NCBI GenBank assembly: GCA_963782525.1
Contig: CAWAKC010000009.1
Span: 176,727-240,726 of the forward strand
Direction of reading: 5' to 3'
DNA length: 64,000 bases
Source: Candidatus Bathyarchaeota archaeon
Lineage (GTDB): Archaea > Thermoproteota > Bathyarchaeia > Bathyarchaeales > Bathycorpusculaceae
Under the pieces are notes generated by a model. It was not told the DNA's origin. It made no database searches and was given only the letters and a program-made list of their open reading frames with translations. A program made the position numbers and the translations under genes. Positions within the stretch are counted from its first letter, which is position 1. Every line of letters starts with the position of its first letter. Positions 1-64,000 of this stretch are shown here, piece after piece.

Positions 1-1541
1 AGTATGTTTGGGGTTATGAATGCCGGTAGGCTTGGTCCGAGGCGAATATCCTTAATGCCCAAGTACAGCAGTGACAGCAAGATTGCAACGGCTTTTTGTT
101 CATACCAAGATATCACAAGTGAGAGCGGTAAATCGTTAATTTCTACATGGAACGCTTCTGCCAAGGCTTGAGCGATTTTCACGGCTGAATAAGCGTCGTT
201 GCATTGTCCGATGTCAAGTAATCGTGGGATGTCATCGATTGTTCCAAGTTCTTTGTCGAAGAAACGGAATTTTCCGCATGCCAAAGTCAAGATAATGGTG
301 TTGCTGGGTGCTTTTTCCACGAATTCGGTGTAGTAGCTGCGTCCGGGTTTTGCTCCGTCGCATCCGCCTACGAGGATGAATCGTTTAATGTGTCCGCTTT
401 TGACTGATTCAATAACTTTACCTGCTACGCTTAGAACCGCATTTCTGCCAAATCCAACTAAAACTGTTTTGCCTTCAACGTCCTCTGGGAAACCTGGTAA
501 TTCTAAAGCTTTCTTGATAACTGCAGAATAGTCTTTGCCTTCGATGTGTGGTACGCCTGGATAACCGACGGGTCCCGTTGTGAATATGTTGGCTTTGTAA
601 GTTTCGATTGGGCGTTGAATGCAATTGGTCGTCATGAGGATGGCTCCTGGGAACTGGGCGAATTCTTTCTGTTGGTTTTGCCATGCGGTTCCGTAGTGTC
701 CGTAGAAGTTGGGGTAGGCTTTGAGTTTTGGGTAGCCGTGGGTTGGGAGCATTTCGCCGTGTGTGTAGACGGTGATGCCTGTGCCTTGGGTTTGTTTTAG
801 TATGTTTTCTAAGTCGATTAAATCGTGTCCTGAAACGAGGATGGCTTTGCCTTTTTTATGTCCTAATGGTACTTTGGTTGGGACGGGGTGACCGTAGGTT
901 TCGGTGTTGCCTGCGTCGAGGAGTTCCATGGCGCGTATGTTGATTTCGCCGCATTTGAAAACTAAGCCAACAAAATCGTTTATGCCAAGTGACTTGTTGA
1001 ATTGAGCTACTAGTCCTTCGTGTATGAAGTCGAAGACCTTTTGGTCTTTTTTGCCGAGAAGGTAGGCATGATAAGAGTATGCTGCGACGCCTTTTAATCC
1101 GTAAGTTAAAAGCCACTGCAATCCGTGCAAGTCAGGGTCCAAGGTAGAATCTGAGTTTATCCCGTGCTGTTTGCCCTGTGCAATCAAGCCTTCAGTCGTA
1201 TTTGCTAACGGCAAATAATCAGTTTTAACATTAAGTTGTTTATGCAGTTTATCGTGTAGCTCAGCGGCTTTTCTTATGTAAGCGACTATGGCTTCGGGGT
1301 CAAAATTCACGTTTGTCAACGTAACGAAGAGTGCTTCAGCGGTGAAAACGCTTGTTTTCTCATCTTTTACTCCAGCTTTTTCCGCTTGGATAACGAGTTG
1401 GCTGAGTTCACGTAGTTTGTAAACTAACAGGTCTTGGAGGTTGGCGACGTCGGATGTTTTGCCACATACTCCTGCGATGGTGCAGCCTGTTCCTTTAGCT
1501 GTTTGTTCGCATTGGTAACAGAACATTTGGTTTTGACTCAT
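1..1541 (-). CDS. hcp: Hydroxylamine reductase / hybrid cluster protein (3' end runs off window)
   Basis: Not in ORF track because no stop lies in the window. Manual translation: MSQNQMFCYQCEQTAKGTGCTIAGVCGK...ILVSGHDL...YTHGEMLP...GGCDG...GQCND...SWYEQKAV. Same frame at both ends. Confidence 0.95.
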   Translation of the reverse strand, partial: MSQNQMFCYQCEQTAKGTGCTIAGVCGKTSDVANLQDLLVYKLRELSQLVIQAEKAGVKDEKTSVFTAEALFVTLTNVNFDPEAIVAYIRKAAELHDKLHKQLNVKTDYLPLANTTEGLIAQGKQHGINSDSTLDPDLHGLQWLLTYGLKGVAAYSYHAYLLGKKDQKVFDFIHEGLVAQFNKSLGINDFVGLVFKCGEINIRAMELLDAGNTETYGHPVPTKVPLGHKKGKAILVSGHDLIDLENILKQTQGTGITVYTHGEMLPTHGYPKLKAYPNFYGHYGTAWQNQQKEFAQFPGAILMTTNCIQRPIETYKANIFTTGPVGYPGVPHIEGKDYSAVIKKALELPGFPEDVEGKTVLVGFGRNAVLSVAGKVIESVKSGHIKRFILVGGCDGAKPGRSYYTEFVEKAPSNTIILTLACGKFRFFDKELGTIDDIPRLLDIGQCNDAYSAVKIAQALAEAFHVEINDLPLSLVISWYEQKAVAILLSLLYLGIKDIRLGPSLPAFITPNI

Positions 1542-1697
1542 AAGTATCACTCTATAAACATGATACAGCGTTTTTATTAAATAGATGTTGTCCCGAACAT
1601 CTAAGGGATTCTAGCCCGACTTCAATAAAAAGTGCGGATAAACTCGTGCGCTTTAGTTATATTGTACGTTTTAATTATTGTTCTAATAGGTCTTTTT

Positions 1698-2609
1698 ATG
1701 ATAACTGTAATTGGAGCAGGCAAAGTGGGAAGCGCAGCTGCCTTCGACATTTTGCGTTACAAAATAAGTGATGTTGTATTGATCGATACTAACGAAAAAG
1801 CGGCGAAGGGTGAAGCTTTAGATATGATGCAGGCTGCACCAGCCATCGAATTTGACGGCAAAATCCATGGAACAAGTGACTACAGCGAAATGGCTGGATC
1901 AGAGCTGGTTATTGTCACCGCTGGCTTAGGAAGAAGGCCAGATATGACTCGTTTTGACCTGATGAACACTAACGCACAAATTATAAAATCAATAGTTAAA
2001 GAGATTGTGAAGTATGCATCTAAGACTAAAATCATGATGGTGACTAACCCTGTTGACATAATGACGTACATTGCCGCTAAAGAAACGGGGATTCCTCGGT
2101 GCTGCCTCTTTGGCATGGGCAACATCTTAGACACTATGCGTTTTAGAACCTACCTCGCCAATGAACTGGATGTTTCGCGTGAGGACACACGAGCTTTGGT
2201 TATTGGAGAGCATGGCGACTCAATGGTGCCGCTTGTTGAATTCGCTTCTGTATCAGGTATACCTGTAACAAGTCTGTTATCTGAAGAGCAGCTTGACAAA
2301 ATAGTTCATGCAACCGTAACTTCCGGCGCCGACGTCATTCAGCTTAAAGGCAGCACAGTTTATGCTCCAGGCATGGTGATTGCGATAATGGCTGATGCGA
2401 TTTTGACGGGACGCAACCGTGTGATGAGTGTATCCACAATGCTTGACGGAGAATACGGTGCATCAGGATTATCAATTGGGGTACCTGTAGTTCTGGGGAA
2501 AGAAGGGGTTGAAAAAATAATTGAACTCGAATTATCCGATAAAACAAAGGAGCGGTTTGCCAAATCGGTTGCTATCTTAAAAGAAGCGATAGCTGCTTTG
2601 AAGGATTAA
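1698..2609 (+). CDS. mdh: Malate dehydrogenase (LDH-like)
   Basis: VIGAGKVG Rossmann motif, TAG..RRPDMTRFDL, NPVD, LDTMR, GEHGD. ATG at 1698 is preferred over 1632. Confidence 0.9.
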   Translation: MITVIGAGKVGSAAAFDILRYKISDVVLIDTNEKAAKGEALDMMQAAPAIEFDGKIHGTSDYSEMAGSELVIVTAGLGRRPDMTRFDLMNTNAQIIKSIVKEIVKYASKTKIMMVTNPVDIMTYIAAKETGIPRCCLFGMGNILDTMRFRTYLANELDVSREDTRALVIGEHGDSMVPLVEFASVSGIPVTSLLSEEQLDKIVHATVTSGADVIQLKGSTVYAPGMVIAIMADAILTGRNRVMSVSTMLDGEYGASGLSIGVPVVLGKEGVEKIIELELSDKTKERFAKSVAILKEAIAALKD

Positions 2610-2622
2610 AAGGGAGAAAAAA

Positions 2623-2847
2623 TTAAATTATTGCCTTCATTTTGGCGCAGTAAAAATTTCCGTTTTGCCTAACGAACGCTGGGCATTTTCCGTCGTAGCA
2701 GTTTTTTAGCCATTGACATGGTGCCCGAATCTCATTCACCCTGGGCATGTAGGAGCGTGAGTTAAAAGTTTGTTGAGGGGTTGCTCGTTTAGAAATTTGT
2801 TCCATTAGAGTTTGCATTCCACTTTCCATTTTCAAAAACACCTTCAA
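2623..2847 (-). CDS. Small hypothetical protein with C-terminal 4-Cys cluster
   Basis: ORF fills the gap between mdh and pyrB; C-x5-C-x4-C-x11-C at the C-terminus. Confidence 0.45.
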   Translation of the reverse strand: MKVFLKMESGMQTLMEQISKRATPQQTFNSRSYMPRVNEIRAPCQWLKNCYDGKCPAFVRQNGNFYCAKMKAII

Positions 2848-2990
2848 GTTGCTTCCTGAATTGAAATACTATTGCTCGGGTCTGATTAATTAAAACTTGT
2901 TGCAAACGTTGTACAACAACAAAAGCATATAAGCACTAACAAGGAGCAAGAAAAAAAAAGCCGAACTAAGGCATACAAAGTGTTATTTAG

Positions 2991-3944
<954 letters not shown>

Positions 3945-3945
3945 A

Positions 3946-6162
3946 TTAAGTTGATGTAAAGCGGTCAAACGTCGTCAATGTGCTCATAGAGCCGCATGAG
4001 GGGCATTTATGCAGTGTTCCAAAAAAGTTTTTCTTGCAGTTGTCGCAGAAGCTGATTAGGCGGTTGTAAGTGAAGAATTCTATGGCTGAATTTTCCATTA
4101 GGCGCATTGTTAGGTTCATTAGGGCTTCGGGCGTGTATTCTGCTCCTTCGAGTTCAATGATGCTGAGGTTTCCGCCAGCGTTTAGTCCCTTCATTTTTTG
4201 GGCAGTTTCAAGCTGCTCGGTCTGAATGCTAAGAAGCTCAGCGGCTTTCACTTGGAAACGTTTAGCAGTTGAGTAATATGGTTTTTCTCTTGTTCCTGAA
4301 AACTTGACTTGGGCAACTCCGTACCTTTCAACGTCCAACTGCGCGAGCCGTTCAGATGCTTCGGGGCTACCTAGGATGACTGGGTAGAGGCGTTTTCCGT
4401 ATTTTCTGCCGATTTTCTGTTTAAAAGCCAAAAGAGTCTGGATTGTTTCTTCAGCGAATTTGCGGCTCTCTTCTGAGTTAATGGGTTTTCCGGTGAAGGC
4501 TTCGGTGGCTTCTCGGAACCCTGCTAAATTGATTAGACGGGAACAGTTTTCTATTCTAAAGTAGGTATCGCGGTCAGCTTTTTGCAGCAGAAACGGCAGG
4601 GAATTTTTCCCGAATTGCCTAAGAGCATTGTTCTTTATTCCCAATGCTCGTGCTGCAAGTTCGAAGCGTTCGCGCATTAAATCGAAGAATTTGTTTTTAT
4701 CTTTCTCGCATTCAAGCACAATCCGTGGCAGATTAATCGTAACGGAACCTAAACTGCCAGTGCGTAATGTGTCGGTTTCCCAGTCGCCCGTTAAATCGGG
4801 AGCGAATTTTACGCCTGAAGAAGAGAAAGCCACGTTTTCATTTTCTTTTTTAGTCATGTTAGCAAAATAGGGAATCCCGTCTTTTGCCGCTAATTGGTGA
4901 GCTTTAAGAAGGATTGCTTTGGCGTTTTCGTCAGCCAACGCTGCACTGTTGATTTTTATCACCACTTTTGGGCTAAGCAGCGGCTTGTTGATGCTTTCTT
5001 CAGCAAAAACGTCCACGATAATTGAGGCTACAAGCTGGCTTTCCTGTACGTAGTCGCCGTATTTGCCCTTTGGTTTGCCTTCTGGACCTATGGCTTCTTT
5101 TTCCACAGTTAATTTTGGAGTCGAAAGCTCCAGTCCCAACGTGGCTTCTGCGTGTTGGTTGAGGTTTTTTATGAATAAACGCAGGTTTTCTTTGATCTTT
5201 GCAACTTCGTTGCCTCTTACGTAGGGTGCGAGGAACACGTTGAAGTAGTTGAAGGTTTGAGTGCGGTTGGTTTCTTCGCTGGCATGCAAAATAACGTTAA
5301 ACGCTATTGATAAGGCGGATTTTAGGTTGCTTGGCGGATCCATGGCGACTTGGAGGGGATTGTCAAGTTTCACGCCGTGTTGGAAGAAATAACGTAGGTC
5401 ATGGATTACTTCGTTTGGTTTCAGTATCCAGGTGCCTAGTCCTTCAATGTGGATCGCTCCTGACAAATGTGCATCCGCGATATCCCTTGGAAAAACGTTC
5501 AGTAACGTATATTCGCCAAGGACGCTTTGGCCTGCCTTGCTGATTGTTGCTTGGGCGTCTTGAGCAGCATCTTTTGACTCGATAAGAGCAGTGACTTCGT
5601 GGATGGGCATGCCCACGCGGGTAAGTTTGTTGCGGTAATCCTCGTAGCCCTTTTCCACCAAAATACCGTTGACAACTTCCCTGATAAGTGATGCAGTGAG
5701 GTATTTGGTTTTTGATTTTACTAGTCGTTTCTCAGCTTCCTTTGCTGCCTTTTGCGCGAGTTCTGGTGGAACCTTGGCCTCTTTAATTAGTGAATTCGCA
5801 ATTTTGTTAACATCAAACTCTTCTAAAGTCAAATGCGAGGTCCGAACAAGCATGCCGCGCGGTTTAACGGCTTTCTTCTCCACGCGGTCAGCCACGTCCA
5901 AAACCATTTTGCCAAGGTCAGTTAAGAAATATTTTTTTGCCTCCACATCTGCCTCAACCAAATCCGCTTTTAGAAGGAATTTTAGGTGGTAGGCAAACCT
6001 GCCTGCGTCTCGGCTGGGGTTCATTTTAAGTTGGTTCATAAGTTCAGTGTAGGAGAGGGCGCTGCTGTCGAAGAGCAAATTGAGGATTTGCAGCCTAAGC
6101 GGTGAAGAAACGGCTTTGAGCACTTTGACGCCGCGTGCACGATGCGGAGGCTGATTAACCAT
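3946..6162 (-). CDS. ArsR-type wHTH + ATP-cone + inactive anaerobic ribonucleoside-triphosphate reductase (NrdD-like) fusion
   Basis: N-terminal SSPLRLQILNLL...AYHLKFLLKADLV wHTH; ATP cone VRTS...EEFDVNKIANSLIKE...IREVV; NrdD-like ADAHLSGAIHI, HDLRYF, FNVFLAPY, TINLPRI and a C-terminal CDNC/CPSC Zn ribbon. Catalytic Cys and the glycyl-radical Gly are absent. Confidence 0.85.
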   Translation of the reverse strand: MVNQPPHRARGVKVLKAVSSPLRLQILNLLFDSSALSYTELMNQLKMNPSRDAGRFAYHLKFLLKADLVEADVEAKKYFLTDLGKMVLDVADRVEKKAVKPRGMLVRTSHLTLEEFDVNKIANSLIKEAKVPPELAQKAAKEAEKRLVKSKTKYLTASLIREVVNGILVEKGYEDYRNKLTRVGMPIHEVTALIESKDAAQDAQATISKAGQSVLGEYTLLNVFPRDIADAHLSGAIHIEGLGTWILKPNEVIHDLRYFFQHGVKLDNPLQVAMDPPSNLKSALSIAFNVILHASEETNRTQTFNYFNVFLAPYVRGNEVAKIKENLRLFIKNLNQHAEATLGLELSTPKLTVEKEAIGPEGKPKGKYGDYVQESQLVASIIVDVFAEESINKPLLSPKVVIKINSAALADENAKAILLKAHQLAAKDGIPYFANMTKKENENVAFSSSGVKFAPDLTGDWETDTLRTGSLGSVTINLPRIVLECEKDKNKFFDLMRERFELAARALGIKNNALRQFGKNSLPFLLQKADRDTYFRIENCSRLINLAGFREATEAFTGKPINSEESRKFAEETIQTLLAFKQKIGRKYGKRLYPVILGSPEASERLAQLDVERYGVAQVKFSGTREKPYYSTAKRFQVKAAELLSIQTEQLETAQKMKGLNAGGNLSIIELEGAEYTPEALMNLTMRLMENSAIEFFTYNRLISFCDNCKKNFFGTLHKCPSCGSMSTLTTFDRFTST

Positions 6163-6269
6163 ACCTTAAACTCTCCTGAACTCCTCAAACTTTGGGGTTT
6201 ACCTATTATTCCACTGGAGAGTTTAAACTTAACTAAAAAAAGCGGTTGCTGCTTTGGGGTGTTTAACGC

Positions 6270-7319
6270 TTAGACACGGCATGGCTGCTGTTGAGATATG
6301 CAGTGTATCGTGCCAAACCCGTAGACTAAATCCACGCAGCGAATCCCCACCACTTTTCGTGTTGGAAAAAGTTCCTGCAGAATAGCCAGTGCTTTGGCAT
6401 CGTTTTTATGGTCAAAAATTGGCACCAACACTTTTTGGTTGCCTATGTAAAAGTTCGTGTAACTCGCAGGCAGCCGTTCATCTTCGTCACTGACAACTTT
6501 GGGCATGGGCAACTTTACAATTTTGAGTTTTTCGCCGTCTTGGTCAACTGCTTGACAGAGAATGTCATAGTTTTCTTTGAGGGCATCGTAATCGACGTCG
6601 TTTTGGTCGTCCTGATAAGCGCAAACAATGGTGGTTGGGTTTACGAACCTGGCTAAGTCGTCTATGTGTCCGTCGGTGTCGTCTCCGAGGATGCCACATT
6701 TCAACCAGATAAAATGGTTTACGCCAAGATAGTCTGCGAGGTATTTTTCGATTTGTTGCCTGTCAAGGTCGGGGTTTCGATTCTTGTTTAGAAGACACTG
6801 CGCTGTCGTAAGTAGGGTTCCTTTTCCGTTAACATCTATAGAGCCTCCTTCCAAAACTATGCCAGGTTTAAAACAGCGCATAGACATTTTTTGGTTAATT
6901 ACATCGGGAATTTGCCTGTCTTTTAGCAGGGTTTCATATTTTTCTCCCCATGAGTTAAAGTCCCAATGAATCATCGCAAGTTCATGATTTTGGTTCTTGA
7001 CAAATACTGGCCCATAATCCCTAAACCATACATCGGCGTAGTCGGAAACGTAAAAGTGGATTTTTTCCAAGTTGATGTTTTCAGCTTTAAACATCCTTGT
7101 TGCTTTCTGTTTGGTGAGCTCATCGATGACGAAGAGGTTTACTTCTTCGCTTTCATGAATCTCCTTAACAATTTGGACATAAGTAGCTTCCACGCGTTCT
7201 ACTCTGTCGGGGAAAGTGGTTGGGTCATAGGGCCATGCAAGCCAGATTGCATCGTGTTTTTCCCACTCAGCAGGCATACAAAAGCCCTGTTCACGGCAAC
7301 TCCGCTCGGAACTACTCAT
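6270..7319 (-). CDS. aguA: Agmatine deiminase
   Basis: MPAEWEKH, WFRDYGP, LEGGSID, DTDGHID, GTIHCISQQQP. Confidence 0.95.
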   Translation of the reverse strand: MSSSERSCREQGFCMPAEWEKHDAIWLAWPYDPTTFPDRVERVEATYVQIVKEIHESEEVNLFVIDELTKQKATRMFKAENINLEKIHFYVSDYADVWFRDYGPVFVKNQNHELAMIHWDFNSWGEKYETLLKDRQIPDVINQKMSMRCFKPGIVLEGGSIDVNGKGTLLTTAQCLLNKNRNPDLDRQQIEKYLADYLGVNHFIWLKCGILGDDTDGHIDDLARFVNPTTIVCAYQDDQNDVDYDALKENYDILCQAVDQDGEKLKIVKLPMPKVVSDEDERLPASYTNFYIGNQKVLVPIFDHKNDAKALAILQELFPTRKVVGIRCVDLVYGFGTIHCISQQQPCRV

Positions 7320-8189
7320 CTTCCGCACCCTTCTTGATGTCTCTTACAAGCCGCTGATAGGTATCTGGGCGCCTGTTACGAAGGAACCCCCAGCCATCCT
7401 GGATTTTCTTGTTTTTGATTAGGTCGATTTTGGCAACCACGACTTCTTCTTTTGTGGTGCTGGCTTCGTTTAGGACTTTGCCGAAGGAATCGCATACAAA
7501 TGAGCCGCCCCAAAACTCTAGCTCTCCTTCTTCGCCAACACGGTTAACTGCTGCAACATGGATTCCGTTTGTGATGGCGTGTGCACGCTGGACAGTTCGC
7601 CAAGCGTCATGCCAGTCGCCGTCCGCCGAAGTGTACCCTTTAACGTAGCCAATTGCGGTGGGATAAAATATTATTTCTGCACCTTCCAACGCGTTGATTC
7701 GGGCGGGCTCGGGGAACCATTGGTCATAACAGATAAGCACCCCAATGCGTGCAAACGGTGTCTCAAAAACCCCATAGTCCAAGTCGCCTGCCTCAAAATA
7801 GTCTTTTTCATAGAAGTAAGGGTCGTATGGAATGTGTGCTTTACGATAACAGCCCAATATTTCGCCGTTTGAACCGACTACGACTGCTGTATTGTAGAAT
7901 TTGCCGTTTTTGGCTTTCTCAAACAAAGGTGCGATGATGACTATTTTGTGTTTTTTTGCTAATTTAGAAAATAAGTTTGTAGATTCTCCAGGAATCAATT
8001 CCGCTAAAGCCGAAAAATCCTTCTTTTCTTCTTGTGGAAAATATGTTGTTCTGTAAAGTTCTTGGAGGCAGATGATTTGGGCGCCTTTTTGTGCGGCTTC
8101 CTCAATTTTTTGGGCGGTTTTCGCCATGTTCTCGGCTATATTTTCTGAAACAGATGTTTGGATAAGCCCAACGGTAACTATTTTATCAT
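7312..8189 (-). CDS. aguB: N-carbamoylputrescine amidase (carbon-nitrogen hydrolase); start uncertain
   Basis: CLQEL, YRKAHIP, ICYDQWFPE, GWGFLRNRRPDTY; coupled to aguA. The conserved first strand IVTVGLIQ lies upstream of the ORF-track ATG at 8127. Confidence 0.88.
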
Positions 8190-8459
8190 TCTTTAATTTG
8201 GTAATTTTTGGATTTGTTTTGGAAGCCTTTATTTGATTTCCTTCCTTGTTTTCAACTAATTTATATCCTGTTCGTATTAACTTTTTTGAAAAATATAAGC
8301 AAACCTACCTGAAAAAATAAAATAAAACCAGCACACAACATAGTTTTTCGGTCTTGCACAAGGCACATACATGGAAAAAACTCTTTTTGGGTTGATGGCA
8401 ACGAAACTATTTATTAAGACAATGCGGTGACAATACATAGTTTATCGGGGCCAAATAAC

Positions 8460-9899
8460 ATGAAAATATTCATCGTTCAATTTCCCTTCGGCGTAGCAGC
8501 CTTCGACGAAAACAACGGCTTAGTAGAAAAAGCATTGTTTCCAAAAAATGCGCAAGCTGCAGCTAAAAGCCTGCTTAAAACTGAGTCTGGAAAATTATCC
8601 GACCAGGTCTCCTCATTAATTTCACTTTTAGCAAGCGTAGGTTATGACACTTTTGCTTTTGAATCCGGCAAGTTGGCAGAGGAAGCCCAAAAGAAAATGA
8701 AAGTTGCCGTCGAAGTCGCTAAGCCAGCGGAAACTGCAGTTTTACATTCACGTATGGGTGAAGTAGCAATCGAAGCAGGCTTTGCCAAAGACGAACAAGA
8801 ACTAAGCATATGGACGCGCAGCGTCAGTTTGGAACTTGCAAAACTAAGAATCAAAAGTGCCACCGGGAAACGAGATTTAATCGTTGCCCAAGGCATCCAA
8901 ACCCTCGACAGTCTAGACCAAACCGTTAACCTCTTCATGGGAAGACTCCGAGAATGGTATGGCGTCTACTTTCCAGAACTTGACCGCTTAATCGAGAAAC
9001 ACGAAACTTACTCAAGGCTTGTCGTGAACTTGGGCGACAGAGAAAACTTTACTGTTGAGAATTTAGAAAGAGAAAACATTCCAAAAGAACGGACCCAACT
9101 TGTTGCGAAAGCAGCTGAATCATCTATGGGCGCCGACGTCGCTGAAGCCGATTTGGAAATGGTGCAAGCCTTAGCCAAGGATGTCCTTAACTTCTATTTG
9201 CTACGCAAAACCATGGAAGACTATGTTGACAACACCATGGAGGAGCTAGCACCTAACGTGCGAGCTGTTGCAGGAGCTCTTTTGGGTGCACGCTTGATCG
9301 CCATGGCAGGTAGCCTACAGAACTTGGCGATGAGACCCGCAAGCACTATACAAGTTATAGGCGCAGAAAAAGCTCTCTTCCGAAGCCTAAAAACAGGCGC
9401 TCGACCACCCAAACACGGCTTAATCTTCCAACACACACTTTTGCACGATGCAAAGAGGTGGCAACGTGGAAAAATCGCAAGAGTCATTGCAGGCAAACTC
9501 GCTATAGCCGCAAGAGCCGACGCTTTCGGAGCAGGCCACTACATCGGAGACAAACTAAAAGCAGACATCAACAAACGTATAGAAGAAATCCAAGTTAAAT
9601 ACAAAGAACCGCCAGCGCCCAAGGAAGCTAAACCACGTCCCGAAGGAGCAGCAGGATTTGAACGCCGAGAACAACACCCTCCACGAAGAGATGACCGCGG
9701 GGGATTCAGGGGCGGCGGCAAAAACTTTGGTGGCGGCGATCGAGGTCCAAGACCACCACATCGCGGAGGTGGCGGTGGAGGCGGAGGACGCAACTTTAGT
9801 TACGGCGGCGGACGAGACAGGGGAGATCGACGAGGCGGCGGCAGCGGTGGAAGCGGCGGTCAAAACCGGGGACCAGACAGACGTGCACCTCAAAGTTAA
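8460..9899 (+). CDS. nop5: Box C/D sRNP protein Nop5 (Nop56/58) with Gly/Arg-rich C-terminal tail
   Basis: LREWYGVYFPEL, PASTIQVIGAEKALF, PPKHGLIFQH, RGKIAR; immediately upstream of fibrillarin. Confidence 0.96.
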   Translation: MKIFIVQFPFGVAAFDENNGLVEKALFPKNAQAAAKSLLKTESGKLSDQVSSLISLLASVGYDTFAFESGKLAEEAQKKMKVAVEVAKPAETAVLHSRMGEVAIEAGFAKDEQELSIWTRSVSLELAKLRIKSATGKRDLIVAQGIQTLDSLDQTVNLFMGRLREWYGVYFPELDRLIEKHETYSRLVVNLGDRENFTVENLERENIPKERTQLVAKAAESSMGADVAEADLEMVQALAKDVLNFYLLRKTMEDYVDNTMEELAPNVRAVAGALLGARLIAMAGSLQNLAMRPASTIQVIGAEKALFRSLKTGARPPKHGLIFQHTLLHDAKRWQRGKIARVIAGKLAIAARADAFGAGHYIGDKLKADINKRIEEIQVKYKEPPAPKEAKPRPEGAAGFERREQHPPRRDDRGGFRGGGKNFGGGDRGPRPPHRGGGGGGGGRNFSYGGGRDRGDRRGGGSGGSGGQNRGPDRRAPQS

Positions 9900-10581
9900 A
9901 CCGCACCCAAAATTCAAAGAAATCTACCAAGTAATGCTGGAAGACGGCGCACAACGCCTCGCCACAAAAAACTTGACCCCTGGATTGAGGGTTTATGGTG
10001 AGCGGCTTTTCAAATTCAAATATGTTGAGTACCGTGTTTGGGATGCTTTCCGCAGCAAACTTGCAGGAGCTATCATTAAAGGCGTGCAAAACGTGCCCAT
10101 CGAGCCTGGTTTTAAAATTCTTTATTTGGGTGCAGCTTCAGGAACCACGCCAAGCCACGTCTCAGACATCGTCGGCGACACTGGACACGTTTACTGCGTA
10201 GAATTCGCCCAGCGTTCACTTCGGGATTTAGTCAACAACGTCGCTGCTTACCGAACCAACATTTCACCTATGCTTGAAGATGCACGAATGCCCGAACGAT
10301 ACGCCATGTTCATCTCAGGCAAAGTCGACACAATCTACTGCGACGTAGCACAACCCGAACAAGCAAAACTCCTCGCAGACAACGCAGACGTCTTCCTAAA
10401 ACCCAACGGCTGGGTCATGCTGGCATGCAAATCACAAAGCATCGACGTAACCATGGACCCCAACGCAGTCTACCGCCAAGAAGCAAACATCCTAAGAAAC
10501 AGAGGCTTTGACATAAAAGAAATCGTAGACCTAGAACCCTACGACAAAGCACACGCCATGATAGTAGCACAACACCTCTAA
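9883..10581 (+). CDS. flpA: Fibrillarin-like rRNA 2'-O-methyltransferase
   Basis: YRVWDAFRSKLA, ILYLGAASGTTPSHVSDIVG, DVAQPEQA, LEPYDKAH. Probable GTG start at 9883. Confidence 0.96.
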   Translation: MHLKVKPHPKFKEIYQVMLEDGAQRLATKNLTPGLRVYGERLFKFKYVEYRVWDAFRSKLAGAIIKGVQNVPIEPGFKILYLGAASGTTPSHVSDIVGDTGHVYCVEFAQRSLRDLVNNVAAYRTNISPMLEDARMPERYAMFISGKVDTIYCDVAQPEQAKLLADNADVFLKPNGWVMLACKSQSIDVTMDPNAVYRQEANILRNRGFDIKEIVDLEPYDKAHAMIVAQHL

Positions 10582-10813
10582 ACTTTTGATACTATAAGAA
10601 TACTCAAAGAAGAAATGAAAAAGCGCCAATCAGATAATTTGTGTGAATTATTACCCAAAATCTTAGTAAATTTATTAATTTCTAGATTTCGTGTGAGTTT
10701 TTATGGGTGAGTTGGTTGGTGGTTGGCGGTAGGTGGGAGGGCGTTGGTCAGAAAGTTTGTTTTTTGCGAATTGATTATGCTAGTACCTTTAATGGGGCAA
10801 ACTTGTAAGAGAA

Positions 10814-11077
10814 GTTGTTGTTGCTGCTGCAACTGTATTCTGCGCACCGGTTGCAACAACAATCAAAGATAAACCCAAATTGCCAAGTTTACTTTTACTG
10901 AATCACAAGTCAGACCATAGAAGATGATTGTGGTGATGATGATGCAAACCAATTTTGTTCTCAACAGTATCATCAATCAAACCAATGTCCGATTGCGCTG
11001 CTCACTGACTTGTTTGGTGATAATTGTCTGCTGGCGACCTATGGCAATCGAGAATTGCTGCTGCATGCTTGATTTTC
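10814..11077 (+). repeat. Array of about 7 abutting imperfect inverted repeats (hairpin array A)
   Basis: Examples: gttgttgttgc 10814-24 / gcaacaacaat 10853-63; atcacaa/ttgtggt; tgatgatg/tatcatca; atcaaac/gtttggt; attgtc/ggcaat; gagaattg/tgattttc. Confidence 0.7.
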
Positions 11078-11153
11078 TTTGGAAGGCTCAGTTTTGGAAA
11101 AACATTATAGCTTGGAACACAAACCCATTCTTTGTTTAGGATGAAAACCTCTC

Positions 11154-11816
11154 ATGTTGGTTGCAGGTGTTGACGAAGCGGGGCGCGGATGCGTTATCGG
11201 TCCTTTAGTTGTTGCTGGCGTAGCAGTGAAAACTGAGAAGCTGCAGTTGCTCTTTGACTTGGGCGTTAAAGACTCCAAACTTCTTACCGCCAAAAAAAGG
11301 GAAGCCCTGTACCCAGAAATTATAAAATTAACTGAAAAACACCACATAATAAAAGTTCCACCTGCCCAAATAGACAAGGTAGTTCGAAGTAGCAGAACTC
11401 TACACAAACTAAATCGCCTTGAAGCCCAAACTATGGCAAAAATAATTGAGGTTTTAAGACCTGACGAAGCCTACGTTGACGCCGCAGATGTGGTTGAGCA
11501 TCGGTTCGGAAACCACATATCTGAATTACTCAGGTTCAAAACTAAAGTTGTGTCGGAACACAAAGCTGACAGGACCTATCCCATTGTTTCGGCGGCATCC
11601 ATCATTGCTAAGGTGGAACGGGATGGCGAGATTGCGAAGTTAAAAGTGAAGTACGGCGACTTTGGAAGCGGATACTTAACCGATGAAAAAACCATGGTTT
11701 TCTTAAAACGGCTGCTTGATTCGAACGGTGACTACCCAAGCTGTGTCAGAAAAGCGTGGAAGCCTGCACAAAGAGCAAAAAGCGAGCATGGAAGCGTACA
11801 GTCGAAGCTAATTTAG
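11154..11816 (+). CDS. rnhB: Ribonuclease HII
   Basis: GVDEAGRG, VKDSK, VSAASIIAKV, FGSGY. Confidence 0.97.
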   Translation: MLVAGVDEAGRGCVIGPLVVAGVAVKTEKLQLLFDLGVKDSKLLTAKKREALYPEIIKLTEKHHIIKVPPAQIDKVVRSSRTLHKLNRLEAQTMAKIIEVLRPDEAYVDAADVVEHRFGNHISELLRFKTKVVSEHKADRTYPIVSAASIIAKVERDGEIAKLKVKYGDFGSGYLTDEKTMVFLKRLLDSNGDYPSCVRKAWKPAQRAKSEHGSVQSKLI

Positions 11817-11913
11817 AGTTAAATTAGTGTGTTTTGTAGTGTCTAAAAAGATACAATTTATAAACACCATCTACCATCCGTACTAGTAAATACGGGTTTT
11901 ATACGGCGGTAAC

Positions 11914-13608
11914 TTGATGAGTGAAAAAGACGTAACGAAATTCCTGCAGCTTTTAGGTTTATCTAAAAGAGAAATTCAAGTTTACATGTTCCTCGCTAAA
12001 AGCGGTGTCCAATCAACCAGCTTCGTTGCAAAACGTCTCAAGATGGAACGTGTGCAGGCTTACCGTACATTCAAGAAACTGCAGGAAAAAGGATTCATCG
12101 AAGCCACCTTAGAGAGACCCACCAGATTCACGATTGTTCCTTTTGAAGCGTTAGTTGACAATTTCATCACCGCCAAAAAGAACGAGGTCGTCAACCTAAA
12201 CGACCAAAAAACAAGCCTGTTAACCTCGTGGCAATCAATCAGCGCGCCTGAATCAGAATACCCCGTCGCCAAATTCTCAATTATAACGGGCAAGAAAAAG
12301 ATTCATACCAAAATGATTAACATGATTGAAGAATCCAAATCTGAAGTAATCGTGTTAACCACAGCGTTGGGTTTGATTCAGGAGGACATTGCAGGAATCT
12401 TTGATGCCGCAATAACTCCATCCCAAGAACACAATGTTCAAACCCAAATAATCACGGAAATTTCCCCAGAAAACCTCAAAGTAGTGGAAAGAATAGACCG
12501 CAACATCGTCGAAGACAAACTCAACATTAAACTTCGCCATGTCGGCATGAGCTCCAAGTTTTTCCCCAGATTCCTAATCAAAGACGAAGAAGAAGCCATA
12601 CTCTATGCACCCTTCGGAAACGAAGCGTCTGTTTTAAACCTTGAAGATGAAGGTTTATGGATTAACGACAAAATGTTCATATCTGTTTTGAAAGCGTTTT
12701 TTGTTCAGATGTGGCAGAGCGGAGTAGACGCTTCAAAACGCATAGAAGAGCTAAAGAGCGGAATTCCAATCGGCGAAACAATAGTCATCAAAAGCGTCGA
12801 GGAAGCATGGAACAAAGTAACCAAGATTTTGGATTCAGCCAAAAAAGACGTCGTAGTCATCACATCTTCACAGAGCATTAACCGCCTTGCTGAAGACGAC
12901 CCCATCGTAAAATACTTCAGAAAAGGCTTAAACACCCGCATAATGGCGTCCATCGATTTAGACAACCTTGAACCCGCCCAAAAACTGGCAAAAGACTACG
13001 AAGTTAAACATGTACCCATCAGCTACATGACCATGATGCTTGTTGACAACAAACACCTCTTCATGTTTAAGATGCCGCCTCTAAGTGACTTCGGCACAGA
13101 ATCCGCCTTCTACTTAGCTGACACCTTCTACTCCAGCGACCCCAGCCAAATTGAAAGAGTAAGCGAAATGCTAGACGACATCTGGAAACGTGGCATAGAC
13201 ATATCAGAGATTAGTAGCCAAGCCGGCACAAAGCTTCCAACGCTAGAAGTTGCCTCCACAGAAACCGTGGCTAAAACTGTTGGCAAAATGCTGCAGACCA
13301 GTGCGACATCAGTTTTAATTACTGAACAGCACAAACCCATCGGCGTAATCAACGATCGAGAACTACTACGAGAAGTCGTTGATGCCCGAAAAGACCCATT
13401 GAAGACACTTGCAAAAGACACCAATTACACCCCACTCATTATCCTTGAAGGGGACGAATCTATGATTACAGCGATGAAAATTATGACTGAAAGAGGCTTC
13501 AAACGTGCAGCTATGGTTAAAAACGGGCAATTAATCGGCATGTTAACAGAAGAAGCAGCCAAAAAAGTGGCTCTGCAAATTAAACCCTCCGCCAAAAAAG
13601 TTCCTTAG
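11914..13608 (+). CDS. TrmB-family transcriptional regulator with duplicated effector domain and C-terminal CBS pair
   Basis: N-terminal TrmB wHTH (GLSKREIQVYMFL...YRTFKKLQEKGFI...RPTRF), two PLD-like repeats, CBS motifs KPIGVINDRELL and QLIGMLTE. Confidence 0.85.
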   Translation: MMSEKDVTKFLQLLGLSKREIQVYMFLAKSGVQSTSFVAKRLKMERVQAYRTFKKLQEKGFIEATLERPTRFTIVPFEALVDNFITAKKNEVVNLNDQKTSLLTSWQSISAPESEYPVAKFSIITGKKKIHTKMINMIEESKSEVIVLTTALGLIQEDIAGIFDAAITPSQEHNVQTQIITEISPENLKVVERIDRNIVEDKLNIKLRHVGMSSKFFPRFLIKDEEEAILYAPFGNEASVLNLEDEGLWINDKMFISVLKAFFVQMWQSGVDASKRIEELKSGIPIGETIVIKSVEEAWNKVTKILDSAKKDVVVITSSQSINRLAEDDPIVKYFRKGLNTRIMASIDLDNLEPAQKLAKDYEVKHVPISYMTMMLVDNKHLFMFKMPPLSDFGTESAFYLADTFYSSDPSQIERVSEMLDDIWKRGIDISEISSQAGTKLPTLEVASTETVAKTVGKMLQTSATSVLITEQHKPIGVINDRELLREVVDARKDPLKTLAKDTNYTPLIILEGDESMITAMKIMTERGFKRAAMVKNGQLIGMLTEEAAKKVALQIKPSAKKVP

Positions 13609-13753
13609 CCCATTTGCCTTCTCTTTTTTGGAAAGCAAACAATTATTTTTCTTAACATTAATTGATTTTAGAAGTTGACGGTTATTACTAAAATACCAAC
13701 AATTACCCCTTTTACACCAAACTTCTAAATACCAAAACCAATCATAACCAAAA

Positions 13754-14014
13754 TTGAGGGATTCACTGTTGGCAAGTACAGTATCCAAAATATCAATTTT
13801 TTACGGGGTTCTATGGCTTCTATCAGTTTTTTTTCAGAACACAATTTACTCAACAGCCATTTCTGGTTTTGGCGTAATTCTCCTTATCGTTGTTGCGATC
13901 GGATTAGCTGGCGTGTTTGGCGAAAATGACGAAAACAATCTAAAATTTAAGACTGAAATAGAGAACTTACGCAGAGAAATTAACGAGTTAAAAGAAATAA
14001 AAAATAGGCTTTGA
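13754..14014 (+). CDS. Small membrane protein, two TM helices and a coiled-coil tail
   Basis: Two hydrophobic segments followed by EIENLRREINELKEIK. Confidence 0.55.
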   Translation: MRDSLLASTVSKISIFYGVLWLLSVFFQNTIYSTAISGFGVILLIVVAIGLAGVFGENDENNLKFKTEIENLRREINELKEIKNRL

Positions 14015-14104
14015 AATCTTTAATATTTAAACATAACAAAAGCATCCTCGCTGCAATTCAGAAACAGAAGCCATTCGAGTCCCACTCGCTATCTTCAACG
14101 GTAA

Positions 14105-14870
<766 letters not shown>

Positions 14871-14883
14871 CGCGTGAGCGCAA

Positions 14884-15765
14884 TTGAAGGTTGAACCTGA
14901 ATGTGAATCGTGTCTGCTTTCGCGGGCACAAATACAAACCTACCAAGCCACCACAAACCCCGCATTACGTTTTAGGTGCTTAGCAGAAATCACGAAGTTG
15001 CTAAACCGCGAATTCAAACCGACCTCAGTGGCGGCAGATATAGGAACAAAACGAGACCGCATAATCCGCCAATTAACAAGCAACAACGACCCCTACAAAT
15101 ACAACAAAAAACTCGCCAATGAAAAAGCCCTCAAAATGCGTCCCCACGCAAAAAAATATGTTGAATCAGGCATCAACCAGCAGGAACGCTTCAAAAAAGC
15201 CTGTTTGTGCGCCATCGTTGGTAACATAATGGAGTTTGATATTCCAGGTCATAAATTTACCTTGAAGAGTCTGGCAGGGGTTCTTCGGGAAGCAGCTAAA
15301 GACCTTGCAATCGACGACATCGATAAGGCTTATGAATTAGCCAAGAAGGCAAACAGCGTCTTATTTTTGGCTGATAACGCCGGTGAAATTGTCTTTGACA
15401 CACTCTTAGTTGAGCAACTCAAGAACATGGGATTAAAAGTTACCTACGTCGTTAAAGGCGGACCCGTAATCAACGACGCCACCATAGAAGACGTAGAAAT
15501 CTCCAACATGGATAAACTTGCCGACGAAGTCATAACCACAGGCTGCGACGCAGTTGGCTTACAGAAAAAAGAAGCCTCCCCAGAATTCCTAAAAGTCTAC
15601 GACGCCGCCGAACTCATCTTCGCCAAAGGCATGGGCTACGCAGAAACCCTTACCGAGTACAAACTCACAAAACCACACTTGCTAATGTTCCGCACCAAAT
15701 GCGTGCCCGTCGCAAACTATTTCTGTGTTCCACGCGATAAGAACATAGCAAAGTTGATGCCATAG
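14884..15765 (+). CDS. DUF89 / ARMT1-like damage-control phosphatase
   Basis: N-terminal CxxC, DPY, GN..EF, DNAGEIVFD, INDAT, KGMGYAETL. Confidence 0.88.
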   Translation: MKVEPECESCLLSRAQIQTYQATTNPALRFRCLAEITKLLNREFKPTSVAADIGTKRDRIIRQLTSNNDPYKYNKKLANEKALKMRPHAKKYVESGINQQERFKKACLCAIVGNIMEFDIPGHKFTLKSLAGVLREAAKDLAIDDIDKAYELAKKANSVLFLADNAGEIVFDTLLVEQLKNMGLKVTYVVKGGPVINDATIEDVEISNMDKLADEVITTGCDAVGLQKKEASPEFLKVYDAAELIFAKGMGYAETLTEYKLTKPHLLMFRTKCVPVANYFCVPRDKNIAKLMP

Positions 15766-17820
15766 ATGAATTTACCCGCCATAACTTTTCCAAAAGAATC
15801 ATTTTCTCGTTTTAGTAGCCTTTTAGAGAAGGAATGGCTGATAACCAACGGCTTAGGTGGCTATGCTTCTTCCTCTGTGCCGGGAATTAACACGCGTAAG
15901 TACCATGCTCTATTGGTTGCCGCGTTGGATCCTCCTGGAAATCGTACCGTTTGCCTCTCAAAACTCGACGAGGACATTTTGGTGGGCGATGATGTTTTTA
16001 GGTTGGGCTCCACCGAGTTTCATGACGTGATCTATCCTGAAGGTTACAAACTGATTAAAGAGTTTTCAGTAAATCCTTTCCCAAAGTATAACTACGAATT
16101 AGGACATGTGCAGGTTAACAAAACTCTTTTTATGCCTAAAAACAAGAACGCCATCGCAATAACCTATAAAATATCGAACCAAAACAATTCAGATGCCACG
16201 GTTAGGCTTTATCCACTTTTAACATGCAGATATTACCACACCGTAATCTACCAATCAAAAGCCCCATTGAATTTTACTCTAAAGAGCGCAGACGCACAGT
16301 TCCAAGTGACTTTTCAGCGTCCCCAAGCGACAATTATCTGTCGCTCAACGGAGGGAGCGTTCAAGGAAGGCGTGAACTGGTTAAACCATATCCATTACCG
16401 CGACGAGTTGATGCGAGGCGAATCAGATGTTGATGACTGTTTCCAGCCAGGAATTTTTGAGTTGAAGGTGCCTGCTGGTGCTGAGAAAGAGTTTGCGATA
16501 ACCTGTGCGATGAGCCATGTAAGCGGACAAGTCCAAGAAATAATGGATTCCATCGGAAACACAATCACCGCAATAAAAAACCTCTACAGACAGGAACTAA
16601 CCCAAAAATCAGAGTTACTTTCCAATTTTCACCATGATCGCCCTCAGGTACCGATGAGTGATTGGCTAAACTGGATTCTACTTGCCGCCGACTCCTTTAT
16701 AGTTGATAACGGTGCTGGCAAAAAGGCAGTGATCGCAGGCTACCATTGGTTTGAAGCTTGGGGCAGGGATACCTTCATTTCGTTGCCTGGGCTCATGCTT
16801 GTTACTGGTAGGTATGGCGACGCAAAAGATATCCTGCGAACATTCATTGGGTACGCTAAGAGCGGTTTGATTCCCAATTTTGTCTCCGACAAATCAGGCA
16901 TCCCCGTCTACGACACAGTCGATGCCACCCTCTGGTATGTTAACTCTGTCGTGCAATACGCCAAGTACACAGGTGACTTTGGTTTTGTCAAAGATGAGCT
17001 CTGGGAAAAGTTGAAGGGCATAGTTGAGAACCATCAAAGAGGCACATTATTTGGCATTCGTATGGATAGTGACGGCTTGCTTATGCATGGTCCAAGGCTT
17101 ACGTGGATGGATGCCGCTGTTGGAAACGACGTCATTACCCCTCGAACCGGAAAAGCCGTGGAAATTCAAGCCCTCTGGTATAACGCCCTGAAAGCTATGG
17201 AGTTGTTTGCAAACAAATTTGAGGCGCCCGACTTAGCCGGAAAATACGCGGATATGGCGAGTCAAGCTCAAAAGAGTTTTAGCGAGAAATTCTGGAACCC
17301 AAAAGAAAACTGTCTCTTCGACGTCATCGATGACAAAGCTCCCGACGCTTCGATTCGTCCCAACCAGATATTCGCAGTTTCCCTTGACTATGAAATGCTT
17401 GACAACGAAAAAAGCCGCCGCGTCGTCGAAGTCGTGAACCGCGAACTGGTGACGCCCCATGGATTGAAGACGTTGTCGGTTAGCGACCCCAAATTCGTAG
17501 GCAAATGTTCTGGCGACAGCAGAAGCAGAGATAGGGCATACCATAACGGCACAATCTGGCCATGGCTACTAGGACCATTCGTCACGGCGTATCTAAAAGT
17601 CAACGAATACACCCCACAGGCAAAGCAGCAAATGCTCGAAAACCTCATCCTGCCCCTCTTCACCGTCGGAATCCACCAAGGCGGCTTAGGCACAATAAAC
17701 GAAATCTACGACTGCGACCCCCCAAACGCACCAAGAGGCTGCATCTCCCAAGCATGGAGCGTCGCCGAACCATTACGAGCCTACATAGAAGACATATTAC
17801 AGGTTAAACCAAAATTTTGA
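15766..17820 (+). CDS. Glycogen debranching enzyme (archaeal amylo-alpha-1,6-glucosidase)
   Basis: EWLITNGLGGYAS, AGYHWFEAWGRDTFISLPGL, TWMDA, YHNGTIWPWL, QAWSVAE. Confidence 0.93.
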   Translation: MNLPAITFPKESFSRFSSLLEKEWLITNGLGGYASSSVPGINTRKYHALLVAALDPPGNRTVCLSKLDEDILVGDDVFRLGSTEFHDVIYPEGYKLIKEFSVNPFPKYNYELGHVQVNKTLFMPKNKNAIAITYKISNQNNSDATVRLYPLLTCRYYHTVIYQSKAPLNFTLKSADAQFQVTFQRPQATIICRSTEGAFKEGVNWLNHIHYRDELMRGESDVDDCFQPGIFELKVPAGAEKEFAITCAMSHVSGQVQEIMDSIGNTITAIKNLYRQELTQKSELLSNFHHDRPQVPMSDWLNWILLAADSFIVDNGAGKKAVIAGYHWFEAWGRDTFISLPGLMLVTGRYGDAKDILRTFIGYAKSGLIPNFVSDKSGIPVYDTVDATLWYVNSVVQYAKYTGDFGFVKDELWEKLKGIVENHQRGTLFGIRMDSDGLLMHGPRLTWMDAAVGNDVITPRTGKAVEIQALWYNALKAMELFANKFEAPDLAGKYADMASQAQKSFSEKFWNPKENCLFDVIDDKAPDASIRPNQIFAVSLDYEMLDNEKSRRVVEVVNRELVTPHGLKTLSVSDPKFVGKCSGDSRSRDRAYHNGTIWPWLLGPFVTAYLKVNEYTPQAKQQMLENLILPLFTVGIHQGGLGTINEIYDCDPPNAPRGCISQAWSVAEPLRAYIEDILQVKPKF

Positions 17821-17821
17821 A

Positions 17822-19702
17822 TTAAGGACAGCGTTTTTTGAAGTAAACAATTAAACCTGCAGCGATAGCTAGCACTGTAACTGCAAAGATAGCAGCAATT
17901 GTTGCAGTTGGGAAAGTCTGCTGCTCAATCGTTCCATAGCCAAAGGGTGTGTATTGCTCATTTGTGTCATAATCTTTGAAATAACCCGGAATATTATTGA
18001 AGTGGTCAGTAAATCCTCCAATAAAGTAGAGAGTATCATTTACGACCGCGATACTTAGGTATTGACGATTGACGGGAGGATTAGTGCCAAATGTCCAATT
18101 ATTATTGGCTGGGTCGTAAACTTGAAGATAAGATCCATCATATGCGTAGATTTGTTTTGGAGCCATTACGCCGGTTGTCGCGGCAGCCGAGGCTGCAATG
18201 CCATTTGCGCCTCCAGGATAAATATTTATTGAGGAGGGCGCGTCGATGCTCCAAGTATCTGTTTTAGGGTCGTAAATTTGAGTCAACCCTGGACCTATAA
18301 CATATATTTTGTTGTTAACTACTGCTGAGACGTAACCAGCAGGGTTGGGCATAGGCGACTTAGTAGTCCATGTGTCACTTGATGGGTCATAAACTTCTGT
18401 TACATTTAACGTTTGGGAGCCTTGATTGTAACCTTCGTTCCATTTCTCTCCACCCATAGCGTAGATTTTGCCATCTATAACGTTAGCCTGCAAACCATAC
18501 CTTGTTGTGGGCATGGGTGCTTTGGTTTCCCAAGAATCGGTTGCGGGATTATAGACCTCATTTATCCCGCTGCTTCCGTTTCCGTTTAAACCGCCTATAC
18601 AGTAAATTTTGTTTTGGAAGACTGCGATGGCGAAGCTTTGCTCGGGAGTGGGATTTGCCGATTTTGTAATCCACATATCGGTTGCTGGATCATATTCTTC
18701 GTTTGTTCCAATCGGTCCGCTTCCTCCGATAGCGTATATCTTCCCGTTTGCTACTGCGACTTCTAGAAACCCTCTTGCCGTTGGCATAGGTGCCTTCTCG
18801 GTCCAAGAGTTCTCGACGGCTAAAGCTCTAGAGTTGGTTGGTGTCGGTGTTGGACTGGACTCTATTTGTGGAACACCATGGAATGGTTCCATAAGTGGAT
18901 AGTCGTCTTTATTCTGAGCATCAATGTAGTAGGGGGTGTTACCTATTCCAGAGTTTTCCATCACGCTGGCGCTGGGATATTTTGTGTGGTAGTCACTCCA
19001 GTAGTTACCGCCACTGGGAAAACCATTATCCCACACGTTTATAGAATTAGTATTGTATGTTTGATAATAATTGTTGACAATATTGTTGTAGTAGACCTTA
19101 TTGTTGGAGGCTTCACCAAAGCAGATTCCCGTTGTGTAAGGACTCCGTCGGGAGTCACTCGTTATGTTGTTTTGCACAATTAAGTTAGATGAGGTGTTGA
19201 TACACTCTATTCCAACAAGATTGGACATGAGATTATTTTGATTAATTATGTTAGAATTTCCTCCTCTGACATGGATTCCCGCGAAAATTATACCATTCAA
19301 AGCCTGAACGCTCCAAAAACCTGTTACTGTATTATTGACAATGAGATTATTTGTTGCATTATCAAGCGACAAACCAATCGTTTCGGTGAATTCGTTTTTC
19401 ATTGTCACTACAAAGTTTTTGACTGTTACATTTAATGTGCTTTGCAATAAGAGACTTGATACAGCATGTCCGCTTCCATCAAAAACAATACTGTTTGCAT
19501 TTACCGTAATGCTTCCAACAATGTCACTGGTTAAATAGAAAATAGTGCTCTTTTTTTGTATTGGTGCCGTTGAGGGATTTATGCTGAAATCAGCGTTTAT
19601 TGTGATATTGCCTTGATATTGGGCGTTAATGGGCTGGATGAAGGCTATTCCTAAAGTCATAAGGGTTATCAGGATTAGGGTGAGGGCGAGGGTTTTTTTC
19701 AT
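17822..19702 (-). CDS. Cell-surface protein: NosD-like beta-helix + Kelch repeats + C-terminal TM anchor
   Basis: Signal peptide; Asn-rich beta-helix ending GNYWSDY...DYPL; Kelch repeats KAPMPTAR...KIYAIGG; hydrophobic tail followed by KKR. Confidence 0.85.
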   Translation of the reverse strand: MKKTLALTLILITLMTLGIAFIQPINAQYQGNITINADFSINPSTAPIQKKSTIFYLTSDIVGSITVNANSIVFDGSGHAVSSLLLQSTLNVTVKNFVVTMKNEFTETIGLSLDNATNNLIVNNTVTGFWSVQALNGIIFAGIHVRGGNSNIINQNNLMSNLVGIECINTSSNLIVQNNITSDSRRSPYTTGICFGEASNNKVYYNNIVNNYYQTYNTNSINVWDNGFPSGGNYWSDYHTKYPSASVMENSGIGNTPYYIDAQNKDDYPLMEPFHGVPQIESSPTPTPTNSRALAVENSWTEKAPMPTARGFLEVAVANGKIYAIGGSGPIGTNEEYDPATDMWITKSANPTPEQSFAIAVFQNKIYCIGGLNGNGSSGINEVYNPATDSWETKAPMPTTRYGLQANVIDGKIYAMGGEKWNEGYNQGSQTLNVTEVYDPSSDTWTTKSPMPNPAGYVSAVVNNKIYVIGPGLTQIYDPKTDTWSIDAPSSINIYPGGANGIAASAAATTGVMAPKQIYAYDGSYLQVYDPANNNWTFGTNPPVNRQYLSIAVVNDTLYFIGGFTDHFNNIPGYFKDYDTNEQYTPFGYGTIEQQTFPTATIAAIFAVTVLAIAAGLIVYFKKRCP

Positions 19703-19759
19703 TTGCGCATTTTACCCAACTCAAGGCTAGACTATTTTTAGATATATGGTTTTTGGAGC

Positions 19760-20800
19760 TTAGTGTTTTAGTGCGTTTCTAAGGGTTTCTGCAGCGGTTT
19801 CTGGCGTAACCGTGTTAATGTAGCATCCAGTGCTTTTCTCGAATCCTGCCCAAGTTGCCAGTTTGGGGTAGACTTCTAGGTGCCAGTGGTAGCTGTCTTG
19901 GGCTTCGGGGTTTAGGGATAGGTGGATCCCGTAATTGTATGGTGGATCGTTAACGAGGGTTTTTAGGGCTTTGAGACTGGCTTTGAGAGTTTTTGCGAAT
20001 GCACTGATTTCGGGTGCTGTCAGGTTTAAAATGTTAGCTGCATGTTTTTTGGGCAGTATCCAAAACTCCATCGGATTAATACTTGCGTAGGGCGCCAAAA
20101 CCACAAAATCGCTGTCTTCAGAAACCAACCGTGGACCCTGCGCTTCGCCCTCGATGATATCACAGAAGATGCATTTGCCATGGTCCTCGTAAAAGGGTTG
20201 GCTGGCTTTCTGCTCCTCTCGGACTGTCGTGGGAACCATGGGAGTCGCGATTATTTGGCTGTGCGCATGAGACAGCGATGCGCCTGCTTCCAAGCCTTGA
20301 TTACGAAAAATCGAAACGTACTTGACATAGGACTTTGCACTAAGCTCTCTGAACCTGTCGACGTAAGCTTTTATTACTAGTTCCAACTGAGGTAATTCTG
20401 CGTCCGCCGGGTCCTCACCGTGATTAGGAGACTCAATAATTACCTCATGGTGGCCAACTGCATCCCATAGATAATCGCTTTTGACGATTTTTGCTGTGTC
20501 TGCAGGTTGTTTGGGTAGGCTGAAAGCAGGGTACAAGTTTGGAATGACGCGGACCAGCCAATTTTTTGGGCGCTCACCAGTCAGAGGGTCTTGGCTCCGT
20601 TTTACTTCGCCGTTCTCTTTTGTGTAGAGCATAACTGCAGGAGGTGTCATGTTTTCGTTGCCCATGCACATCGGGCAGGTATCTGTTTTGGCTGTTTCGG
20701 CTTTGGGCTTGCTAAGGTCAGTGGGACGGCGGCTGCGTTCGGTGGCGATGACGACCCAGCGGTCAAGCAAGTAATCTTTTCGTAGTTCATTATAAGGCAT
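19760..20800 (-). CDS. galT: Galactose-1-phosphate uridylyltransferase (GalT/HIT family)
   Basis: RSRRP, CPMC, NLYPA, GASLSHAHSQ, HWHLE, AGFE. Confidence 0.92.
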   Translation of the reverse strand: MPYNELRKDYLLDRWVVIATERSRRPTDLSKPKAETAKTDTCPMCMGNENMTPPAVMLYTKENGEVKRSQDPLTGERPKNWLVRVIPNLYPAFSLPKQPADTAKIVKSDYLWDAVGHHEVIIESPNHGEDPADAELPQLELVIKAYVDRFRELSAKSYVKYVSIFRNQGLEAGASLSHAHSQIIATPMVPTTVREEQKASQPFYEDHGKCIFCDIIEGEAQGPRLVSEDSDFVVLAPYASINPMEFWILPKKHAANILNLTAPEISAFAKTLKASLKALKTLVNDPPYNYGIHLSLNPEAQDSYHWHLEVYPKLATWAGFEKSTGCYINTVTPETAAETLRNALKH

Positions 20801-20930
20801 ACAAAACAAGAAGAGCGCGGGTCATTTTAGCGTTTCTAAGCCGGTATTGCTCCGTGTTTGAATGAGTGGCTGGAAGGTTTTATATCCCCTACATACAATA
20901 GTGAGAATTCAATTTTAATCAGCTGAGAAC

Positions 20931-22535
20931 ATGATTGACCCGCCAAGTTCACCACGTGGAGGCAAAGTTAAGGAAGCCTTAAACAAGTGGCAAGTGACTT
21001 TTCTGGTTTTTGCCATCGCATACCTCGTCGTCTTGCTTTTGAACTTAACGAATTTGCCGATGCAATGGGACGAAGTAACCCACCTAAACGGCGCCTTGAC
21101 CCTAAACGCGGGACATTTCGGCAATTATGTTTCCAATGCCTTCTACCCCCCACTCTTCGACTTGGCAACGGCTGTTTCTTTCCAAGCATTCGGAGCAAGC
21201 CTGTTTTCTGCGCGGTTGGTTTCTGCAGTGTTCTCGGTGTTGTCGCTCTGGGCAGTGTTTGAACTCACTTACAGCATGTACAATGGAAAAACCGCCCTCC
21301 TCGCAGCTGTTCTTTTGGGAATTATGCCAGGATACTTTTGGCTCAGCCGACTGGCGCTACTCGAAACCATGCTTCTGTTCTTTGTTACATTGGCGCTTCT
21401 CTTCTTTTTCCGTTGGCTCCAAAACAAACAAGACAAGTATCTGGTTTTCTCTGGTTTAGCGGTTGGCTTAGGGTTTTTAACTAAGTACCAAGCGGTTGTG
21501 GCTGGAGTAATAATGGTCGCTACCTTGCTGTTTTTGGTTCGTGGACAATTGAAGCGGGCGTTCTCACAGTTTACACTTGCTATTGTTACGGCTGTGCTAG
21601 TGGTTGTTCCATGGATAGTCATAGCTTACCAAGTGTACGCATCAAAAATCTTCAGCCAATGGCTCTACGCCCTGCAAGTTGGCAACCCAGAAAAATCAGT
21701 TTACAGCGACCGTTACCCTTCACCAATCTTCTACCTAATAGACATAGTTTGGCCCTACAACAACTTCCATCCCATCTCCATCTTCATCTACGCTTTGGGT
21801 TTGGCGGGTTTGGGCTTTCTCGTATGGCGCCACAATAAAGGCGATTCGTTCACTATCATAACGTTTGCAAGTGTGTTTGTCTTTTTTACATTCATAACCA
21901 ACAAAGAATGGCGTTATGTGCTGCCATTGTTCTCCGTTTTGGCTATTTCAGCTGCAGTCTTCATTCTCTTTCTCTATGGCAAAGTTGACGCTGCATGGAA
22001 ACAAAGAGTTAAGATTGACAAAAAGAAATCGGCGAAGCTTGCAGCTGGCTTGTTTATCATTTTGGTTGCGGGAGCGATGGCTTACAGCATAAACGACGCC
22101 TACACAATAACCTCATACTACAATATCCAAATCCAAATTGAACCCGCAACCCTATACGCTATGAACCACATACAGAACAACCAAACAATCATGGTGCTGT
22201 GCCCCTTCAACTTTTTCAGCCAAGACATGGTACGATTCTACCTCACTAAAAACGGAAACACCCAAATCCAAACCTACCAATACCCACTCCTCCCCACAGA
22301 CACCTACACACCCAACTTCAACATCACTGAACTAATCAGCCAATGCAAACAGAACAACGTAAAATACATCTTCACCTACGAACAAGGCGGAACCTTCCCA
22401 TACTACAACACCACGCTAACACCGCAGCAAGTTTTCGAGCAACTCTATGCATCAGGAAACTTTACCCACATTTCAGATGAAACCACATTCGGCTCAAACC
22501 CAAGACGAATCTTTGTTTTGACCTTCACAGATTAG
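20931..22535 (+). CDS. GT-C glycosyltransferase (family 39/ArnT-like)
   Basis: WDE, YPPLF, SARL, LLE, LTKY, KEWRYVLP; multiple TM segments. Confidence 0.85.
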   Translation: MIDPPSSPRGGKVKEALNKWQVTFLVFAIAYLVVLLLNLTNLPMQWDEVTHLNGALTLNAGHFGNYVSNAFYPPLFDLATAVSFQAFGASLFSARLVSAVFSVLSLWAVFELTYSMYNGKTALLAAVLLGIMPGYFWLSRLALLETMLLFFVTLALLFFFRWLQNKQDKYLVFSGLAVGLGFLTKYQAVVAGVIMVATLLFLVRGQLKRAFSQFTLAIVTAVLVVVPWIVIAYQVYASKIFSQWLYALQVGNPEKSVYSDRYPSPIFYLIDIVWPYNNFHPISIFIYALGLAGLGFLVWRHNKGDSFTIITFASVFVFFTFITNKEWRYVLPLFSVLAISAAVFILFLYGKVDAAWKQRVKIDKKKSAKLAAGLFIILVAGAMAYSINDAYTITSYYNIQIQIEPATLYAMNHIQNNQTIMVLCPFNFFSQDMVRFYLTKNGNTQIQTYQYPLLPTDTYTPNFNITELISQCKQNNVKYIFTYEQGGTFPYYNTTLTPQQVFEQLYASGNFTHISDETTFGSNPRRIFVLTFTD

Positions 22536-22638
22536 GCTGAATTGAGTTCTCAAAATATAGAGATGTTCATAGGTGCTTTTCGGAGTTTGAGTATATGCAA
22601 AAGGGAGTATAGAAAAAAAATCGCGACTAACGTCTAGC

Positions 22639-23925
22639 TCATTCGGTCGGTTTTGCTTTTCCCTTTCCCAACTTGAATTTCATCGTTAGAATCTTCTCAG
22701 TTGCAAACAACCGCGAAGCAACGTACATAATGCCAATAGTGAAGAGGGCAACATAAACAATTCCAAAAACAACAGTTCCATAATCGCCCGTTACCACGGC
22801 TTTTGAGGCAAGGATTGGGTGACTGTATGGAATTGCATAGAAGACTGCTTTAAGCGCCAGTGGCAGCGAGTTCACGTCAAGGTAAATCAGCGCCATTGAG
22901 GGCAAGAAAATCAAGGGGTAAATGTATCCAACTAAGGCTTGAGCGCCACGAACGTTTTCGCTGAAAGCTGACATCACAACCGCCAACGCCAAAGCCGACA
23001 GCAAAGTGAAGAACAGGCTTATGCCCAGCAACATGTAGCCACCAGCTGATGGAACCAAACCTAAAGCGATTAAGTCAACGCCTCCTCCTGCGCCGCCGGC
23101 AATGTTCACCGTTAGTGAACTCATCATGTAATTGTAGCCGATTAGAACGGTGATTGCGGCGACCCCTGCCACGATGATGGTGCTGGAGACTTTGCCCATC
23201 AAAATCGCAAACCTATCCACAGGAGTCGTCAATAGAGTTTCAAGGGTTTTTTCCTCTTTCTCCATAGCCACACTTGTGGCGGCGATTTGCATGGCGTAAG
23301 TCAACATAATCATAATAGTGATTGGTAAAGCAATTGATTGTGTCACCATTAAACTTGACAAAACACTGACGCTTACGCCGTCGGTAATTTGCCCCTTGAT
23401 AACGCTGGATTCAGAAACAGAAACCACGTCGGGAGCGACTGCACGGTTAAATCCGCCAACGACTGCGTTGACAGTTGAGCCGCTGACTCCGCTGAAAATG
23501 CCGCCGCCACCGTTGAAGATTCCGTAAGTGTTAACGGTGCCTGTAACGTTCCATGCCCCAAGGTTATGCCTTGTAATGTTATCGCTAAAACCAGCTGGGA
23601 TAACCACAAAGGTGCTGCTGTTATAGTGCGCTAGTAAGCCTTGGTCGATTACGTTTTGAGGAGATGTGTTGTTGATGACTTTGACATTCATGGTGTTGTT
23701 TAGGTAACCGACGAATATTTGGCTCCAGTTGTCATTATCATTGTCAACTACAAGTATTGTTGCTCTTTGCGCTTCAATCTGAGCTGTCTGCACTGCATAA
23801 CCCATAACTAAACCAAGAACGGGAAACATGATAAGCGGCAAAACTATCATGCCGATTAAGATTTTGGGGTCACGCGTGAGCTCTTTTAGTTCTTTGACAA
23901 GTATTGTTGTGAAGCCTTTAAGCAA
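22639..23925 (-). CDS. ABC-2 type exporter permease (NatB-like)
   Basis: KELKELTRD, AMEKEEKTLETLLTTPV, IPYSH. Start near TTG 23925; the ORF-track extension overlaps the ATPase gene. Confidence 0.88.
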   Translation of the reverse strand: MLKGFTTILVKELKELTRDPKILIGMIVLPLIMFPVLGLVMGYAVQTAQIEAQRATILVVDNDNDNWSQIFVGYLNNTMNVKVINNTSPQNVIDQGLLAHYNSSTFVVIPAGFSDNITRHNLGAWNVTGTVNTYGIFNGGGGIFSGVSGSTVNAVVGGFNRAVAPDVVSVSESSVIKGQITDGVSVSVLSSLMVTQSIALPITIMIMLTYAMQIAATSVAMEKEEKTLETLLTTPVDRFAILMGKVSSTIIVAGVAAITVLIGYNYMMSSLTVNIAGGAGGGVDLIALGLVPSAGGYMLLGISLFFTLLSALALAVVMSAFSENVRGAQALVGYIYPLIFLPSMALIYLDVNSLPLALKAVFYAIPYSHPILASKAVVTGDYGTVVFGIVYVALFTIGIMYVASRLFATEKILTMKFKLGKGKAKPTE

Positions 23926-24649
23926 AGCCAACCACCTTCGCAAAAACTTCTTCCAAGTTTTCGCTGTTATATTTCGTTTTGAGCACTTTAGGTTCGCCTT
24001 CCACAACCAACTTGCCCTTATGCACCAGCGCCACTCGGTCACAGAGATATTCAACTTCCAGCATGTTGTGACTACTAAGCAACACTGTAACGCCGTGTTC
24101 CTTCACATAGCGTTTAACAATTTCACGAATATGATAAGCATACAAAACATCCAAGCCACTTGCAGGTTCATCAAGCACAGCCAACTTTGGATGCGTCATT
24201 AGCGCACGTGCCACAAGCAAGCGCCGTTTCATGCCTTTGCTGTAAGTTTTGGCTTTGTCTTTTAACCGATCGCCGAGCCCACAGATCTCGGTGGCTTCTG
24301 CTATGGTAGCTTTGAGATTTGTTTCACGGGTGCTTTGAAGTTTAGCCATGAACGTTAGGTATTCTATGCCTGTGAGGTTTGGATAAGCACCCGATTCCTC
24401 AGGCAAATAACTGATAATTTGTCGTGTTTTTTCAGGATGATCGGTTGCATCTTGCCCAAAAATCTTAATTGTACCGGTTGTGGGCTTGATTAATGTGCAA
24501 ACCGTTCGCAGAGTAGTGGTTTTTCCTGCACCATTTGGACCAATTAAACCGTAGATTTCGCCATGTTTAATGTTAAAACTTACACCGTCAAGGGCTTTGA
24601 CTTGTCCAAACTGTTTAGTTAATGAAATTGCTTCTACGGCTAGGCTCAA
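23918..24649 (-). CDS. ABC transporter ATP-binding protein (NatA-like)
   Basis: GPNGAGKTT, YSKGMKRR, LDEP, SSH. Confidence 0.93.
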   Translation of the reverse strand: MSLAVEAISLTKQFGQVKALDGVSFNIKHGEIYGLIGPNGAGKTTTLRTVCTLIKPTTGTIKIFGQDATDHPEKTRQIISYLPEESGAYPNLTGIEYLTFMAKLQSTRETNLKATIAEATEICGLGDRLKDKAKTYSKGMKRRLLVARALMTHPKLAVLDEPASGLDVLYAYHIREIVKRYVKEHGVTVLLSSHNMLEVEYLCDRVALVHKGKLVVEGEPKVLKTKYNSENLEEVFAKVVGFA

Positions 24650-24760
24650 GTTATCCGCTCTCTTGAGGGAGAAGACGAGAAATTGTATTTAAGTTTTAAC
24701 CAACCTCGATTAGCTTCTCAATGAAAAAAGAATAATAAAAGCAAGTTTCTTTTTGCCATT

Positions 24761-25990
24761 TTAGCGGCAGTCGTTGCTTTCAGGCAGAATTCTAAGTACA
24801 CGAAGGATTTTCTTGAACTCTTCCTCTTTAAGCGAAGCTCTGCGACCATTAGCATACATGTCTTTAACTGTATCCACAACTGCAGCAACGGTTTGATCGT
24901 CTGGAACGTTTCCTGATAGCTCAGTAATTTTGTGTTTAATTATGCCTTTGCCGGATTGTTTGCCTATGGTTAAACGACGCGTGTTGCCTACTAGTTCAGG
25001 CGGATAGGGTTCATATGTCCAGGGGTCGTTTAGGACTCCGTGTGTATGTATGCCTGATTCATGGGCGAAGCCGTAGTCGCCGACGATTGCCTTGTTTGGC
25101 GGTACGATGTAACCTGTTGCTTCTCCGATGTAGTCGGCGGTTGACTTAAGTTTCTCCGTTTTGCCCTTGTACTTGTTGACTCCATAGTGTAGGTAGAGGT
25201 TTAAGAGGACTTTTTCAGTTTCGGCATTGCCTGCACGCTCGCCAATGCCTAGGTAAGTTGTGCTTGCGTAGACTTTGTCCCAAACGCCCGAAGCTGCTTT
25301 AATGGCTGCCATTGTGTTTTCAACGGCATTGCCGAAGTCGTCGTGGGCGTGAATTTCGATGGCGCTGATGCGTGTTTCCTCCTTGATGGCTAATACTTTA
25401 GCTGGGATACCATGAGGTAAGGGAGCTTCAGGATCTGACAAGCCGATGCCAACAGTATCGCATACGCGGTAACACTCTGCTCCTGCATCAGCAATGGCGT
25501 TAATGAAGGCTCTTTCAAAGTCCCAGTCCGCTCGGGTGCTATCTTCGCCGTGAACAAAAGTTCTAAGGCCGCATGTTTTGGCTGCATATTCAGTTACATC
25601 ACCGACATTCGCTAAGATTTGTTCGCGGGTTTTTTCTGGCCATTTAGCTTTAAAATGGATGTCTGAAACGGGGTGTGAGATGCCGACTTCTTTGAGTCCG
25701 CATGCTACTGCGCTGTCGATATCTTCTTTGACGGCGCGGCACCAGCCTGCAACTCGCAAATCAAGGTTTAATTCCCCGATTAGTTTGCATGCTTTTTTGT
25801 CTGGTTCTTGATAGTGGAAGAGTTCGATGCGTTCAACTCCTACTTCGTTGAGCAACTGGGCTATTTTTGCTGAGTCCTTGGGTCCAGCTGCTAAGCCCGG
25901 CATTTGGATACCATCGCGGAGGGTAGTATCGTCTATGATGGGTTCGGTTTTCAGGGGCTTGAGTTTGAAATAGAAGTCTTTTATGTCCAT
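24761..25990 (-). CDS. DRE-TIM Claisen condensing enzyme (homocitrate / Re-citrate synthase-like, no regulatory domain)
   Basis: DTTLRDG, EDSTRAD, CDTVG, HAHDDFG, GIGERAGNA, HESGIH. Confidence 0.85.
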   Translation of the reverse strand: MDIKDFYFKLKPLKTEPIIDDTTLRDGIQMPGLAAGPKDSAKIAQLLNEVGVERIELFHYQEPDKKACKLIGELNLDLRVAGWCRAVKEDIDSAVACGLKEVGISHPVSDIHFKAKWPEKTREQILANVGDVTEYAAKTCGLRTFVHGEDSTRADWDFERAFINAIADAGAECYRVCDTVGIGLSDPEAPLPHGIPAKVLAIKEETRISAIEIHAHDDFGNAVENTMAAIKAASGVWDKVYASTTYLGIGERAGNAETEKVLLNLYLHYGVNKYKGKTEKLKSTADYIGEATGYIVPPNKAIVGDYGFAHESGIHTHGVLNDPWTYEPYPPELVGNTRRLTIGKQSGKGIIKHKITELSGNVPDDQTVAAVVDTVKDMYANGRRASLKEEEFKKILRVLRILPESNDCR

Positions 25991-26173
25991 TTTTAATGCT
26001 CTCTTGTCTGGTTTTGCGTTTCTTAAACGCGTTTTGGTAATGCTAATTAACGCTTACGTGCAATTGATAAACGTTTCTGCACTATTTTTGTAAGTTTGTC
26101 CAAGCCAATACATTACTTAACTTCAAAATGTATTGTCTTAAAGTAAATAAAACCTTTACATTCAAAAATAAAG

Positions 26174-26488
26174 TTAGGCGACATTCGCGTATAACGCCTT
26201 AAGAGTACCCGAAACAGCCAACACATGAACTGAAGCAGCCTTACCAGCCACCACCGTCATCACAACCAACGAAGCTCTCACCATCAGCAACGACGCAAGC
26301 GAAGTGCGAATCACAAAAATCCTGCGTTTTCCGTCAAAATTAATCAGCGCCAAACCTGCTAAACTTGCACCAACTTCTCCATACAATTTGGTTAATGAAG
26401 CCCAAACCGCGTCCATGAACTCCCGCTCACTGGGTAAGGTTTCAGATTCTAGTTGCAGGGCTAGATAGCGACGTTTAACACGTTTCAT
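26174..26488 (-). CDS. rnp2: RNase P protein Pop5/Rpp14
   Basis: KRRYLA, LYGEVG, VSGTLK; operon context. Confidence 0.9.
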   Translation of the reverse strand: MKRVKRRYLALQLESETLPSEREFMDAVWASLTKLYGEVGASLAGLALINFDGKRRIFVIRTSLASLLMVRASLVVMTVVAGKAASVHVLAVSGTLKALYANVA

Positions 26489-27219
26489 ATTGGTTTGCCC
26501 TCTTTAACAACACTAATGCCTGGTGCAATAAACCTTGAACTGAGTTTCTCCCGATTACGTAGAACAATCGCGGCTGGATTTATTGAAACTGCGTCCAAAG
26601 CCTCCGATTCATTCAGCCCAAACAAGTAACCTAAACTTGCCAGATCTCTCGGCAACCGCATCAAAACCTCTTCGCCAACACCGCTGGAAACCACAACAGG
26701 CACATGAAATTCAAGAGCGATGGCTACTTCCCGCCGCAAACATGAAAGCAACCTGACCCGCGTTGGACCCTCCATAACCAGTAGAGGTTTGATGTCTACT
26801 TCTAACGCGGCTAAACTGCAACTTGCAAGTTCTGCTTCGGCGCGGTCAAAAAACCGTTTATGGTAATCGAGGCTTGGAAAATTTAAAAGATCCACGCGCC
26901 GATCTTTGGCGGCTTGACGTGCAACCTCTTTGCTGTCGCAAACTACACATATGACTTCAAAGCTTCTTCTGAATTTGCGGAGAAAACGCGTTAGGTCTTC
27001 TTGGGTTCGGGGCTTAAAATCTGCACGTAAAGCGAAGTCTATGCCTGCTTGAGTGCATGCGGCTTTGAGCGCTGCAACTTCAGTTTTATGCACGTCGTTA
27101 GTGAATGGAATGCTGATAGTACGGTAGCCCATCTGCGCTGCCTTGGTGATTAGTCGCTGTGTTGCAGGTTGGTCTTTGGAGTTTACGCGTAAATGCAGAT
27201 CAATGAAGGATCGGGTCAT
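26485..27219 (-). CDS. rnp3: RNase P protein Rpp30
   Basis: PHP-like IDLH, RQAAKDRRVDLL, VVSSG...MRLPRDL; operon context. Confidence 0.88.
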   Translation of the reverse strand: MTRSFIDLHLRVNSKDQPATQRLITKAAQMGYRTISIPFTNDVHKTEVAALKAACTQAGIDFALRADFKPRTQEDLTRFLRKFRRSFEVICVVCDSKEVARQAAKDRRVDLLNFPSLDYHKRFFDRAEAELASCSLAALEVDIKPLLVMEGPTRVRLLSCLRREVAIALEFHVPVVVSSGVGEEVLMRLPRDLASLGYLFGLNESEALDAVSINPAAIVLRNREKLSSRFIAPGISVVKEGKPI

Positions 27220-27662
27220 GGCAGCAACCCAATCTGCTTAGAAAACTCCTCAATCTGCTGTGCAGTCTTATTTTTGAAATGAATTTTTAGGTGAATAGGA
27301 TCAGTTTGAGAAAACTTGAGGGCACCCAAAAACGCTGATTGCTTATCGAAACGCAGGTACAAGTTACCTTTTTCAACATGAAGTTTCAGGTTTTGCTGCA
27401 ACTCTTCTTTATCCAAAACGCCTAGTTCAGCGCCAAATTTTTCCATTGCTTTTGGAAGAAGTTTTTTGTCTGTTAGCTTAGCAGTAAAAAGGATTATAGG
27501 GTTTCCGTGATGTCCTGTGCAGTTGGTTTTTTCGAAAACAAGGGTTTGTGCCAGCTCTTCTGGCAATAGGTTTTGTACGGCTTTTTGGACTTTAGTTGGA
27601 TCTTCAGTTGCGTGTGCGAAGACTCGTATGTCTATGTAGGCTATTGGCGGTTTAGAAGACAT
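27216..27662 (-). CDS. Predicted exosome-associated RNA-binding protein
   Basis: HATED, GHHGNPI, LYLRFDKQ. Confidence 0.85.
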   Translation of the reverse strand: MSSKPPIAYIDIRVFAHATEDPTKVQKAVQNLLPEELAQTLVFEKTNCTGHHGNPIILFTAKLTDKKLLPKAMEKFGAELGVLDKEELQQNLKLHVEKGNLYLRFDKQSAFLGALKFSQTDPIHLKIHFKNKTAQQIEEFSKQIGLLP

Positions 27663-27687
27663 TGGTTACCGGTTGTGTGTTGTGTGT

Positions 27688-27936
27688 TTAAGCTTTTAGC
27701 TTTTTTTGTTTGAACACTGGCTTAGGCTTTGCGACTTTTGGTGTTGCTTTAGCGTGTGCTTTTACACAGTCAACGTTTTCTTGGTGCGTAGATTTGCGTT
27801 TAACGTCAACACGCAGGCCAATTTGTTTGGCTTGCTGCATGTTTACGCCGGCTTCTTTGAGTTCATTTGGGCTAAAGCCTTGACCGACGCTTTGTCGGCC
27901 GTTTTGTTTAGTGATGATGATTTTTAGGTGGTGCAT
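27688..27936 (-). CDS. rpl13e: 50S ribosomal protein L13e
   Basis: GQGFSPNELKEAG, A+QIGLRVDVKRKS.HQENV. Confidence 0.88.
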   Translation of the reverse strand: MHHLKIIITKQNGRQSVGQGFSPNELKEAGVNMQQAKQIGLRVDVKRKSTHQENVDCVKAHAKATPKVAKPKPVFKQKKLKA

Positions 27937-27939
27937 TTA

Positions 27940-28548
27940 CTATTTTCCTCCCTTCTTTTGGTAGTCACCGTGTCTGCGTGTGTTACCAATCCTTCGGCTT
28001 GGACGAGCTTTCTCGGAACCTCTGCCGCGGTGATGGAGTCCCCTCACGTTTTTACCTGCGCTGGTCATGCTGCGGAAGACACGGCTTGCGTGTTGGGGTT
28101 CTGTTATCCAGCTGACGTCTTTGTCAGTCTTTATGGTTGGTGCGTTGGGGTCTACGAGGATAACTTCGAACCATTTGTGTTTTCCGTCTTCGCCTACCCA
28201 GTAGCTGTTGAGGACTTCTAGGTTGGGGAATTTTTTGGCGGTTCGTTCTTCTGCTATAAGTCGGATGCTTTTTCCTGGTTTAAATTTGGCGACACCCATG
28301 CGTTTGGGTCGTCGTCCGGATCGTGGACGTAGTTTTCTTAAATTGCCTCTACGGACTTTTGTTCGGGCAACTACGAAGCCCTGTTTGGCTTTGTAGCCGA
28401 GTTTTCTCGCGCGGTCGAGTCTTGTTGGATGCTCGATACGCAGGGTTGTTGGTTGTTTACGCCACTGCACTAAGCGTTGGCGCATAAGTTCTTCAACGAA
28501 GCTTTTTTCGGGTTGAGCCCATTCTTCTGCTATGTATTTATATGCCAT
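27940..28548 (-). CDS. rpl15e: 50S ribosomal protein L15e
   Basis: PTRLDRARKLGYKAKQG, NLEVLNSYWVGEDG...FEVILVD. Confidence 0.98.
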   Translation of the reverse strand: MAYKYIAEEWAQPEKSFVEELMRQRLVQWRKQPTTLRIEHPTRLDRARKLGYKAKQGFVVARTKVRRGNLRKLRPRSGRRPKRMGVAKFKPGKSIRLIAEERTAKKFPNLEVLNSYWVGEDGKHKWFEVILVDPNAPTIKTDKDVSWITEPQHASRVFRSMTSAGKNVRGLHHRGRGSEKARPSRRIGNTRRHGDYQKKGGK

Positions 28549-28581
28549 CTAAATTTTTTCTCCTATGTGTTGTTTGCTTAC

Positions 28582-28630
28582 GGTTCAGTCCCGAAGGACC
28601 ACATCCCAACGGACTATGGTGTCCGCCTGC
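28582..28630 (-). promoter_or_regulatory. Structured 5' leader of the rpl15e operon (putative eL15 autoregulatory leader)
   Basis: Sense strand GCGGAC-ACCAUA-GUCCGU hairpin, then GGGAUGU-GGUCC-UUCG-GGACU-GAACC. BRE/TATA-like GAAAGGTTTATT at 28659-28670. Confidence 0.65.
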
Positions 28631-28834
28631 AATTTCACATCATAGTGCCCTGCGGTGAAATAAACCTTTCCCGTACGGCTGAGCTCAAACTAACCAAAAG
28701 CGCTCGTTAAAACGCTGAATTCCAATTATTTTAAGGTTAAACAGTCCACATTGACTTTAATTTTGGTATATGGCAGAATTATTAAATTAAATTTAAAAAA
28801 AGAAGAAAGGGGTTGTTGTTTTTGTTTAGTTTGC

Positions 28835-31771
28835 TTATGCTTTCTTTCTTATCATCAGGGCTAATAGCACAAAGGCTATGATGCCCATGATGAACAGAGC
28901 TGCAATTGCTGGGATGAAGTATGTGTCTGCTGCTGATGTTGCTATTGACGTTGGTGCAACGGTTGGAGTAACTGCTACGTCGCTTACGTCTATGTATGCT
29001 GTTGCTGATGATGGTCCGTAGGAGTTAGTGCCTTTGAAGTTGGCGAAAATTTGGTACATGCCTGGAACTTCTGGTGTGTATGGAAGAGCGTAGTTGCCAT
29101 TCACGTCGCTAGTAGCTGTTCCTAAAGTGACAAAGTTGCCGTTTGGATCAATAGCGGTTAATTCTACTGGGACACCGGTTGCGTTTGTTGGCTTTGCTTG
29201 TTGCTTGTATTTGTATTCCATCCAAGCGCTCATGCTTTGGTCGGATATTGCTGGGGTTCCTTGGAGTGTAAAGTCTAAGTCGTCGTTGGTGTTGTGTCTG
29301 CCCGAAGTGGTTTGGTCTGTGACTGTGCCTTTTATCATTACCTTGCCTCCAAGAAGTGCAATGTCCTGTGACGAGGTAAGTGTTGTGGCACTTGGACCTT
29401 TGCCATAAGCGTAAATCATGTTGTCAAAGTTGTCGCCGTGGACTAGAATACCGTCTGCAATCGAAACTCCTCTACCGAAAGCTAAGATCTTAAATATTTC
29501 TTGTCCGGTTGTGGCGTTGATGCAGCGTAAGTTTTCTCCACGGTACATTGGTTGAATGTTGTGGTGTTCACTTGTGGTTGTGTAGATCACTCCATTAGCG
29601 ACTGCATCGATGGTCATGGGGTAGTTGCCGTAGGGAGATTCAAAGCCTTGGTTTGTTGAGGTGTAGTTCCATAGTTGTGTTCCTGTTCGGATATCGTACG
29701 CGATAATTTGTCCGGTGTAGCTGCCGTAGCCGAGGAGTTCGTGGTTGTAAACGACTTGGCTTATGCCATAGTATTCATATTGAGCTTCTGGCGGGCTTGT
29801 CCAGAGTAGTTGGCCGCTGGTTAGATCGTAGACCCATCTTTGACATGTCTGTGGGTCAGTCCATACTAGGACGTTGTCTTCTGGGTAGACGCCTGCTAAG
29901 CCCATTCCTCCTGAGAACATGGCTGGTTTAGAGACGTTTAGTGCTGGGTCTGCGAATGGTGGTGTGTATGTCATTTCCCATAACTTTTGACCTCTGTTGG
30001 ATGCGTTCAGACCGATGCCCATCATCCATCCTTTTGTTATAGTTGTTCCGTCGTTCCATCCTTGAGTTCCAACGATCATAAAGTCATCTTGGCGTATACA
30101 TTGGATTGTGCCGTTTTCAACTGAGGGGCTTGGACCGGCTAGGCTTGGGATTGAGAAGTTCTGCGAGTAGAAGGTGGTGCCATTATGTACTATCCAGGCT
30201 TGATTGCCGCCCATGGTTGGTAGAGCTGAAGCTGTACCGAAATAGTTGTCAGATGCGCCGAAGTTGCCTCCTTGAGGTCTCCATTGCCAGTATCCTGTTC
30301 CATCCAGACTGCAAACCATTGTTCCTGCAGAAGAATTCCAAACTTGCAAGTAGTTTTGTGGATTTGATGCTGTTCCAAGGTTGACAATGTTGTAGTAAAG
30401 TATGCTTCCGTCTTGTCCATAGACATTTGTGCCAGTTGCTCCAGTTGTTACGGTGCGGCCGTCAGGTGTTCTAGTTGTTTGTGTCACGTTAGCTATGTAG
30501 CAGATGGGGTTTCTTGTCCAGCCATCAAACATTTCCCAAATAGTACCAGTGGTCACTGGTGTCTTTGTAGTGTTTATCGTGTAGTCAGAGCCAAGTAAAT
30601 GCATGTTCATGTTTGCGTCTTCCGTTGCATTCGCTACTTGGATGAGCTCAGGTAGCGTGATTGGTGCACTTGCGCCTCCGAACAAACTTGCCAGGGAGAA
30701 TCCTCCTCCAGCGCTTGGCGGGCTGTAAGTCTTCCATAGGTAGTCAAAGCCGCCCATTTGGTTTGGTGAGTTGTAGTTGTAGATTGAAGCCATATTGGGT
30801 ACGCTGTCAGAATAGTTTTGGTAAAGTGTCTCGCCTGTGTACAGGTCAAGAACTTGTAGGCCTTGGCTCAAGTGTGTAGTCATGCGTGGGGTGAAATAGA
30901 TTTTTCCGTCCATTATAATACTAGCTGTGAAGGAAACACCTTGGTAGTGTGTGGTTTCGAAAGTTTCGTCTCCAGTGCGTTGATCCATGATACCGCCGAC
31001 TGCATAAGGCTTGCTCCATAGAATGTGAGCACTCAATGGTGGTGAATCACCGTAAGCAAAGTTACCCACGTTGCCTCCGGAGCTGCCTAGTGGCCATACG
31101 CCTGAGGCACCTCCAAGCTTGTTACCCGTGAGTACGTACCATTGTCTACTGGCACTCGTTATTGGGCGCGTCCAGTAGTCGTTTGGAACAGGTGACTCAG
31201 GGAACATTGGTTGTGGTTCACTGGTTACAGTGAACGTGTCTATTGGGCTGTCAGCTGCGCTGTATAGTGTGGCTGCAAGATTTGGATAGCCTGCTTCATG
31301 TGCCTCTGTGGGGTTAGTGCTGTTTTTCCAAGTTTCGGGGAAGTGTGCTTGAATGTAGTATTTGCCGACTTGGTCAGGTGTGTAGCTCATATAATCGTTG
31401 CCGACAGGGTCACTATAGCCCATGGGCAGGGTTTCTGATGTATTGTCAGGCTTTGTGATGGTAATTGTTACGGCATCCCATCCGGCTCTACCATTAGGAG
31501 TTGTAATTAGATGTGCAGTTTCACCGACGTCCGGTGGCATGTCTTTGGTCCATGCGGTAATCATCATCTGTTGGCCGACACCGACATTAGCGACGCCTCC
31601 TCCTCCAGCGCTAGTACCAACATAGAGCCAAGTGTGAATTTTGCTTATGACTAAAGTCTTACCATTCACGTTAACAACGTCTGCGCTAACATATGCTATT
31701 GAAGCAATCATAGATAGTATTAGAATCATTGAAATTGCGGTTTTTATTTTTTTATTTTTTGATATATTCAT
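28835..31771 (-). CDS. Large secreted PQQ-type beta-propeller surface protein with C-terminal TM anchor
   Basis: Signal peptide, AYDIRTGTQLWNY and CINATTGQEIF repeats, IDPNGN Ig-like domain, TM followed by RKK. Confidence 0.85.
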   Translation of the reverse strand: MNISKNKKIKTAISMILILSMIASIAYVSADVVNVNGKTLVISKIHTWLYVGTSAGGGGVANVGVGQQMMITAWTKDMPPDVGETAHLITTPNGRAGWDAVTITITKPDNTSETLPMGYSDPVGNDYMSYTPDQVGKYYIQAHFPETWKNSTNPTEAHEAGYPNLAATLYSAADSPIDTFTVTSEPQPMFPESPVPNDYWTRPITSASRQWYVLTGNKLGGASGVWPLGSSGGNVGNFAYGDSPPLSAHILWSKPYAVGGIMDQRTGDETFETTHYQGVSFTASIIMDGKIYFTPRMTTHLSQGLQVLDLYTGETLYQNYSDSVPNMASIYNYNSPNQMGGFDYLWKTYSPPSAGGGFSLASLFGGASAPITLPELIQVANATEDANMNMHLLGSDYTINTTKTPVTTGTIWEMFDGWTRNPICYIANVTQTTRTPDGRTVTTGATGTNVYGQDGSILYYNIVNLGTASNPQNYLQVWNSSAGTMVCSLDGTGYWQWRPQGGNFGASDNYFGTASALPTMGGNQAWIVHNGTTFYSQNFSIPSLAGPSPSVENGTIQCIRQDDFMIVGTQGWNDGTTITKGWMMGIGLNASNRGQKLWEMTYTPPFADPALNVSKPAMFSGGMGLAGVYPEDNVLVWTDPQTCQRWVYDLTSGQLLWTSPPEAQYEYYGISQVVYNHELLGYGSYTGQIIAYDIRTGTQLWNYTSTNQGFESPYGNYPMTIDAVANGVIYTTTSEHHNIQPMYRGENLRCINATTGQEIFKILAFGRGVSIADGILVHGDNFDNMIYAYGKGPSATTLTSSQDIALLGGKVMIKGTVTDQTTSGRHNTNDDLDFTLQGTPAISDQSMSAWMEYKYKQQAKPTNATGVPVELTAIDPNGNFVTLGTATSDVNGNYALPYTPEVPGMYQIFANFKGTNSYGPSSATAYIDVSDVAVTPTVAPTSIATSAADTYFIPAIAALFIMGIIAFVLLALMIRKKA

Positions 31772-31974
31772 TTCTTTTTCTTTCCTTTTGTATTTTTTTC
31801 GGATAGGTGAACGCCCATCCGTTAGTGGTTACTATCGAACAAGAAGTATATTAAATCAATCAGAATATAGGAAAAGAAGATTTCTTTAATTTATATAATA
31901 AATTTTCTATTCAATTGTTAAGAAATAAAATTTCAAATTATTGACTCATATGATAAAGCATCAAGCAACCAAAT

Positions 31975-32771
31975 TTAGTGTACAACCATTTTTCGCCAAA
32001 CCACAACAACTAAAGCAGCCGCCAAAATGGCAATAACAACAGCCATAGCGATTAAGGCAGTTTGCTCCAAGTTAGAACCAAAAAGCACATTAGTGAATAT
32101 GTTGGGCTGGCTTGGGGTTGCCGTGGGAGTTTGTTGAGGTGATATAGTTGCTGTTGGATATGGCGCAAATGTTGGAGTTGACCCTGTTTTAGGCGCTTGA
32201 GTGGGGGTTGTGGTGATGGCGTTGCCAATGGTTATGTCTGTACGTTACTCCAGTCGCTTTGATCAACTTTGTTGAAATGAACTGAGCCACAATAAGCTGA
32301 ATCCGACGCGGGATAACCTGAAACAGCCGCTAACTGAAAATCGATTTGACCACCCTGCTGAACACCCCAATAGCTAAAGTCGATAGACACCACCGTCGAA
32401 GCGGAAGTAGTGGATGCTGGTACACCACTCGTTACGTGAACGCTACTGCTTGTCCAATCATCAAAGTGCCTCTTAGAACGAACGCTGTAGTATAGACCGA
32501 CAGTGTTGTTGTTGGCATCCAAATATGGTGTAAACAGCCGGATCTGAATCGTAACATCGATTGTTCGATTATCGACATGGCTGCCGCCGCTGGTGATGAT
32601 GGTTTGTCCAGTGTAGGCGTCTTTTGCGTAGGTCGGGGGTATATCGTAGGAGTGGTCGACGTATTCCACGGTAAATTCTGGCACAGAAGGTTTAGCCCCC
32701 AAAGCCAATGCAGAGTGAATAAGCAACATAGAAGAAGCTGCTAAAAGAAAAACAACCAGAACCGTAAACAC
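31975..32771 (-). CDS. Secreted protein (PSVPEFT family); frameshift at about 32234 separates the Thr/Pro linker and TM anchor
   Basis: ORF 32232-32771 ends WSNVQT*; adding one A gives QTITIGN...TPTATPSQ...TM...RKMVVH* ending at 31975. Confidence 0.75.
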
Positions 32772-32922
32772 CTTATTGGATTCAATACCATAGCCTAAAC
32801 TGCTACAGCAATAAAAGCTAATCAGTAATGAAACCTTGACAAACTTTAGACAAAAATTCTTGAGCTATAATTTGTTTTTCTTTACAAACAAGCTTTTATC
32901 CGCACTTAACCTGTAATAGGAC

Positions 32923-33649
32923 ATGCGAACACAAGTTGCTTTGCTACTCATTTTTGTTTTGTTTGCGTCGGGGTTGATTTTGGTTAAACCTGTATCTACT
33001 CAAACTATCCCCTCGGTTCCAGAGTTCACCCTTAAACTTGAAGTTGACACCCACGACGTTGTGAATGAATCAGGCACTTTTCACATAGAAGTAAGATTCG
33101 TTGACGTCGTCATCAAAAACACCACGTCATATTCATTCTACGCTGTCGTTAATGACAGCATCGTAAAATTATACTACAATATCCACGTAAAGGGGTATAC
33201 GCAAGATTGGGCAGATGCAATCATCTCCGGAAACCTTGCGCCACAAAATAACGGAACAACAGTGAAATTTGGGCTCGGCAACAACAACCCCGACCCAGGC
33301 GGCTGGAGCATCTGGCTCGACGGAATAGCTAACGAAAGCCAATTAGATTTTCAAGTCCGAGCCGTCAACGGTTTCTACACGCAAATCGCAGGGACAAGCC
33401 TCAACTGCTGGAGAAACCCAAACTTCAGCATCTTCAACGAAACAGGCAGAAGTGCATGGAGCGAAACACAAACAATAACCATTCCGAACGGTTCAGCCTT
33501 TGAGTCTGTAACTTCAACTCCAACAGGGATATTTTCTAGCTAATTTGCTTCTGCCAGTGAGCATAGTTGTTGCCGCAAGTGTAATAGCGTTCCTCGTAAG
33601 CGCACTAACATACCTTATAAAGCACGGAAAAACAAAGCAGAGTCTCTAG
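32923..33649 (+). CDS. Paralogous secreted protein (PSVPEFT family); frameshift at about 33527 separates the TM anchor
   Basis: PSVPEFT, DFQV, WSETQTITI. The +1 frame continues GYFLANLLLPVSIVVAASVIAFLVSALTYLIKHGK...* to 33649. Confidence 0.75.
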
Positions 33650-33879
33650 CTGACCCTTCGCCTGCCCAATACAGAAAAACAACATTTTATTAGCCAAAAC
33701 CCCTCAACGCAGCCTACAAAAATATTATTTGGAGATAAATGTTTATTCGGAAATTTCTTTGAATGTTACGGTGGTTTCTCGCGGTATCGTTTTTTGTGTT
33801 ATCTGGTATTTTTTCTTCTTTTTATTTGTCATAGACAAGCTTAAGATTGGATTAACGCTTTATATCTTGTGTTTTTCTG

Positions 33880-34443
33880 TTAGGATTTGTAAAGCTTGGG
33901 GTCCAGGAGTGCAAAGTTGTTGCCGCCAGCATGGTAGAGCAAGCGGGCTTTTTTGAGGTCGTAGCCGGCTTCGGAAAAGACACCTATGTCTGCATATGCT
34001 TCAAGGATTTTGCCGACGAAAATGGTGTGGTCGCCTGTAGTGAATTGTCCGTCCACTTCACACTCTAAATGAGCGATACATTCGCGGATTGCTGGCGCCT
34101 TAATTTTTTTGCCGGGCAGTTGGGTAAGGTTGGCTTTTTTGAATTTCTCAAAGCTTCTGCCTGTTAAGGAGCCGCATGAATAAACTGCTTGGAGGATTTC
34201 CATTGTTGGGATGTTTACCGTGAATTCACCTGATTCTTCGATTAGGGTGTGGCTGTGGCGGGTGGGTGCAAGGCTGATGGCGAGGAGCGGGGGGTTGATT
34301 GAGGTCGGCATCGCCCAAGCGACCGTGGTTACATTGGGTTTGTTGGCTTTTCCAATGCAGGAAACCAGAACGGTGTGCATGGGGTGAAGAAGCCGGTAAG
34401 CTGAGTTGATGTTAACTTGAGTTTTTGCTGACACATAAACCAC
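33880..34443 (-). CDS. Flavin reductase family protein
   Basis: GEFTVNIP, CGSLTGR, AHLEC, GDHTIFVG. Confidence 0.9.
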   Translation of the reverse strand: MVYVSAKTQVNINSAYRLLHPMHTVLVSCIGKANKPNVTTVAWAMPTSINPPLLAISLAPTRHSHTLIEESGEFTVNIPTMEILQAVYSCGSLTGRSFEKFKKANLTQLPGKKIKAPAIRECIAHLECEVDGQFTTGDHTIFVGKILEAYADIGVFSEAGYDLKKARLLYHAGGNNFALLDPKLYKS

Positions 34444-34513
34444 CTTTATAAACAGAAAGATGGTGTTTGCCGAGTTTATTTCTCTTTCTTTATTTCAAAA
34501 TGTGATTTTCGAG

Positions 34514-35284
34514 TTAAACTTGCGGCACTGCTTCTGAAGGCGCTTTTGAATCCGATTTAGGTTTACGAAGTTGAGACCGCAAATCAATAACTGTCGTTCC
34601 TGCGAACTTGTCAAAGTACCTCATGAATGCGGTATTTTTAATACGCCAACCTATAAGCAAGTCAAAAGGCAGCAACGGCAATACTTTGCCAAAGTTCCGT
34701 ACAGCAGCATGGTCGTAGGACATTTTTTTGCCGTCGGTTCTGACCACCTTTAAACCTATGACACGTTTGCCTATGCTTTGACCGTTGAATCCTTCAAGTA
34801 AAGTGGAGTAGAGCCAAAGAAGCCCAATGGTAATGAACAATAATGCGCTTATTCTGTTACTTAAGAAACCGGGAGTAGAAATCGAAAGGATGTCTGGTAA
34901 GAATGTGATTGCCGCCGTAATTGCAAAAATTAATGCAAAATCAAATAAGAATGCAATAGCTCGGTTTCTGAAAGATGCAAGCGGAAGTGTACTTGCCTTA
35001 CCTTGGACATCAGCGACTTCAGCCCAACCTTCAACATCGTGAATAACTCGGACTGCACTTTCGCCTGCTCTGCTTAATTTGTATTTGCCACTGGATGTTT
35101 GCTCTATGAACGGTGACAGCGCTCGGAGGTGAAAGCTAAGCTTTCCAGTATCCACCTTCAGCAGATTTAGCAAGTCAGTAAAAGATGACTCGCCGTTATC
35201 GCTAAGGTCCAGTAATATTTCCCTTCGCAACGGATGCGAAAGGACCGAAAGTATCTTCGAGACGTTTCCTTGATCTACTGACAT
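34514..35284 (-). CDS. ArsR-type wHTH fused to RDD membrane domain
   Basis: SHPLRREIL...LSFHLRAL, then RAIAFLFD, GQSIGKRVIGLKVV, D..AGTTVI. Confidence 0.85.
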   Translation of the reverse strand: MSVDQGNVSKILSVLSHPLRREILLDLSDNGESSFTDLLNLLKVDTGKLSFHLRALSPFIEQTSSGKYKLSRAGESAVRVIHDVEGWAEVADVQGKASTLPLASFRNRAIAFLFDFALIFAITAAITFLPDILSISTPGFLSNRISALLFITIGLLWLYSTLLEGFNGQSIGKRVIGLKVVRTDGKKMSYDHAAVRNFGKVLPLLPFDLLIGWRIKNTAFMRYFDKFAGTTVIDLRSQLRKPKSDSKAPSEAVPQV

Positions 35285-35446
35285 ATTTCAAAACCAATCG
35301 CTTAGTAATCAATAATAATTCATGGGTGAACGGTTTTGGCATATAGCCCATTAAAAACCACTTCTCACATATAAGTTCCACTCAAAAAAAGTCCATTAAA
35401 ATAAGACCTAGTTTTAATAGCTAAAAAATGCCTATTTAACAATTAT

Positions 35447-36346
35447 ATGTCAAGCGCTGAAGTAGCCGTCCGCGTATTCAAAGAACTGGAAATTGAAGAC
35501 TTCCGAATCCTCAACATTATCGAGGCAGGTATGAGCAAACATGAATTTGTCCCCAAAGAACAAATCCAGAGATATTCCAAATTGCCTATGGACCGTATAA
35601 ACTTCACTTTGGGCAAACTAAACAAGTTGGGCTTGACGTATCGAACAAAAGAAACATACAACGGACACACCCTAAATTACGCAGGATACGACTGCCTCGC
35701 CATAAATGCACTTGTTAAAGCAGGGATAATTGAATCGTTTGGGCAATCTTTAGGAGTTGGAAAAGAAGCAGACGTCTATGACGCATTAAACGCAGATGGT
35801 AAACGCATAGCCGTCAAATTTCATCGATTGGGCAGGATAAGTTTTAGGCAAACAAGACGCACAAGAGGGTACACACGAGAACACTCCACATGGCTTTTTC
35901 AATCGCATGTCGCAGCGGAAAAAGAGTTCCAAGCCATGATGTTGGCGTATGATAACGGTGTTTCTGTTCCAGAGCCTATCAGCCAAAATCGCCATGTCGT
36001 TGCTATGGGAATGATTGAGGGCGCCCAACTTTCAAAGTACAAAGACATAGGAAATCCAGAGAAAGTTCTAAAAGAAATATTGCGCAACCTCAGAAAAGCT
36101 TACCTTAAAGCCCACCTTATTCACGCCGACATCAGCGACTACAACATCATTCTAAAGCCAGACGGTCACATTCTTATCATTGATTGGCCTCAAGCAGTTA
36201 AAACCGATCATGCTAACGCGGCGGAACTGCTGGATAGAGATATTAAAAATGTGCTGACTTTTTTCAGCCGCAAGTTTAGCGTAGATTTAGCTGCAGAAAC
36301 AGCCTGCAAGTATGTTACCGGAAAAGCCCGAAGCTTTACGTTTTAG
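35447..36346 (+). CDS. rio2: RIO2 serine/threonine kinase
   Basis: GYDCLA, GVGKEADVY, KFHRLGRISF, IHADISDYNI, IDWPQ. Confidence 0.95.
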   Translation: MSSAEVAVRVFKELEIEDFRILNIIEAGMSKHEFVPKEQIQRYSKLPMDRINFTLGKLNKLGLTYRTKETYNGHTLNYAGYDCLAINALVKAGIIESFGQSLGVGKEADVYDALNADGKRIAVKFHRLGRISFRQTRRTRGYTREHSTWLFQSHVAAEKEFQAMMLAYDNGVSVPEPISQNRHVVAMGMIEGAQLSKYKDIGNPEKVLKEILRNLRKAYLKAHLIHADISDYNIILKPDGHILIIDWPQAVKTDHANAAELLDRDIKNVLTFFSRKFSVDLAAETACKYVTGKARSFTF

Positions 36347-36591
36347 TGCTTGTTGGGATCCATAACTATGTAGAGTATGTTGTTTCCCCTTAGCAACACG
36401 TTTCCATAGTTAGTCATTAATTGGTCTTCTTTGAATTCTGTGGCGCCTTCCAAGAGAATGTTCATGTGGCCATCGCATTTTATCATTTTTCCCTTGTATT
36501 CATAGCCGTTTTTCAGAACAACTTCGATATTGCCATGCAATTGTTTAATGAGAACGTTTAGTGGTTTTTTACTTGGTTCCATCATCGTCAT
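36343..36591 (-). CDS. Sm-like archaeal protein (Lsm/SmAP)
   Basis: KPL, LKNG.EYKG, DGHMNILL, YGNVLLRGNNILYI. ATG at 36591. Confidence 0.93.
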   Translation of the reverse strand: MTMMEPSKKPLNVLIKQLHGNIEVVLKNGYEYKGKMIKCDGHMNILLEGATEFKEDQLMTNYGNVLLRGNNILYIVMDPNKH

Positions 36592-36807
36592 TTTTGGGTC
36601 CCTGTCTATTCTTGTTAATATGCAAGAACTCCATACCAAATATAAAAGTCTTATGAAAACGCTCAAACGATAAATAAACAAAAAATGGATAAAAAAGGTG
36701 GAGAAGGCTTTATTTGAGAGAAATAGCCATAAAACTTGTCCTTTTTGAATCTTGAAAAAGGGTAACTAAGTAAGTAACTTAAAAAAAGGAAGTGGAAATT
36801 TGCGAAA

Positions 36808-37059
36808 CTACAACTTAGTCAATATCGACAACGCTGCAACGACGAGAAAAGCTATACCTGTCCAGAACAAATCGCCCGTGAGGAAATAGACAACGATGGC
36901 TGCTAGAATTGCGGGGATGAGTACAAGGAATATTTTGATAAGAACGATGATTATCAAACCAATTATTACCAGTACGATAAGGAAAGTGAGGTCTAACCCA
37001 CCAAGCCCTAAACTGCTCAAGATAGAGTAGATAAAAGCCATTGCAATTGCGAAATTCAT
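36808..37059 (-). CDS. Small hydrophobic membrane protein
   Basis: Almost entirely hydrophobic ORF with an SD-like GAGGAG upstream. Confidence 0.7.
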   Translation of the reverse strand: MNFAIAMAFIYSILSSLGLGGLDLTFLIVLVIIGLIIIVLIKIFLVLIPAILAAIVVYFLTGDLFWTGIAFLVVAALSILTKL

Positions 37060-37121
37060 TAAAACTCCTCATAAAAAATTAGGGCAACTAGGTAATAAGC
37101 CTTATCCAAAGTAGTATAACG

Positions 37122-37640
37122 CTAAATTTTAGCGCTCATTTTTGATTTGATTTTTGGAAGAACTTCTTTTTGGAACTGAACCATACCAAACGCCGTTATT
37201 CTAAATCGCTCGTCAGCCGTCTTAGCCGCAAAATCGGATTTGACAAATTCGCCCAGTCTAGTACTGGTTATTTTGCCGCTTTTCCCCAATTTAGTCTGCA
37301 ACTCTTCCTTTGACAAAGAATCACAATTAGCTAAACCAAGCTTATGCCCCAAATAATAGCCTGCAAACCAAACCAACAAAGTCTCATTATCTGTCAACTT
37401 GTTCGTGGGCACCAACAAACTTACGCCGTCCCCAGAAAAAGCCACGATACCGTTAAGGTCGTTAGCAAGCTGCGTAATATCCACGTTCAGCCAGAGTTTT
37501 TGTGCAATCGCAAAAGAAGGAATCATATCATTAAAGAAGTCGTTTAAGAGTAACCATGCTTCTTGTGGGTCAGCGGAAAACTGCTGCTCAACACCTTTGT
37601 ACTTTATTTGAACTTGGATTTTTTCGGGTTTAACGCTCAC
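37122..37640 (-). CDS. Hypothetical protein with C-terminal wHTH-like region
   Basis: ELQTKLG...STRLGEFVK...FRITAFG; overlaps its upstream paralog. Confidence 0.7.
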   Translation of the reverse strand: MSVKPEKIQVQIKYKGVEQQFSADPQEAWLLLNDFFNDMIPSFAIAQKLWLNVDITQLANDLNGIVAFSGDGVSLLVPTNKLTDNETLLVWFAGYYLGHKLGLANCDSLSKEELQTKLGKSGKITSTRLGEFVKSDFAAKTADERFRITAFGMVQFQKEVLPKIKSKMSAKI

Positions 37641-38106
37641 TCATCTTGCCCCTAAGCTTGGAGAGAACATCATCCTCAACCCATTTCTCCCCTTGAATTG
37701 TCAGTTTGAATTCTGGTTTGTTTGGGTCGGGTTTGAAGACTTGGCCGTGTTTGGTCATTTCGTTGAGGCGTGCAGGCACCATGCTTTTTATGCCGCTGGA
37801 TTCCAAGAGTTTCTGGACTTGCGCAGCGGTGTTTCTTCTCTCTTCTGAAGCGTACAGCACTAAGCCGACGGCTTCATAGTGTGTGAGGTTTTCACGTGTT
37901 ACAATAACGGGGCCTTCGGTTGTGGGTTCGATGATGCCTTTTAGTTGGGCTCCTGACGACGTTAAGCGGTTGGAGACAAAATCTGAGAGTTTCTCCACAA
38001 AGTTCTCTGGAATACTTTCAAGCATGTTCATAATGTCTTGGGGGTTTTCGCCTTCGATGACGACTTCGCCGAACTGGGTTTTAATGTGTGCTTCGATGCG
38101 TTTCAT
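37630..38106 (-). CDS. Hypothetical protein with C-terminal wHTH-like region
   Basis: QVQKLL...PARLNEMTK...FKLTIQGEKWVE. Confidence 0.72.
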   Translation of the reverse strand: MKRIEAHIKTQFGEVVIEGENPQDIMNMLESIPENFVEKLSDFVSNRLTSSGAQLKGIIEPTTEGPVIVTRENLTHYEAVGLVLYASEERRNTAAQVQKLLESSGIKSMVPARLNEMTKHGQVFKPDPNKPEFKLTIQGEKWVEDDVLSKLRGKMSER

Positions 38107-38186
38107 AAGCTATCCTCGTTTACATGCTATACTCTAAGTATCAATTTAGGATTTGTGGCTAATATCTTCTTTTAACATGAAAAAAG

Positions 38187-40085
38187 CTATTTTAGCCGTT
38201 CCCGCAAAAGTTTACTTACCAATTCGGGATTGGCTTTTCCCCGGACCTCTTTCATTGCCGCACCCATAAGCATGCCCTGAACGTTCTTGCCTAATTTTTC
38301 GATTTGTGATTTGTTGGCGGCGATTATGCGGTCGATGATTGGCGATAAGTCAGCTTCAGTAAACATTTTCAAACCCAAGGCTGCTATTGCATCTTGCACG
38401 GTTTTATCTTCATTCTTAGATAGCCAACTGAACAATTCAGCTAATGCTTCTTTGGCGAGTTCTCCTGAGCCCACGGATTTGAAGATTGCGCTGATACGGT
38501 CATCTGTCACGTTTTCGGTTTGAATGCCTTCTCGTTTGAGTGCTTTGACTGTTTCGGTGAGGAATGCTGCAACGGTGGAAGCTGCGACTCCGCTAGTTTT
38601 GGCGGTTTCTTCAAAGAGGAGTATGTATTCGGAGTCTATGAGTTGTTTGGCTAATTTTTCGTTTAATCCGTACTGTTTTATGAGGCGCGTAAGCTTTTTG
38701 TCGGCAGGTTCGGGCAGATGCGAACTCACCTTTGCTATGATCTGTTCCGTTATCGTTTGGGCAGGAATGTCGGTTTCGGGGTACATTCTTGCGGCGCCTG
38801 GACGTGGGCGCATATATCGTGTGGTTCCGTCGTCTTTGGCGGTTCGGGTTTCCGCAGGGATGCCAGTACAGGCTTCTTGCGCCCGTTCCACAACTGCTTT
38901 GAGGGCGTCTTGGGTGTTTTCTGTTATATCGGCAACAAACACCACTGCGTCGGTTTCTGTGGCTCCGATTGTTTTCTGCACAGCTTCGACTTCTACAAAC
39001 GTGATTCCATAGTTGGAGAGTGTTTCGTCAGTGTGGAATATTCCGCCGACTCTGCCCCAGAATTTAGCGCGGTCAGACAGCTCTGAGCCTAAACGGAAAT
39101 TTGGCATCAATTCACGCCCAGTTAAGCCTGCGAAACCTGAAAGTTTGACAGCTAAGACTTTATAGTTTTTGTCGACTGCTTTGCGGATAACTTTGCTTTT
39201 AGTGTCTTTGAAGATGGCTGTAACATCGATGAATTCCATTTTAAGCGATTCTGGTTTAATACCGCGTTTAGCAAGCTCCTCTTTAATCTCGATTAATCCA
39301 AGCTGACGCTGAACCTCATATTCGACGACAGTAGAAATCAACTCAAGTTCCTGAACACCTTTGATCTCAATCAACGCACCATTTGGCAAAGACACGTTGA
39401 GGTCCTGACGAATCGTACCCAAGCCCCGCATTACTTTTCCTGTGTCACGGAGAATTCTGCCGATGGCGAACGCAACTTCCTGAGCTTCGCTCGGCGAATA
39501 AATCACGGGTGCAGTCGCAACTTCTATGAGCGGGATTCCTAAGCGATCGATGCGGTAGCGGATGGTTTTGCCTTCATCTTGAGTTCCTGTTTTTCGTGCG
39601 GCATCTTCTTCGAGGCTAACAGCTTGCATGGGGATGATTTTTTCGCCGACCTTAATCCAACCATCCAAAGCTATAATGCAGGTGCGCTGGAAACCTGTGG
39701 TATTTGAGCCGTCAATAACCGTTTTTCTCATCACATGGACTTCGTCGACAGGCTGCATGTTCATCATAAGCGAAGCCGTCAAAACCACTTCAACCGCTTC
39801 TAAATTGATAGGATGCGGCGGCTCCTCATCCATCTCAACAAGACAGCTACTTTTCCGGTTAGCTTCATAGAGAATTTTCACGCCTTTCTGGAACTCAAAA
39901 AAAGCCGCTGGGTCAATCTGTCCAAGTTCGCTTTGGGTTGGCCTGAGTCGACGTAGGAATGTGATTTCGGGGTCTTCTTTGAAGAGTTCAGGTGGGCAAC
40001 TGCAGAAGAGTTTGCTTTTGACGTTGAGTTGCTGATGGATTTCTAATCCAACTTTCAAGCCGACTTTTGCATAGTCGATGGTCAT
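38187..40085 (-). CDS. gatE: Glu-tRNA(Gln) amidotransferase subunit E
   Basis: GLEIHQQL, DGSNTTGFQRT, LEEDAAR, GLGTIRQDLN, RMYPETD. Confidence 0.97.
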   Translation of the reverse strand: MTIDYAKVGLKVGLEIHQQLNVKSKLFCSCPPELFKEDPEITFLRRLRPTQSELGQIDPAAFFEFQKGVKILYEANRKSSCLVEMDEEPPHPINLEAVEVVLTASLMMNMQPVDEVHVMRKTVIDGSNTTGFQRTCIIALDGWIKVGEKIIPMQAVSLEEDAARKTGTQDEGKTIRYRIDRLGIPLIEVATAPVIYSPSEAQEVAFAIGRILRDTGKVMRGLGTIRQDLNVSLPNGALIEIKGVQELELISTVVEYEVQRQLGLIEIKEELAKRGIKPESLKMEFIDVTAIFKDTKSKVIRKAVDKNYKVLAVKLSGFAGLTGRELMPNFRLGSELSDRAKFWGRVGGIFHTDETLSNYGITFVEVEAVQKTIGATETDAVVFVADITENTQDALKAVVERAQEACTGIPAETRTAKDDGTTRYMRPRPGAARMYPETDIPAQTITEQIIAKVSSHLPEPADKKLTRLIKQYGLNEKLAKQLIDSEYILLFEETAKTSGVAASTVAAFLTETVKALKREGIQTENVTDDRISAIFKSVGSGELAKEALAELFSWLSKNEDKTVQDAIAALGLKMFTEADLSPIIDRIIAANKSQIEKLGKNVQGMLMGAAMKEVRGKANPELVSKLLRERLK

Positions 40086-40086
40086 T

Positions 40087-41427
40087 TTATTGTGCTCCTT
40101 CAAAGATTTTGTCTTGCGGAAGCGTTCGCGGCAAATATTCGCCTGCAATGTTAGTTTTCAGTAGCTTGATGGCTTCTTTGGGGTCACTGGTTTGGCCGAG
40201 AGCCCACATTAGTTTAACGAGTCCTGTTTCGGGGAACATGTCATCAAGTGGCACGACGCCGAACGATAAGAGGTCGCGTCCTGTGTCGTAGACGTTCATG
40301 TTTACGCGTCCCCATATGCATTGGGAAGCCAACGCAACTACCACGCCCTTCGCCACCGCATTCTTGATTGCGTCAAAGCAGAATTTGCTGACATGTCCTA
40401 AACCTGACCCTTCGAGCAAAATTCCTTTGAAGCCTTTTTCAACATAAAAGTCGATGATTTCTGGGTCAATTCCAGGATAGAACTTGACGAGCGCCACTTT
40501 GTCGCTGAAATTTGGCTTTAATACGAGTTTTTTCTTGGGGTCTCGGCGCTGGTACTGGTCAGTTTCCATGGTGACTTGCAAGTTTTTGACTTTGGCGATG
40601 GGGAAGCCGTTGATGGATTTGAAGGTGTCTCGGCGGCTGGTGTGGCACTTGCGAACTTTGGCGCCCCTGTGCACGATGATCGCGATATCTGAGATGGTTT
40701 CATGCATGGCTAAGCCTACTTCGGCGAACGGTGCTTCTCCAGCGGCTTTAACTGCGCCAATAAGGTTTGTGGCTGCGTCGCTGCTGGGGCGGTCAGACGA
40801 ACGCTGTGCACCTACAACGATAACTGGGACAGGCAAATTCTGCAAAGCAAAGCTCAACGCGGCTGACGTGTAAGCCATCGTGTCTGTGCCGTGTGCTATT
40901 ACTATGCCGTCGACGCCTTGTTCGATGCGTTCGGCAACTTTTTGGGCGAGTTCGCACCAGTTTTTCTGGGTGAGGTTTTCGCTGTAAATACTGTAAACGA
41001 TTTCTGTGTCAACTTGGGCGACGTCAGCGAGTTCTGGGACTACTCCGTAGAGGTCGCTGGCTGAAATTGCTGAGCGCACAGCTCCTGTGCGGTAGTCTAC
41101 TCGGCTTGCGATAGTTCCGCCTGTACTCATGATGACGACATGGGGCAGTTCTGGGTTCTGTTTTGGGATTGGCGGCGACGCAAATGTTGGTTTGTTTCCT
41201 TTGCCGATTTTTTCGACTTTCACGTCGGTGGCGGCTTGGATGCCGATGTTGTAGCCGCTCTTCATCTTGATGATAATTGCTGTGCCTTCGCCTGAACGGG
41301 GAATCAATATGCCCTCGTAGGTTTTTCCTTTACTTGTAACTTTGAGGATGTCTCCGACGTTGCAGTCAGCTTGTCTTAGCAAACGCAACGCTTCGCCCTT
41401 ATAGCCTGAATCTTCAAGTTCACTCAA
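40087..41427 (-). CDS. gatD: Glu-tRNA(Gln) amidotransferase subunit D
   Basis: STGGTIASRVDYRTG, HGTDT, QRSSDRPSSD, HTSRRD. Confidence 0.97.
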   Translation of the reverse strand: MSELEDSGYKGEALRLLRQADCNVGDILKVTSKGKTYEGILIPRSGEGTAIIIKMKSGYNIGIQAATDVKVEKIGKGNKPTFASPPIPKQNPELPHVVIMSTGGTIASRVDYRTGAVRSAISASDLYGVVPELADVAQVDTEIVYSIYSENLTQKNWCELAQKVAERIEQGVDGIVIAHGTDTMAYTSAALSFALQNLPVPVIVVGAQRSSDRPSSDAATNLIGAVKAAGEAPFAEVGLAMHETISDIAIIVHRGAKVRKCHTSRRDTFKSINGFPIAKVKNLQVTMETDQYQRRDPKKKLVLKPNFSDKVALVKFYPGIDPEIIDFYVEKGFKGILLEGSGLGHVSKFCFDAIKNAVAKGVVVALASQCIWGRVNMNVYDTGRDLLSFGVVPLDDMFPETGLVKLMWALGQTSDPKEAIKLLKTNIAGEYLPRTLPQDKIFEGAQ

Positions 41428-43019
41428 CTTTGTAGCCTCTTTGAAACGTAAACTCCATCACGCTCGTACCCAAAACGCATGTAATACCTTCTTGTTCCTA
41501 ACGCACTGATAACTAAAAGCTTTTTCAAACCGAGCTCTTCGCTTGCTATGCGCTCTGCTTCTTTTAGCAGGATTTGTCCATAGCCCTTGTGCTGCCAAGC
41601 ACCCTGGGTGTGTTTTCCGACGGGAACGAGTTGTCCGTAAACGTGGAGTTCCCGCACAATCGCTGAAGGCACGACAGTGATTTCGGGCCTGTGAGCTTTT
41701 GCCGATGGAACACGCATACGCAAGTAACCCAATAATATGTTGTTTTCTGGGTCTTCTGCGGAAATGAAATATTCTTGACCTTCAGATGCGACGTAGTGTT
41801 GGGTTAAGATTTTGATTTTTTCCAAGTCAGGTTTCATATGGTCAACTGCTAGGCGATGCCCAACTTCTCGGCAGCGGATGCATTGGCATTGGCTGCCCTG
41901 CGCTTTTAGTTTGGTTTGAACGAGCTCTCGAACATCGCTCTTTTTTACGCCTGCTAAAATCAGTCGTGCCGGGATGTCTCGTTGCACACGCATCACTCGT
42001 ACCCAGTTTGGGATGTTTTTTTTGATTTCAGCAATTACGTTGGCGGCTTGTTCAGTTGTATAAGGTTCAAAGGTACCTTTTTGGTACCATTCGTAGGCTT
42101 TTGTGCCAGCAATGGCAAGGCAGGGGTAAATTTTTATCATGTCAGGTTTAAAATCTGGATTGGAAAAAACTCGTTTGAACGCAACGATATCTTTTTCATG
42201 ATTAGATCCAGGCATGCCGGGCATTAAGTGATAAACGATTTTTAGCCCAGCGTCTTTCGCAATTCGCGTTGCCTCAACCACATCTGCAACGGTGTGGGTT
42301 CTTCCGACAAGCCGGTAGATTTCGTCGTCAGGGTTCTGCACACCAAGTTCCACACGCGTGACACCCATTCCAAGCATGGCGTCGATGTGGGGTTGTTTTG
42401 CCCAGTCAGGGCGAGTTTCAACGGTTATGCCGACGTTACGCGTCTTGCTGAGTTCCGCGTTCATCTTTGCCTCTTCCAAATTCGCGGAGTTCTTGTCGGT
42501 TATTGCATCTAGGCAGCGCTCGATAAACCAGGTTTGGTATTCCATGGGTGTAGCTGGGAAGGTTCCGCCCATAACGATTAACTCAACTTTATCAACTTTG
42601 TGACCGATAGCAGTGAGCTGGCGAATGCGGCTTTTAACTTGATCATAGGGGGCGAAGCTGTTCTGGCTTCCACGCAATGCAGCGGGTTCGTAGCCAGTGT
42701 AGCTTTGCGGAGAGCCCTTTGTTGGTCCTCCTGGGCAGTAAGCGCAGGGTTCTGGCTGCGGACAAGGATAAGGTTTCGTCATGACGGCGATAACTGTTAC
42801 GCCGCTGATGGCGCGGGTATTTTTTCTTCTAATTATTGGTAAGAGCTTCTTTGATTCCAGCGGGGTCAAAGCAGCAATTAAATCGGCATTGGCTGGGACA
42901 GCGTCTAAATGGTACTTCGCTGCTACCTTGATTTTTAAGCGGTTAACATCCTCATGTGTAGGAGACTGCATAGAAAGTAGCGTTGCAATTATTTCTTTGA
43001 GGGCAACTTCGTTAGTCAA
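41424..43019 (-). CDS. elp3: Elp3 radical SAM/KAT tRNA U34 carboxymethyltransferase
   Basis: CP...CAYCPGG, ETRPD, RVQRDIP, CIRCRE, RELHVYG, QHKGYG. Start approximate. Confidence 0.96.
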   Translation of the reverse strand: MTNEVALKEIIATLLSMQSPTHEDVNRLKIKVAAKYHLDAVPANADLIAALTPLESKKLLPIIRRKNTRAISGVTVIAVMTKPYPCPQPEPCAYCPGGPTKGSPQSYTGYEPAALRGSQNSFAPYDQVKSRIRQLTAIGHKVDKVELIVMGGTFPATPMEYQTWFIERCLDAITDKNSANLEEAKMNAELSKTRNVGITVETRPDWAKQPHIDAMLGMGVTRVELGVQNPDDEIYRLVGRTHTVADVVEATRIAKDAGLKIVYHLMPGMPGSNHEKDIVAFKRVFSNPDFKPDMIKIYPCLAIAGTKAYEWYQKGTFEPYTTEQAANVIAEIKKNIPNWVRVMRVQRDIPARLILAGVKKSDVRELVQTKLKAQGSQCQCIRCREVGHRLAVDHMKPDLEKIKILTQHYVASEGQEYFISAEDPENNILLGYLRMRVPSAKAHRPEITVVPSAIVRELHVYGQLVPVGKHTQGAWQHKGYGQILLKEAERIASEELGLKKLLVISALGTRRYYMRFGYERDGVYVSKRLQS

Positions 43020-43091
43020 GGGGAAAGTACCAAACAAAGGTTGGACTGCCAATAAATAAACTAAACTAACACAAAAATTAATTAAGCTTGT

Positions 43092-43253
43092 TTAGACCCA
43101 GTTTTGACCGGCTTTGCGCTGTAGAATCACACGCTTCTCATAATTTCGTCGAGTCCTAGTTTTTGGGCTCGGAGATGTTCTTTCTTGAGCAGTGATTTTT
43201 GGCGTTTGAGAGCGGACTTTTCCGGCTTTTGAAAGTGAACCGTGAGTTGGCAT
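43092..43253 (-). CDS. rps30e: 30S ribosomal protein S30e (53 aa, below ORF-track cutoff)
   Basis: Manual translation MPTHGSLSKAGKVRSQTPKITAQERTSPSPKTRTRRNYEKRVILQRKAGQNWV. Confidence 0.95.
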   Translation of the reverse strand: MPTHGSLSKAGKVRSQTPKITAQERTSPSPKTRTRRNYEKRVILQRKAGQNWV

Positions 43254-43405
43254 ATTTTACACCTTTGGCACAAATAACATGTATGTTGCACTTAAACCTT
43301 TAGCTACCTAAAACCCACATAAAATAAATGCGTTAGGCTTAGCTGCGATTTTTTTCTATAGCTCCTTTTTATATATTTGGATTGTGAATTTCTGAACTTT
43401 TCAGG

Positions 43406-43888
43406 TTACAACTCAGTTGCTTTCTTGTCTTTTAATTCGGCTGCGATTCTCTGCCCAAACTCTATTGCTTTAGCGAGTTCCCCGTCCACAACAGGTCCAT
43501 TTACACCCTTAACCCGCACGGAAAGACCAGGCATTATCAACACCGAACTGGGCAAACGCTCATTTATTTGGCGTTCGAGTTTTTTCATTGCCTTCTGGAA
43601 ATAACGGTCTCTCTGAAAATAAGTGTCGAAAACAGCAACCCACTTAGCATCCAAACGGTTGTTGGAGAGGGAATCCACAAATTTTCGCATAGTCCATGAG
43701 GGCCTTCCCATATGATTTGGCGCCCCAATCACCAACACATCGTAACCAACCAGCTTTTGAGAGTCAACATCTTTGACGTATTCAACCGCCACATCGAATC
43801 CACCTGCTTGATTTAACCCCTCAACGATTTTCATAGCCACAAGCTTCGTGTTGCCATATTTTGAATCGTAGATAACGAAAACTTTCAA
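43406..43888 (-). CDS. Flavodoxin family protein
   Basis: YDSKYGNTK, GAPNH, AVFDT. Confidence 0.88.
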   Translation of the reverse strand: MKVFVIYDSKYGNTKLVAMKIVEGLNQAGGFDVAVEYVKDVDSQKLVGYDVLVIGAPNHMGRPSWTMRKFVDSLSNNRLDAKWVAVFDTYFQRDRYFQKAMKKLERQINERLPSSVLIMPGLSVRVKGVNGPVVDGELAKAIEFGQRIAAELKDKKATEL

Positions 43889-43902
43889 GACAGCACCTCG
43901 CT

Positions 43903-44259
43903 CTAAGTTGCCTTGTCGAGTATCGGGGGTTTGCGCCGTGCATCCCAAGCATGATGCAACGCTAAACTTGGATGATGAATGAGAAGTCGTGGACCCGAGT
44001 AACGCATAACCTTCCTAACCTGCAGTTTCATATCAGGTTTGTAGCAGTGAATAACACATTTTCCGCAAGTAGTTTTTTTGTCTTGGAAAGGACATTTGTC
44101 AAGGCGCATGTACGCGTAGTCTTGGAATTGTTTGCATTCAACGCATAATTCGCCGTGGGTTTCGTGGTGGCCTCTGCAGTAGATGTCTACCATATACGCT
44201 ATGGTTTTTTTCTCGCGTTTCATCCGTTTATGTTCAGGGTTGGGCGGTTGAGGCTTCAT
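43903..44259 (-). CDS. YgbA family (nitrous oxide-stimulated promoter) protein
   Basis: REKKTI..M..IYC..HH, RLDKCPF...K..C..C..HCYKP, VMRYSGPR. Confidence 0.88.
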   Translation of the reverse strand: MKPQPPNPEHKRMKREKKTIAYMVDIYCRGHHETHGELCVECKQFQDYAYMRLDKCPFQDKKTTCGKCVIHCYKPDMKLQVRKVMRYSGPRLLIHHPSLALHHAWDARRKPPILDKAT

Positions 44260-44323
44260 TTTTATCGTCAGAATAATAGAGCCGCTTCGCCACATAAGAG
44301 TTTACCCTAAAATGTAAGGGTTT

Positions 44324-45394
44324 TCAGGGTAATCTTTGCGAAGTTGCGGACTTTGCTTTTTCGCCTTTTATGCGGTTTCTTCGTCTTAACGCAAGATGAA
44401 CAAGCGTCAGCATGACTGGAATTTCAATGAGAGGACCTACAACCGTTGAAACCGCCACCATAGGCATCGAAGCAAACGCAGTCAACGCGATTGCAATCGC
44501 CAACTCAAAGTTTCTTCCTGTGCTGTGAAACGCCATCGTAGCGGAGTCTTCATAGTTATACCCAAAACGCCGAGTGGTAAAGTAGACGAGGTTGAAGAGC
44601 AAGAAGAAAAATAGGACGACTGGAATTGCCATCTGCCAAACAAGCGAGGGATTATCTAAGATGACGCCGCCCCGCAACGCAAACATCACAACCATCGTGG
44701 CAAGCAACGCTAACAGTTGAAGCGAGTCGAAGTAGGGTATGAGTTTTTTCTGGAACCACTGCTGGGATTTGCGTTTGATGACTTCGCGGCGGGTTATAGC
44801 TCCTAAGAGCAGGGGTAAGCCAAGGTAGAGGAGGATGCTTTCTCCAATAAGGCTGATGTCGATTGAAACGTAGGTACCAACAAGCAGGGCAATGAACAGT
44901 GGCGTTGTGATTATTTGGATTATGCTGTTCCATGCCATAAGCACTATACCTAATGGACCGTTGCCCTTGCATAAGTCAGTCCAAACCAGCACCATGGCAA
45001 TGCAAGGTGCAACCCCAAGAAGAATCAACCCTGTCCAGAGGTACCGGGCAGTCAGTGGATCAATCAAGCCAAAGTACGGGAAAATTACTTCAAAGAATAC
45101 GTAACCTAAAGCAAACAACAGAAACGGGTTTACGGCGTAATTGAAGAAGACAATTATGCCGGTTTGTTTGGGGCTTTTTACGGCTTTTTTGAGTTCGCTG
45201 ATTTCGATTTTGGTCATGGCGGGGTAAATCATGAAGAATAAGCCGATTGGGATGCCTATCGACAGTGTGCTGCTGAACTGCGGGAGATACTTACCCAGTG
45301 CCAAACCAATAATTATGGCGATGAATATCCAGAGGGCAAGGAGTTTGCTTATCCAACCCAACGATTTAGTTTCATTTTCTTCACAAGCAGCCAT
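44324..45394 (-). CDS. acr3: Acr3 arsenite efflux transporter
   Basis: MIYPAM, APCIAMVLVW, GRNFELAIA, GPLIEIPV. Confidence 0.93.
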   Translation of the reverse strand: MAACEENETKSLGWISKLLALWIFIAIIIGLALGKYLPQFSSTLSIGIPIGLFFMIYPAMTKIEISELKKAVKSPKQTGIIVFFNYAVNPFLLFALGYVFFEVIFPYFGLIDPLTARYLWTGLILLGVAPCIAMVLVWTDLCKGNGPLGIVLMAWNSIIQIITTPLFIALLVGTYVSIDISLIGESILLYLGLPLLLGAITRREVIKRKSQQWFQKKLIPYFDSLQLLALLATMVVMFALRGGVILDNPSLVWQMAIPVVLFFFLLFNLVYFTTRRFGYNYEDSATMAFHSTGRNFELAIAIALTAFASMPMVAVSTVVGPLIEIPVMLTLVHLALRRRNRIKGEKAKSATSQRLP

Positions 45395-45421
45395 CTAATC
45401 CGAAACCTGTTTCCGCTATTC

Positions 45422-45760
45422 CTATTCGGTTGGACCGCAACTCATCTGTTCCACAACTTCCTTCTTCAGGATGGAGACGAGTTCAGGTGACAAGGCATCG
45501 GTGGTATTGTAGATTCGTGAGTCATTGATGGAGTACATTCTTTTGGTTCCGTCTTTTCGGCATTTGATTGCTCCTACGTCTTTGAGGATTTTTAGGTGAC
45601 GGGAGACGACGGGTTGGATGAGGCTGAGGTGTGGTACGATTTCGCAGACGCATTTTTCTCCGTCGCGGAGGAATTCGAGGATTTCGAGTCGGTGGGCGTC
45701 GGAGAGGGCGTGAAAGACTTGTGCTTTGAATCGTATTTGTGTGGTTGTTAGTTGGTTCAT
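45422..45760 (-). CDS. arsR: ArsR/SmtB metalloregulator
   Basis: FHALSD.HRLEIL, EKCVCEI, VSRHLKILK; upstream of acr3. Confidence 0.9.
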   Translation of the reverse strand: MNQLTTTQIRFKAQVFHALSDAHRLEILEFLRDGEKCVCEIVPHLSLIQPVVSRHLKILKDVGAIKCRKDGTKRMYSINDSRIYNTTDALSPELVSILKKEVVEQMSCGPTE

Positions 45761-45777
45761 AGCCAAAAAGAAAGTAT

Positions 45778-45796
45778 ATAACAATATTTAAATATT
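45778..45796. promoter_or_regulatory. Putative ArsR operator
   Basis: Palindrome AATATTTAAATATT directly upstream of arsR; near-identical motif at 49023-49040. Confidence 0.5.
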
Positions 45797-45835
45797 TACA
45801 TTAATGATTGTTCATATAACGCCGCCCAAACACGA

Positions 45836-46168
45836 GTGACAAAATTGACCGAAGATTACGTCCACATCCGAAACTGGCAACAATTCAAACACACAGTCAC
45901 AGAAAAAAACCCCAGCTCAATCGTATTCATCCTCGAACAAAACGGCTTTTCAAAAAACAAAGAACTTAGCACCCTCAAAATAATAATGCTCCATGACAAA
46001 CGCTACTACATCTTCTACGACTTCCCCAAAGGCGACACCCTCCGAGAAACAAAAATTCCCCTCCACAAAGACAAAAACGGCATCCCCAACCTAGACGAAG
46101 CCGAAGTCAAAGCATACCTGAAAGGTCAATTCCCAAACCTAGAAGTTTACTCGTTTTGGACAACATAA
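45836..46168 (+). CDS. Hypothetical protein
   Basis: 110-aa ORF with codon usage like the neighbouring genes, divergent from arsR. Confidence 0.7.
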   Translation: MTKLTEDYVHIRNWQQFKHTVTEKNPSSIVFILEQNGFSKNKELSTLKIIMLHDKRYYIFYDFPKGDTLRETKIPLHKDKNGIPNLDEAEVKAYLKGQFPNLEVYSFWTT

Positions 46169-46184
46169 ATTAAAGGTGATTTAA

Positions 46185-46469
46185 ATGTCTGAAGAAACAT
46201 ACGAAGGAATCCCCCGAGACAAAATACCTTGGGACCCCAAAATAGACTACGAAAAATGTATTGCCTGTGGAAAATGCGTTGACTTCTGCCATATGGGCAC
46301 TTTCAAGTTTGAAGAGGTAGCGGGCGAAAAAAGAACTACAGTAAACCCAGACAGATGTGTTGTTTTCTGTAGGGGTTGCGAGGATATCTGTCCAGCTGGC
46401 GCTATCTCCCATCCGTCAGAACAAGAAACCCAAAAAACAATCGACGAACTAAAAAAAGCAAAAACCTAA
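46185..46469 (+). CDS. 2x[4Fe-4S]-type ferredoxin
   Basis: CIACGKCVDFC and CVVFCRGCEDICP. Confidence 0.9.
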   Translation: MSEETYEGIPRDKIPWDPKIDYEKCIACGKCVDFCHMGTFKFEEVAGEKRTTVNPDRCVVFCRGCEDICPAGAISHPSEQETQKTIDELKKAKT

Positions 46470-46533
46470 TGCCGGAGTGTTAGTCTTTTGCAGTTAATCC
46501 CTTTTTATTCACAATATTTATCGCTCTAAAAAC

Positions 46534-48960
46534 TTGAACCAGCCAAAAGTGAAAAAGATGAAAAAAGAAGCAAAAAAAGAACCCCAAGAAACGAACTGGG
46601 AAACTGGACTAGAAAACCAGGAAGTTCAAAAAAGGTTAGCATTCTATGGGTATAATGAGGTTCCTGAGAAGAAAGTAAGCTTTTGGGTGAGATTGGGAAA
46701 ACGTTTCTGGGGCATTGTGCCCTGGATGCTTGAAGCCACAGCCATCGTCACTTTGATATTAGGCAAGTATCCACAGGCACTTGTCATAATCTTTCTTCTT
46801 TTCTTCAACGCAGGAATGTCTTTGTGGCGTGAAGGCAGAGCAAAAGCAGCGATGGCTAAACTAAAGCAAAGACTACGAATCCAAAGTCGAGTTAAAAGAG
46901 ATAGAAAATGGTCCAGTATCCCAGCTAGAGAACTTGTCCCAGGAGACCTCGTTAGAGTAAGAATCGGCGATCTCTTGCCAGCCGATATAAAGATCATCGA
47001 TGGTTCGCTTGGTTTAGACCAGTCGGTGCTCACTGGTGAATCAGGAATCGTGGATAAGTTACCTAAAGAAGTAGCATACTCAGGATCAGCCGTAAAACGT
47101 GGCGAAGCAACAGGAATAGTAGAAGCTACTGGAACAAAAACCTATTTTGGAAAAACCATTTCCCTGCTTGAACTTGCCAAACCAAAACTCCACATGGAAG
47201 AAGTCACAGTAAAAGTAGCACGTCAACTGGCCATAATAGTCCTCGCATCGCTCCTAATCGTCTTTGTATATGCCGTATTGACAGGGTTCGACCTCGCAGT
47301 ATTGTTGCCGCTTGCGGGCGTGTTACTCATAGCGTCCGTTCCTGTTGCGATGCCCACCATGTTCACCATAAACATGGCACTAGGCGCAGCAGTTCTTGCA
47401 AAACAGGGTGTCCTAGTTACAAGACTCAGTGCAAGCGAAGATGCCGCAACTATGGATGTATTATGCGCTGATAAAACGGGCACAATTACACTGAATAAAC
47501 TGTTCGTTGAAGAGGAAGTGCCACTAAATGGGTTTAGTGAAAGCGACGTTTTACTTTACGGAGCACTTGCATCAAAAGAGGCCAACCAAGATCCAATCGA
47601 CATAGCATTCCTAACGGCTGCAGCAGAAGCGCACCTGCCGTTAGCCATTTATTCACAGACAGAATTCGTGCCCTTTGACCCTAAAACTAGAATGACAGAG
47701 GCCACAATCAGTAGAGCTGGCGAAAAATTCTTCGTTGGAAAAGGTTCATTTGACACAATATGCGCTGCCTGCAACGTTGCAGAAGAAAAAGCAAAAGACA
47801 TGCTCAAGCTTGCTGAGACGCTTTCTGAAAAGGGGCTAAGAGTAATAGCTGTTGCTAAAGGCGTAGAGAGAAGTAAGCTGGAGTTTGTTGGCCTGGGAGG
47901 CATCGCCGATAGAATAAGAGAAGATTCCAATGAGATACTGGAGCAAATTCGTGGATTAGGAGTAGAAGTGAAAATGCTTACGGGCGATTCGCTTCCGATT
48001 GCCAAAAACATAGCCCAGCAAATAGGATTAGGCAAAAACATCACTACCATGTCAAAGATTCAGGACGCTGAAACCAAAGCAACACCTATCGACTCAGTAA
48101 TCGAAGATAGTCATGGCATCGCCCAGATTTACCCCGAAGATAAATTCATCATAGTCAAGACGCTCCAACGGATTGGGCACATTGTCGGAATGACCGGCGA
48201 CGGCGTGAATGACGCTCCAGCATTGGGACAGGCCGAAGTTGGTATCGCAGTGAAGAACGCAACAGACATCGCTAAAGATTCCGCAAGTGCAGTTCTAACG
48301 GTTGAAGGACTCGGCGGCATAATATCCATGATAAAGACATCAAGGACTATTTATCAGAGAATTTATAGCTGGGCATTGATGATGGTTGCCCGAAAACTGC
48401 ACATCGCAGGGTTCATTGTTGTAATGCTGTTTCTTACGCATTCGTTAATGCTTTCGATAACGGGCACAGTGCTGCTGCTTTTCTTAGGCGACTTTGTCTC
48501 AATGTCCATATCAACAGATAACGTGCGCTCTTCTTTAAAGCCTGACACATTTGACATGCGTCGACTGTTCGGAGTCAGTGGATCACTAGGTATGCTTATG
48601 ACTGTTGAAAGCGCAATCTTTGCTGTGCCTGCTTTATCATATTTTGGGCTGATTAGCAATGTAGAGAAAATCTATACTTTCGGGTTTGCTTACTTGAATC
48701 TTGCAGGCGTGTTCACTCTTATGATTGTTCGCGAGCGAAATCATTTCTGGGAGTCAAGGCCTAGTAGGTTTTTGAGCGTAACGGTTTTAGCTGAAGTTTT
48801 GTTTGTGATTGCTATTTCGGTCTTAGGCATCTTAGAGCTTGCACCGCTTGGCTATTTGCCTGTGCTTGCAATCCTTGGCTATTCGTTGCTAACAACCTTC
48901 CTGATCAACGATCCAATCAAAGTATATCTAATACGCAAATTCAAGGCAACCCAGGGGTAA
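46534..48960 (+). CDS. P-type ATPase, P3A (plasma-membrane H+-ATPase-like), divergent copy
   Basis: WMLE, LTGES, PVAMP, DKTGT, DPID, PFDP, MLTGD, MTGDGVNDAPAL. Confidence 0.9.
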   Translation: MNQPKVKKMKKEAKKEPQETNWETGLENQEVQKRLAFYGYNEVPEKKVSFWVRLGKRFWGIVPWMLEATAIVTLILGKYPQALVIIFLLFFNAGMSLWREGRAKAAMAKLKQRLRIQSRVKRDRKWSSIPARELVPGDLVRVRIGDLLPADIKIIDGSLGLDQSVLTGESGIVDKLPKEVAYSGSAVKRGEATGIVEATGTKTYFGKTISLLELAKPKLHMEEVTVKVARQLAIIVLASLLIVFVYAVLTGFDLAVLLPLAGVLLIASVPVAMPTMFTINMALGAAVLAKQGVLVTRLSASEDAATMDVLCADKTGTITLNKLFVEEEVPLNGFSESDVLLYGALASKEANQDPIDIAFLTAAAEAHLPLAIYSQTEFVPFDPKTRMTEATISRAGEKFFVGKGSFDTICAACNVAEEKAKDMLKLAETLSEKGLRVIAVAKGVERSKLEFVGLGGIADRIREDSNEILEQIRGLGVEVKMLTGDSLPIAKNIAQQIGLGKNITTMSKIQDAETKATPIDSVIEDSHGIAQIYPEDKFIIVKTLQRIGHIVGMTGDGVNDAPALGQAEVGIAVKNATDIAKDSASAVLTVEGLGGIISMIKTSRTIYQRIYSWALMMVARKLHIAGFIVVMLFLTHSLMLSITGTVLLLFLGDFVSMSISTDNVRSSLKPDTFDMRRLFGVSGSLGMLMTVESAIFAVPALSYFGLISNVEKIYTFGFAYLNLAGVFTLMIVRERNHFWESRPSRFLSVTVLAEVLFVIAISVLGILELAPLGYLPVLAILGYSLLTTFLINDPIKVYLIRKFKATQG

Positions 48961-49022
48961 CCAAAACAAGCCCTGTCCCTTTAGATAAAAATCTGATTTG
49001 AGATATAAGGGTCACATTGTTC

Positions 49023-49040
49023 ATATCAATATTTGCATAT
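49023..49040. promoter_or_regulatory. Putative second ArsR-type operator upstream of the PQQ protein-arsC unit
   Basis: ATATCAATATTTGCATAT versus ATAACAATATTTAAATAT at 45778. Confidence 0.4.
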
Positions 49041-49084
49041 ACATATATGATAGCAAGCAATACAACTTTTAAGGTAAGTTAACC

Positions 49085-50365
49085 ATGAAATCCAAATTAG
49101 CTTTGATCATTTTAACGGTATTACTTCTAGCTTCAGCTTACGCTACATCGACAGAAACATTCATCAGCACAGCTTCTTCAACTGATAACTGGTCCATGTT
49201 CCACCATGACCTCGCACATACCGGTTATTCAACTAGCACACCTACGGCAACCTCCGCCGCTCTACTATGGAACTATACCACTAAAAGCGTAATTTGGGCT
49301 TCTCCAGCCATCGTCAATGGCCGCGTCTATATACCCTCTGATGATGGAAGCGTTTATTGTCTTGACGCAGTAAGCGGTCATCAAATATGGAACTACCCAG
49401 TTCACGCCATAGGACGCGGCGAAGAAGCAATAGGTTCTTCGGTTGCCTTTAATGATGGTTACATCTATTTTGGAGGTTATGACCGTAACGTGTATTGTCT
49501 GAATGCTGACACAGGCGACAAAGTATGGAATTACACAACGGGCGCTACTGTGGAATCGTGTCCAGCAGTGGCGGGCAGCTCTGTGTATGTTGGTTCTTGG
49601 GATGGCAACATTTACTGTTTTGACGCGTTAACTGGTTCTAAAATATGGAATTATTCTACTGGCGGACTTGTGGAGTCCTCTCCAGCGGTTGTTGGCGGGC
49701 ATGTTTATGTAGGATCAACAGACCATAACGTTTACTGCTTAAATGCTTCAACTGGCGAAAGTATATGGAATTATACCACTGGCGGCATAGTTCAATCTTC
49801 TCCTGCAGTTGACAATAACCATGTCTACATAGGTTCAGAAGACAACAAAGTCTATTGTCTTGATGCCTCCAACGGCAGTTTGATTTGGAACTCCACAACC
49901 GATGGGTGGGTTGATTCTTCCCCAGCAGTAGCCAACGGACACGTTTATGCGGGGTCCTTGGTTGTAGATGCAAACCAAAACTACGTTGCCTCAAACGTTT
50001 ATTGCCTCGACGAGTCAACTGGAGCAAAAATTTGGAATTACCCAACTCAGGGCGGCGTTAATTCATCCCCCGCCATTGCAGGGAACTACGTCTACGTCGG
50101 CGGTTGGGATAACAATGTTTACTGCCTTAACGCTACATCTGGGGCTGCAATATGGACCTACGCGACTCAGGGCCATGTTAACTCGTCTCCAGCGGTTGCA
50201 GACGGTATTGTCTACGTCGGATCTTGGGATCATAACGTGTATGCTTTTGGCTCCTTACCGCCTTCCTCATCAATGCCCTTCGAGATTATTTACGCAATTG
50301 CAATCGTCGTTGCTATCGTAATTATTGTTGTAGCGATGATTGCAGTTAGACGAAGAAAAAACTAA
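49085..50365 (+). CDS. PQQ-binding-like beta-propeller surface protein
   Basis: Seven or eight WNYTTGG.VESSPAV..VYVGS.D.NVYCL repeats, signal peptide, C-terminal TM. Confidence 0.9.
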   Translation: MKSKLALIILTVLLLASAYATSTETFISTASSTDNWSMFHHDLAHTGYSTSTPTATSAALLWNYTTKSVIWASPAIVNGRVYIPSDDGSVYCLDAVSGHQIWNYPVHAIGRGEEAIGSSVAFNDGYIYFGGYDRNVYCLNADTGDKVWNYTTGATVESCPAVAGSSVYVGSWDGNIYCFDALTGSKIWNYSTGGLVESSPAVVGGHVYVGSTDHNVYCLNASTGESIWNYTTGGIVQSSPAVDNNHVYIGSEDNKVYCLDASNGSLIWNSTTDGWVDSSPAVANGHVYAGSLVVDANQNYVASNVYCLDESTGAKIWNYPTQGGVNSSPAIAGNYVYVGGWDNNVYCLNATSGAAIWTYATQGHVNSSPAVADGIVYVGSWDHNVYAFGSLPPSSSMPFEIIYAIAIVVAIVIIVVAMIAVRRRKN

Positions 50366-50401
50366 TATTCGGTATCAAAAAATAAAATGAAGAGATTACC
50401 C

Positions 50402-50809
50402 ATGAAGAAAGTCTTGTTTGTCTGTGTTGAGAACGCTGGCAGAAGTCAGATGGCTGAAGCATTTGCCAAGAAATATGGAGAAGACAAGTTTATCGTTTCC
50501 AGCGCTGGCAATAAACCAGCAGACAAAGTAAACGCAGTTGTAATTGAGGTTATGAAAGAAAAAGGCATCGACATTTCAATGAACAAGCCAAAGCTGATAT
50601 CGGCAAAGATTGCAATGGACTCAGATTTGATAGTCACCATGGGATGTAACGACCAAGGAGTCTGCCCAGGACCCTTCTTTAAACCCACAATCGACTGGAC
50701 GCTGGAAGACCCAAAGGGAAAACCCATAGAAAAAGTCAGAGAAATCCGAGATGAAATTGAACACAAGGTAAAACAGCTGATAACTCAACAAACAGATGTT
50801 GAGACATAG
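50402..50809 (+). CDS. arsC: Arsenate reductase ArsC (LMW-PTP family)
   Basis: FVCVENAGRSQMAE, MGC...CP, W.LEDP. Confidence 0.92.
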   Translation: MKKVLFVCVENAGRSQMAEAFAKKYGEDKFIVSSAGNKPADKVNAVVIEVMKEKGIDISMNKPKLISAKIAMDSDLIVTMGCNDQGVCPGPFFKPTIDWTLEDPKGKPIEKVREIRDEIEHKVKQLITQQTDVET

Positions 50810-50915
50810 TTTTTGTTCAGGCTATTTTTAATTTTAATCAACCGAGCCTGGATTACCGCGCCGCGGTAATGTATTTATCACTAAAGGCAATTTAACTAAC
50901 GAGAAGCCGATTTGT

Positions 50916-51030
50916 GCAGGGGTCGCCGAGCATGGTCAAAGGCGTAGAGCTGTACTTTAATGTACTGCGCGCATGCTTCAGGAGCCTATCCTTCAGAGGT
51001 TCGTGGGTTCAAATCCCACCCCCTGCACCA
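50916..51030 (+). tRNA. tRNA-Leu(CAG) with 27-nt intron at non-canonical position 29/30 (50948-50974); CCA encoded
   Basis: Acceptor GCAGGGG/CCCCTGC; spliced anticodon arm TAGGC-TTCAGGA-GCCTA; long variable arm; T arm GTGGG-TTCAAAT-CCCAC; bulge-helix-bulge at the intron ends. Confidence 0.95.
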
Positions 51031-51046
51031 TAACATTATTCAGTTT

Positions 51047-51293
51047 TCAAAGAAGCTTATTGAATTCATCGACTGATAAGTCAACTTCTCTAATTATAGT
51101 GCGCAGCATTCCTTTTCCAAGAGGCTTGTGGGCAGGGATAACAACCATTGTCTCGTTTTTCCTACAGCCAAATAAAGAAACATATTTCTGTTGGTCAATA
51201 AGCCGCATGACGATGTGGCTACCTTTCTGGTTGTTGACGGCGTAGCCGATGTTCACGAGAGCCTTTAATAACGATGTCATAGTCAAGAGACAT
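51047..51293 (-). CDS. hicA: HicA-family toxin (possible +1 indel near 51264)
   Basis: KALVNIGY...QKGSHIVM...VVIPAH..LGKGMLRTIIRE. ATG 51293 gives MSLDYDIVIK in the adjacent frame. Confidence 0.85.
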
Positions 51294-51297
51294 TAAT

Positions 51298-51501
51298 TTA
51301 GACACTGACTTGCACCGTTTCAATAGGAACGGGGTCGCCATGTTCCTTTAACGCTTCAATATAAGCCTGTATTGCTTCCTTGATATTTTTCATAAGTTCC
51401 GCCCGTGTTTTTCCTTCGGTAGCACAACCAGGCAGGTCAGGAACTTTAGCGACAAGGACGCCGTCTTCATCCTTTTCAATTATCGCTCTGTATTTGAGCA
51501 T
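51298..51501 (-). CDS. hicB: Short HicB-family antitoxin (no DNA-binding domain)
   Basis: IEKDEDG...VPDLPGCATEGKT..E...NIKEAI...E. Confidence 0.92.
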   Translation of the reverse strand: MLKYRAIIEKDEDGVLVAKVPDLPGCATEGKTRAELMKNIKEAIQAYIEALKEHGDPVPIETVQVSV

Positions 51502-51557
51502 ATGTTTGCATAGAGCTTTGGAAATTCTTAAGCTTTCCCTTTTGTTTGTGTGTATGT

Positions 51558-51595
51558 TTCAGAGGTTCGTGGGTTCAAATCCCACCCCTGCACCA
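51558..51595 (+). repeat. Duplicate of tRNA-Leu 3' end (att site)
   Basis: TTCAGAGGTTCGTGGGTTCAAATCCCACCCCTGCACCA. Confidence 0.92.
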
Positions 51596-51619
51596 AATTA
51601 ATTGGGTAAATACATTAAT

Positions 51620-52149
51620 TTGAGAAGAAGAAAAACAGTTATGTCCTACGGGAAAGCGTTCTTCTTCTTTCAAAAACTATTTTGACCCTTGAGCGACAAA
51701 AAGAAGAAGACATTGACTTGCATACAGATTTGTCTTCTTTCAAAGAGAGGAAGAAAAAATCGACAATTTTCGGGAAAAACTGGTTTTTTCTTCTTTCAAT
51801 CAGAACTATTGGACAAAAAACAACAAGATCTCAATTCCACAAAAAGAAAGTGTTGTTGTTTACCAACTTTATTCAATCTTAACGACAGATATTCACTCAA
51901 GTAGAAGAAGAGCAAATTTTCCAACTTTCTTCTTCTTTTAACAGTGAAGGCAGAAGAACAACAACAAACCAATTTTTGCAACTGCTGTTGTTCTACACTA
52001 ATAATAGCAACCCACCATTAAGTGAAGATAGACCAAAATAGGTAAAGCTATCTAAAAAATAGCAAAAAACTTACCACATCTCTTAGATCATGCGAAATAG
52101 ATGTCTGATGTACGAGCGATTTGAATAAGAACACATAGATCAATTCAAA
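51620..52149 (+). repeat. Array of about 9 tandem inverted repeats (hairpin array B)
   Basis: gaagaagaa/ttcttcttc, gaagaagaca/tgtcttcttt, ggaagaaaaaatcg/tggttttttcttct, aaacaacaa/ttgttgttt, agaagaagag/ttcttcttct, agaacaaca/tgttgttct, agatag/ctatct, acatct/agatgt, tttgaat/attcaaa. Confidence 0.75.
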
Positions 52150-52335
52150 AGATGAAAGCCAGGTTCAATTTTGTAGCCGTTTTACCATATGAAGAAAAAA
52201 CATTCTTCCTAATTGAGAGAATTTGTTGACTCCGATTGACCGCCAAAAAAAGCCGAGAAATCGCTGAATTTCTCAATTTATTTATATTATTTAGACATTT
52301 CTCCAACGTGCCGTTTATATCCAACCCCACAATGC

Positions 52336-54150
52336 GTGAGTAATGGAGAAGGAAAAACAGTGAAGTCTCCGAAAACTTCTCGCGAGTTTGATTATCTGAG
52401 AAAATGGGTTCCGATAGCTCTTTTAATCGGTGCCGTCAGCGGAGCGGGAAGTATTTTTTTCTATGAAGCAATCAAGCTCTCAAGCACATTTCTGTTAGGT
52501 GACTTAGGGGGCTTTTTTCCTCCTTCGCCAGTCGGAGAAGGCGGAAGCTTGGGAGTACTCTCTTCTCATGTCTATGTGATCCCATTGATAACTACTGTTG
52601 GAGGACTTTTGTGCGGTATTCTTGTTTATGGTTTAGCGCCAGAAGCAGAGGGTCACGGGACTGATGCAGCAATAGATGCTTTTCACAATAAAAAAGGGGA
52701 GATACGGTCTAGAATTCCCTTGGTTAAGCTTGTGGCTTCAGCTATAACGATTGGCTCTGGAGGAAGCGCAGGCAGAGAGGGTCCAACAGCGCAGATAGGG
52801 GCGGGCTTCGGTTCCTTTCTGGGCAGGAAGCTTCACCTTAGCTTAAAAGATAGAAGAATTGCAGTTGCAGTCGGAATAGGAGCGGGAATAGGTTCTATTT
52901 TCAAGGCACCGTTCGGCGGGGCTATTCTAAGCACTGAGATTCTATACATGGGAGACTTTGAGGTAGAGGCGTTGCTCCCAGCGTTCATAGCCTCAACGGT
53001 TGGATATAGTATTTTCGCTTCGTATACTGGGTGGACACCCGTTTTTGGTTACCTGAATCTTGGTGCTTTCAGTGACCCGATTAATCTGCCCTTTTACGCT
53101 GTCTTAGGGATACTTTGTGGTTTAGTAGGCATCGTATATGTCAAGGGCTTCTACGGTACACGGGATCTTTTTCAGCGTCTAAAAATACCGCGGTTCTTGA
53201 AGCCAGCCTTGGGCGGATTGTTAGTTGGTATTATTGGAATGTTTCTTCCACAAGTGCTCGGCATGGGGTATGGTTGGCTTCAGATTGCGATGAGCGGCAA
53301 TTTTGTCTTACTTCCAATTATTTTGATTCCGCTAATAGCAGTGGTCAAAATAGTTGCTACATCAATAACGGTGGGTTCAGGTGGCAGTGGAGGGGTCTTT
53401 GCACCAGCCTTGGTTATAGGAGGCTTGCTGGGCGCATCGCTTTGGATATTGTTAGACGGGATTTTTCCGAACTTTGGCCCTGTCATAGCGGCTTTTATCA
53501 TAGTGGGGATGATGGCGTTTTTTGGAGGTGTAGGTAAGGTTCCAGTCGCCGTCATACTCATGGTTAGCGAGATGACTGGAGGATTCACTTTGCTGGTTCC
53601 TTCAATGATAGCCACAACCATCGCATACGTAATCACTGGAAAGATTACAATCTATAGAAGTCAGGTTCCATCAAGAGCTGAATCGCCAGCCCATAGAGGT
53701 GAATACTCAACTACTCTCCTGCAGAAACTCTTCATCAAGGATGCAATGACCAAAAAACTCATTACAATTACCCCCAATTCAAAGGTTTCAGAAGTCGCTG
53801 AGACCTTGTCAAAGAACGGAATAAAAGGAGTGCCCGTCTTAGATGATGACGGCAGAATCGTGGGTATAGTCACGCTTACAGATGTTCTTCAGCTTCACCC
53901 AGACCAGAGAGCTACAACTAAGGTGGGCTCAATAATGACCAAAGAAATCATAACAGCGAATCCTGATGATACTCTTTATACTGCATTTGATAAAATGACC
54001 AATAACCAGATCGGACGCCTTCTAGTTGTGGAATCACGCAGAAGCTCGAAGCTAATGGGTATAATTACGCGAGAAGACGTGTGGCGAGTCTACAACATAG
54101 AAATAAGGTCAAAACTAGAAGATGTTAAACTTTCAGGAAGCATCGAATAA
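52336..54150 (+). CDS. ClC chloride channel / Cl-/H+ antiporter with CBS pair
   Basis: GHGTD, GSAGREGP, GGVFAP, EMTG, C-terminal CBS domains. Confidence 0.93.
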   Translation: MSNGEGKTVKSPKTSREFDYLRKWVPIALLIGAVSGAGSIFFYEAIKLSSTFLLGDLGGFFPPSPVGEGGSLGVLSSHVYVIPLITTVGGLLCGILVYGLAPEAEGHGTDAAIDAFHNKKGEIRSRIPLVKLVASAITIGSGGSAGREGPTAQIGAGFGSFLGRKLHLSLKDRRIAVAVGIGAGIGSIFKAPFGGAILSTEILYMGDFEVEALLPAFIASTVGYSIFASYTGWTPVFGYLNLGAFSDPINLPFYAVLGILCGLVGIVYVKGFYGTRDLFQRLKIPRFLKPALGGLLVGIIGMFLPQVLGMGYGWLQIAMSGNFVLLPIILIPLIAVVKIVATSITVGSGGSGGVFAPALVIGGLLGASLWILLDGIFPNFGPVIAAFIIVGMMAFFGGVGKVPVAVILMVSEMTGGFTLLVPSMIATTIAYVITGKITIYRSQVPSRAESPAHRGEYSTTLLQKLFIKDAMTKKLITITPNSKVSEVAETLSKNGIKGVPVLDDDGRIVGIVTLTDVLQLHPDQRATTKVGSIMTKEIITANPDDTLYTAFDKMTNNQIGRLLVVESRRSSKLMGIITREDVWRVYNIEIRSKLEDVKLSGSIE

Positions 54151-54264
54151 AAGTGAACACCGATGATTGTTTAAATTTATTCGCGGATGGCAAAACGCGT
54201 ATATTGCTTAATCACTGCTTATTACTTACTCATCATCGAACTATTTTGGTGGAGAAACAACTGA

Positions 54265-54657
54265 ATGACTACATCAATTGTTGAATGCCCACACTGCCAT
54301 TATAGATTCAATTACGAGTTTATTCCTGGAGCTTCATTTACCTCTATACGCCTTGGTCCAGTAAGAATATTCAAATGTCCCCACTGCAAAGAGCTACATA
54401 ACTTTAGGATGTCTCATTTTGGAACAGATTCTTCACTGCCGACTTATGGCGACAACTCTGAAACCTCAATTGGCGGCAGAGTATGGGCATTGCTGCTTGG
54501 ACCTTTGATTGTGCTAGTAACATTAGGCATTTTATTGCTGATAACCTATCAAGATTACATCTTGTTTATTATTCCATTAGTCCTTGGATTTGCCTGGATC
54601 GCTGTATATATTATATATCTTTATAGAAATGCAAGTGTGCGTAAAATAGAAAATTAA
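54265..54657 (+). CDS. Zn-ribbon membrane protein
   Basis: CPHC...CPHC plus two C-terminal TM helices. Confidence 0.75.
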   Translation: MTTSIVECPHCHYRFNYEFIPGASFTSIRLGPVRIFKCPHCKELHNFRMSHFGTDSSLPTYGDNSETSIGGRVWALLLGPLIVLVTLGILLLITYQDYILFIIPLVLGFAWIAVYIIYLYRNASVRKIEN

Positions 54658-54672
54658 CTGAGACGAAATAAA

Positions 54673-55227
54673 ATGTCTGTCGAGCAATTCACTGTTCAGC
54701 CTTCATCAAGCTTGGGATTAATTGCGCTGGTCGCCCTAGTCGGCACCGGCGTCGCACTTTTAATATTGGCTATCGTAACTGGAAGACGAGCAAAAACAAT
54801 TAGAAGTACTTTTGTTGCGTTGATGATCATAGGATTACTGATTATTGCCGGAGGGATTTGGCTGTTTTTTGCAACTAATACGCCTTCAACAATTACAGTA
54901 GGTTCTGGCTACGTGAATATACAATCCCCAAGCTTTGGCGGTGCTGGAAACATGGAAATTACGTCTATTCAGATAGTTTCTGCTTACGTTGGGCAGATTG
55001 GTTCTGGGAATTTGACCTTGTCAAAGCAGCGTGGAACAAACTATGATCATTTTAACATAGGCATATTTACCCTCGGAAATGGGAGAACTGCCTTTGTTGT
55101 ATCCAGCAACTCAACCGACCTTATAATTCAATTGGATAATGGAGAATACGTGATACTTGGTACATCTGATACGGCTGCTCTTATTGCAAGTTTTTCACAG
55201 TCTGTTTATCAACTAAATTTGTCTTGA
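54673..55227 (+). CDS. Membrane protein with possible bacterial PH-like domain
   Basis: Two N-terminal TMs followed by a beta-rich domain (GTN...IG.FTL.NG). Confidence 0.7.
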   Translation: MSVEQFTVQPSSSLGLIALVALVGTGVALLILAIVTGRRAKTIRSTFVALMIIGLLIIAGGIWLFFATNTPSTITVGSGYVNIQSPSFGGAGNMEITSIQIVSAYVGQIGSGNLTLSKQRGTNYDHFNIGIFTLGNGRTAFVVSSNSTDLIIQLDNGEYVILGTSDTAALIASFSQSVYQLNLS

Positions 55228-56039
55228 CATGAGCTTGGTAACGCAATAACAGACAAAGTTGGAAAGAAAGGGCTAAAGTAACTGTAGTAGTTTTTATGTA
55301 GTCACAAAGGCTATAAAACAAAAAAATTTAGACAATTATTACTCCTGTAGTTCATAAATAATGAATTGATTGCGAAATTTCAAAAGTTGGCAGGATAGCG
55401 GCCATAGGCTTCTATTATTTCTTCAGACAGCGATTTTTTTCCCGCATTTCGAACAAAATCTGTTACTTTTGACATTGTATCATATCTATCCCTAAGCTTT
55501 TTGTAATCTCATTCAAAAAAATTGTACTATACCCGTTTCTGATGCATGTACCATTCGAATATGCCTATCCAGATCGGCTTTTGTATTAAATGTCTGGTCA
55601 TCTAGTTGGCATCGGAATTTCCCATTCTTTGACTTTTCGGTTTTAGAAATAGAACGCCTTGACAAAACGGAACAGCTCCTCTTTAAAATAAGTATTTTCT
55701 GCTTAAAAACAATTTCTGGTTATCAAAGGTACCTCATAAAACTTTATGATGCTTAACATTAATTATTTTAATTAGTGATTTTTTTGACAAATGCTAGTGA
55801 ACTGAATGTTAAAAAGTTAACTGTACAAACGCTTTTAGTTCAGATGAAGTGACCATCAGAATATCTTTTACTTTTTTTGATTCTTGATAAATTGAAAAAG
55901 TGTTATAAGGAAAAAGCATGAAGTTGCCGTTTCATCCAACAAGAAGTTGAATAAATACAAGCTAAATTGTCACCTGAAAATCCAAATTTCGGCACACTTT
56001 TATCTCAGCAGGAAGTTTACAACAAGAAGGCAGTTCTTG

Positions 56040-57133
56040 ATGAACCATACCGACGCTATTTTTGCAAGTAAACCTGCAAAACGGAGAATCAGAAAACAAA
56101 GCCGCAAGTTTAGCTTCTCATTTTATCAAGCGCTTTATGCTCCGATAGTTTTAAGCAAAGCAATTTACCGCCAAGTTATTCTGCTGTCAATAATGTTTGT
56201 CGGTGGAGCGGCAATTTTCGCTCATTATGATCATCTTCCAATTATCAATGCCCTTCTTGCCTCGGTTTCAACTATTACTACCATAGGTCTATTCGTTCCC
56301 AACGGCGGCAATTTCTTTACCATTAATCAAACGGAATCAGTACTCTTAATTATCTTAATAATAATATCCGTAGGCGCAGGCGCATCCATATTGCAAAGTA
56401 GTGTAAGTACTATAGTTAATGGTAACCTAGCCAAAGATGAAGCAGAGAAGCAGATGATAAAAAGGTTGAAAAAACACGCTATAGTCTTTGGATACAGCCA
56501 TCTCGGCAGATATGTAACCGAAAAGCTTGAGGACTTGGGGTTTGATTACGTTATCATAACTAAAGACCCAGTTATCCACAATGAGTTGATCAAGAAAGAC
56601 ATTTTTGCAGTTCTAGAGTATGAAACTCAGCCAATAGTTGCATTGAAGGCTGCAGGGATAGAGAAAGCATCAATTATCATTGTTGCTCACGAGAAAGATG
56701 CGGATAACATGTTGATAATTCTTAGCGCACGAAAAATGCGCCCAGACATAAGAATAATAACCGTGGTTCATAATCAAAGCTTGACTGAAACTGCTAAAAA
56801 TGCGGGCGCCGATATGGTTATACCTGCCTCAGTTACAGTTGGCCATTGCTGGCGCTTTCTGCAGTTACCAAGGATCTGGTTGGCGTGGTTTTCTCTGAGA
56901 AAATTGGAACAAAGGAAATAGCAGAATTCTCCATTTTCAGATCGTCCAAACTTATCGGGAAAGGGCTGCAAGAGGTCGCAAAGTTCGCAGCTGTAATCGG
57001 TGTGGTACACGATGACAAGGTTGTAAACAACATTTTTGATCCTGATTTCACACTTAAAGAAAACGATACGCTGATCATTTTAGGAGACACTGAAAAGCTT
57101 CAAGAAATCGAAAAAGAAGCAAAAGCCCTTTAA
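56040..57133 (+). CDS. TrkA-domain (RCK) potassium channel-like protein, split by a -1 indel at about 56846
   Basis: TM-pore-TM, IVFGYSHLG, AGIEKA, AGAD, TrkA-C domain. Adding one T (cat ttg ctg) joins the two ORFs. Confidence 0.85.
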
Positions 57134-57198
57134 AAAATTCACCCATTTTCCCAAAACAGTCTTGTCATAATGTTATTGCTGACTTTACAGGTTTAGGT

Positions 57199-59739
57199 TT
57201 ACTTCTGCTCAGCAATCCGTTTCTGTTTCGCACTGAACGGCTTTTTTAAGTTTCTGAAGAAAGATACTTTTGTATGTGAAAATCTGGATGAGTCAACATA
57301 AGGTTGTCGTCCGTTGATCAGCGCTTCTTCATGCCCCATTAATCTGAAGAAGTGAATCTTTAGCTGGTCTGTTATCAGGAAGGCAAGCAGTGCGTATCCC
57401 CAGACGAAGGCGGCAAATCCCCAACCTATAGGACTCATAAATACACCGTAGACGGCAAACAATGTACCAATAACTTGGGTCACCTCTGTGGTTAAGAAGA
57501 GAACGCTGGCTGGAAGGGGGCGTTTCCAAAAGTGATTCACTCCTGTGCGCGCCAAATAAATAGTCAGATGCCCTGCAACGGCCATTTTTAAGAAGATCAC
57601 CGTCTGCAGTGTACTTAGGCTCATGTGGAATACGTTTAAACCAATTAGGAAGAGCCCAAAGCTTGAAACTACGCCAGTTGCTCCAAGCAGAGAAGCCACA
57701 ATCAATACTCCACGCATATTCCATCGAACCGGTTTCTCTTGCACCCTCACATTGTCGTATGCAATTGTCATAATGGGCATGTCATTTAGCAATGCAAGAA
57801 TCACTATCATAACAGCCGTTAACGGATAAAAATTGAAGGCGAGAATTGAAAGCGTCAGGAAAATTAACACTCGAGATGTCTCAGCTATGCGGTAGATGGC
57901 GTAATTAGTCATACGTTCAAAAATTTTGCGGCTCTCTTTTATCGCATCAATAATAACAGAAAGACCAGGTTTCGTAAGCACCACATCTGCCGCAGATTTA
58001 GCCGCGTCAGTCGCTCCGGCCACGGCAACCCCCGCATCTGCTTTCTTTAACGCTGGAGCGTCATTAACTCCATCGCCTGTCATGCCTACAATATGTCCTT
58101 TTTCTTGGAGAAGCTCAACAATGCGGTACTTATGCTCAGGAAAAACTTGAGCAAATCCATCTGCATTCTCAATTATGCCTTTTGCTTCACTATCGGGTTT
58201 GTCTATGAAAGAAGAAGCAGGTATTATGTTTGTGCCTAGATTAACTTCTTGAGCAATCTGCTTAGCTATAGCAATATGATCACCAGTAACCATTTTTACT
58301 CGCAAACCCATTTTTTGGGCTGTCTTTATAGTCTCAGCAGAATCTTCGCGGGGAGGGTCATAAATTGCAAGAAGACCAACGTATTGCCAGTTGCCTTCTT
58401 CGTCCCCCTTAATTACACCTAATGAGCGATGCCCTTTGCTTGCGAAAGTGTTTACAATTTCGTTAACTCGGCCTTCAATTTCTGCCTTGTTTGAAACAAG
58501 CGACAAAACAACCTGAGGCGCACCCTTTGCCACTTTGAAGCAACCATCATCACGGCTCTCCACCGTGGCTTCAGTCCTTTTCGAAACAGGGTCAAACGGC
58601 TTAAAATCAACAACACTGTATCGTCCAATAACATCGGCGACTACGTGAATCGACCTTGCTTTAGCGATTACTGCGTCATCGATCGGATCGTGGTTTTCTC
58701 CTCTGGAAGCCAACGCCCCATATAATAGGGCATCGTCGATTTCGAATTTGCCAAAAGGTTGCGCCTCTGCAACAGTAAGTTCATTCTTTGTTATTGTGCC
58801 TGTCTTGTCTGAACATAATACGTCAACTCCAGCCATTTCTTCAATTGAAACCAGCTTGCTTACGATCGCTTCTTTTTTAGCAAGGGAGATTGCTCCAATT
58901 GCCATCGTGACTGTCAAAACGGCGGGCAACGCTACAGGTATTGACGCAACAACTAAAACCAATGCAAACTGCAAAATAGCTAATGGATCGGCATGTCGAA
59001 AAAGAGCAGCGATAACAACTGCTGAAACCATTATTGCGGCGAGAATGATCAAGTAATTTCCTATTCTTACGACTGCTTTTTGGAAGTGGCTTACAGTTCT
59101 GGCTTCTGCAACTAATTTGGCGGTTTTGCCAAAAAAGCTGCTTATGCCTGTTGCCACGACGTAAGCGTCCATTTCGCCTTGCCTAATGATAGCTCCCGCA
59201 TAAGCGATGTCAGAAATGTGTTTTTCTACTGGCAGGGATTCACCGGTCAAAGCGGATTCATCGGCGAGCAAATAGGTACCTTTCATTAGTTTAACGTCAG
59301 CAGGGACAATGTCCCCCAAGCGAATCCGTACTATGTCTCCTGGGACAAGTTCCTTTGAGGGTATCTCACTCCACTTACCGTCTCTCAAAACTCGGGCTTT
59401 GGGAGCAAGTCGCTTTTTCAAAAGTTCAATGGCGTTGTCTGCTTTGCGTTCTTGCCAAAATCCCACGACAGCGTTCACAATTAACAACATAAAAATAATT
59501 GCAAAATCATCATAGTGCTGAATGATTATAGATAATACCGAAGCAATTTCTATCATCCAAGGAATGGGACCCCAGAAATAACCCATAAACTTGCGAAAAG
59601 CACTAACTTTCTTTTCTGGAATTTCATTGGTCCCGTATTGTTCAAGTTTTCTTGCGACTTCTTTAGAAGAGAGACCGGTCTTAACATAGTCTTCGAATGG
59701 CAAATCTTTGGTAGCCGTTCCTGCTTTCTCAGAAGCCAA
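57199..59739 (-). CDS. P-type H+-ATPase (P3A)
   Basis: WMIE, LTGES, PVALP, CSDKTGT, KGAP, DPPR, GDGVNDAPALK, YRIAETSR, LLND. Confidence 0.95.
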   Translation of the reverse strand: MASEKAGTATKDLPFEDYVKTGLSSKEVARKLEQYGTNEIPEKKVSAFRKFMGYFWGPIPWMIEIASVLSIIIQHYDDFAIIFMLLIVNAVVGFWQERKADNAIELLKKRLAPKARVLRDGKWSEIPSKELVPGDIVRIRLGDIVPADVKLMKGTYLLADESALTGESLPVEKHISDIAYAGAIIRQGEMDAYVVATGISSFFGKTAKLVAEARTVSHFQKAVVRIGNYLIILAAIMVSAVVIAALFRHADPLAILQFALVLVVASIPVALPAVLTVTMAIGAISLAKKEAIVSKLVSIEEMAGVDVLCSDKTGTITKNELTVAEAQPFGKFEIDDALLYGALASRGENHDPIDDAVIAKARSIHVVADVIGRYSVVDFKPFDPVSKRTEATVESRDDGCFKVAKGAPQVVLSLVSNKAEIEGRVNEIVNTFASKGHRSLGVIKGDEEGNWQYVGLLAIYDPPREDSAETIKTAQKMGLRVKMVTGDHIAIAKQIAQEVNLGTNIIPASSFIDKPDSEAKGIIENADGFAQVFPEHKYRIVELLQEKGHIVGMTGDGVNDAPALKKADAGVAVAGATDAAKSAADVVLTKPGLSVIIDAIKESRKIFERMTNYAIYRIAETSRVLIFLTLSILAFNFYPLTAVMIVILALLNDMPIMTIAYDNVRVQEKPVRWNMRGVLIVASLLGATGVVSSFGLFLIGLNVFHMSLSTLQTVIFLKMAVAGHLTIYLARTGVNHFWKRPLPASVLFLTTEVTQVIGTLFAVYGVFMSPIGWGFAAFVWGYALLAFLITDQLKIHFFRLMGHEEALINGRQPYVDSSRFSHTKVSFFRNLKKPFSAKQKRIAEQK

Positions 59740-59827
59740 GTAAAAAACACCTTTTGGATTGTTTTTTTAAGCGCTTGCTATCTTTTTAAGTTTTCCAAAA
59801 TGATGAGCAAACACAAGAATTTCGAAT

Positions 59828-60324
59828 TTAAATCACATAATCAAAATTCTTGAAATCAACATCTAAATCTATTAGCCTTTCGGGTTTGTCTGTCTTAAGA
59901 TCTTGAACAAGCTCAATTGTTGCTTTTGAATCAAGATGATACAGAGACCACAAATTCTCGACGACAAAAAGGTGGAAATCCAAGAACTGAATCCCACCAA
60001 CTTCAAAGTCCTTCAAAAGTTTGAGATAGCTCTTCGGTATCGCAATTCCATAGAAATCGCCCTGCCACGCTTTTTCATCTTTCGCACTACCTCACCTATT
60101 GCACACAAAATCTCTTTTTCCCGTGAGGAACCAGAACTTTCGCCTTCTCCCACAGCTTCAACCATAAAGTTTTCTTTATCTTTTATCGCATTTATACTAA
60201 CGCCAATCCCGTACTTGTGCACGGTTTTAACACTAGACCCTGCTCTTTCCAAATGCCCTTTAACGCAGTTAGCAACATCGGCCAAACTTAATAGCTCTTT
60301 AATTGGATAATCTTTTTTAATCAC
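59828..60324 (-). CDS. Hypothetical PD-(D/E)XK-fold-like protein split by an indel at about 60061
   Basis: GVSINAIKD...VEAVGE...AIGEVV..M then FYGIAIP.SY; adding one G in a GGG run joins the two ORFs. Confidence 0.5.
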
Positions 60325-60583
60325 GTATCTAAACCGCCCTAAAACTATTCTTAAAATGGAAGAAATCCACGTTAAGCGTTAGTCAGAAGTTGGGCATTCA
60401 ATTGTGCCTTAATAGTTCTATGTTTTGAGCACTATTAATCTATTGTGAAAAAGCTTTAACCCACTACTTAGTACAATAAATGTTTGGAGAAAAACGCCGA
60501 AAGTTTTCGGTTTTGCGGGGAAGATGCCGCCAAGCCTAAAGGGACTCATGTATTGTGCTGATGGCGGAAATCGTTGGTTGGAC

Positions 60584-61272
60584 TTAATAGTAATGCTTTA
60601 AGGGGTTTTGTGGGTCCGACGCCAACTTTACAAACGACGGAACTATGACGCTGTCCCAATCCGTTTCTGGTTTGCCTTCCTCAACTTGGTTAACATTGAT
60701 GCGGTGAATGTGAAGAGCATATTGCATTGCTTCGTCTTGTGGGTTCTCAAGCTCAAGCATCTGCTTAAGGCTTAAGTGTTCAAAGACTCTTCTAATCGGA
60801 CGCATTGAGTTGCCATGGCACGAGATAGCTACATTACCAGGATTCTGTCGAAGCCACCCTTCAAGTTGCACAACAAAGGGCAAAGTTCGACTTTCAACCA
60901 TCTTGAGGCTTTCACCGTCTGGAGGCGCAAAATCGTAACCTCGGTGAACTTTGGCAAACCACTCAGGTCTCTCTGCTGCATCTCAATCTTGCTTTTGCCC
61001 TGCAACGTACCATAACAACGCTCAATCAGGCGGTCGTCTATAAAAACTGGAACCTTGAGGTGCGGTTTAAGGACAATTTCAAGGGTTCTTTTAGCTCTCA
61101 ATAGATGTGAGGTAAATGCATAGTCAATTTTTTCGTGTTCTAGTTGTCGAGCTATCTCTTGTGCCTGTAAAAGTCCTTTCTGTGTTAAGTCTGGGTCACG
61201 CCAGCCTGAAAATATTTGGTTGCTGTTATCAGTGGTCTCAGCGTGTCTAAAGACGAACAGATTACAAATCAT
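60584..61272 (-). CDS. Histidine phosphatase, dPGM-like phosphoglycerate mutase, split by an indel at about 60966
   Basis: RHAET...FSGW.D..L, ERCYGTLQG, PPDGESL, CHGNSMR. Adding one C (gac cct gag tgg) restores the frame. Confidence 0.85.
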
Positions 61273-61281
61273 AAACCCTTT

Positions 61282-62676
61282 TCACCAAAATGTTGTCAGC
61301 ACAGAGGAGGCCGCAAATTCTCTTAATTCTTTTATTTTATGTATCTCTATTGAGTTGCTTGCATGCTCTATAGTGGTTCTCACACCTTCAGTGAACAAGA
61401 CCGTCTCTTCGTCGTCAACCAGATGCATTTCGCGGAGTCGGTTTGCAACTGTTAATAATCTATCTTTTTCCTCACGGTAGTTTATCAGAACAGGGTACAC
61501 ACCAAATATGAGCTCCAGTTGCTTTTTGACTTTTATTTCATGTGTGACAGCAATTATCGGCTGAGTAATCTTGAAGCGAGCAATCATTCTGGCTGTGTAT
61601 CCTGACCGCGTCAAAGGGATAACTTTGTGAATTGGCATACATTGACATATGTCTTGGATTGCCCTGCTTATCGTGTCCGAAATGTTGATGTAAGACGTAT
61701 CTTCAACTTTGCTCCTGACCGCTTTCTCTGTCTCATTGGCTATTCGAGTCATCATCTCAACCGTCTCTATAGGATACTGACCCATCGCGGTTTCTCCAGA
61801 AAGCATAACAGTGTCTGACCCATCGAGAATAGCGTTTGCAACATCACTGACTTCTGCCCTGGTTGGGTTAGGTTGATTAATCATCGATTCAAGCATCTCT
61901 GTTGCCGTAACAACAAGCTTACCCTTCTGATTGCACAGTTTAATTAGGGATTTCTGGACCAAAGGCACTTTTTCAGGTTCAATTTCAACACCCAAGTCCC
62001 CCCTTGCAACCATCAAGCCGCTAGCAAACTCCAAAATTTCTGCAACGTTTTGAACACCCTCAGAGTTCTCTATCTTGGCGATTATTCCGCCCCCAAAACT
62101 ATTGGTCTGGGACAAGTTTTTTACATCTTGTGCGTTTCTTGTGAATGAAAGGGCAATGTATTCGGCATCAATTTTCTTTGCAAAATTTATAATTTCCAGA
62201 TCTTTCTCGGAGAAGGTTGGAACTGAAAGATGTTTATTTGGGATGTTAACGCCCTTTCCATCATCGAAGGAGCCGCTGTTCAATGTTAGAAGCCGAAGTT
62301 TTCGATCTTTCTTTTCAATTACTTGTGTTCTAATTTTTCCGTTGTCAATGTACACTTCGTCATCAACACCCATTTCGTCGTAGATATCGTGATTAAAACA
62401 AATCTCCTCGTCGTTGAAGCCTACTTCTAAAATTTCTCCTTTGCTGAAGACTTTTCGTTTAGACATCCTGACTCTAATTTCTGGTCCCTTAACATCAATT
62501 ATAATTGGGATATCCGAAACTTCACGCACTGTTTCTATAACGGATTTGTATTGAGCGAGATTACCATAAGCGGTGTTTATCCTAACGCCATTCATGCCCG
62601 CTTGGAACATTTTTTCAACAACTTGCTTTGAAAAGCTGGCGGGTCCCAAAGTGCATACAATCTTTGTTTTCTTCAA
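61282..62676 (-). CDS. pyk: Pyruvate kinase
   Basis: TKIVCTLGPAS, DVKGPEIR, IIAKIE, MVARGDLG, ATEMLESM, PTRAEVSDV, MLSGETA. Confidence 0.97.
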   Translation of the reverse strand: MKKTKIVCTLGPASFSKQVVEKMFQAGMNGVRINTAYGNLAQYKSVIETVREVSDIPIIIDVKGPEIRVRMSKRKVFSKGEILEVGFNDEEICFNHDIYDEMGVDDEVYIDNGKIRTQVIEKKDRKLRLLTLNSGSFDDGKGVNIPNKHLSVPTFSEKDLEIINFAKKIDAEYIALSFTRNAQDVKNLSQTNSFGGGIIAKIENSEGVQNVAEILEFASGLMVARGDLGVEIEPEKVPLVQKSLIKLCNQKGKLVVTATEMLESMINQPNPTRAEVSDVANAILDGSDTVMLSGETAMGQYPIETVEMMTRIANETEKAVRSKVEDTSYINISDTISRAIQDICQCMPIHKVIPLTRSGYTARMIARFKITQPIIAVTHEIKVKKQLELIFGVYPVLINYREEKDRLLTVANRLREMHLVDDEETVLFTEGVRTTIEHASNSIEIHKIKELREFAASSVLTTFW

Positions 62677-62905
62677 AAAACATCTTCTCGTTGCAAATAG
62701 AATACTACACATTCTAAGTTAAGGTTAACTGCGAGTAATTATGCTTAGCTATGAAAATTTGTTCATGGCTGTTTTTAGAGAGGAGAACAATAGGCATTAT
62801 TTACCTCTTTTATGATTCACTTTGTAAATGTAGTTGCGTCTTCACAATCACAACTTGTTATAAGGTCTACCGCCTATCGTTGTATATTTCAGGTCGTGCC
62901 AATAT

Positions 62906-63265
62906 TTGTCCAAGACAGCCACAATTAAAGCGCATCCTATAGAAAAACAAAAAAACCTAAACCTTCTCAATACTATTACATTTGAAAATGGCTTTCATTT
63001 TTTTACGGAACTCGGTAAATTCACAGGAATTACGGCAATTAGTACTGTGGAGTTTGCCGAAAAACTCCAAACAGTACCCATTCAATCCGTTACATTCCAT
63101 TTTCAGCGTCAAGACTTTCAAAAATGGTTCAAAAACACAATTGGCGATGAAGAACTAGCAACAAGAATTAACCAAATTAAGGCAGGGTTCCGAGATGAAA
63201 ATTTGAGGAAAGCACTTTCTACAACGGTTCAAAATCGCATTGCCGAATTACAGCAACATCCCTAA
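62906..63265 (+). CDS. DUF5752-like protein
   Basis: GFHFFT...A.S..EF...L..V...S..FH..R.DFQKW....IGD.ELA. Confidence 0.75.
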   Translation: MSKTATIKAHPIEKQKNLNLLNTITFENGFHFFTELGKFTGITAISTVEFAEKLQTVPIQSVTFHFQRQDFQKWFKNTIGDEELATRINQIKAGFRDENLRKALSTTVQNRIAELQQHP

Positions 63266-63342
63266 ACATTTATCATGGATATCAAAAAAACAACATGCAC
63301 TTTTCCTTGAAAGTGAGATGCAATATAGTTAACATTAGGTAA

Positions 63343-64000
63343 GTGAAAAAGATGAAAATAGCATTTTATGAAGTAGAAGACTGGGAGGAAGAATACCTCA
63401 AAAAGAAGCTGAACGGTCACGTGCTTAAGTTCTCAAAAGAAAAACTAAACTTGGAAAAAACCTCAGAAATAAAAGATTTTGATGCTGTTTCAGTCTTCAT
63501 CTACTCCAAAATAGACGAGCCAATCATTCGAGAAATTCCAAATTTGAAATTAATAACAACAAGATCCACCGGCTTTGACCATATCGATTTAGAAACATGT
63601 AAGAAACAGGGGATCACTATCTGCAATGTGCCATCATACGGAGAGAACACTGTTGCCGAGCACACGTTTGCTTTGATTTTGTCCTTGTCGAGAAACATGT
63701 GCAAGGCATGCATTAGACGTTTTGAACAGAATTTCTCAATAGAGGGGTTAGAGGGGTTCGATTTGAAAAGGAAAAACTATAGGCGTCATAGGAACTTCAA
63801 CCCGGTCTGCACGTCATAAGGATTGCAAAAGGCTTTGGCATGAACGTTATAGCTAATGACGTCCGCCAAAACAAGCTCCTGTCTGAGGTCCTAGGGTTTG
63901 AATATGTTGCGCTGGAGGACCTTTTAGCTTAATCAGACGTAATTACTCTTCATGTACCCTACATGAAAGCAACACATCATTCTTATGAACAAAGATACAT
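63343..64000 (+). CDS. D-2-hydroxyacid (D-lactate-like) dehydrogenase, partial, several indels and a stop near the window end
   Basis: RSTGFDHID, NVPSYG..TVAEH, GFDL.GKTIGVIGT, GFGMNV, SDVITLHVP in shifting frames. Confidence 0.85.

Follow-up and report, generated by a model that had tools for sequence, protein, structure and literature searches.

Array B, a series of stem-loops in the 64,000-nucleotide stretch of archaeal DNA analysed here (the window), is one copy, with six modules, of a mosaic palindrome family that is dispersed and genus-wide in a soil Bathyarchaeia (Bathy-6-like) lineage. The array belongs to this family, the family behaves as DNA, one of its module types is the insertion target of an IS110 element, and the palindromes have a counterpart in a viral gene. 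We consider it probable that array B is best explained as such a dispersed DNA palindrome repeat, targeted by IS110 and built from provirus-related modules.

The six strong hairpins of array B are real. Between positions 51620 and 52000 we found six non-overlapping perfect stems of at least 9 bp, whereas 1000 dinucleotide shuffles averaged 0.23 and never gave more than 2. Folding energy was a much weaker test than this stem count. Folded as RNA, the whole array reached z scores of −2.65 (+ strand) and −3.91 (− strand), and single hairpins folded as ssDNA had energies of −5.5 to −8.0 kcal/mol with z scores of −1.25 to −1.89, i.e., 8–23 of 200 shuffles folded equally well. The initial annotation had proposed folding against shuffles as a check: energies were nearly matched by the shuffles, whereas the perfect-stem count and the conservation across the family clearly were not. 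It had also counted nine tandem stem-loops. Six of these are the strong stems, found within a few bases of where it had placed them, but the last three are weak and lie outside the family (Table 1). The AATT motifs it had seen in the loops are present. It had further placed G-T pairs mainly on the + strand; however, the only stem irregularities are an A/G in H4 and an A/C in H6, whose stem extends to 12 bp with this one mismatch, and it is the − strand that folds better.

Table 1 Features of array B and its surroundings. Positions are those of the window; C numbers denote contigs of the assembly.
Feature	Position	Strand	Description
Array A	10760..11030		Belongs to a second family, related to that of array B, whose stems are (GTT)n(GCT)n and (GAT)n; nhmmer
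tRNA-Tyr (GTA) with intron	50916..51030	+	ARAGORN allowing introns, C9:227642-227756
HicA toxin	51047-51286	−	Pfam HicA_toxin, E 5.6e-10; between the two tRNA-end repeats
HicB antitoxin	51298-51501	−	Pfam HicB_lk_antitox, E 2.4e-12; between the two tRNA-end repeats
att repeat	51558..51588	+	Identical over 31 nt to the 3′ end of tRNA-Tyr; two copies only in the window
Array B	51621..52046		Complete family copy, six palindromic modules and tail, ~430 bp; nhmmer profile match C9:228348-228722, 295.6 bits
Module H1	51623..51668		(GAA)n stem, perfect 10 bp, 51623-32/51659-68; 26-nt loop
Module H2	51704..51739		GAAGACA stem, perfect 9 bp, 51704-12/51731-39; 18-nt loop
Module H3	51750..51793		GAAGAAAAAA stem, perfect 10 bp, 51750-59/51784-93; 24-nt loop
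Module H4	51818..51861		(CAA)n stem, perfect 9 bp, 51818-26/51853-61; 26-nt loop
Module H5	51903..51936		(GAA)n stem, perfect 9 bp, 51903-11/51928-36; loop GCAAATTTTCCAACTT
Module H6	51955..51994		(CAA)n stem, perfect 9 bp, 51955-63/51986-94; AATTTTT loop
Conserved tail	51995..52046		3′ of H6 in several copies; alignment with the C1 copy
Three weak stem-loops	52026..52149		Outside the family; 5-7 bp stems; z −3.37, −0.31, −3.11
Chloride-channel gene	52336..54150	+	Voltage_CLC and CBS (Pfam); downstream of array B

Array B as the single query retrieved 20 places in the genome, and two profile rounds gave 63 and then 84 matches, which merged into 39 loci. These loci contain 119 of the 134 perfect hairpins of GAA or CAA type, in a genome with 2129 perfect hairpins of all kinds. 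Twelve copies could be aligned module by module; the linkers H3–H4, H4–H5 and H5–H6 are conserved, and modules are present or absent. In this alignment array B is collinear with C11:25261-25649, C1:217662-218003 and C7:325486-325812. The array had been described as conserved in structure and variable in sequence, of which the second half holds only in part, since each module type is conserved in sequence between copies. The H1 type with its cctac(a/g)g loop recurs at C1:217687 and C8:83974, H2 at C7:325570, C3:34212 and C10:38323, H3 at C11:25396 and C3:376072, and H4 at C11:25461 and C2:50104. The tail (C9:228685-228772) is 84% identical over 89 nt to C1:219232-219319 and was also found at the orthologous C1 site in three other genomes (G010, G023, G001); the 3′ arm of the first weak stem is missing from the C1 copy of the tail.

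Modules of the family are perfect inverted repeats of 9–14 bp with loops of 13–29 nt. Their arms are triplet runs that are free of stops in any frame, i.e., (GAA)n/(TTC)n, (CAA)n/(TTG)n or, in rare cases, (GTA)n/(TAC)n, and on average 4.52 of six frames are open, compared with 2.76 in intergenic and 3.41 in coding windows; stops are thus strongly depleted. The purine-rich arm comes first in 79 of 100 hairpins and the pyrimidine-rich arm in 10. Stop-codon depletion and purine-first polarity could reflect a function outside the present account. By crude ORF calls, which were the gene calls used for context, 35 of the 39 loci lie outside ORFs, and two of the other four are spurious ORFs running through arrays. 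Array B as a coding sequence was ruled out: the four overlapping or adjacent ORFs of 61–71 aa in its region gave nothing in Pfam even at an E-value limit of 0.1, in agreement with the earlier view that no ORF there is credible, and the indels between orthologues are not multiples of three.

Of 24 other genomes in the genus, 14 contained matches to the family; among 16 genomes from other families one matched, weakly. In the genomes sampled, the arrays are hence essentially limited to one genus. A scan of 185,579 species with the CAA-palindrome pattern returned at least 105 stretches; among the 80 listed, 72 were labelled Bathyarchaeota or Bathyarchaeia and 4 'uncultured archaeon', and 99 of those 105 stretches were homologous to the array profile. 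We found no description of these arrays in the literature covered, supplements excepted.

The H6 module type is the insertion target of an IS110 element (Pfam DEDD_Tnp_IS110 and Transposase_20). Of five closely related copies of this element, four interrupt a CAA-type palindrome at one fixed position, GAACA^CAACAA, and the fifth is inserted at a similar word; two distant copies have other targets. The CAA-type arm is a specific landing site of an IS110-family element. IS110 elements are described as inserting into REP elements, with 144 of 173 IS621 insertions located in REPs (PMC11208160). The relation between IS110 and the arrays is the archaeal counterpart of this relation between IS621 and REPs, which underlies bridge-RNA recombination.

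Pattern matches in the IMG/VR collection fitted the array profile in 17 of 18 cases. The 17 that were inspected shared one conserved context, with an ORF call of a 147–152 aa gene in two records (L202, L213). Profile searches with stems of this kind can catch chance (GAA)n hairpins, as 15 of 18 GAA-pattern matches in IMG/VR were unrelated. In Bathyarchaeia proviruses, the viral palindrome is read in frame as part of the inter-domain linker encoded by a gene here called the terS (small-terminase) candidate, which is located just upstream of the large terminase gene (PHROG 2, E 3.4e-5; Pfam Terminase_6N in the G000 copy). A perfect inverted repeat of 7–14 bp was found in the linker of 12 of 15 terS-candidate homologues with 32–56% identity, and in 11 of the 15 it exceeded in length every repeat in control windows taken from that gene. 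The stems covary, i.e., their sequence differs between homologues at a linker position that is the same down to 32% identity, which looks like long residence or function and not like repeated random insertion. So constrained is this DNA palindrome that the protein carries complementary runs (EEE...SSS, QQQ...CCC, VVV...TTT). In five provirus records the palindrome is the only array-like match, and in two near-complete proviruses it is the longest perfect inverted repeat.

Among 78 array-module loops, 16 were more like a viral loop than were 95 of 100 shuffles, and these included the loops of H5 and H6 in array B. In array B the loop comparison covered H3 to H6: the H6 loop resembled terS-candidate loops with a score reached by 1 of 100 shuffles, the H5 loop resembled the flipped loop of a GAA-type viral palindrome (L246; 4 of 100 shuffles), and for H3 and H4 the scores against the sampled viral loops were not significant (54 and 48 of 100 shuffles). 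Descent of whole arrays from terS-candidate coding sequence was unsupported, as three gene DNA queries hit a single array locus, a solo hairpin. Given this result and the H3 and H4 scores, homology between array and virus comprises about 40–60 nt per module, much of it of low complexity. Modules of the H5 and H6 kind would be copies of the palindrome that is kept in frame in the provirus linker gene upstream of the large terminase. As they match a palindrome kept by head-tailed proviruses, the proviruses are the likely source of the modules, and we infer that the direction of descent was from virus to chromosome.

In-frame modules of the family likewise encode low-complexity linkers in the genes at C6:13641-14111, C1:166273-166705 and C1:446600-446983 and in a D5-type primase-helicase gene (C1:83453-85942). 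Unlike these, array B is intergenic. The hairpin in the terS-candidate paralogue C1:446600-446983 is of the family of array A, which had 27 nhmmer matches, or 42 after one profile round. Array A itself lies between the genes for fibrillarin and RNase HII (Pfam). The word CAAACCAATTTT, which the initial annotation had named as common to arrays A and B, is indeed exact at 10945 and 51965, but as a word it is not significant: with at most one mismatch it has 4 matches, a count reached by 7 of 100 shuffles.

The viral gene raises an alternative that we judge unlikely, namely that a viral packaging signal is present in the arrays as functional copies and that the terS-candidate palindrome is a putative pac or terminase-binding site. 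Arrays recognised by viral terminases could cause neighbouring host genes to be packaged and transferred, or could act as decoys. Pac sites lie inside the terS genes of phages P22 and SPP1. A covarying, single-copy palindrome inside the gene beside the large terminase would be consistent with such a signal, as would the predicted protein, which has a bundle of three helices at its N terminus, a long helix at its C terminus and a disordered linker that coincides exactly with the part encoded by the palindrome. The arrays, moreover, mix GAA, CAA and GTA types and, within a variable region, border on conserved blocks. However, the terS-candidate protein matched no Pfam or PHROG family, a sequence search of the PDB gave homeodomains at best (E 0.044), and the best Foldseek match had E 0.084, with solved small terminases at E 0.8–1.9; it is the position of the gene that suggests a small terminase. 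Binding or cutting of the palindrome by a terminase is purely putative. In the arrays, the loops, where specificity would be expected to reside, change faster than neutral DNA, and they flip. Finally, the terS-candidate family is wider than the arrays, reaching other genera and a further family (f7). A related-locus search with one viral protein gave 15 loci in close relatives only.

A variant of this idea, which we hold to be rather improbable, views the arrays as chromosomal collections of pac-like palindromes that stem from several co-circulating proviral terS-candidate alleles and are recognised or cut by terminase. In that case, packaging would move array-bounded host gene blocks from cell to cell or, alternatively, incoming cut viral ends would be captured at arrays and thereby add modules. 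The variant would explain the position at block edges, the mixed stem types, the limitation of the arrays to the host range of a single virus group and a locus downstream of tRNA-Tyr in the relative G023, where three tandem terS-candidate fragments carry GTA, GAA and CAA palindromes. If the arrays were recognised by the same viral machinery, virus packaging would be tied to the shuffling of host gene blocks. The terS-candidate palindrome is in any case a concrete candidate for a packaging signal, the first for head-tailed viruses of archaea.

Returning to the reading as a dispersed DNA repeat, we examined how the arrays change. In 51 oriented loci with 148 purine-first hairpins, 108 of them perfect, the 1788 stem positions held 8 mismatches of G-T type, 13 of A-C type and 24 others, i.e., there was no G-T excess on either strand. 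Between the orthologous arrays of G000 and G010, stems were 90% identical, loops 64–68% and linkers 57–86%, compared with 86–88% for other intergenic DNA and 92.5% for genes; array loops hence change faster than ordinary intergenic DNA. Loops also occur in both orientations in the same linker context: the H5 loop of array B is the reverse complement of the C11, C1, C2 and C4 loops, with the same flanks. Module number varied at one orthologous site from 0 (G012) through 2 (G001) and 4 (G023) to 6 (G010 and G000). The two-module form can be read as the six-module form with deletions between like arms. The flanks of the empty site were too diverged to place its ends, and filled-versus-empty comparison at six loci gave no site with precise ends. 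Arrays are kept at orthologous sites between species that are about 90% identical, and are therefore not recent insertions.

These observations show that the family behaves as DNA and not as an RNA gene. Pure Watson-Crick stems, fast loops and variable module number fit a DNA-level, REP/BIME-like repeat rather than an RNA gene, an attC site or an origin. The arms stay Watson-Crick-perfect and the loops flip and get swapped, and we propose that modules are gained and lost by recombination or slippage between near-identical arms of neighbouring or distant modules. Module gain and loss and loop flips would make the arrays fast-evolving spots, often where gene order differs between species. In one 20-kb region, synteny breaks fell into five of five array-bearing and none of four array-free intergenic regions; one apparent break proved spurious, having arisen from the E-value cut-off. 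Within a variable region of 30 kb, single genes are bordered by arrays.

The adjoining genes and the array ends did not reveal a mechanism of spread. There is no RAYT-like gene beside the arrays, and terminal inverted repeats as in MITEs were not found, with two complete copies scoring 9 and 8, within shuffles (maxima 12 and 11); the end-to-end local score of array B was 14, with a shuffle maximum of 12. A link to RAYT or IS200 was rejected: none of the three Y1_Tnp matches in the genome, whose flanks carry other hairpins, lies within an array locus.

We regard it as quite improbable that the modules act in RNA, as bidirectional terminators, 3′-end stabilisers or a processed small-RNA array, the last having been proposed in the initial annotation. 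Read on either strand, every module gives a hairpin whose 3′ arm is rich in U and C, the purine-first polarity would agree with such a role, and whole-array RNA folds better than shuffles on both strands. By crude ORF calls, arrays abut gene 3′ ends and not 5′ ends (6 versus 0 within 30 nt; 15 of 43 3′ ends versus 5 of 35 5′ ends within 100 nt), and convergent gaps are slightly enriched, with 10 of 35 intergenic loci compared with about 19% of intergenic bases. However, seven loci lie in divergent promoter gaps, and array B lies upstream of its neighbouring gene. Six consecutive hairpins exceed the needs of termination. An RNA role is further opposed by the stems, which have no G-U-compatible mismatch excess and no strand-specific covariation tolerant of G-U, and by loops of either orientation. 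No Rfam model matched at its gathering score, and below it matches were at chance level (best RefA1, 25.9 of 94 bits; plastid UTRs; SNORD43). Four complete copies, compared by eye, share no motif upstream of H1.

Array B begins 27 nt past the att repeat, which is the exact copy of the tRNA-Tyr 3′ end that the initial annotation had recognised; the tRNA itself was recovered by an intron-aware ARAGORN run, the default run having missed every tRNA in the window. This position, two further arrays that follow tRNA genes (C1:576501, C7:325486) and the single genes flanked by arrays would suit the earlier proposal of attC-like sites of an integron platform, or of a replication or transfer origin of an island at tRNA-Tyr, but we take it to be highly improbable and largely refuted: RYYYAAC and GTTRRRY have no occurrence on either strand of 51595-52160; the stems are perfect and without extrahelical bases; the flanked genes face both ways and some are of ordinary housekeeping type; the 10 tyrosine-recombinase (Phage_integrase) matches all lie apart from the array loci, the closest (C8:86292-86813) about 2 kb from the array at C8:83950-84161; a unique origin is excluded by 39 loci per genome; and array B is accompanied by tRNA-Tyr, HicAB and a chloride channel in place of the initiator or relaxase genes expected at an origin.

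Between the two att copies, the island amounts to no more than a 566-bp HicAB cassette. In the closest relative seen, G023, the orthologous array still lies upstream of the chloride-channel gene, with another upstream neighbour and away from tRNA-Tyr. An association of the arrays with tRNA genes was rejected, as 2 of 39 loci directly follow a tRNA, in addition to array B behind a tRNA fragment, and by informal estimate this count is about what is expected with both confined to intergenic DNA. The att repeat beside array B would be either coincidental or a remnant of an older island. Of the original interpretation, a real series of non-coding DNA hairpins with links to mobile DNA stands; the tie to the att site and island, to which array B would have been specific, falls, as it is one of 39 dispersed loci. 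For annotation, the arrays should be masked as repeats and not be called small-RNA genes or att-linked sites.

With the dispersed palindrome repeat as the preferred reading, uncultivated soil Bathyarchaeia gain a described REP/BIME-like repeat family and an IS110 element that targets it, and the repeat modules have a counterpart that is kept inside a viral gene. Like REP/BIME elements of Proteobacteria, the arrays consist of short palindromes in many intergenic copies, form mosaic clusters with conserved linkers, vary between close relatives and are a specific insertion target of an IS110-family element. Unlike the GC-rich REP stems, array stems are A/T-rich triplet runs with the purine arm first. 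Six module types occur in a preferred order, whereas BIMEs have two or three units in alternating orientation; array modules are symmetric palindromes, and orientation does not alternate within a cluster. The arrays lack an associated RAYT-type transposase, their modules are also found in frame in mobile-element genes, and their host is an archaeon. Generic REP-like palindromes have been reported in archaea, and the passages of that report covered here do not describe the present family (PMC12306157).

Three further systems share single traits with the family. Tolerance of palindromic repeats in frame inside protein genes is known from Rickettsia palindromic elements (RPEs), and modules of the array family likewise lie in frame, depleted in stops, in the terS-candidate gene, its paralogues and the D5-type primase-helicase gene. 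Unlike RPEs, the in-gene palindrome keeps to one linker position across distant homologues, and array B is intergenic. As in the pac sites of P22 and SPP1, the viral palindrome is unique, lies in a small gene upstream of the large terminase and differs between alleles; in contrast to those phages, the terS-candidate identity comes from gene position only, and known pac sites have not been reported to form arrays of several types scattered over host chromosomes. In chloroplast non-coding DNA, hairpin loops undergo minute inversions between short inverted repeats, and in bacteria template switching occurs at quasi-palindromes. In the same manner, array loops are found in both orientations with unchanged arms and without G-T intermediates. 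However, those are mutational phenomena of single loci, whereas the arrays form a dispersed, modular family.

Sequence reading (window 50800-52900) and a scan for perfect inverted repeats confirmed six stem-loops in array B where the initial annotation had placed them. All six stems are perfect and 9-10 bp long, with loops of 16-26 nt. In window 51620-52000, six non-overlapping perfect stems of at least 9 bp stand against a mean of 0.23 and a maximum of 2 in 1000 dinucleotide-preserving shuffles, and this count is decisive. Folding energy discriminated poorly because the sequence is of low complexity, i.e., the whole region folded as RNA gave z-scores of -2.65 (+ strand) and -3.91 (- strand), and single hairpins as ssDNA reached only -5.5 to -8.0 kcal/mol (z -1.25 to -1.89). 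Three weaker stems (52026-52149), previously taken as further units, have 5-7 bp, are not repeated elsewhere and lie within or past the conserved tail; one is no better than shuffles. The proposed preference of G-T pairs for the + strand was not borne out, and the 12-mer common to arrays A and B is not significant as a word. We agree that array B holds no credible ORF, its short ORFs being without family match.

Location of array B, its neighbours and the complete copies of its family (C, contigs of the studied genome G000)
Feature	Location	Remarks
tRNA-Tyr gene with intron	window 50916-51030	upstream of array B
HicA/HicB pair		upstream of array B, after tRNA-Tyr; - strand
att repeat, exact 31-nt copy of tRNA-Tyr 3' end	window 51558-51588	
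Array B, complete family-B copy	window 51621-52046	
Chloride-channel gene		downstream of array B
Complete family-B copy	C11:25261-25649	
Complete family-B copy	C1:217662-218003	
Complete family-B copy	C7:325486-325812	without H4
Single-copy IS110-family element (L135, L190)	C1:218002-219231	inside module H6

Array B belongs to a dispersed family. Scanning the whole 2.87-Mb assembly for hairpins revealed many more clusters of (GAA)n and (CAA)n hairpins with recognizable loop types. With array B as nhmmer query we obtained 20 places, and two profile rounds gave 63 and then 84 hits, which merged into 39 loci; 119 of the 134 perfect GAA/CAA-type hairpins of the genome fall within them. Twelve copies could be aligned module by module, their linkers being conserved, and we therefore define the complete element as modules H1-H6 followed by a tail (about 55 nt). 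The complete copies have no terminal inverted repeats in common. Array A (window 10760-11030), with the fibrillarin and RNase HII genes on either side, represents a second, related family (27-42 nhmmer hits). Of the family-B loci, 18 occupy tandem gaps, 10 convergent and 7 divergent ones, about in proportion to intergenic bases; crude ORF calls place the loci nearer to the 3' than to the 5' ends of genes.

Among 24 other genomes from the genus, 14 contain family B (1-23 matches apiece), and one of 16 genomes from other families of the order matches weakly. The exact CAA-palindrome pattern was found in at least 105 stretches when one genome per species was searched (185,579 species), 99 of the 105 being homologous to the array profile. 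Among the 80 matches listed, 72 were labeled Bathyarchaeota/Bathyarchaeia (some 'Bathy6'), four 'uncultured archaeon' and four as bacteria; the six stretches without homology include three of these four. One contig binned as the bacterium Limnocylindrales (L099, DATHCJ010000062.1) has array homology of 41 bits and may be a mis-binned Bathyarchaeia contig. Our literature search found no description of these arrays. Modular DNA palindromes of the array-B kind form a new family that spans the genus.

A processed small-RNA array had been among the suggestions for array B. Rfam gave no match over array B at gathering score; at this threshold the window has a single match, to the eL15-Euryarchaeota ribosomal-protein leader (28577-28625, - strand), here in a Bathyarchaeia genome. 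Among 100 hairpins in family-B loci, the purine arm comes first in 79, the pyrimidine arm in 10, and 11 are mixed; this polarity is uninformative on the sense strand because a perfect palindrome reads alike on both strands. Stem mismatches were counted in 51 loci oriented by profile, with 148 purine-first hairpins and 1788 stem positions. Perfect stems were found in 108 hairpins, and the 45 mismatches comprised 8 of G-T type, 13 of A-C type and 24 others. RNA under single-strand selection would be expected to have an excess of G-U-compatible changes on that strand, and these positions show none.

Association with att sites is not a property of the family, as array B is one of 39 dispersed loci and a tRNA gene directly precedes only two of them. 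Within the window the tRNA-Tyr 3' end recurs only as the att repeat, and comparable copies elsewhere in the genome were not found. A toxin-antitoxin cassette of 566 bp makes up the att-bounded island, and array B starts 27 nt past it. The HicA/HicB mini-island (window 51031-51552) has neither other genes nor an integrase and is flanked on both sides by exact 31-nt tRNA-Tyr 3'-end copies; related HicAB DNA (75-80% identity) is found at other places in the relatives G001 and G007. The DNA that follows tRNA-Tyr was viewed at five loci from four relatives and was different at each. Among six relatives viewed, the chloride-channel orthologue has an array upstream in G023 only, with a different gene as upstream neighbor. 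The tRNA-Tyr genes of G010, G001 (two copies) and G012 lack the intron present in G000 and G023 (L166-L170) but are nearly identical apart from it. The array after tRNA-Arg(GCG) has a terminal fragment resembling a tRNA 3' half (T arm, acceptor strand, CCA; C1:576846-576881), which is no copy of that tRNA-Arg. Immediately before one family-B module and a copy of family A lies a tRNA-like minihelix not called by ARAGORN (C1:324369-324430), with a 10-bp acceptor-like stem around T-arm-like GGTTCGAATC.

The remaining suggestions are not supported: attC core words are missing from both strands of the array B region, none of the tyrosine-recombinase matches adjoins a family-B locus (the closest lies some 2 kb away from the C8 array), and 39 loci exclude a unique origin. 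The three IS200-type Y1 transposase (HUH) genes have their own, different hairpins.

Orthologous arrays of G000 and G010 are 90% identical in stems, 64-68% in loops and 57-86% in linkers, compared with 86-88% in other intergenic DNA at array loci and 92.5% in genes; loops hence change faster than neutral DNA. In one array the entire loop was exchanged while the arms stayed unchanged, and the H5 loop is found in both orientations in the same linker context. At one orthologous intergenic site the number of modules is 0 in G012, 2 in G001, 4 in G023 and 6 in both G010 and G000; the two-module form can be read as the six-module form after deletions between like arms. Palindromic DNA leaves such marks when it recombines, slips and is corrected on itself. 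Array B is fast-evolving, recombination-prone non-coding DNA.

A stretch of about 30 kb (C3:361-392 kb) is variable: 11 array loci lie there among unrelated single genes, and the blocks conserved with G023 and G010 terminate at arrays. In a 20-kb piece (L132), block ends fell in 5/5 array-bearing versus 0/4 array-free intergenic regions, cases that are not independent as they come from a single region. An apparent synteny break outside this piece was a cut-off artefact. Genes of this plasticity zone (C3:361000-392500; L132, L133) encode beta-propeller surface proteins, catalase, glycogen-branching enzyme and glycosyltransferase, and the zone is mostly not conserved in G010 or G023.

The CAA-palindrome pattern also matched 18 IMG/VR stretches. 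Seventeen of them match the array profile, and the 17 that were read have one conserved context in common. ORF calls on two (L202, L213) placed it within an ORF of 147-152 aa whose end overlaps the start of a large terminase (PHROG 2, E 3.4e-5, 94-aa fragment). We term this gene the terS-candidate; family and fold searches gave no naming match for its protein, so 'small terminase' is deduced from gene position. The viral CAA palindrome encodes KEQQQ...CCCS in frame. The G000 homologue (C6:13641-14111), followed by a Terminase_6N protein, has a GAA-type palindrome at the same place (KEEE...SSSS), and C1:166273-166705 a GTA-type one (EVVD...TTTS). About 22 kb beyond the C6 gene pair (C6:13641-15516) lies a tyrosine integrase next to tRNA-Pro (C6:36704-37445), and the region is a probable head-tailed provirus.

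We aligned 15 homologues that share 32-56% identity with the first; their sources are IMG/VR and several genera, with two families of the order represented. Twelve of the 15 carry a perfect inverted repeat in the linker (7-14 bp), which in 11 exceeds the length of every repeat in control windows from the same gene. Stem types vary among homologues (GAA, CAA, GTA, GTT, others), which results in complementary runs in the peptide. The linker palindrome is the sole array-like match in five provirus records and the longest perfect inverted repeat in two near-complete proviruses (35.6 and 37.7 kb). An AlphaFold model (mean pLDDT 77) has an N-terminal three-helix bundle and a long C-terminal helix; residues 55-70, exactly the palindrome-encoded part, are disordered.

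Sixteen of 78 array-module loops surpassed 95 of 100 shuffles in similarity to a viral loop (about 4 expected), mostly H5- and H6-kind modules including those of array B. Of the array B modules compared (H3-H6), the H3 and H4 loops were not significant. Whole terS-candidate genes as DNA queries matched just one array locus; the common unit is therefore the palindrome with about 10-15 nt per side. Family modules are strikingly free of stop codons, with 4.52 of six frames open (3.92 with shuffled loops; coding windows 3.41, intergenic windows 2.76), and inter-module linkers are stop-rich (2.88; linker-length intergenic windows 3.54). Downstream of tRNA-Tyr in G023 (L167, G023:C15:8300-11400, positions 752-1437), three tandem, partly overlapping terS-candidate fragments with GTA, GAA and CAA palindromes each comprise the end of the N domain, the palindrome and the start of the C domain, which looks like an array in the making. 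Array B modules H5 and H6, at least, are relatives of the conserved palindrome in this provirus packaging-gene neighbor. The boldest reading still allowed would make the arrays pac-like sites that couple viral packaging to host gene-block exchange.

Family-A stems are of (GTT)n(GCT)n and (GAT)n type; several copies are located next to family-B loci or to fragments of terS-candidates, and one lies in frame within a terS-candidate paralogue (C1:446600-446983). A D5_N/DUF5906 primase-helicase gene of an integrated element (C1:83453-85942, L219) has an in-frame GAA-type family palindrome (EEEVLVHQSSSS), which precedes a Cys/His-rich C-terminal module at a mosaic-segment boundary; homology to the G023 and G012 copies breaks at this palindrome.

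A gene with DEDD_Tnp_IS110 and Transposase_20 domains adjoins the C1 array. This element is a 1.23-kb insertion that breaks module H6 at GAACA^CAACAA and is missing from the orthologous site in G010, G023 and G001. Of the genus copies with locatable ends, five are close (76-100% identity, one of them interrupted by stop codons): four share precisely this target position within a CAA-type palindrome, and the fifth is inserted at AGACA^CAACAAAC. Two more distant copies (70-72% identity) use other targets. The transposase of the G000 element starts about 45 nt from one end. The other end is non-coding for about 200 nt and by eye holds the words AGAAC and CAACAACA, which match both target halves in a guide-RNA-like manner. 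Array B is an IS110 landing site.

The family is best compared with REP/BIME repeats, and IS110 in CAA-type palindromes mirrors IS621 in REP elements of E. coli (PMC11208160).
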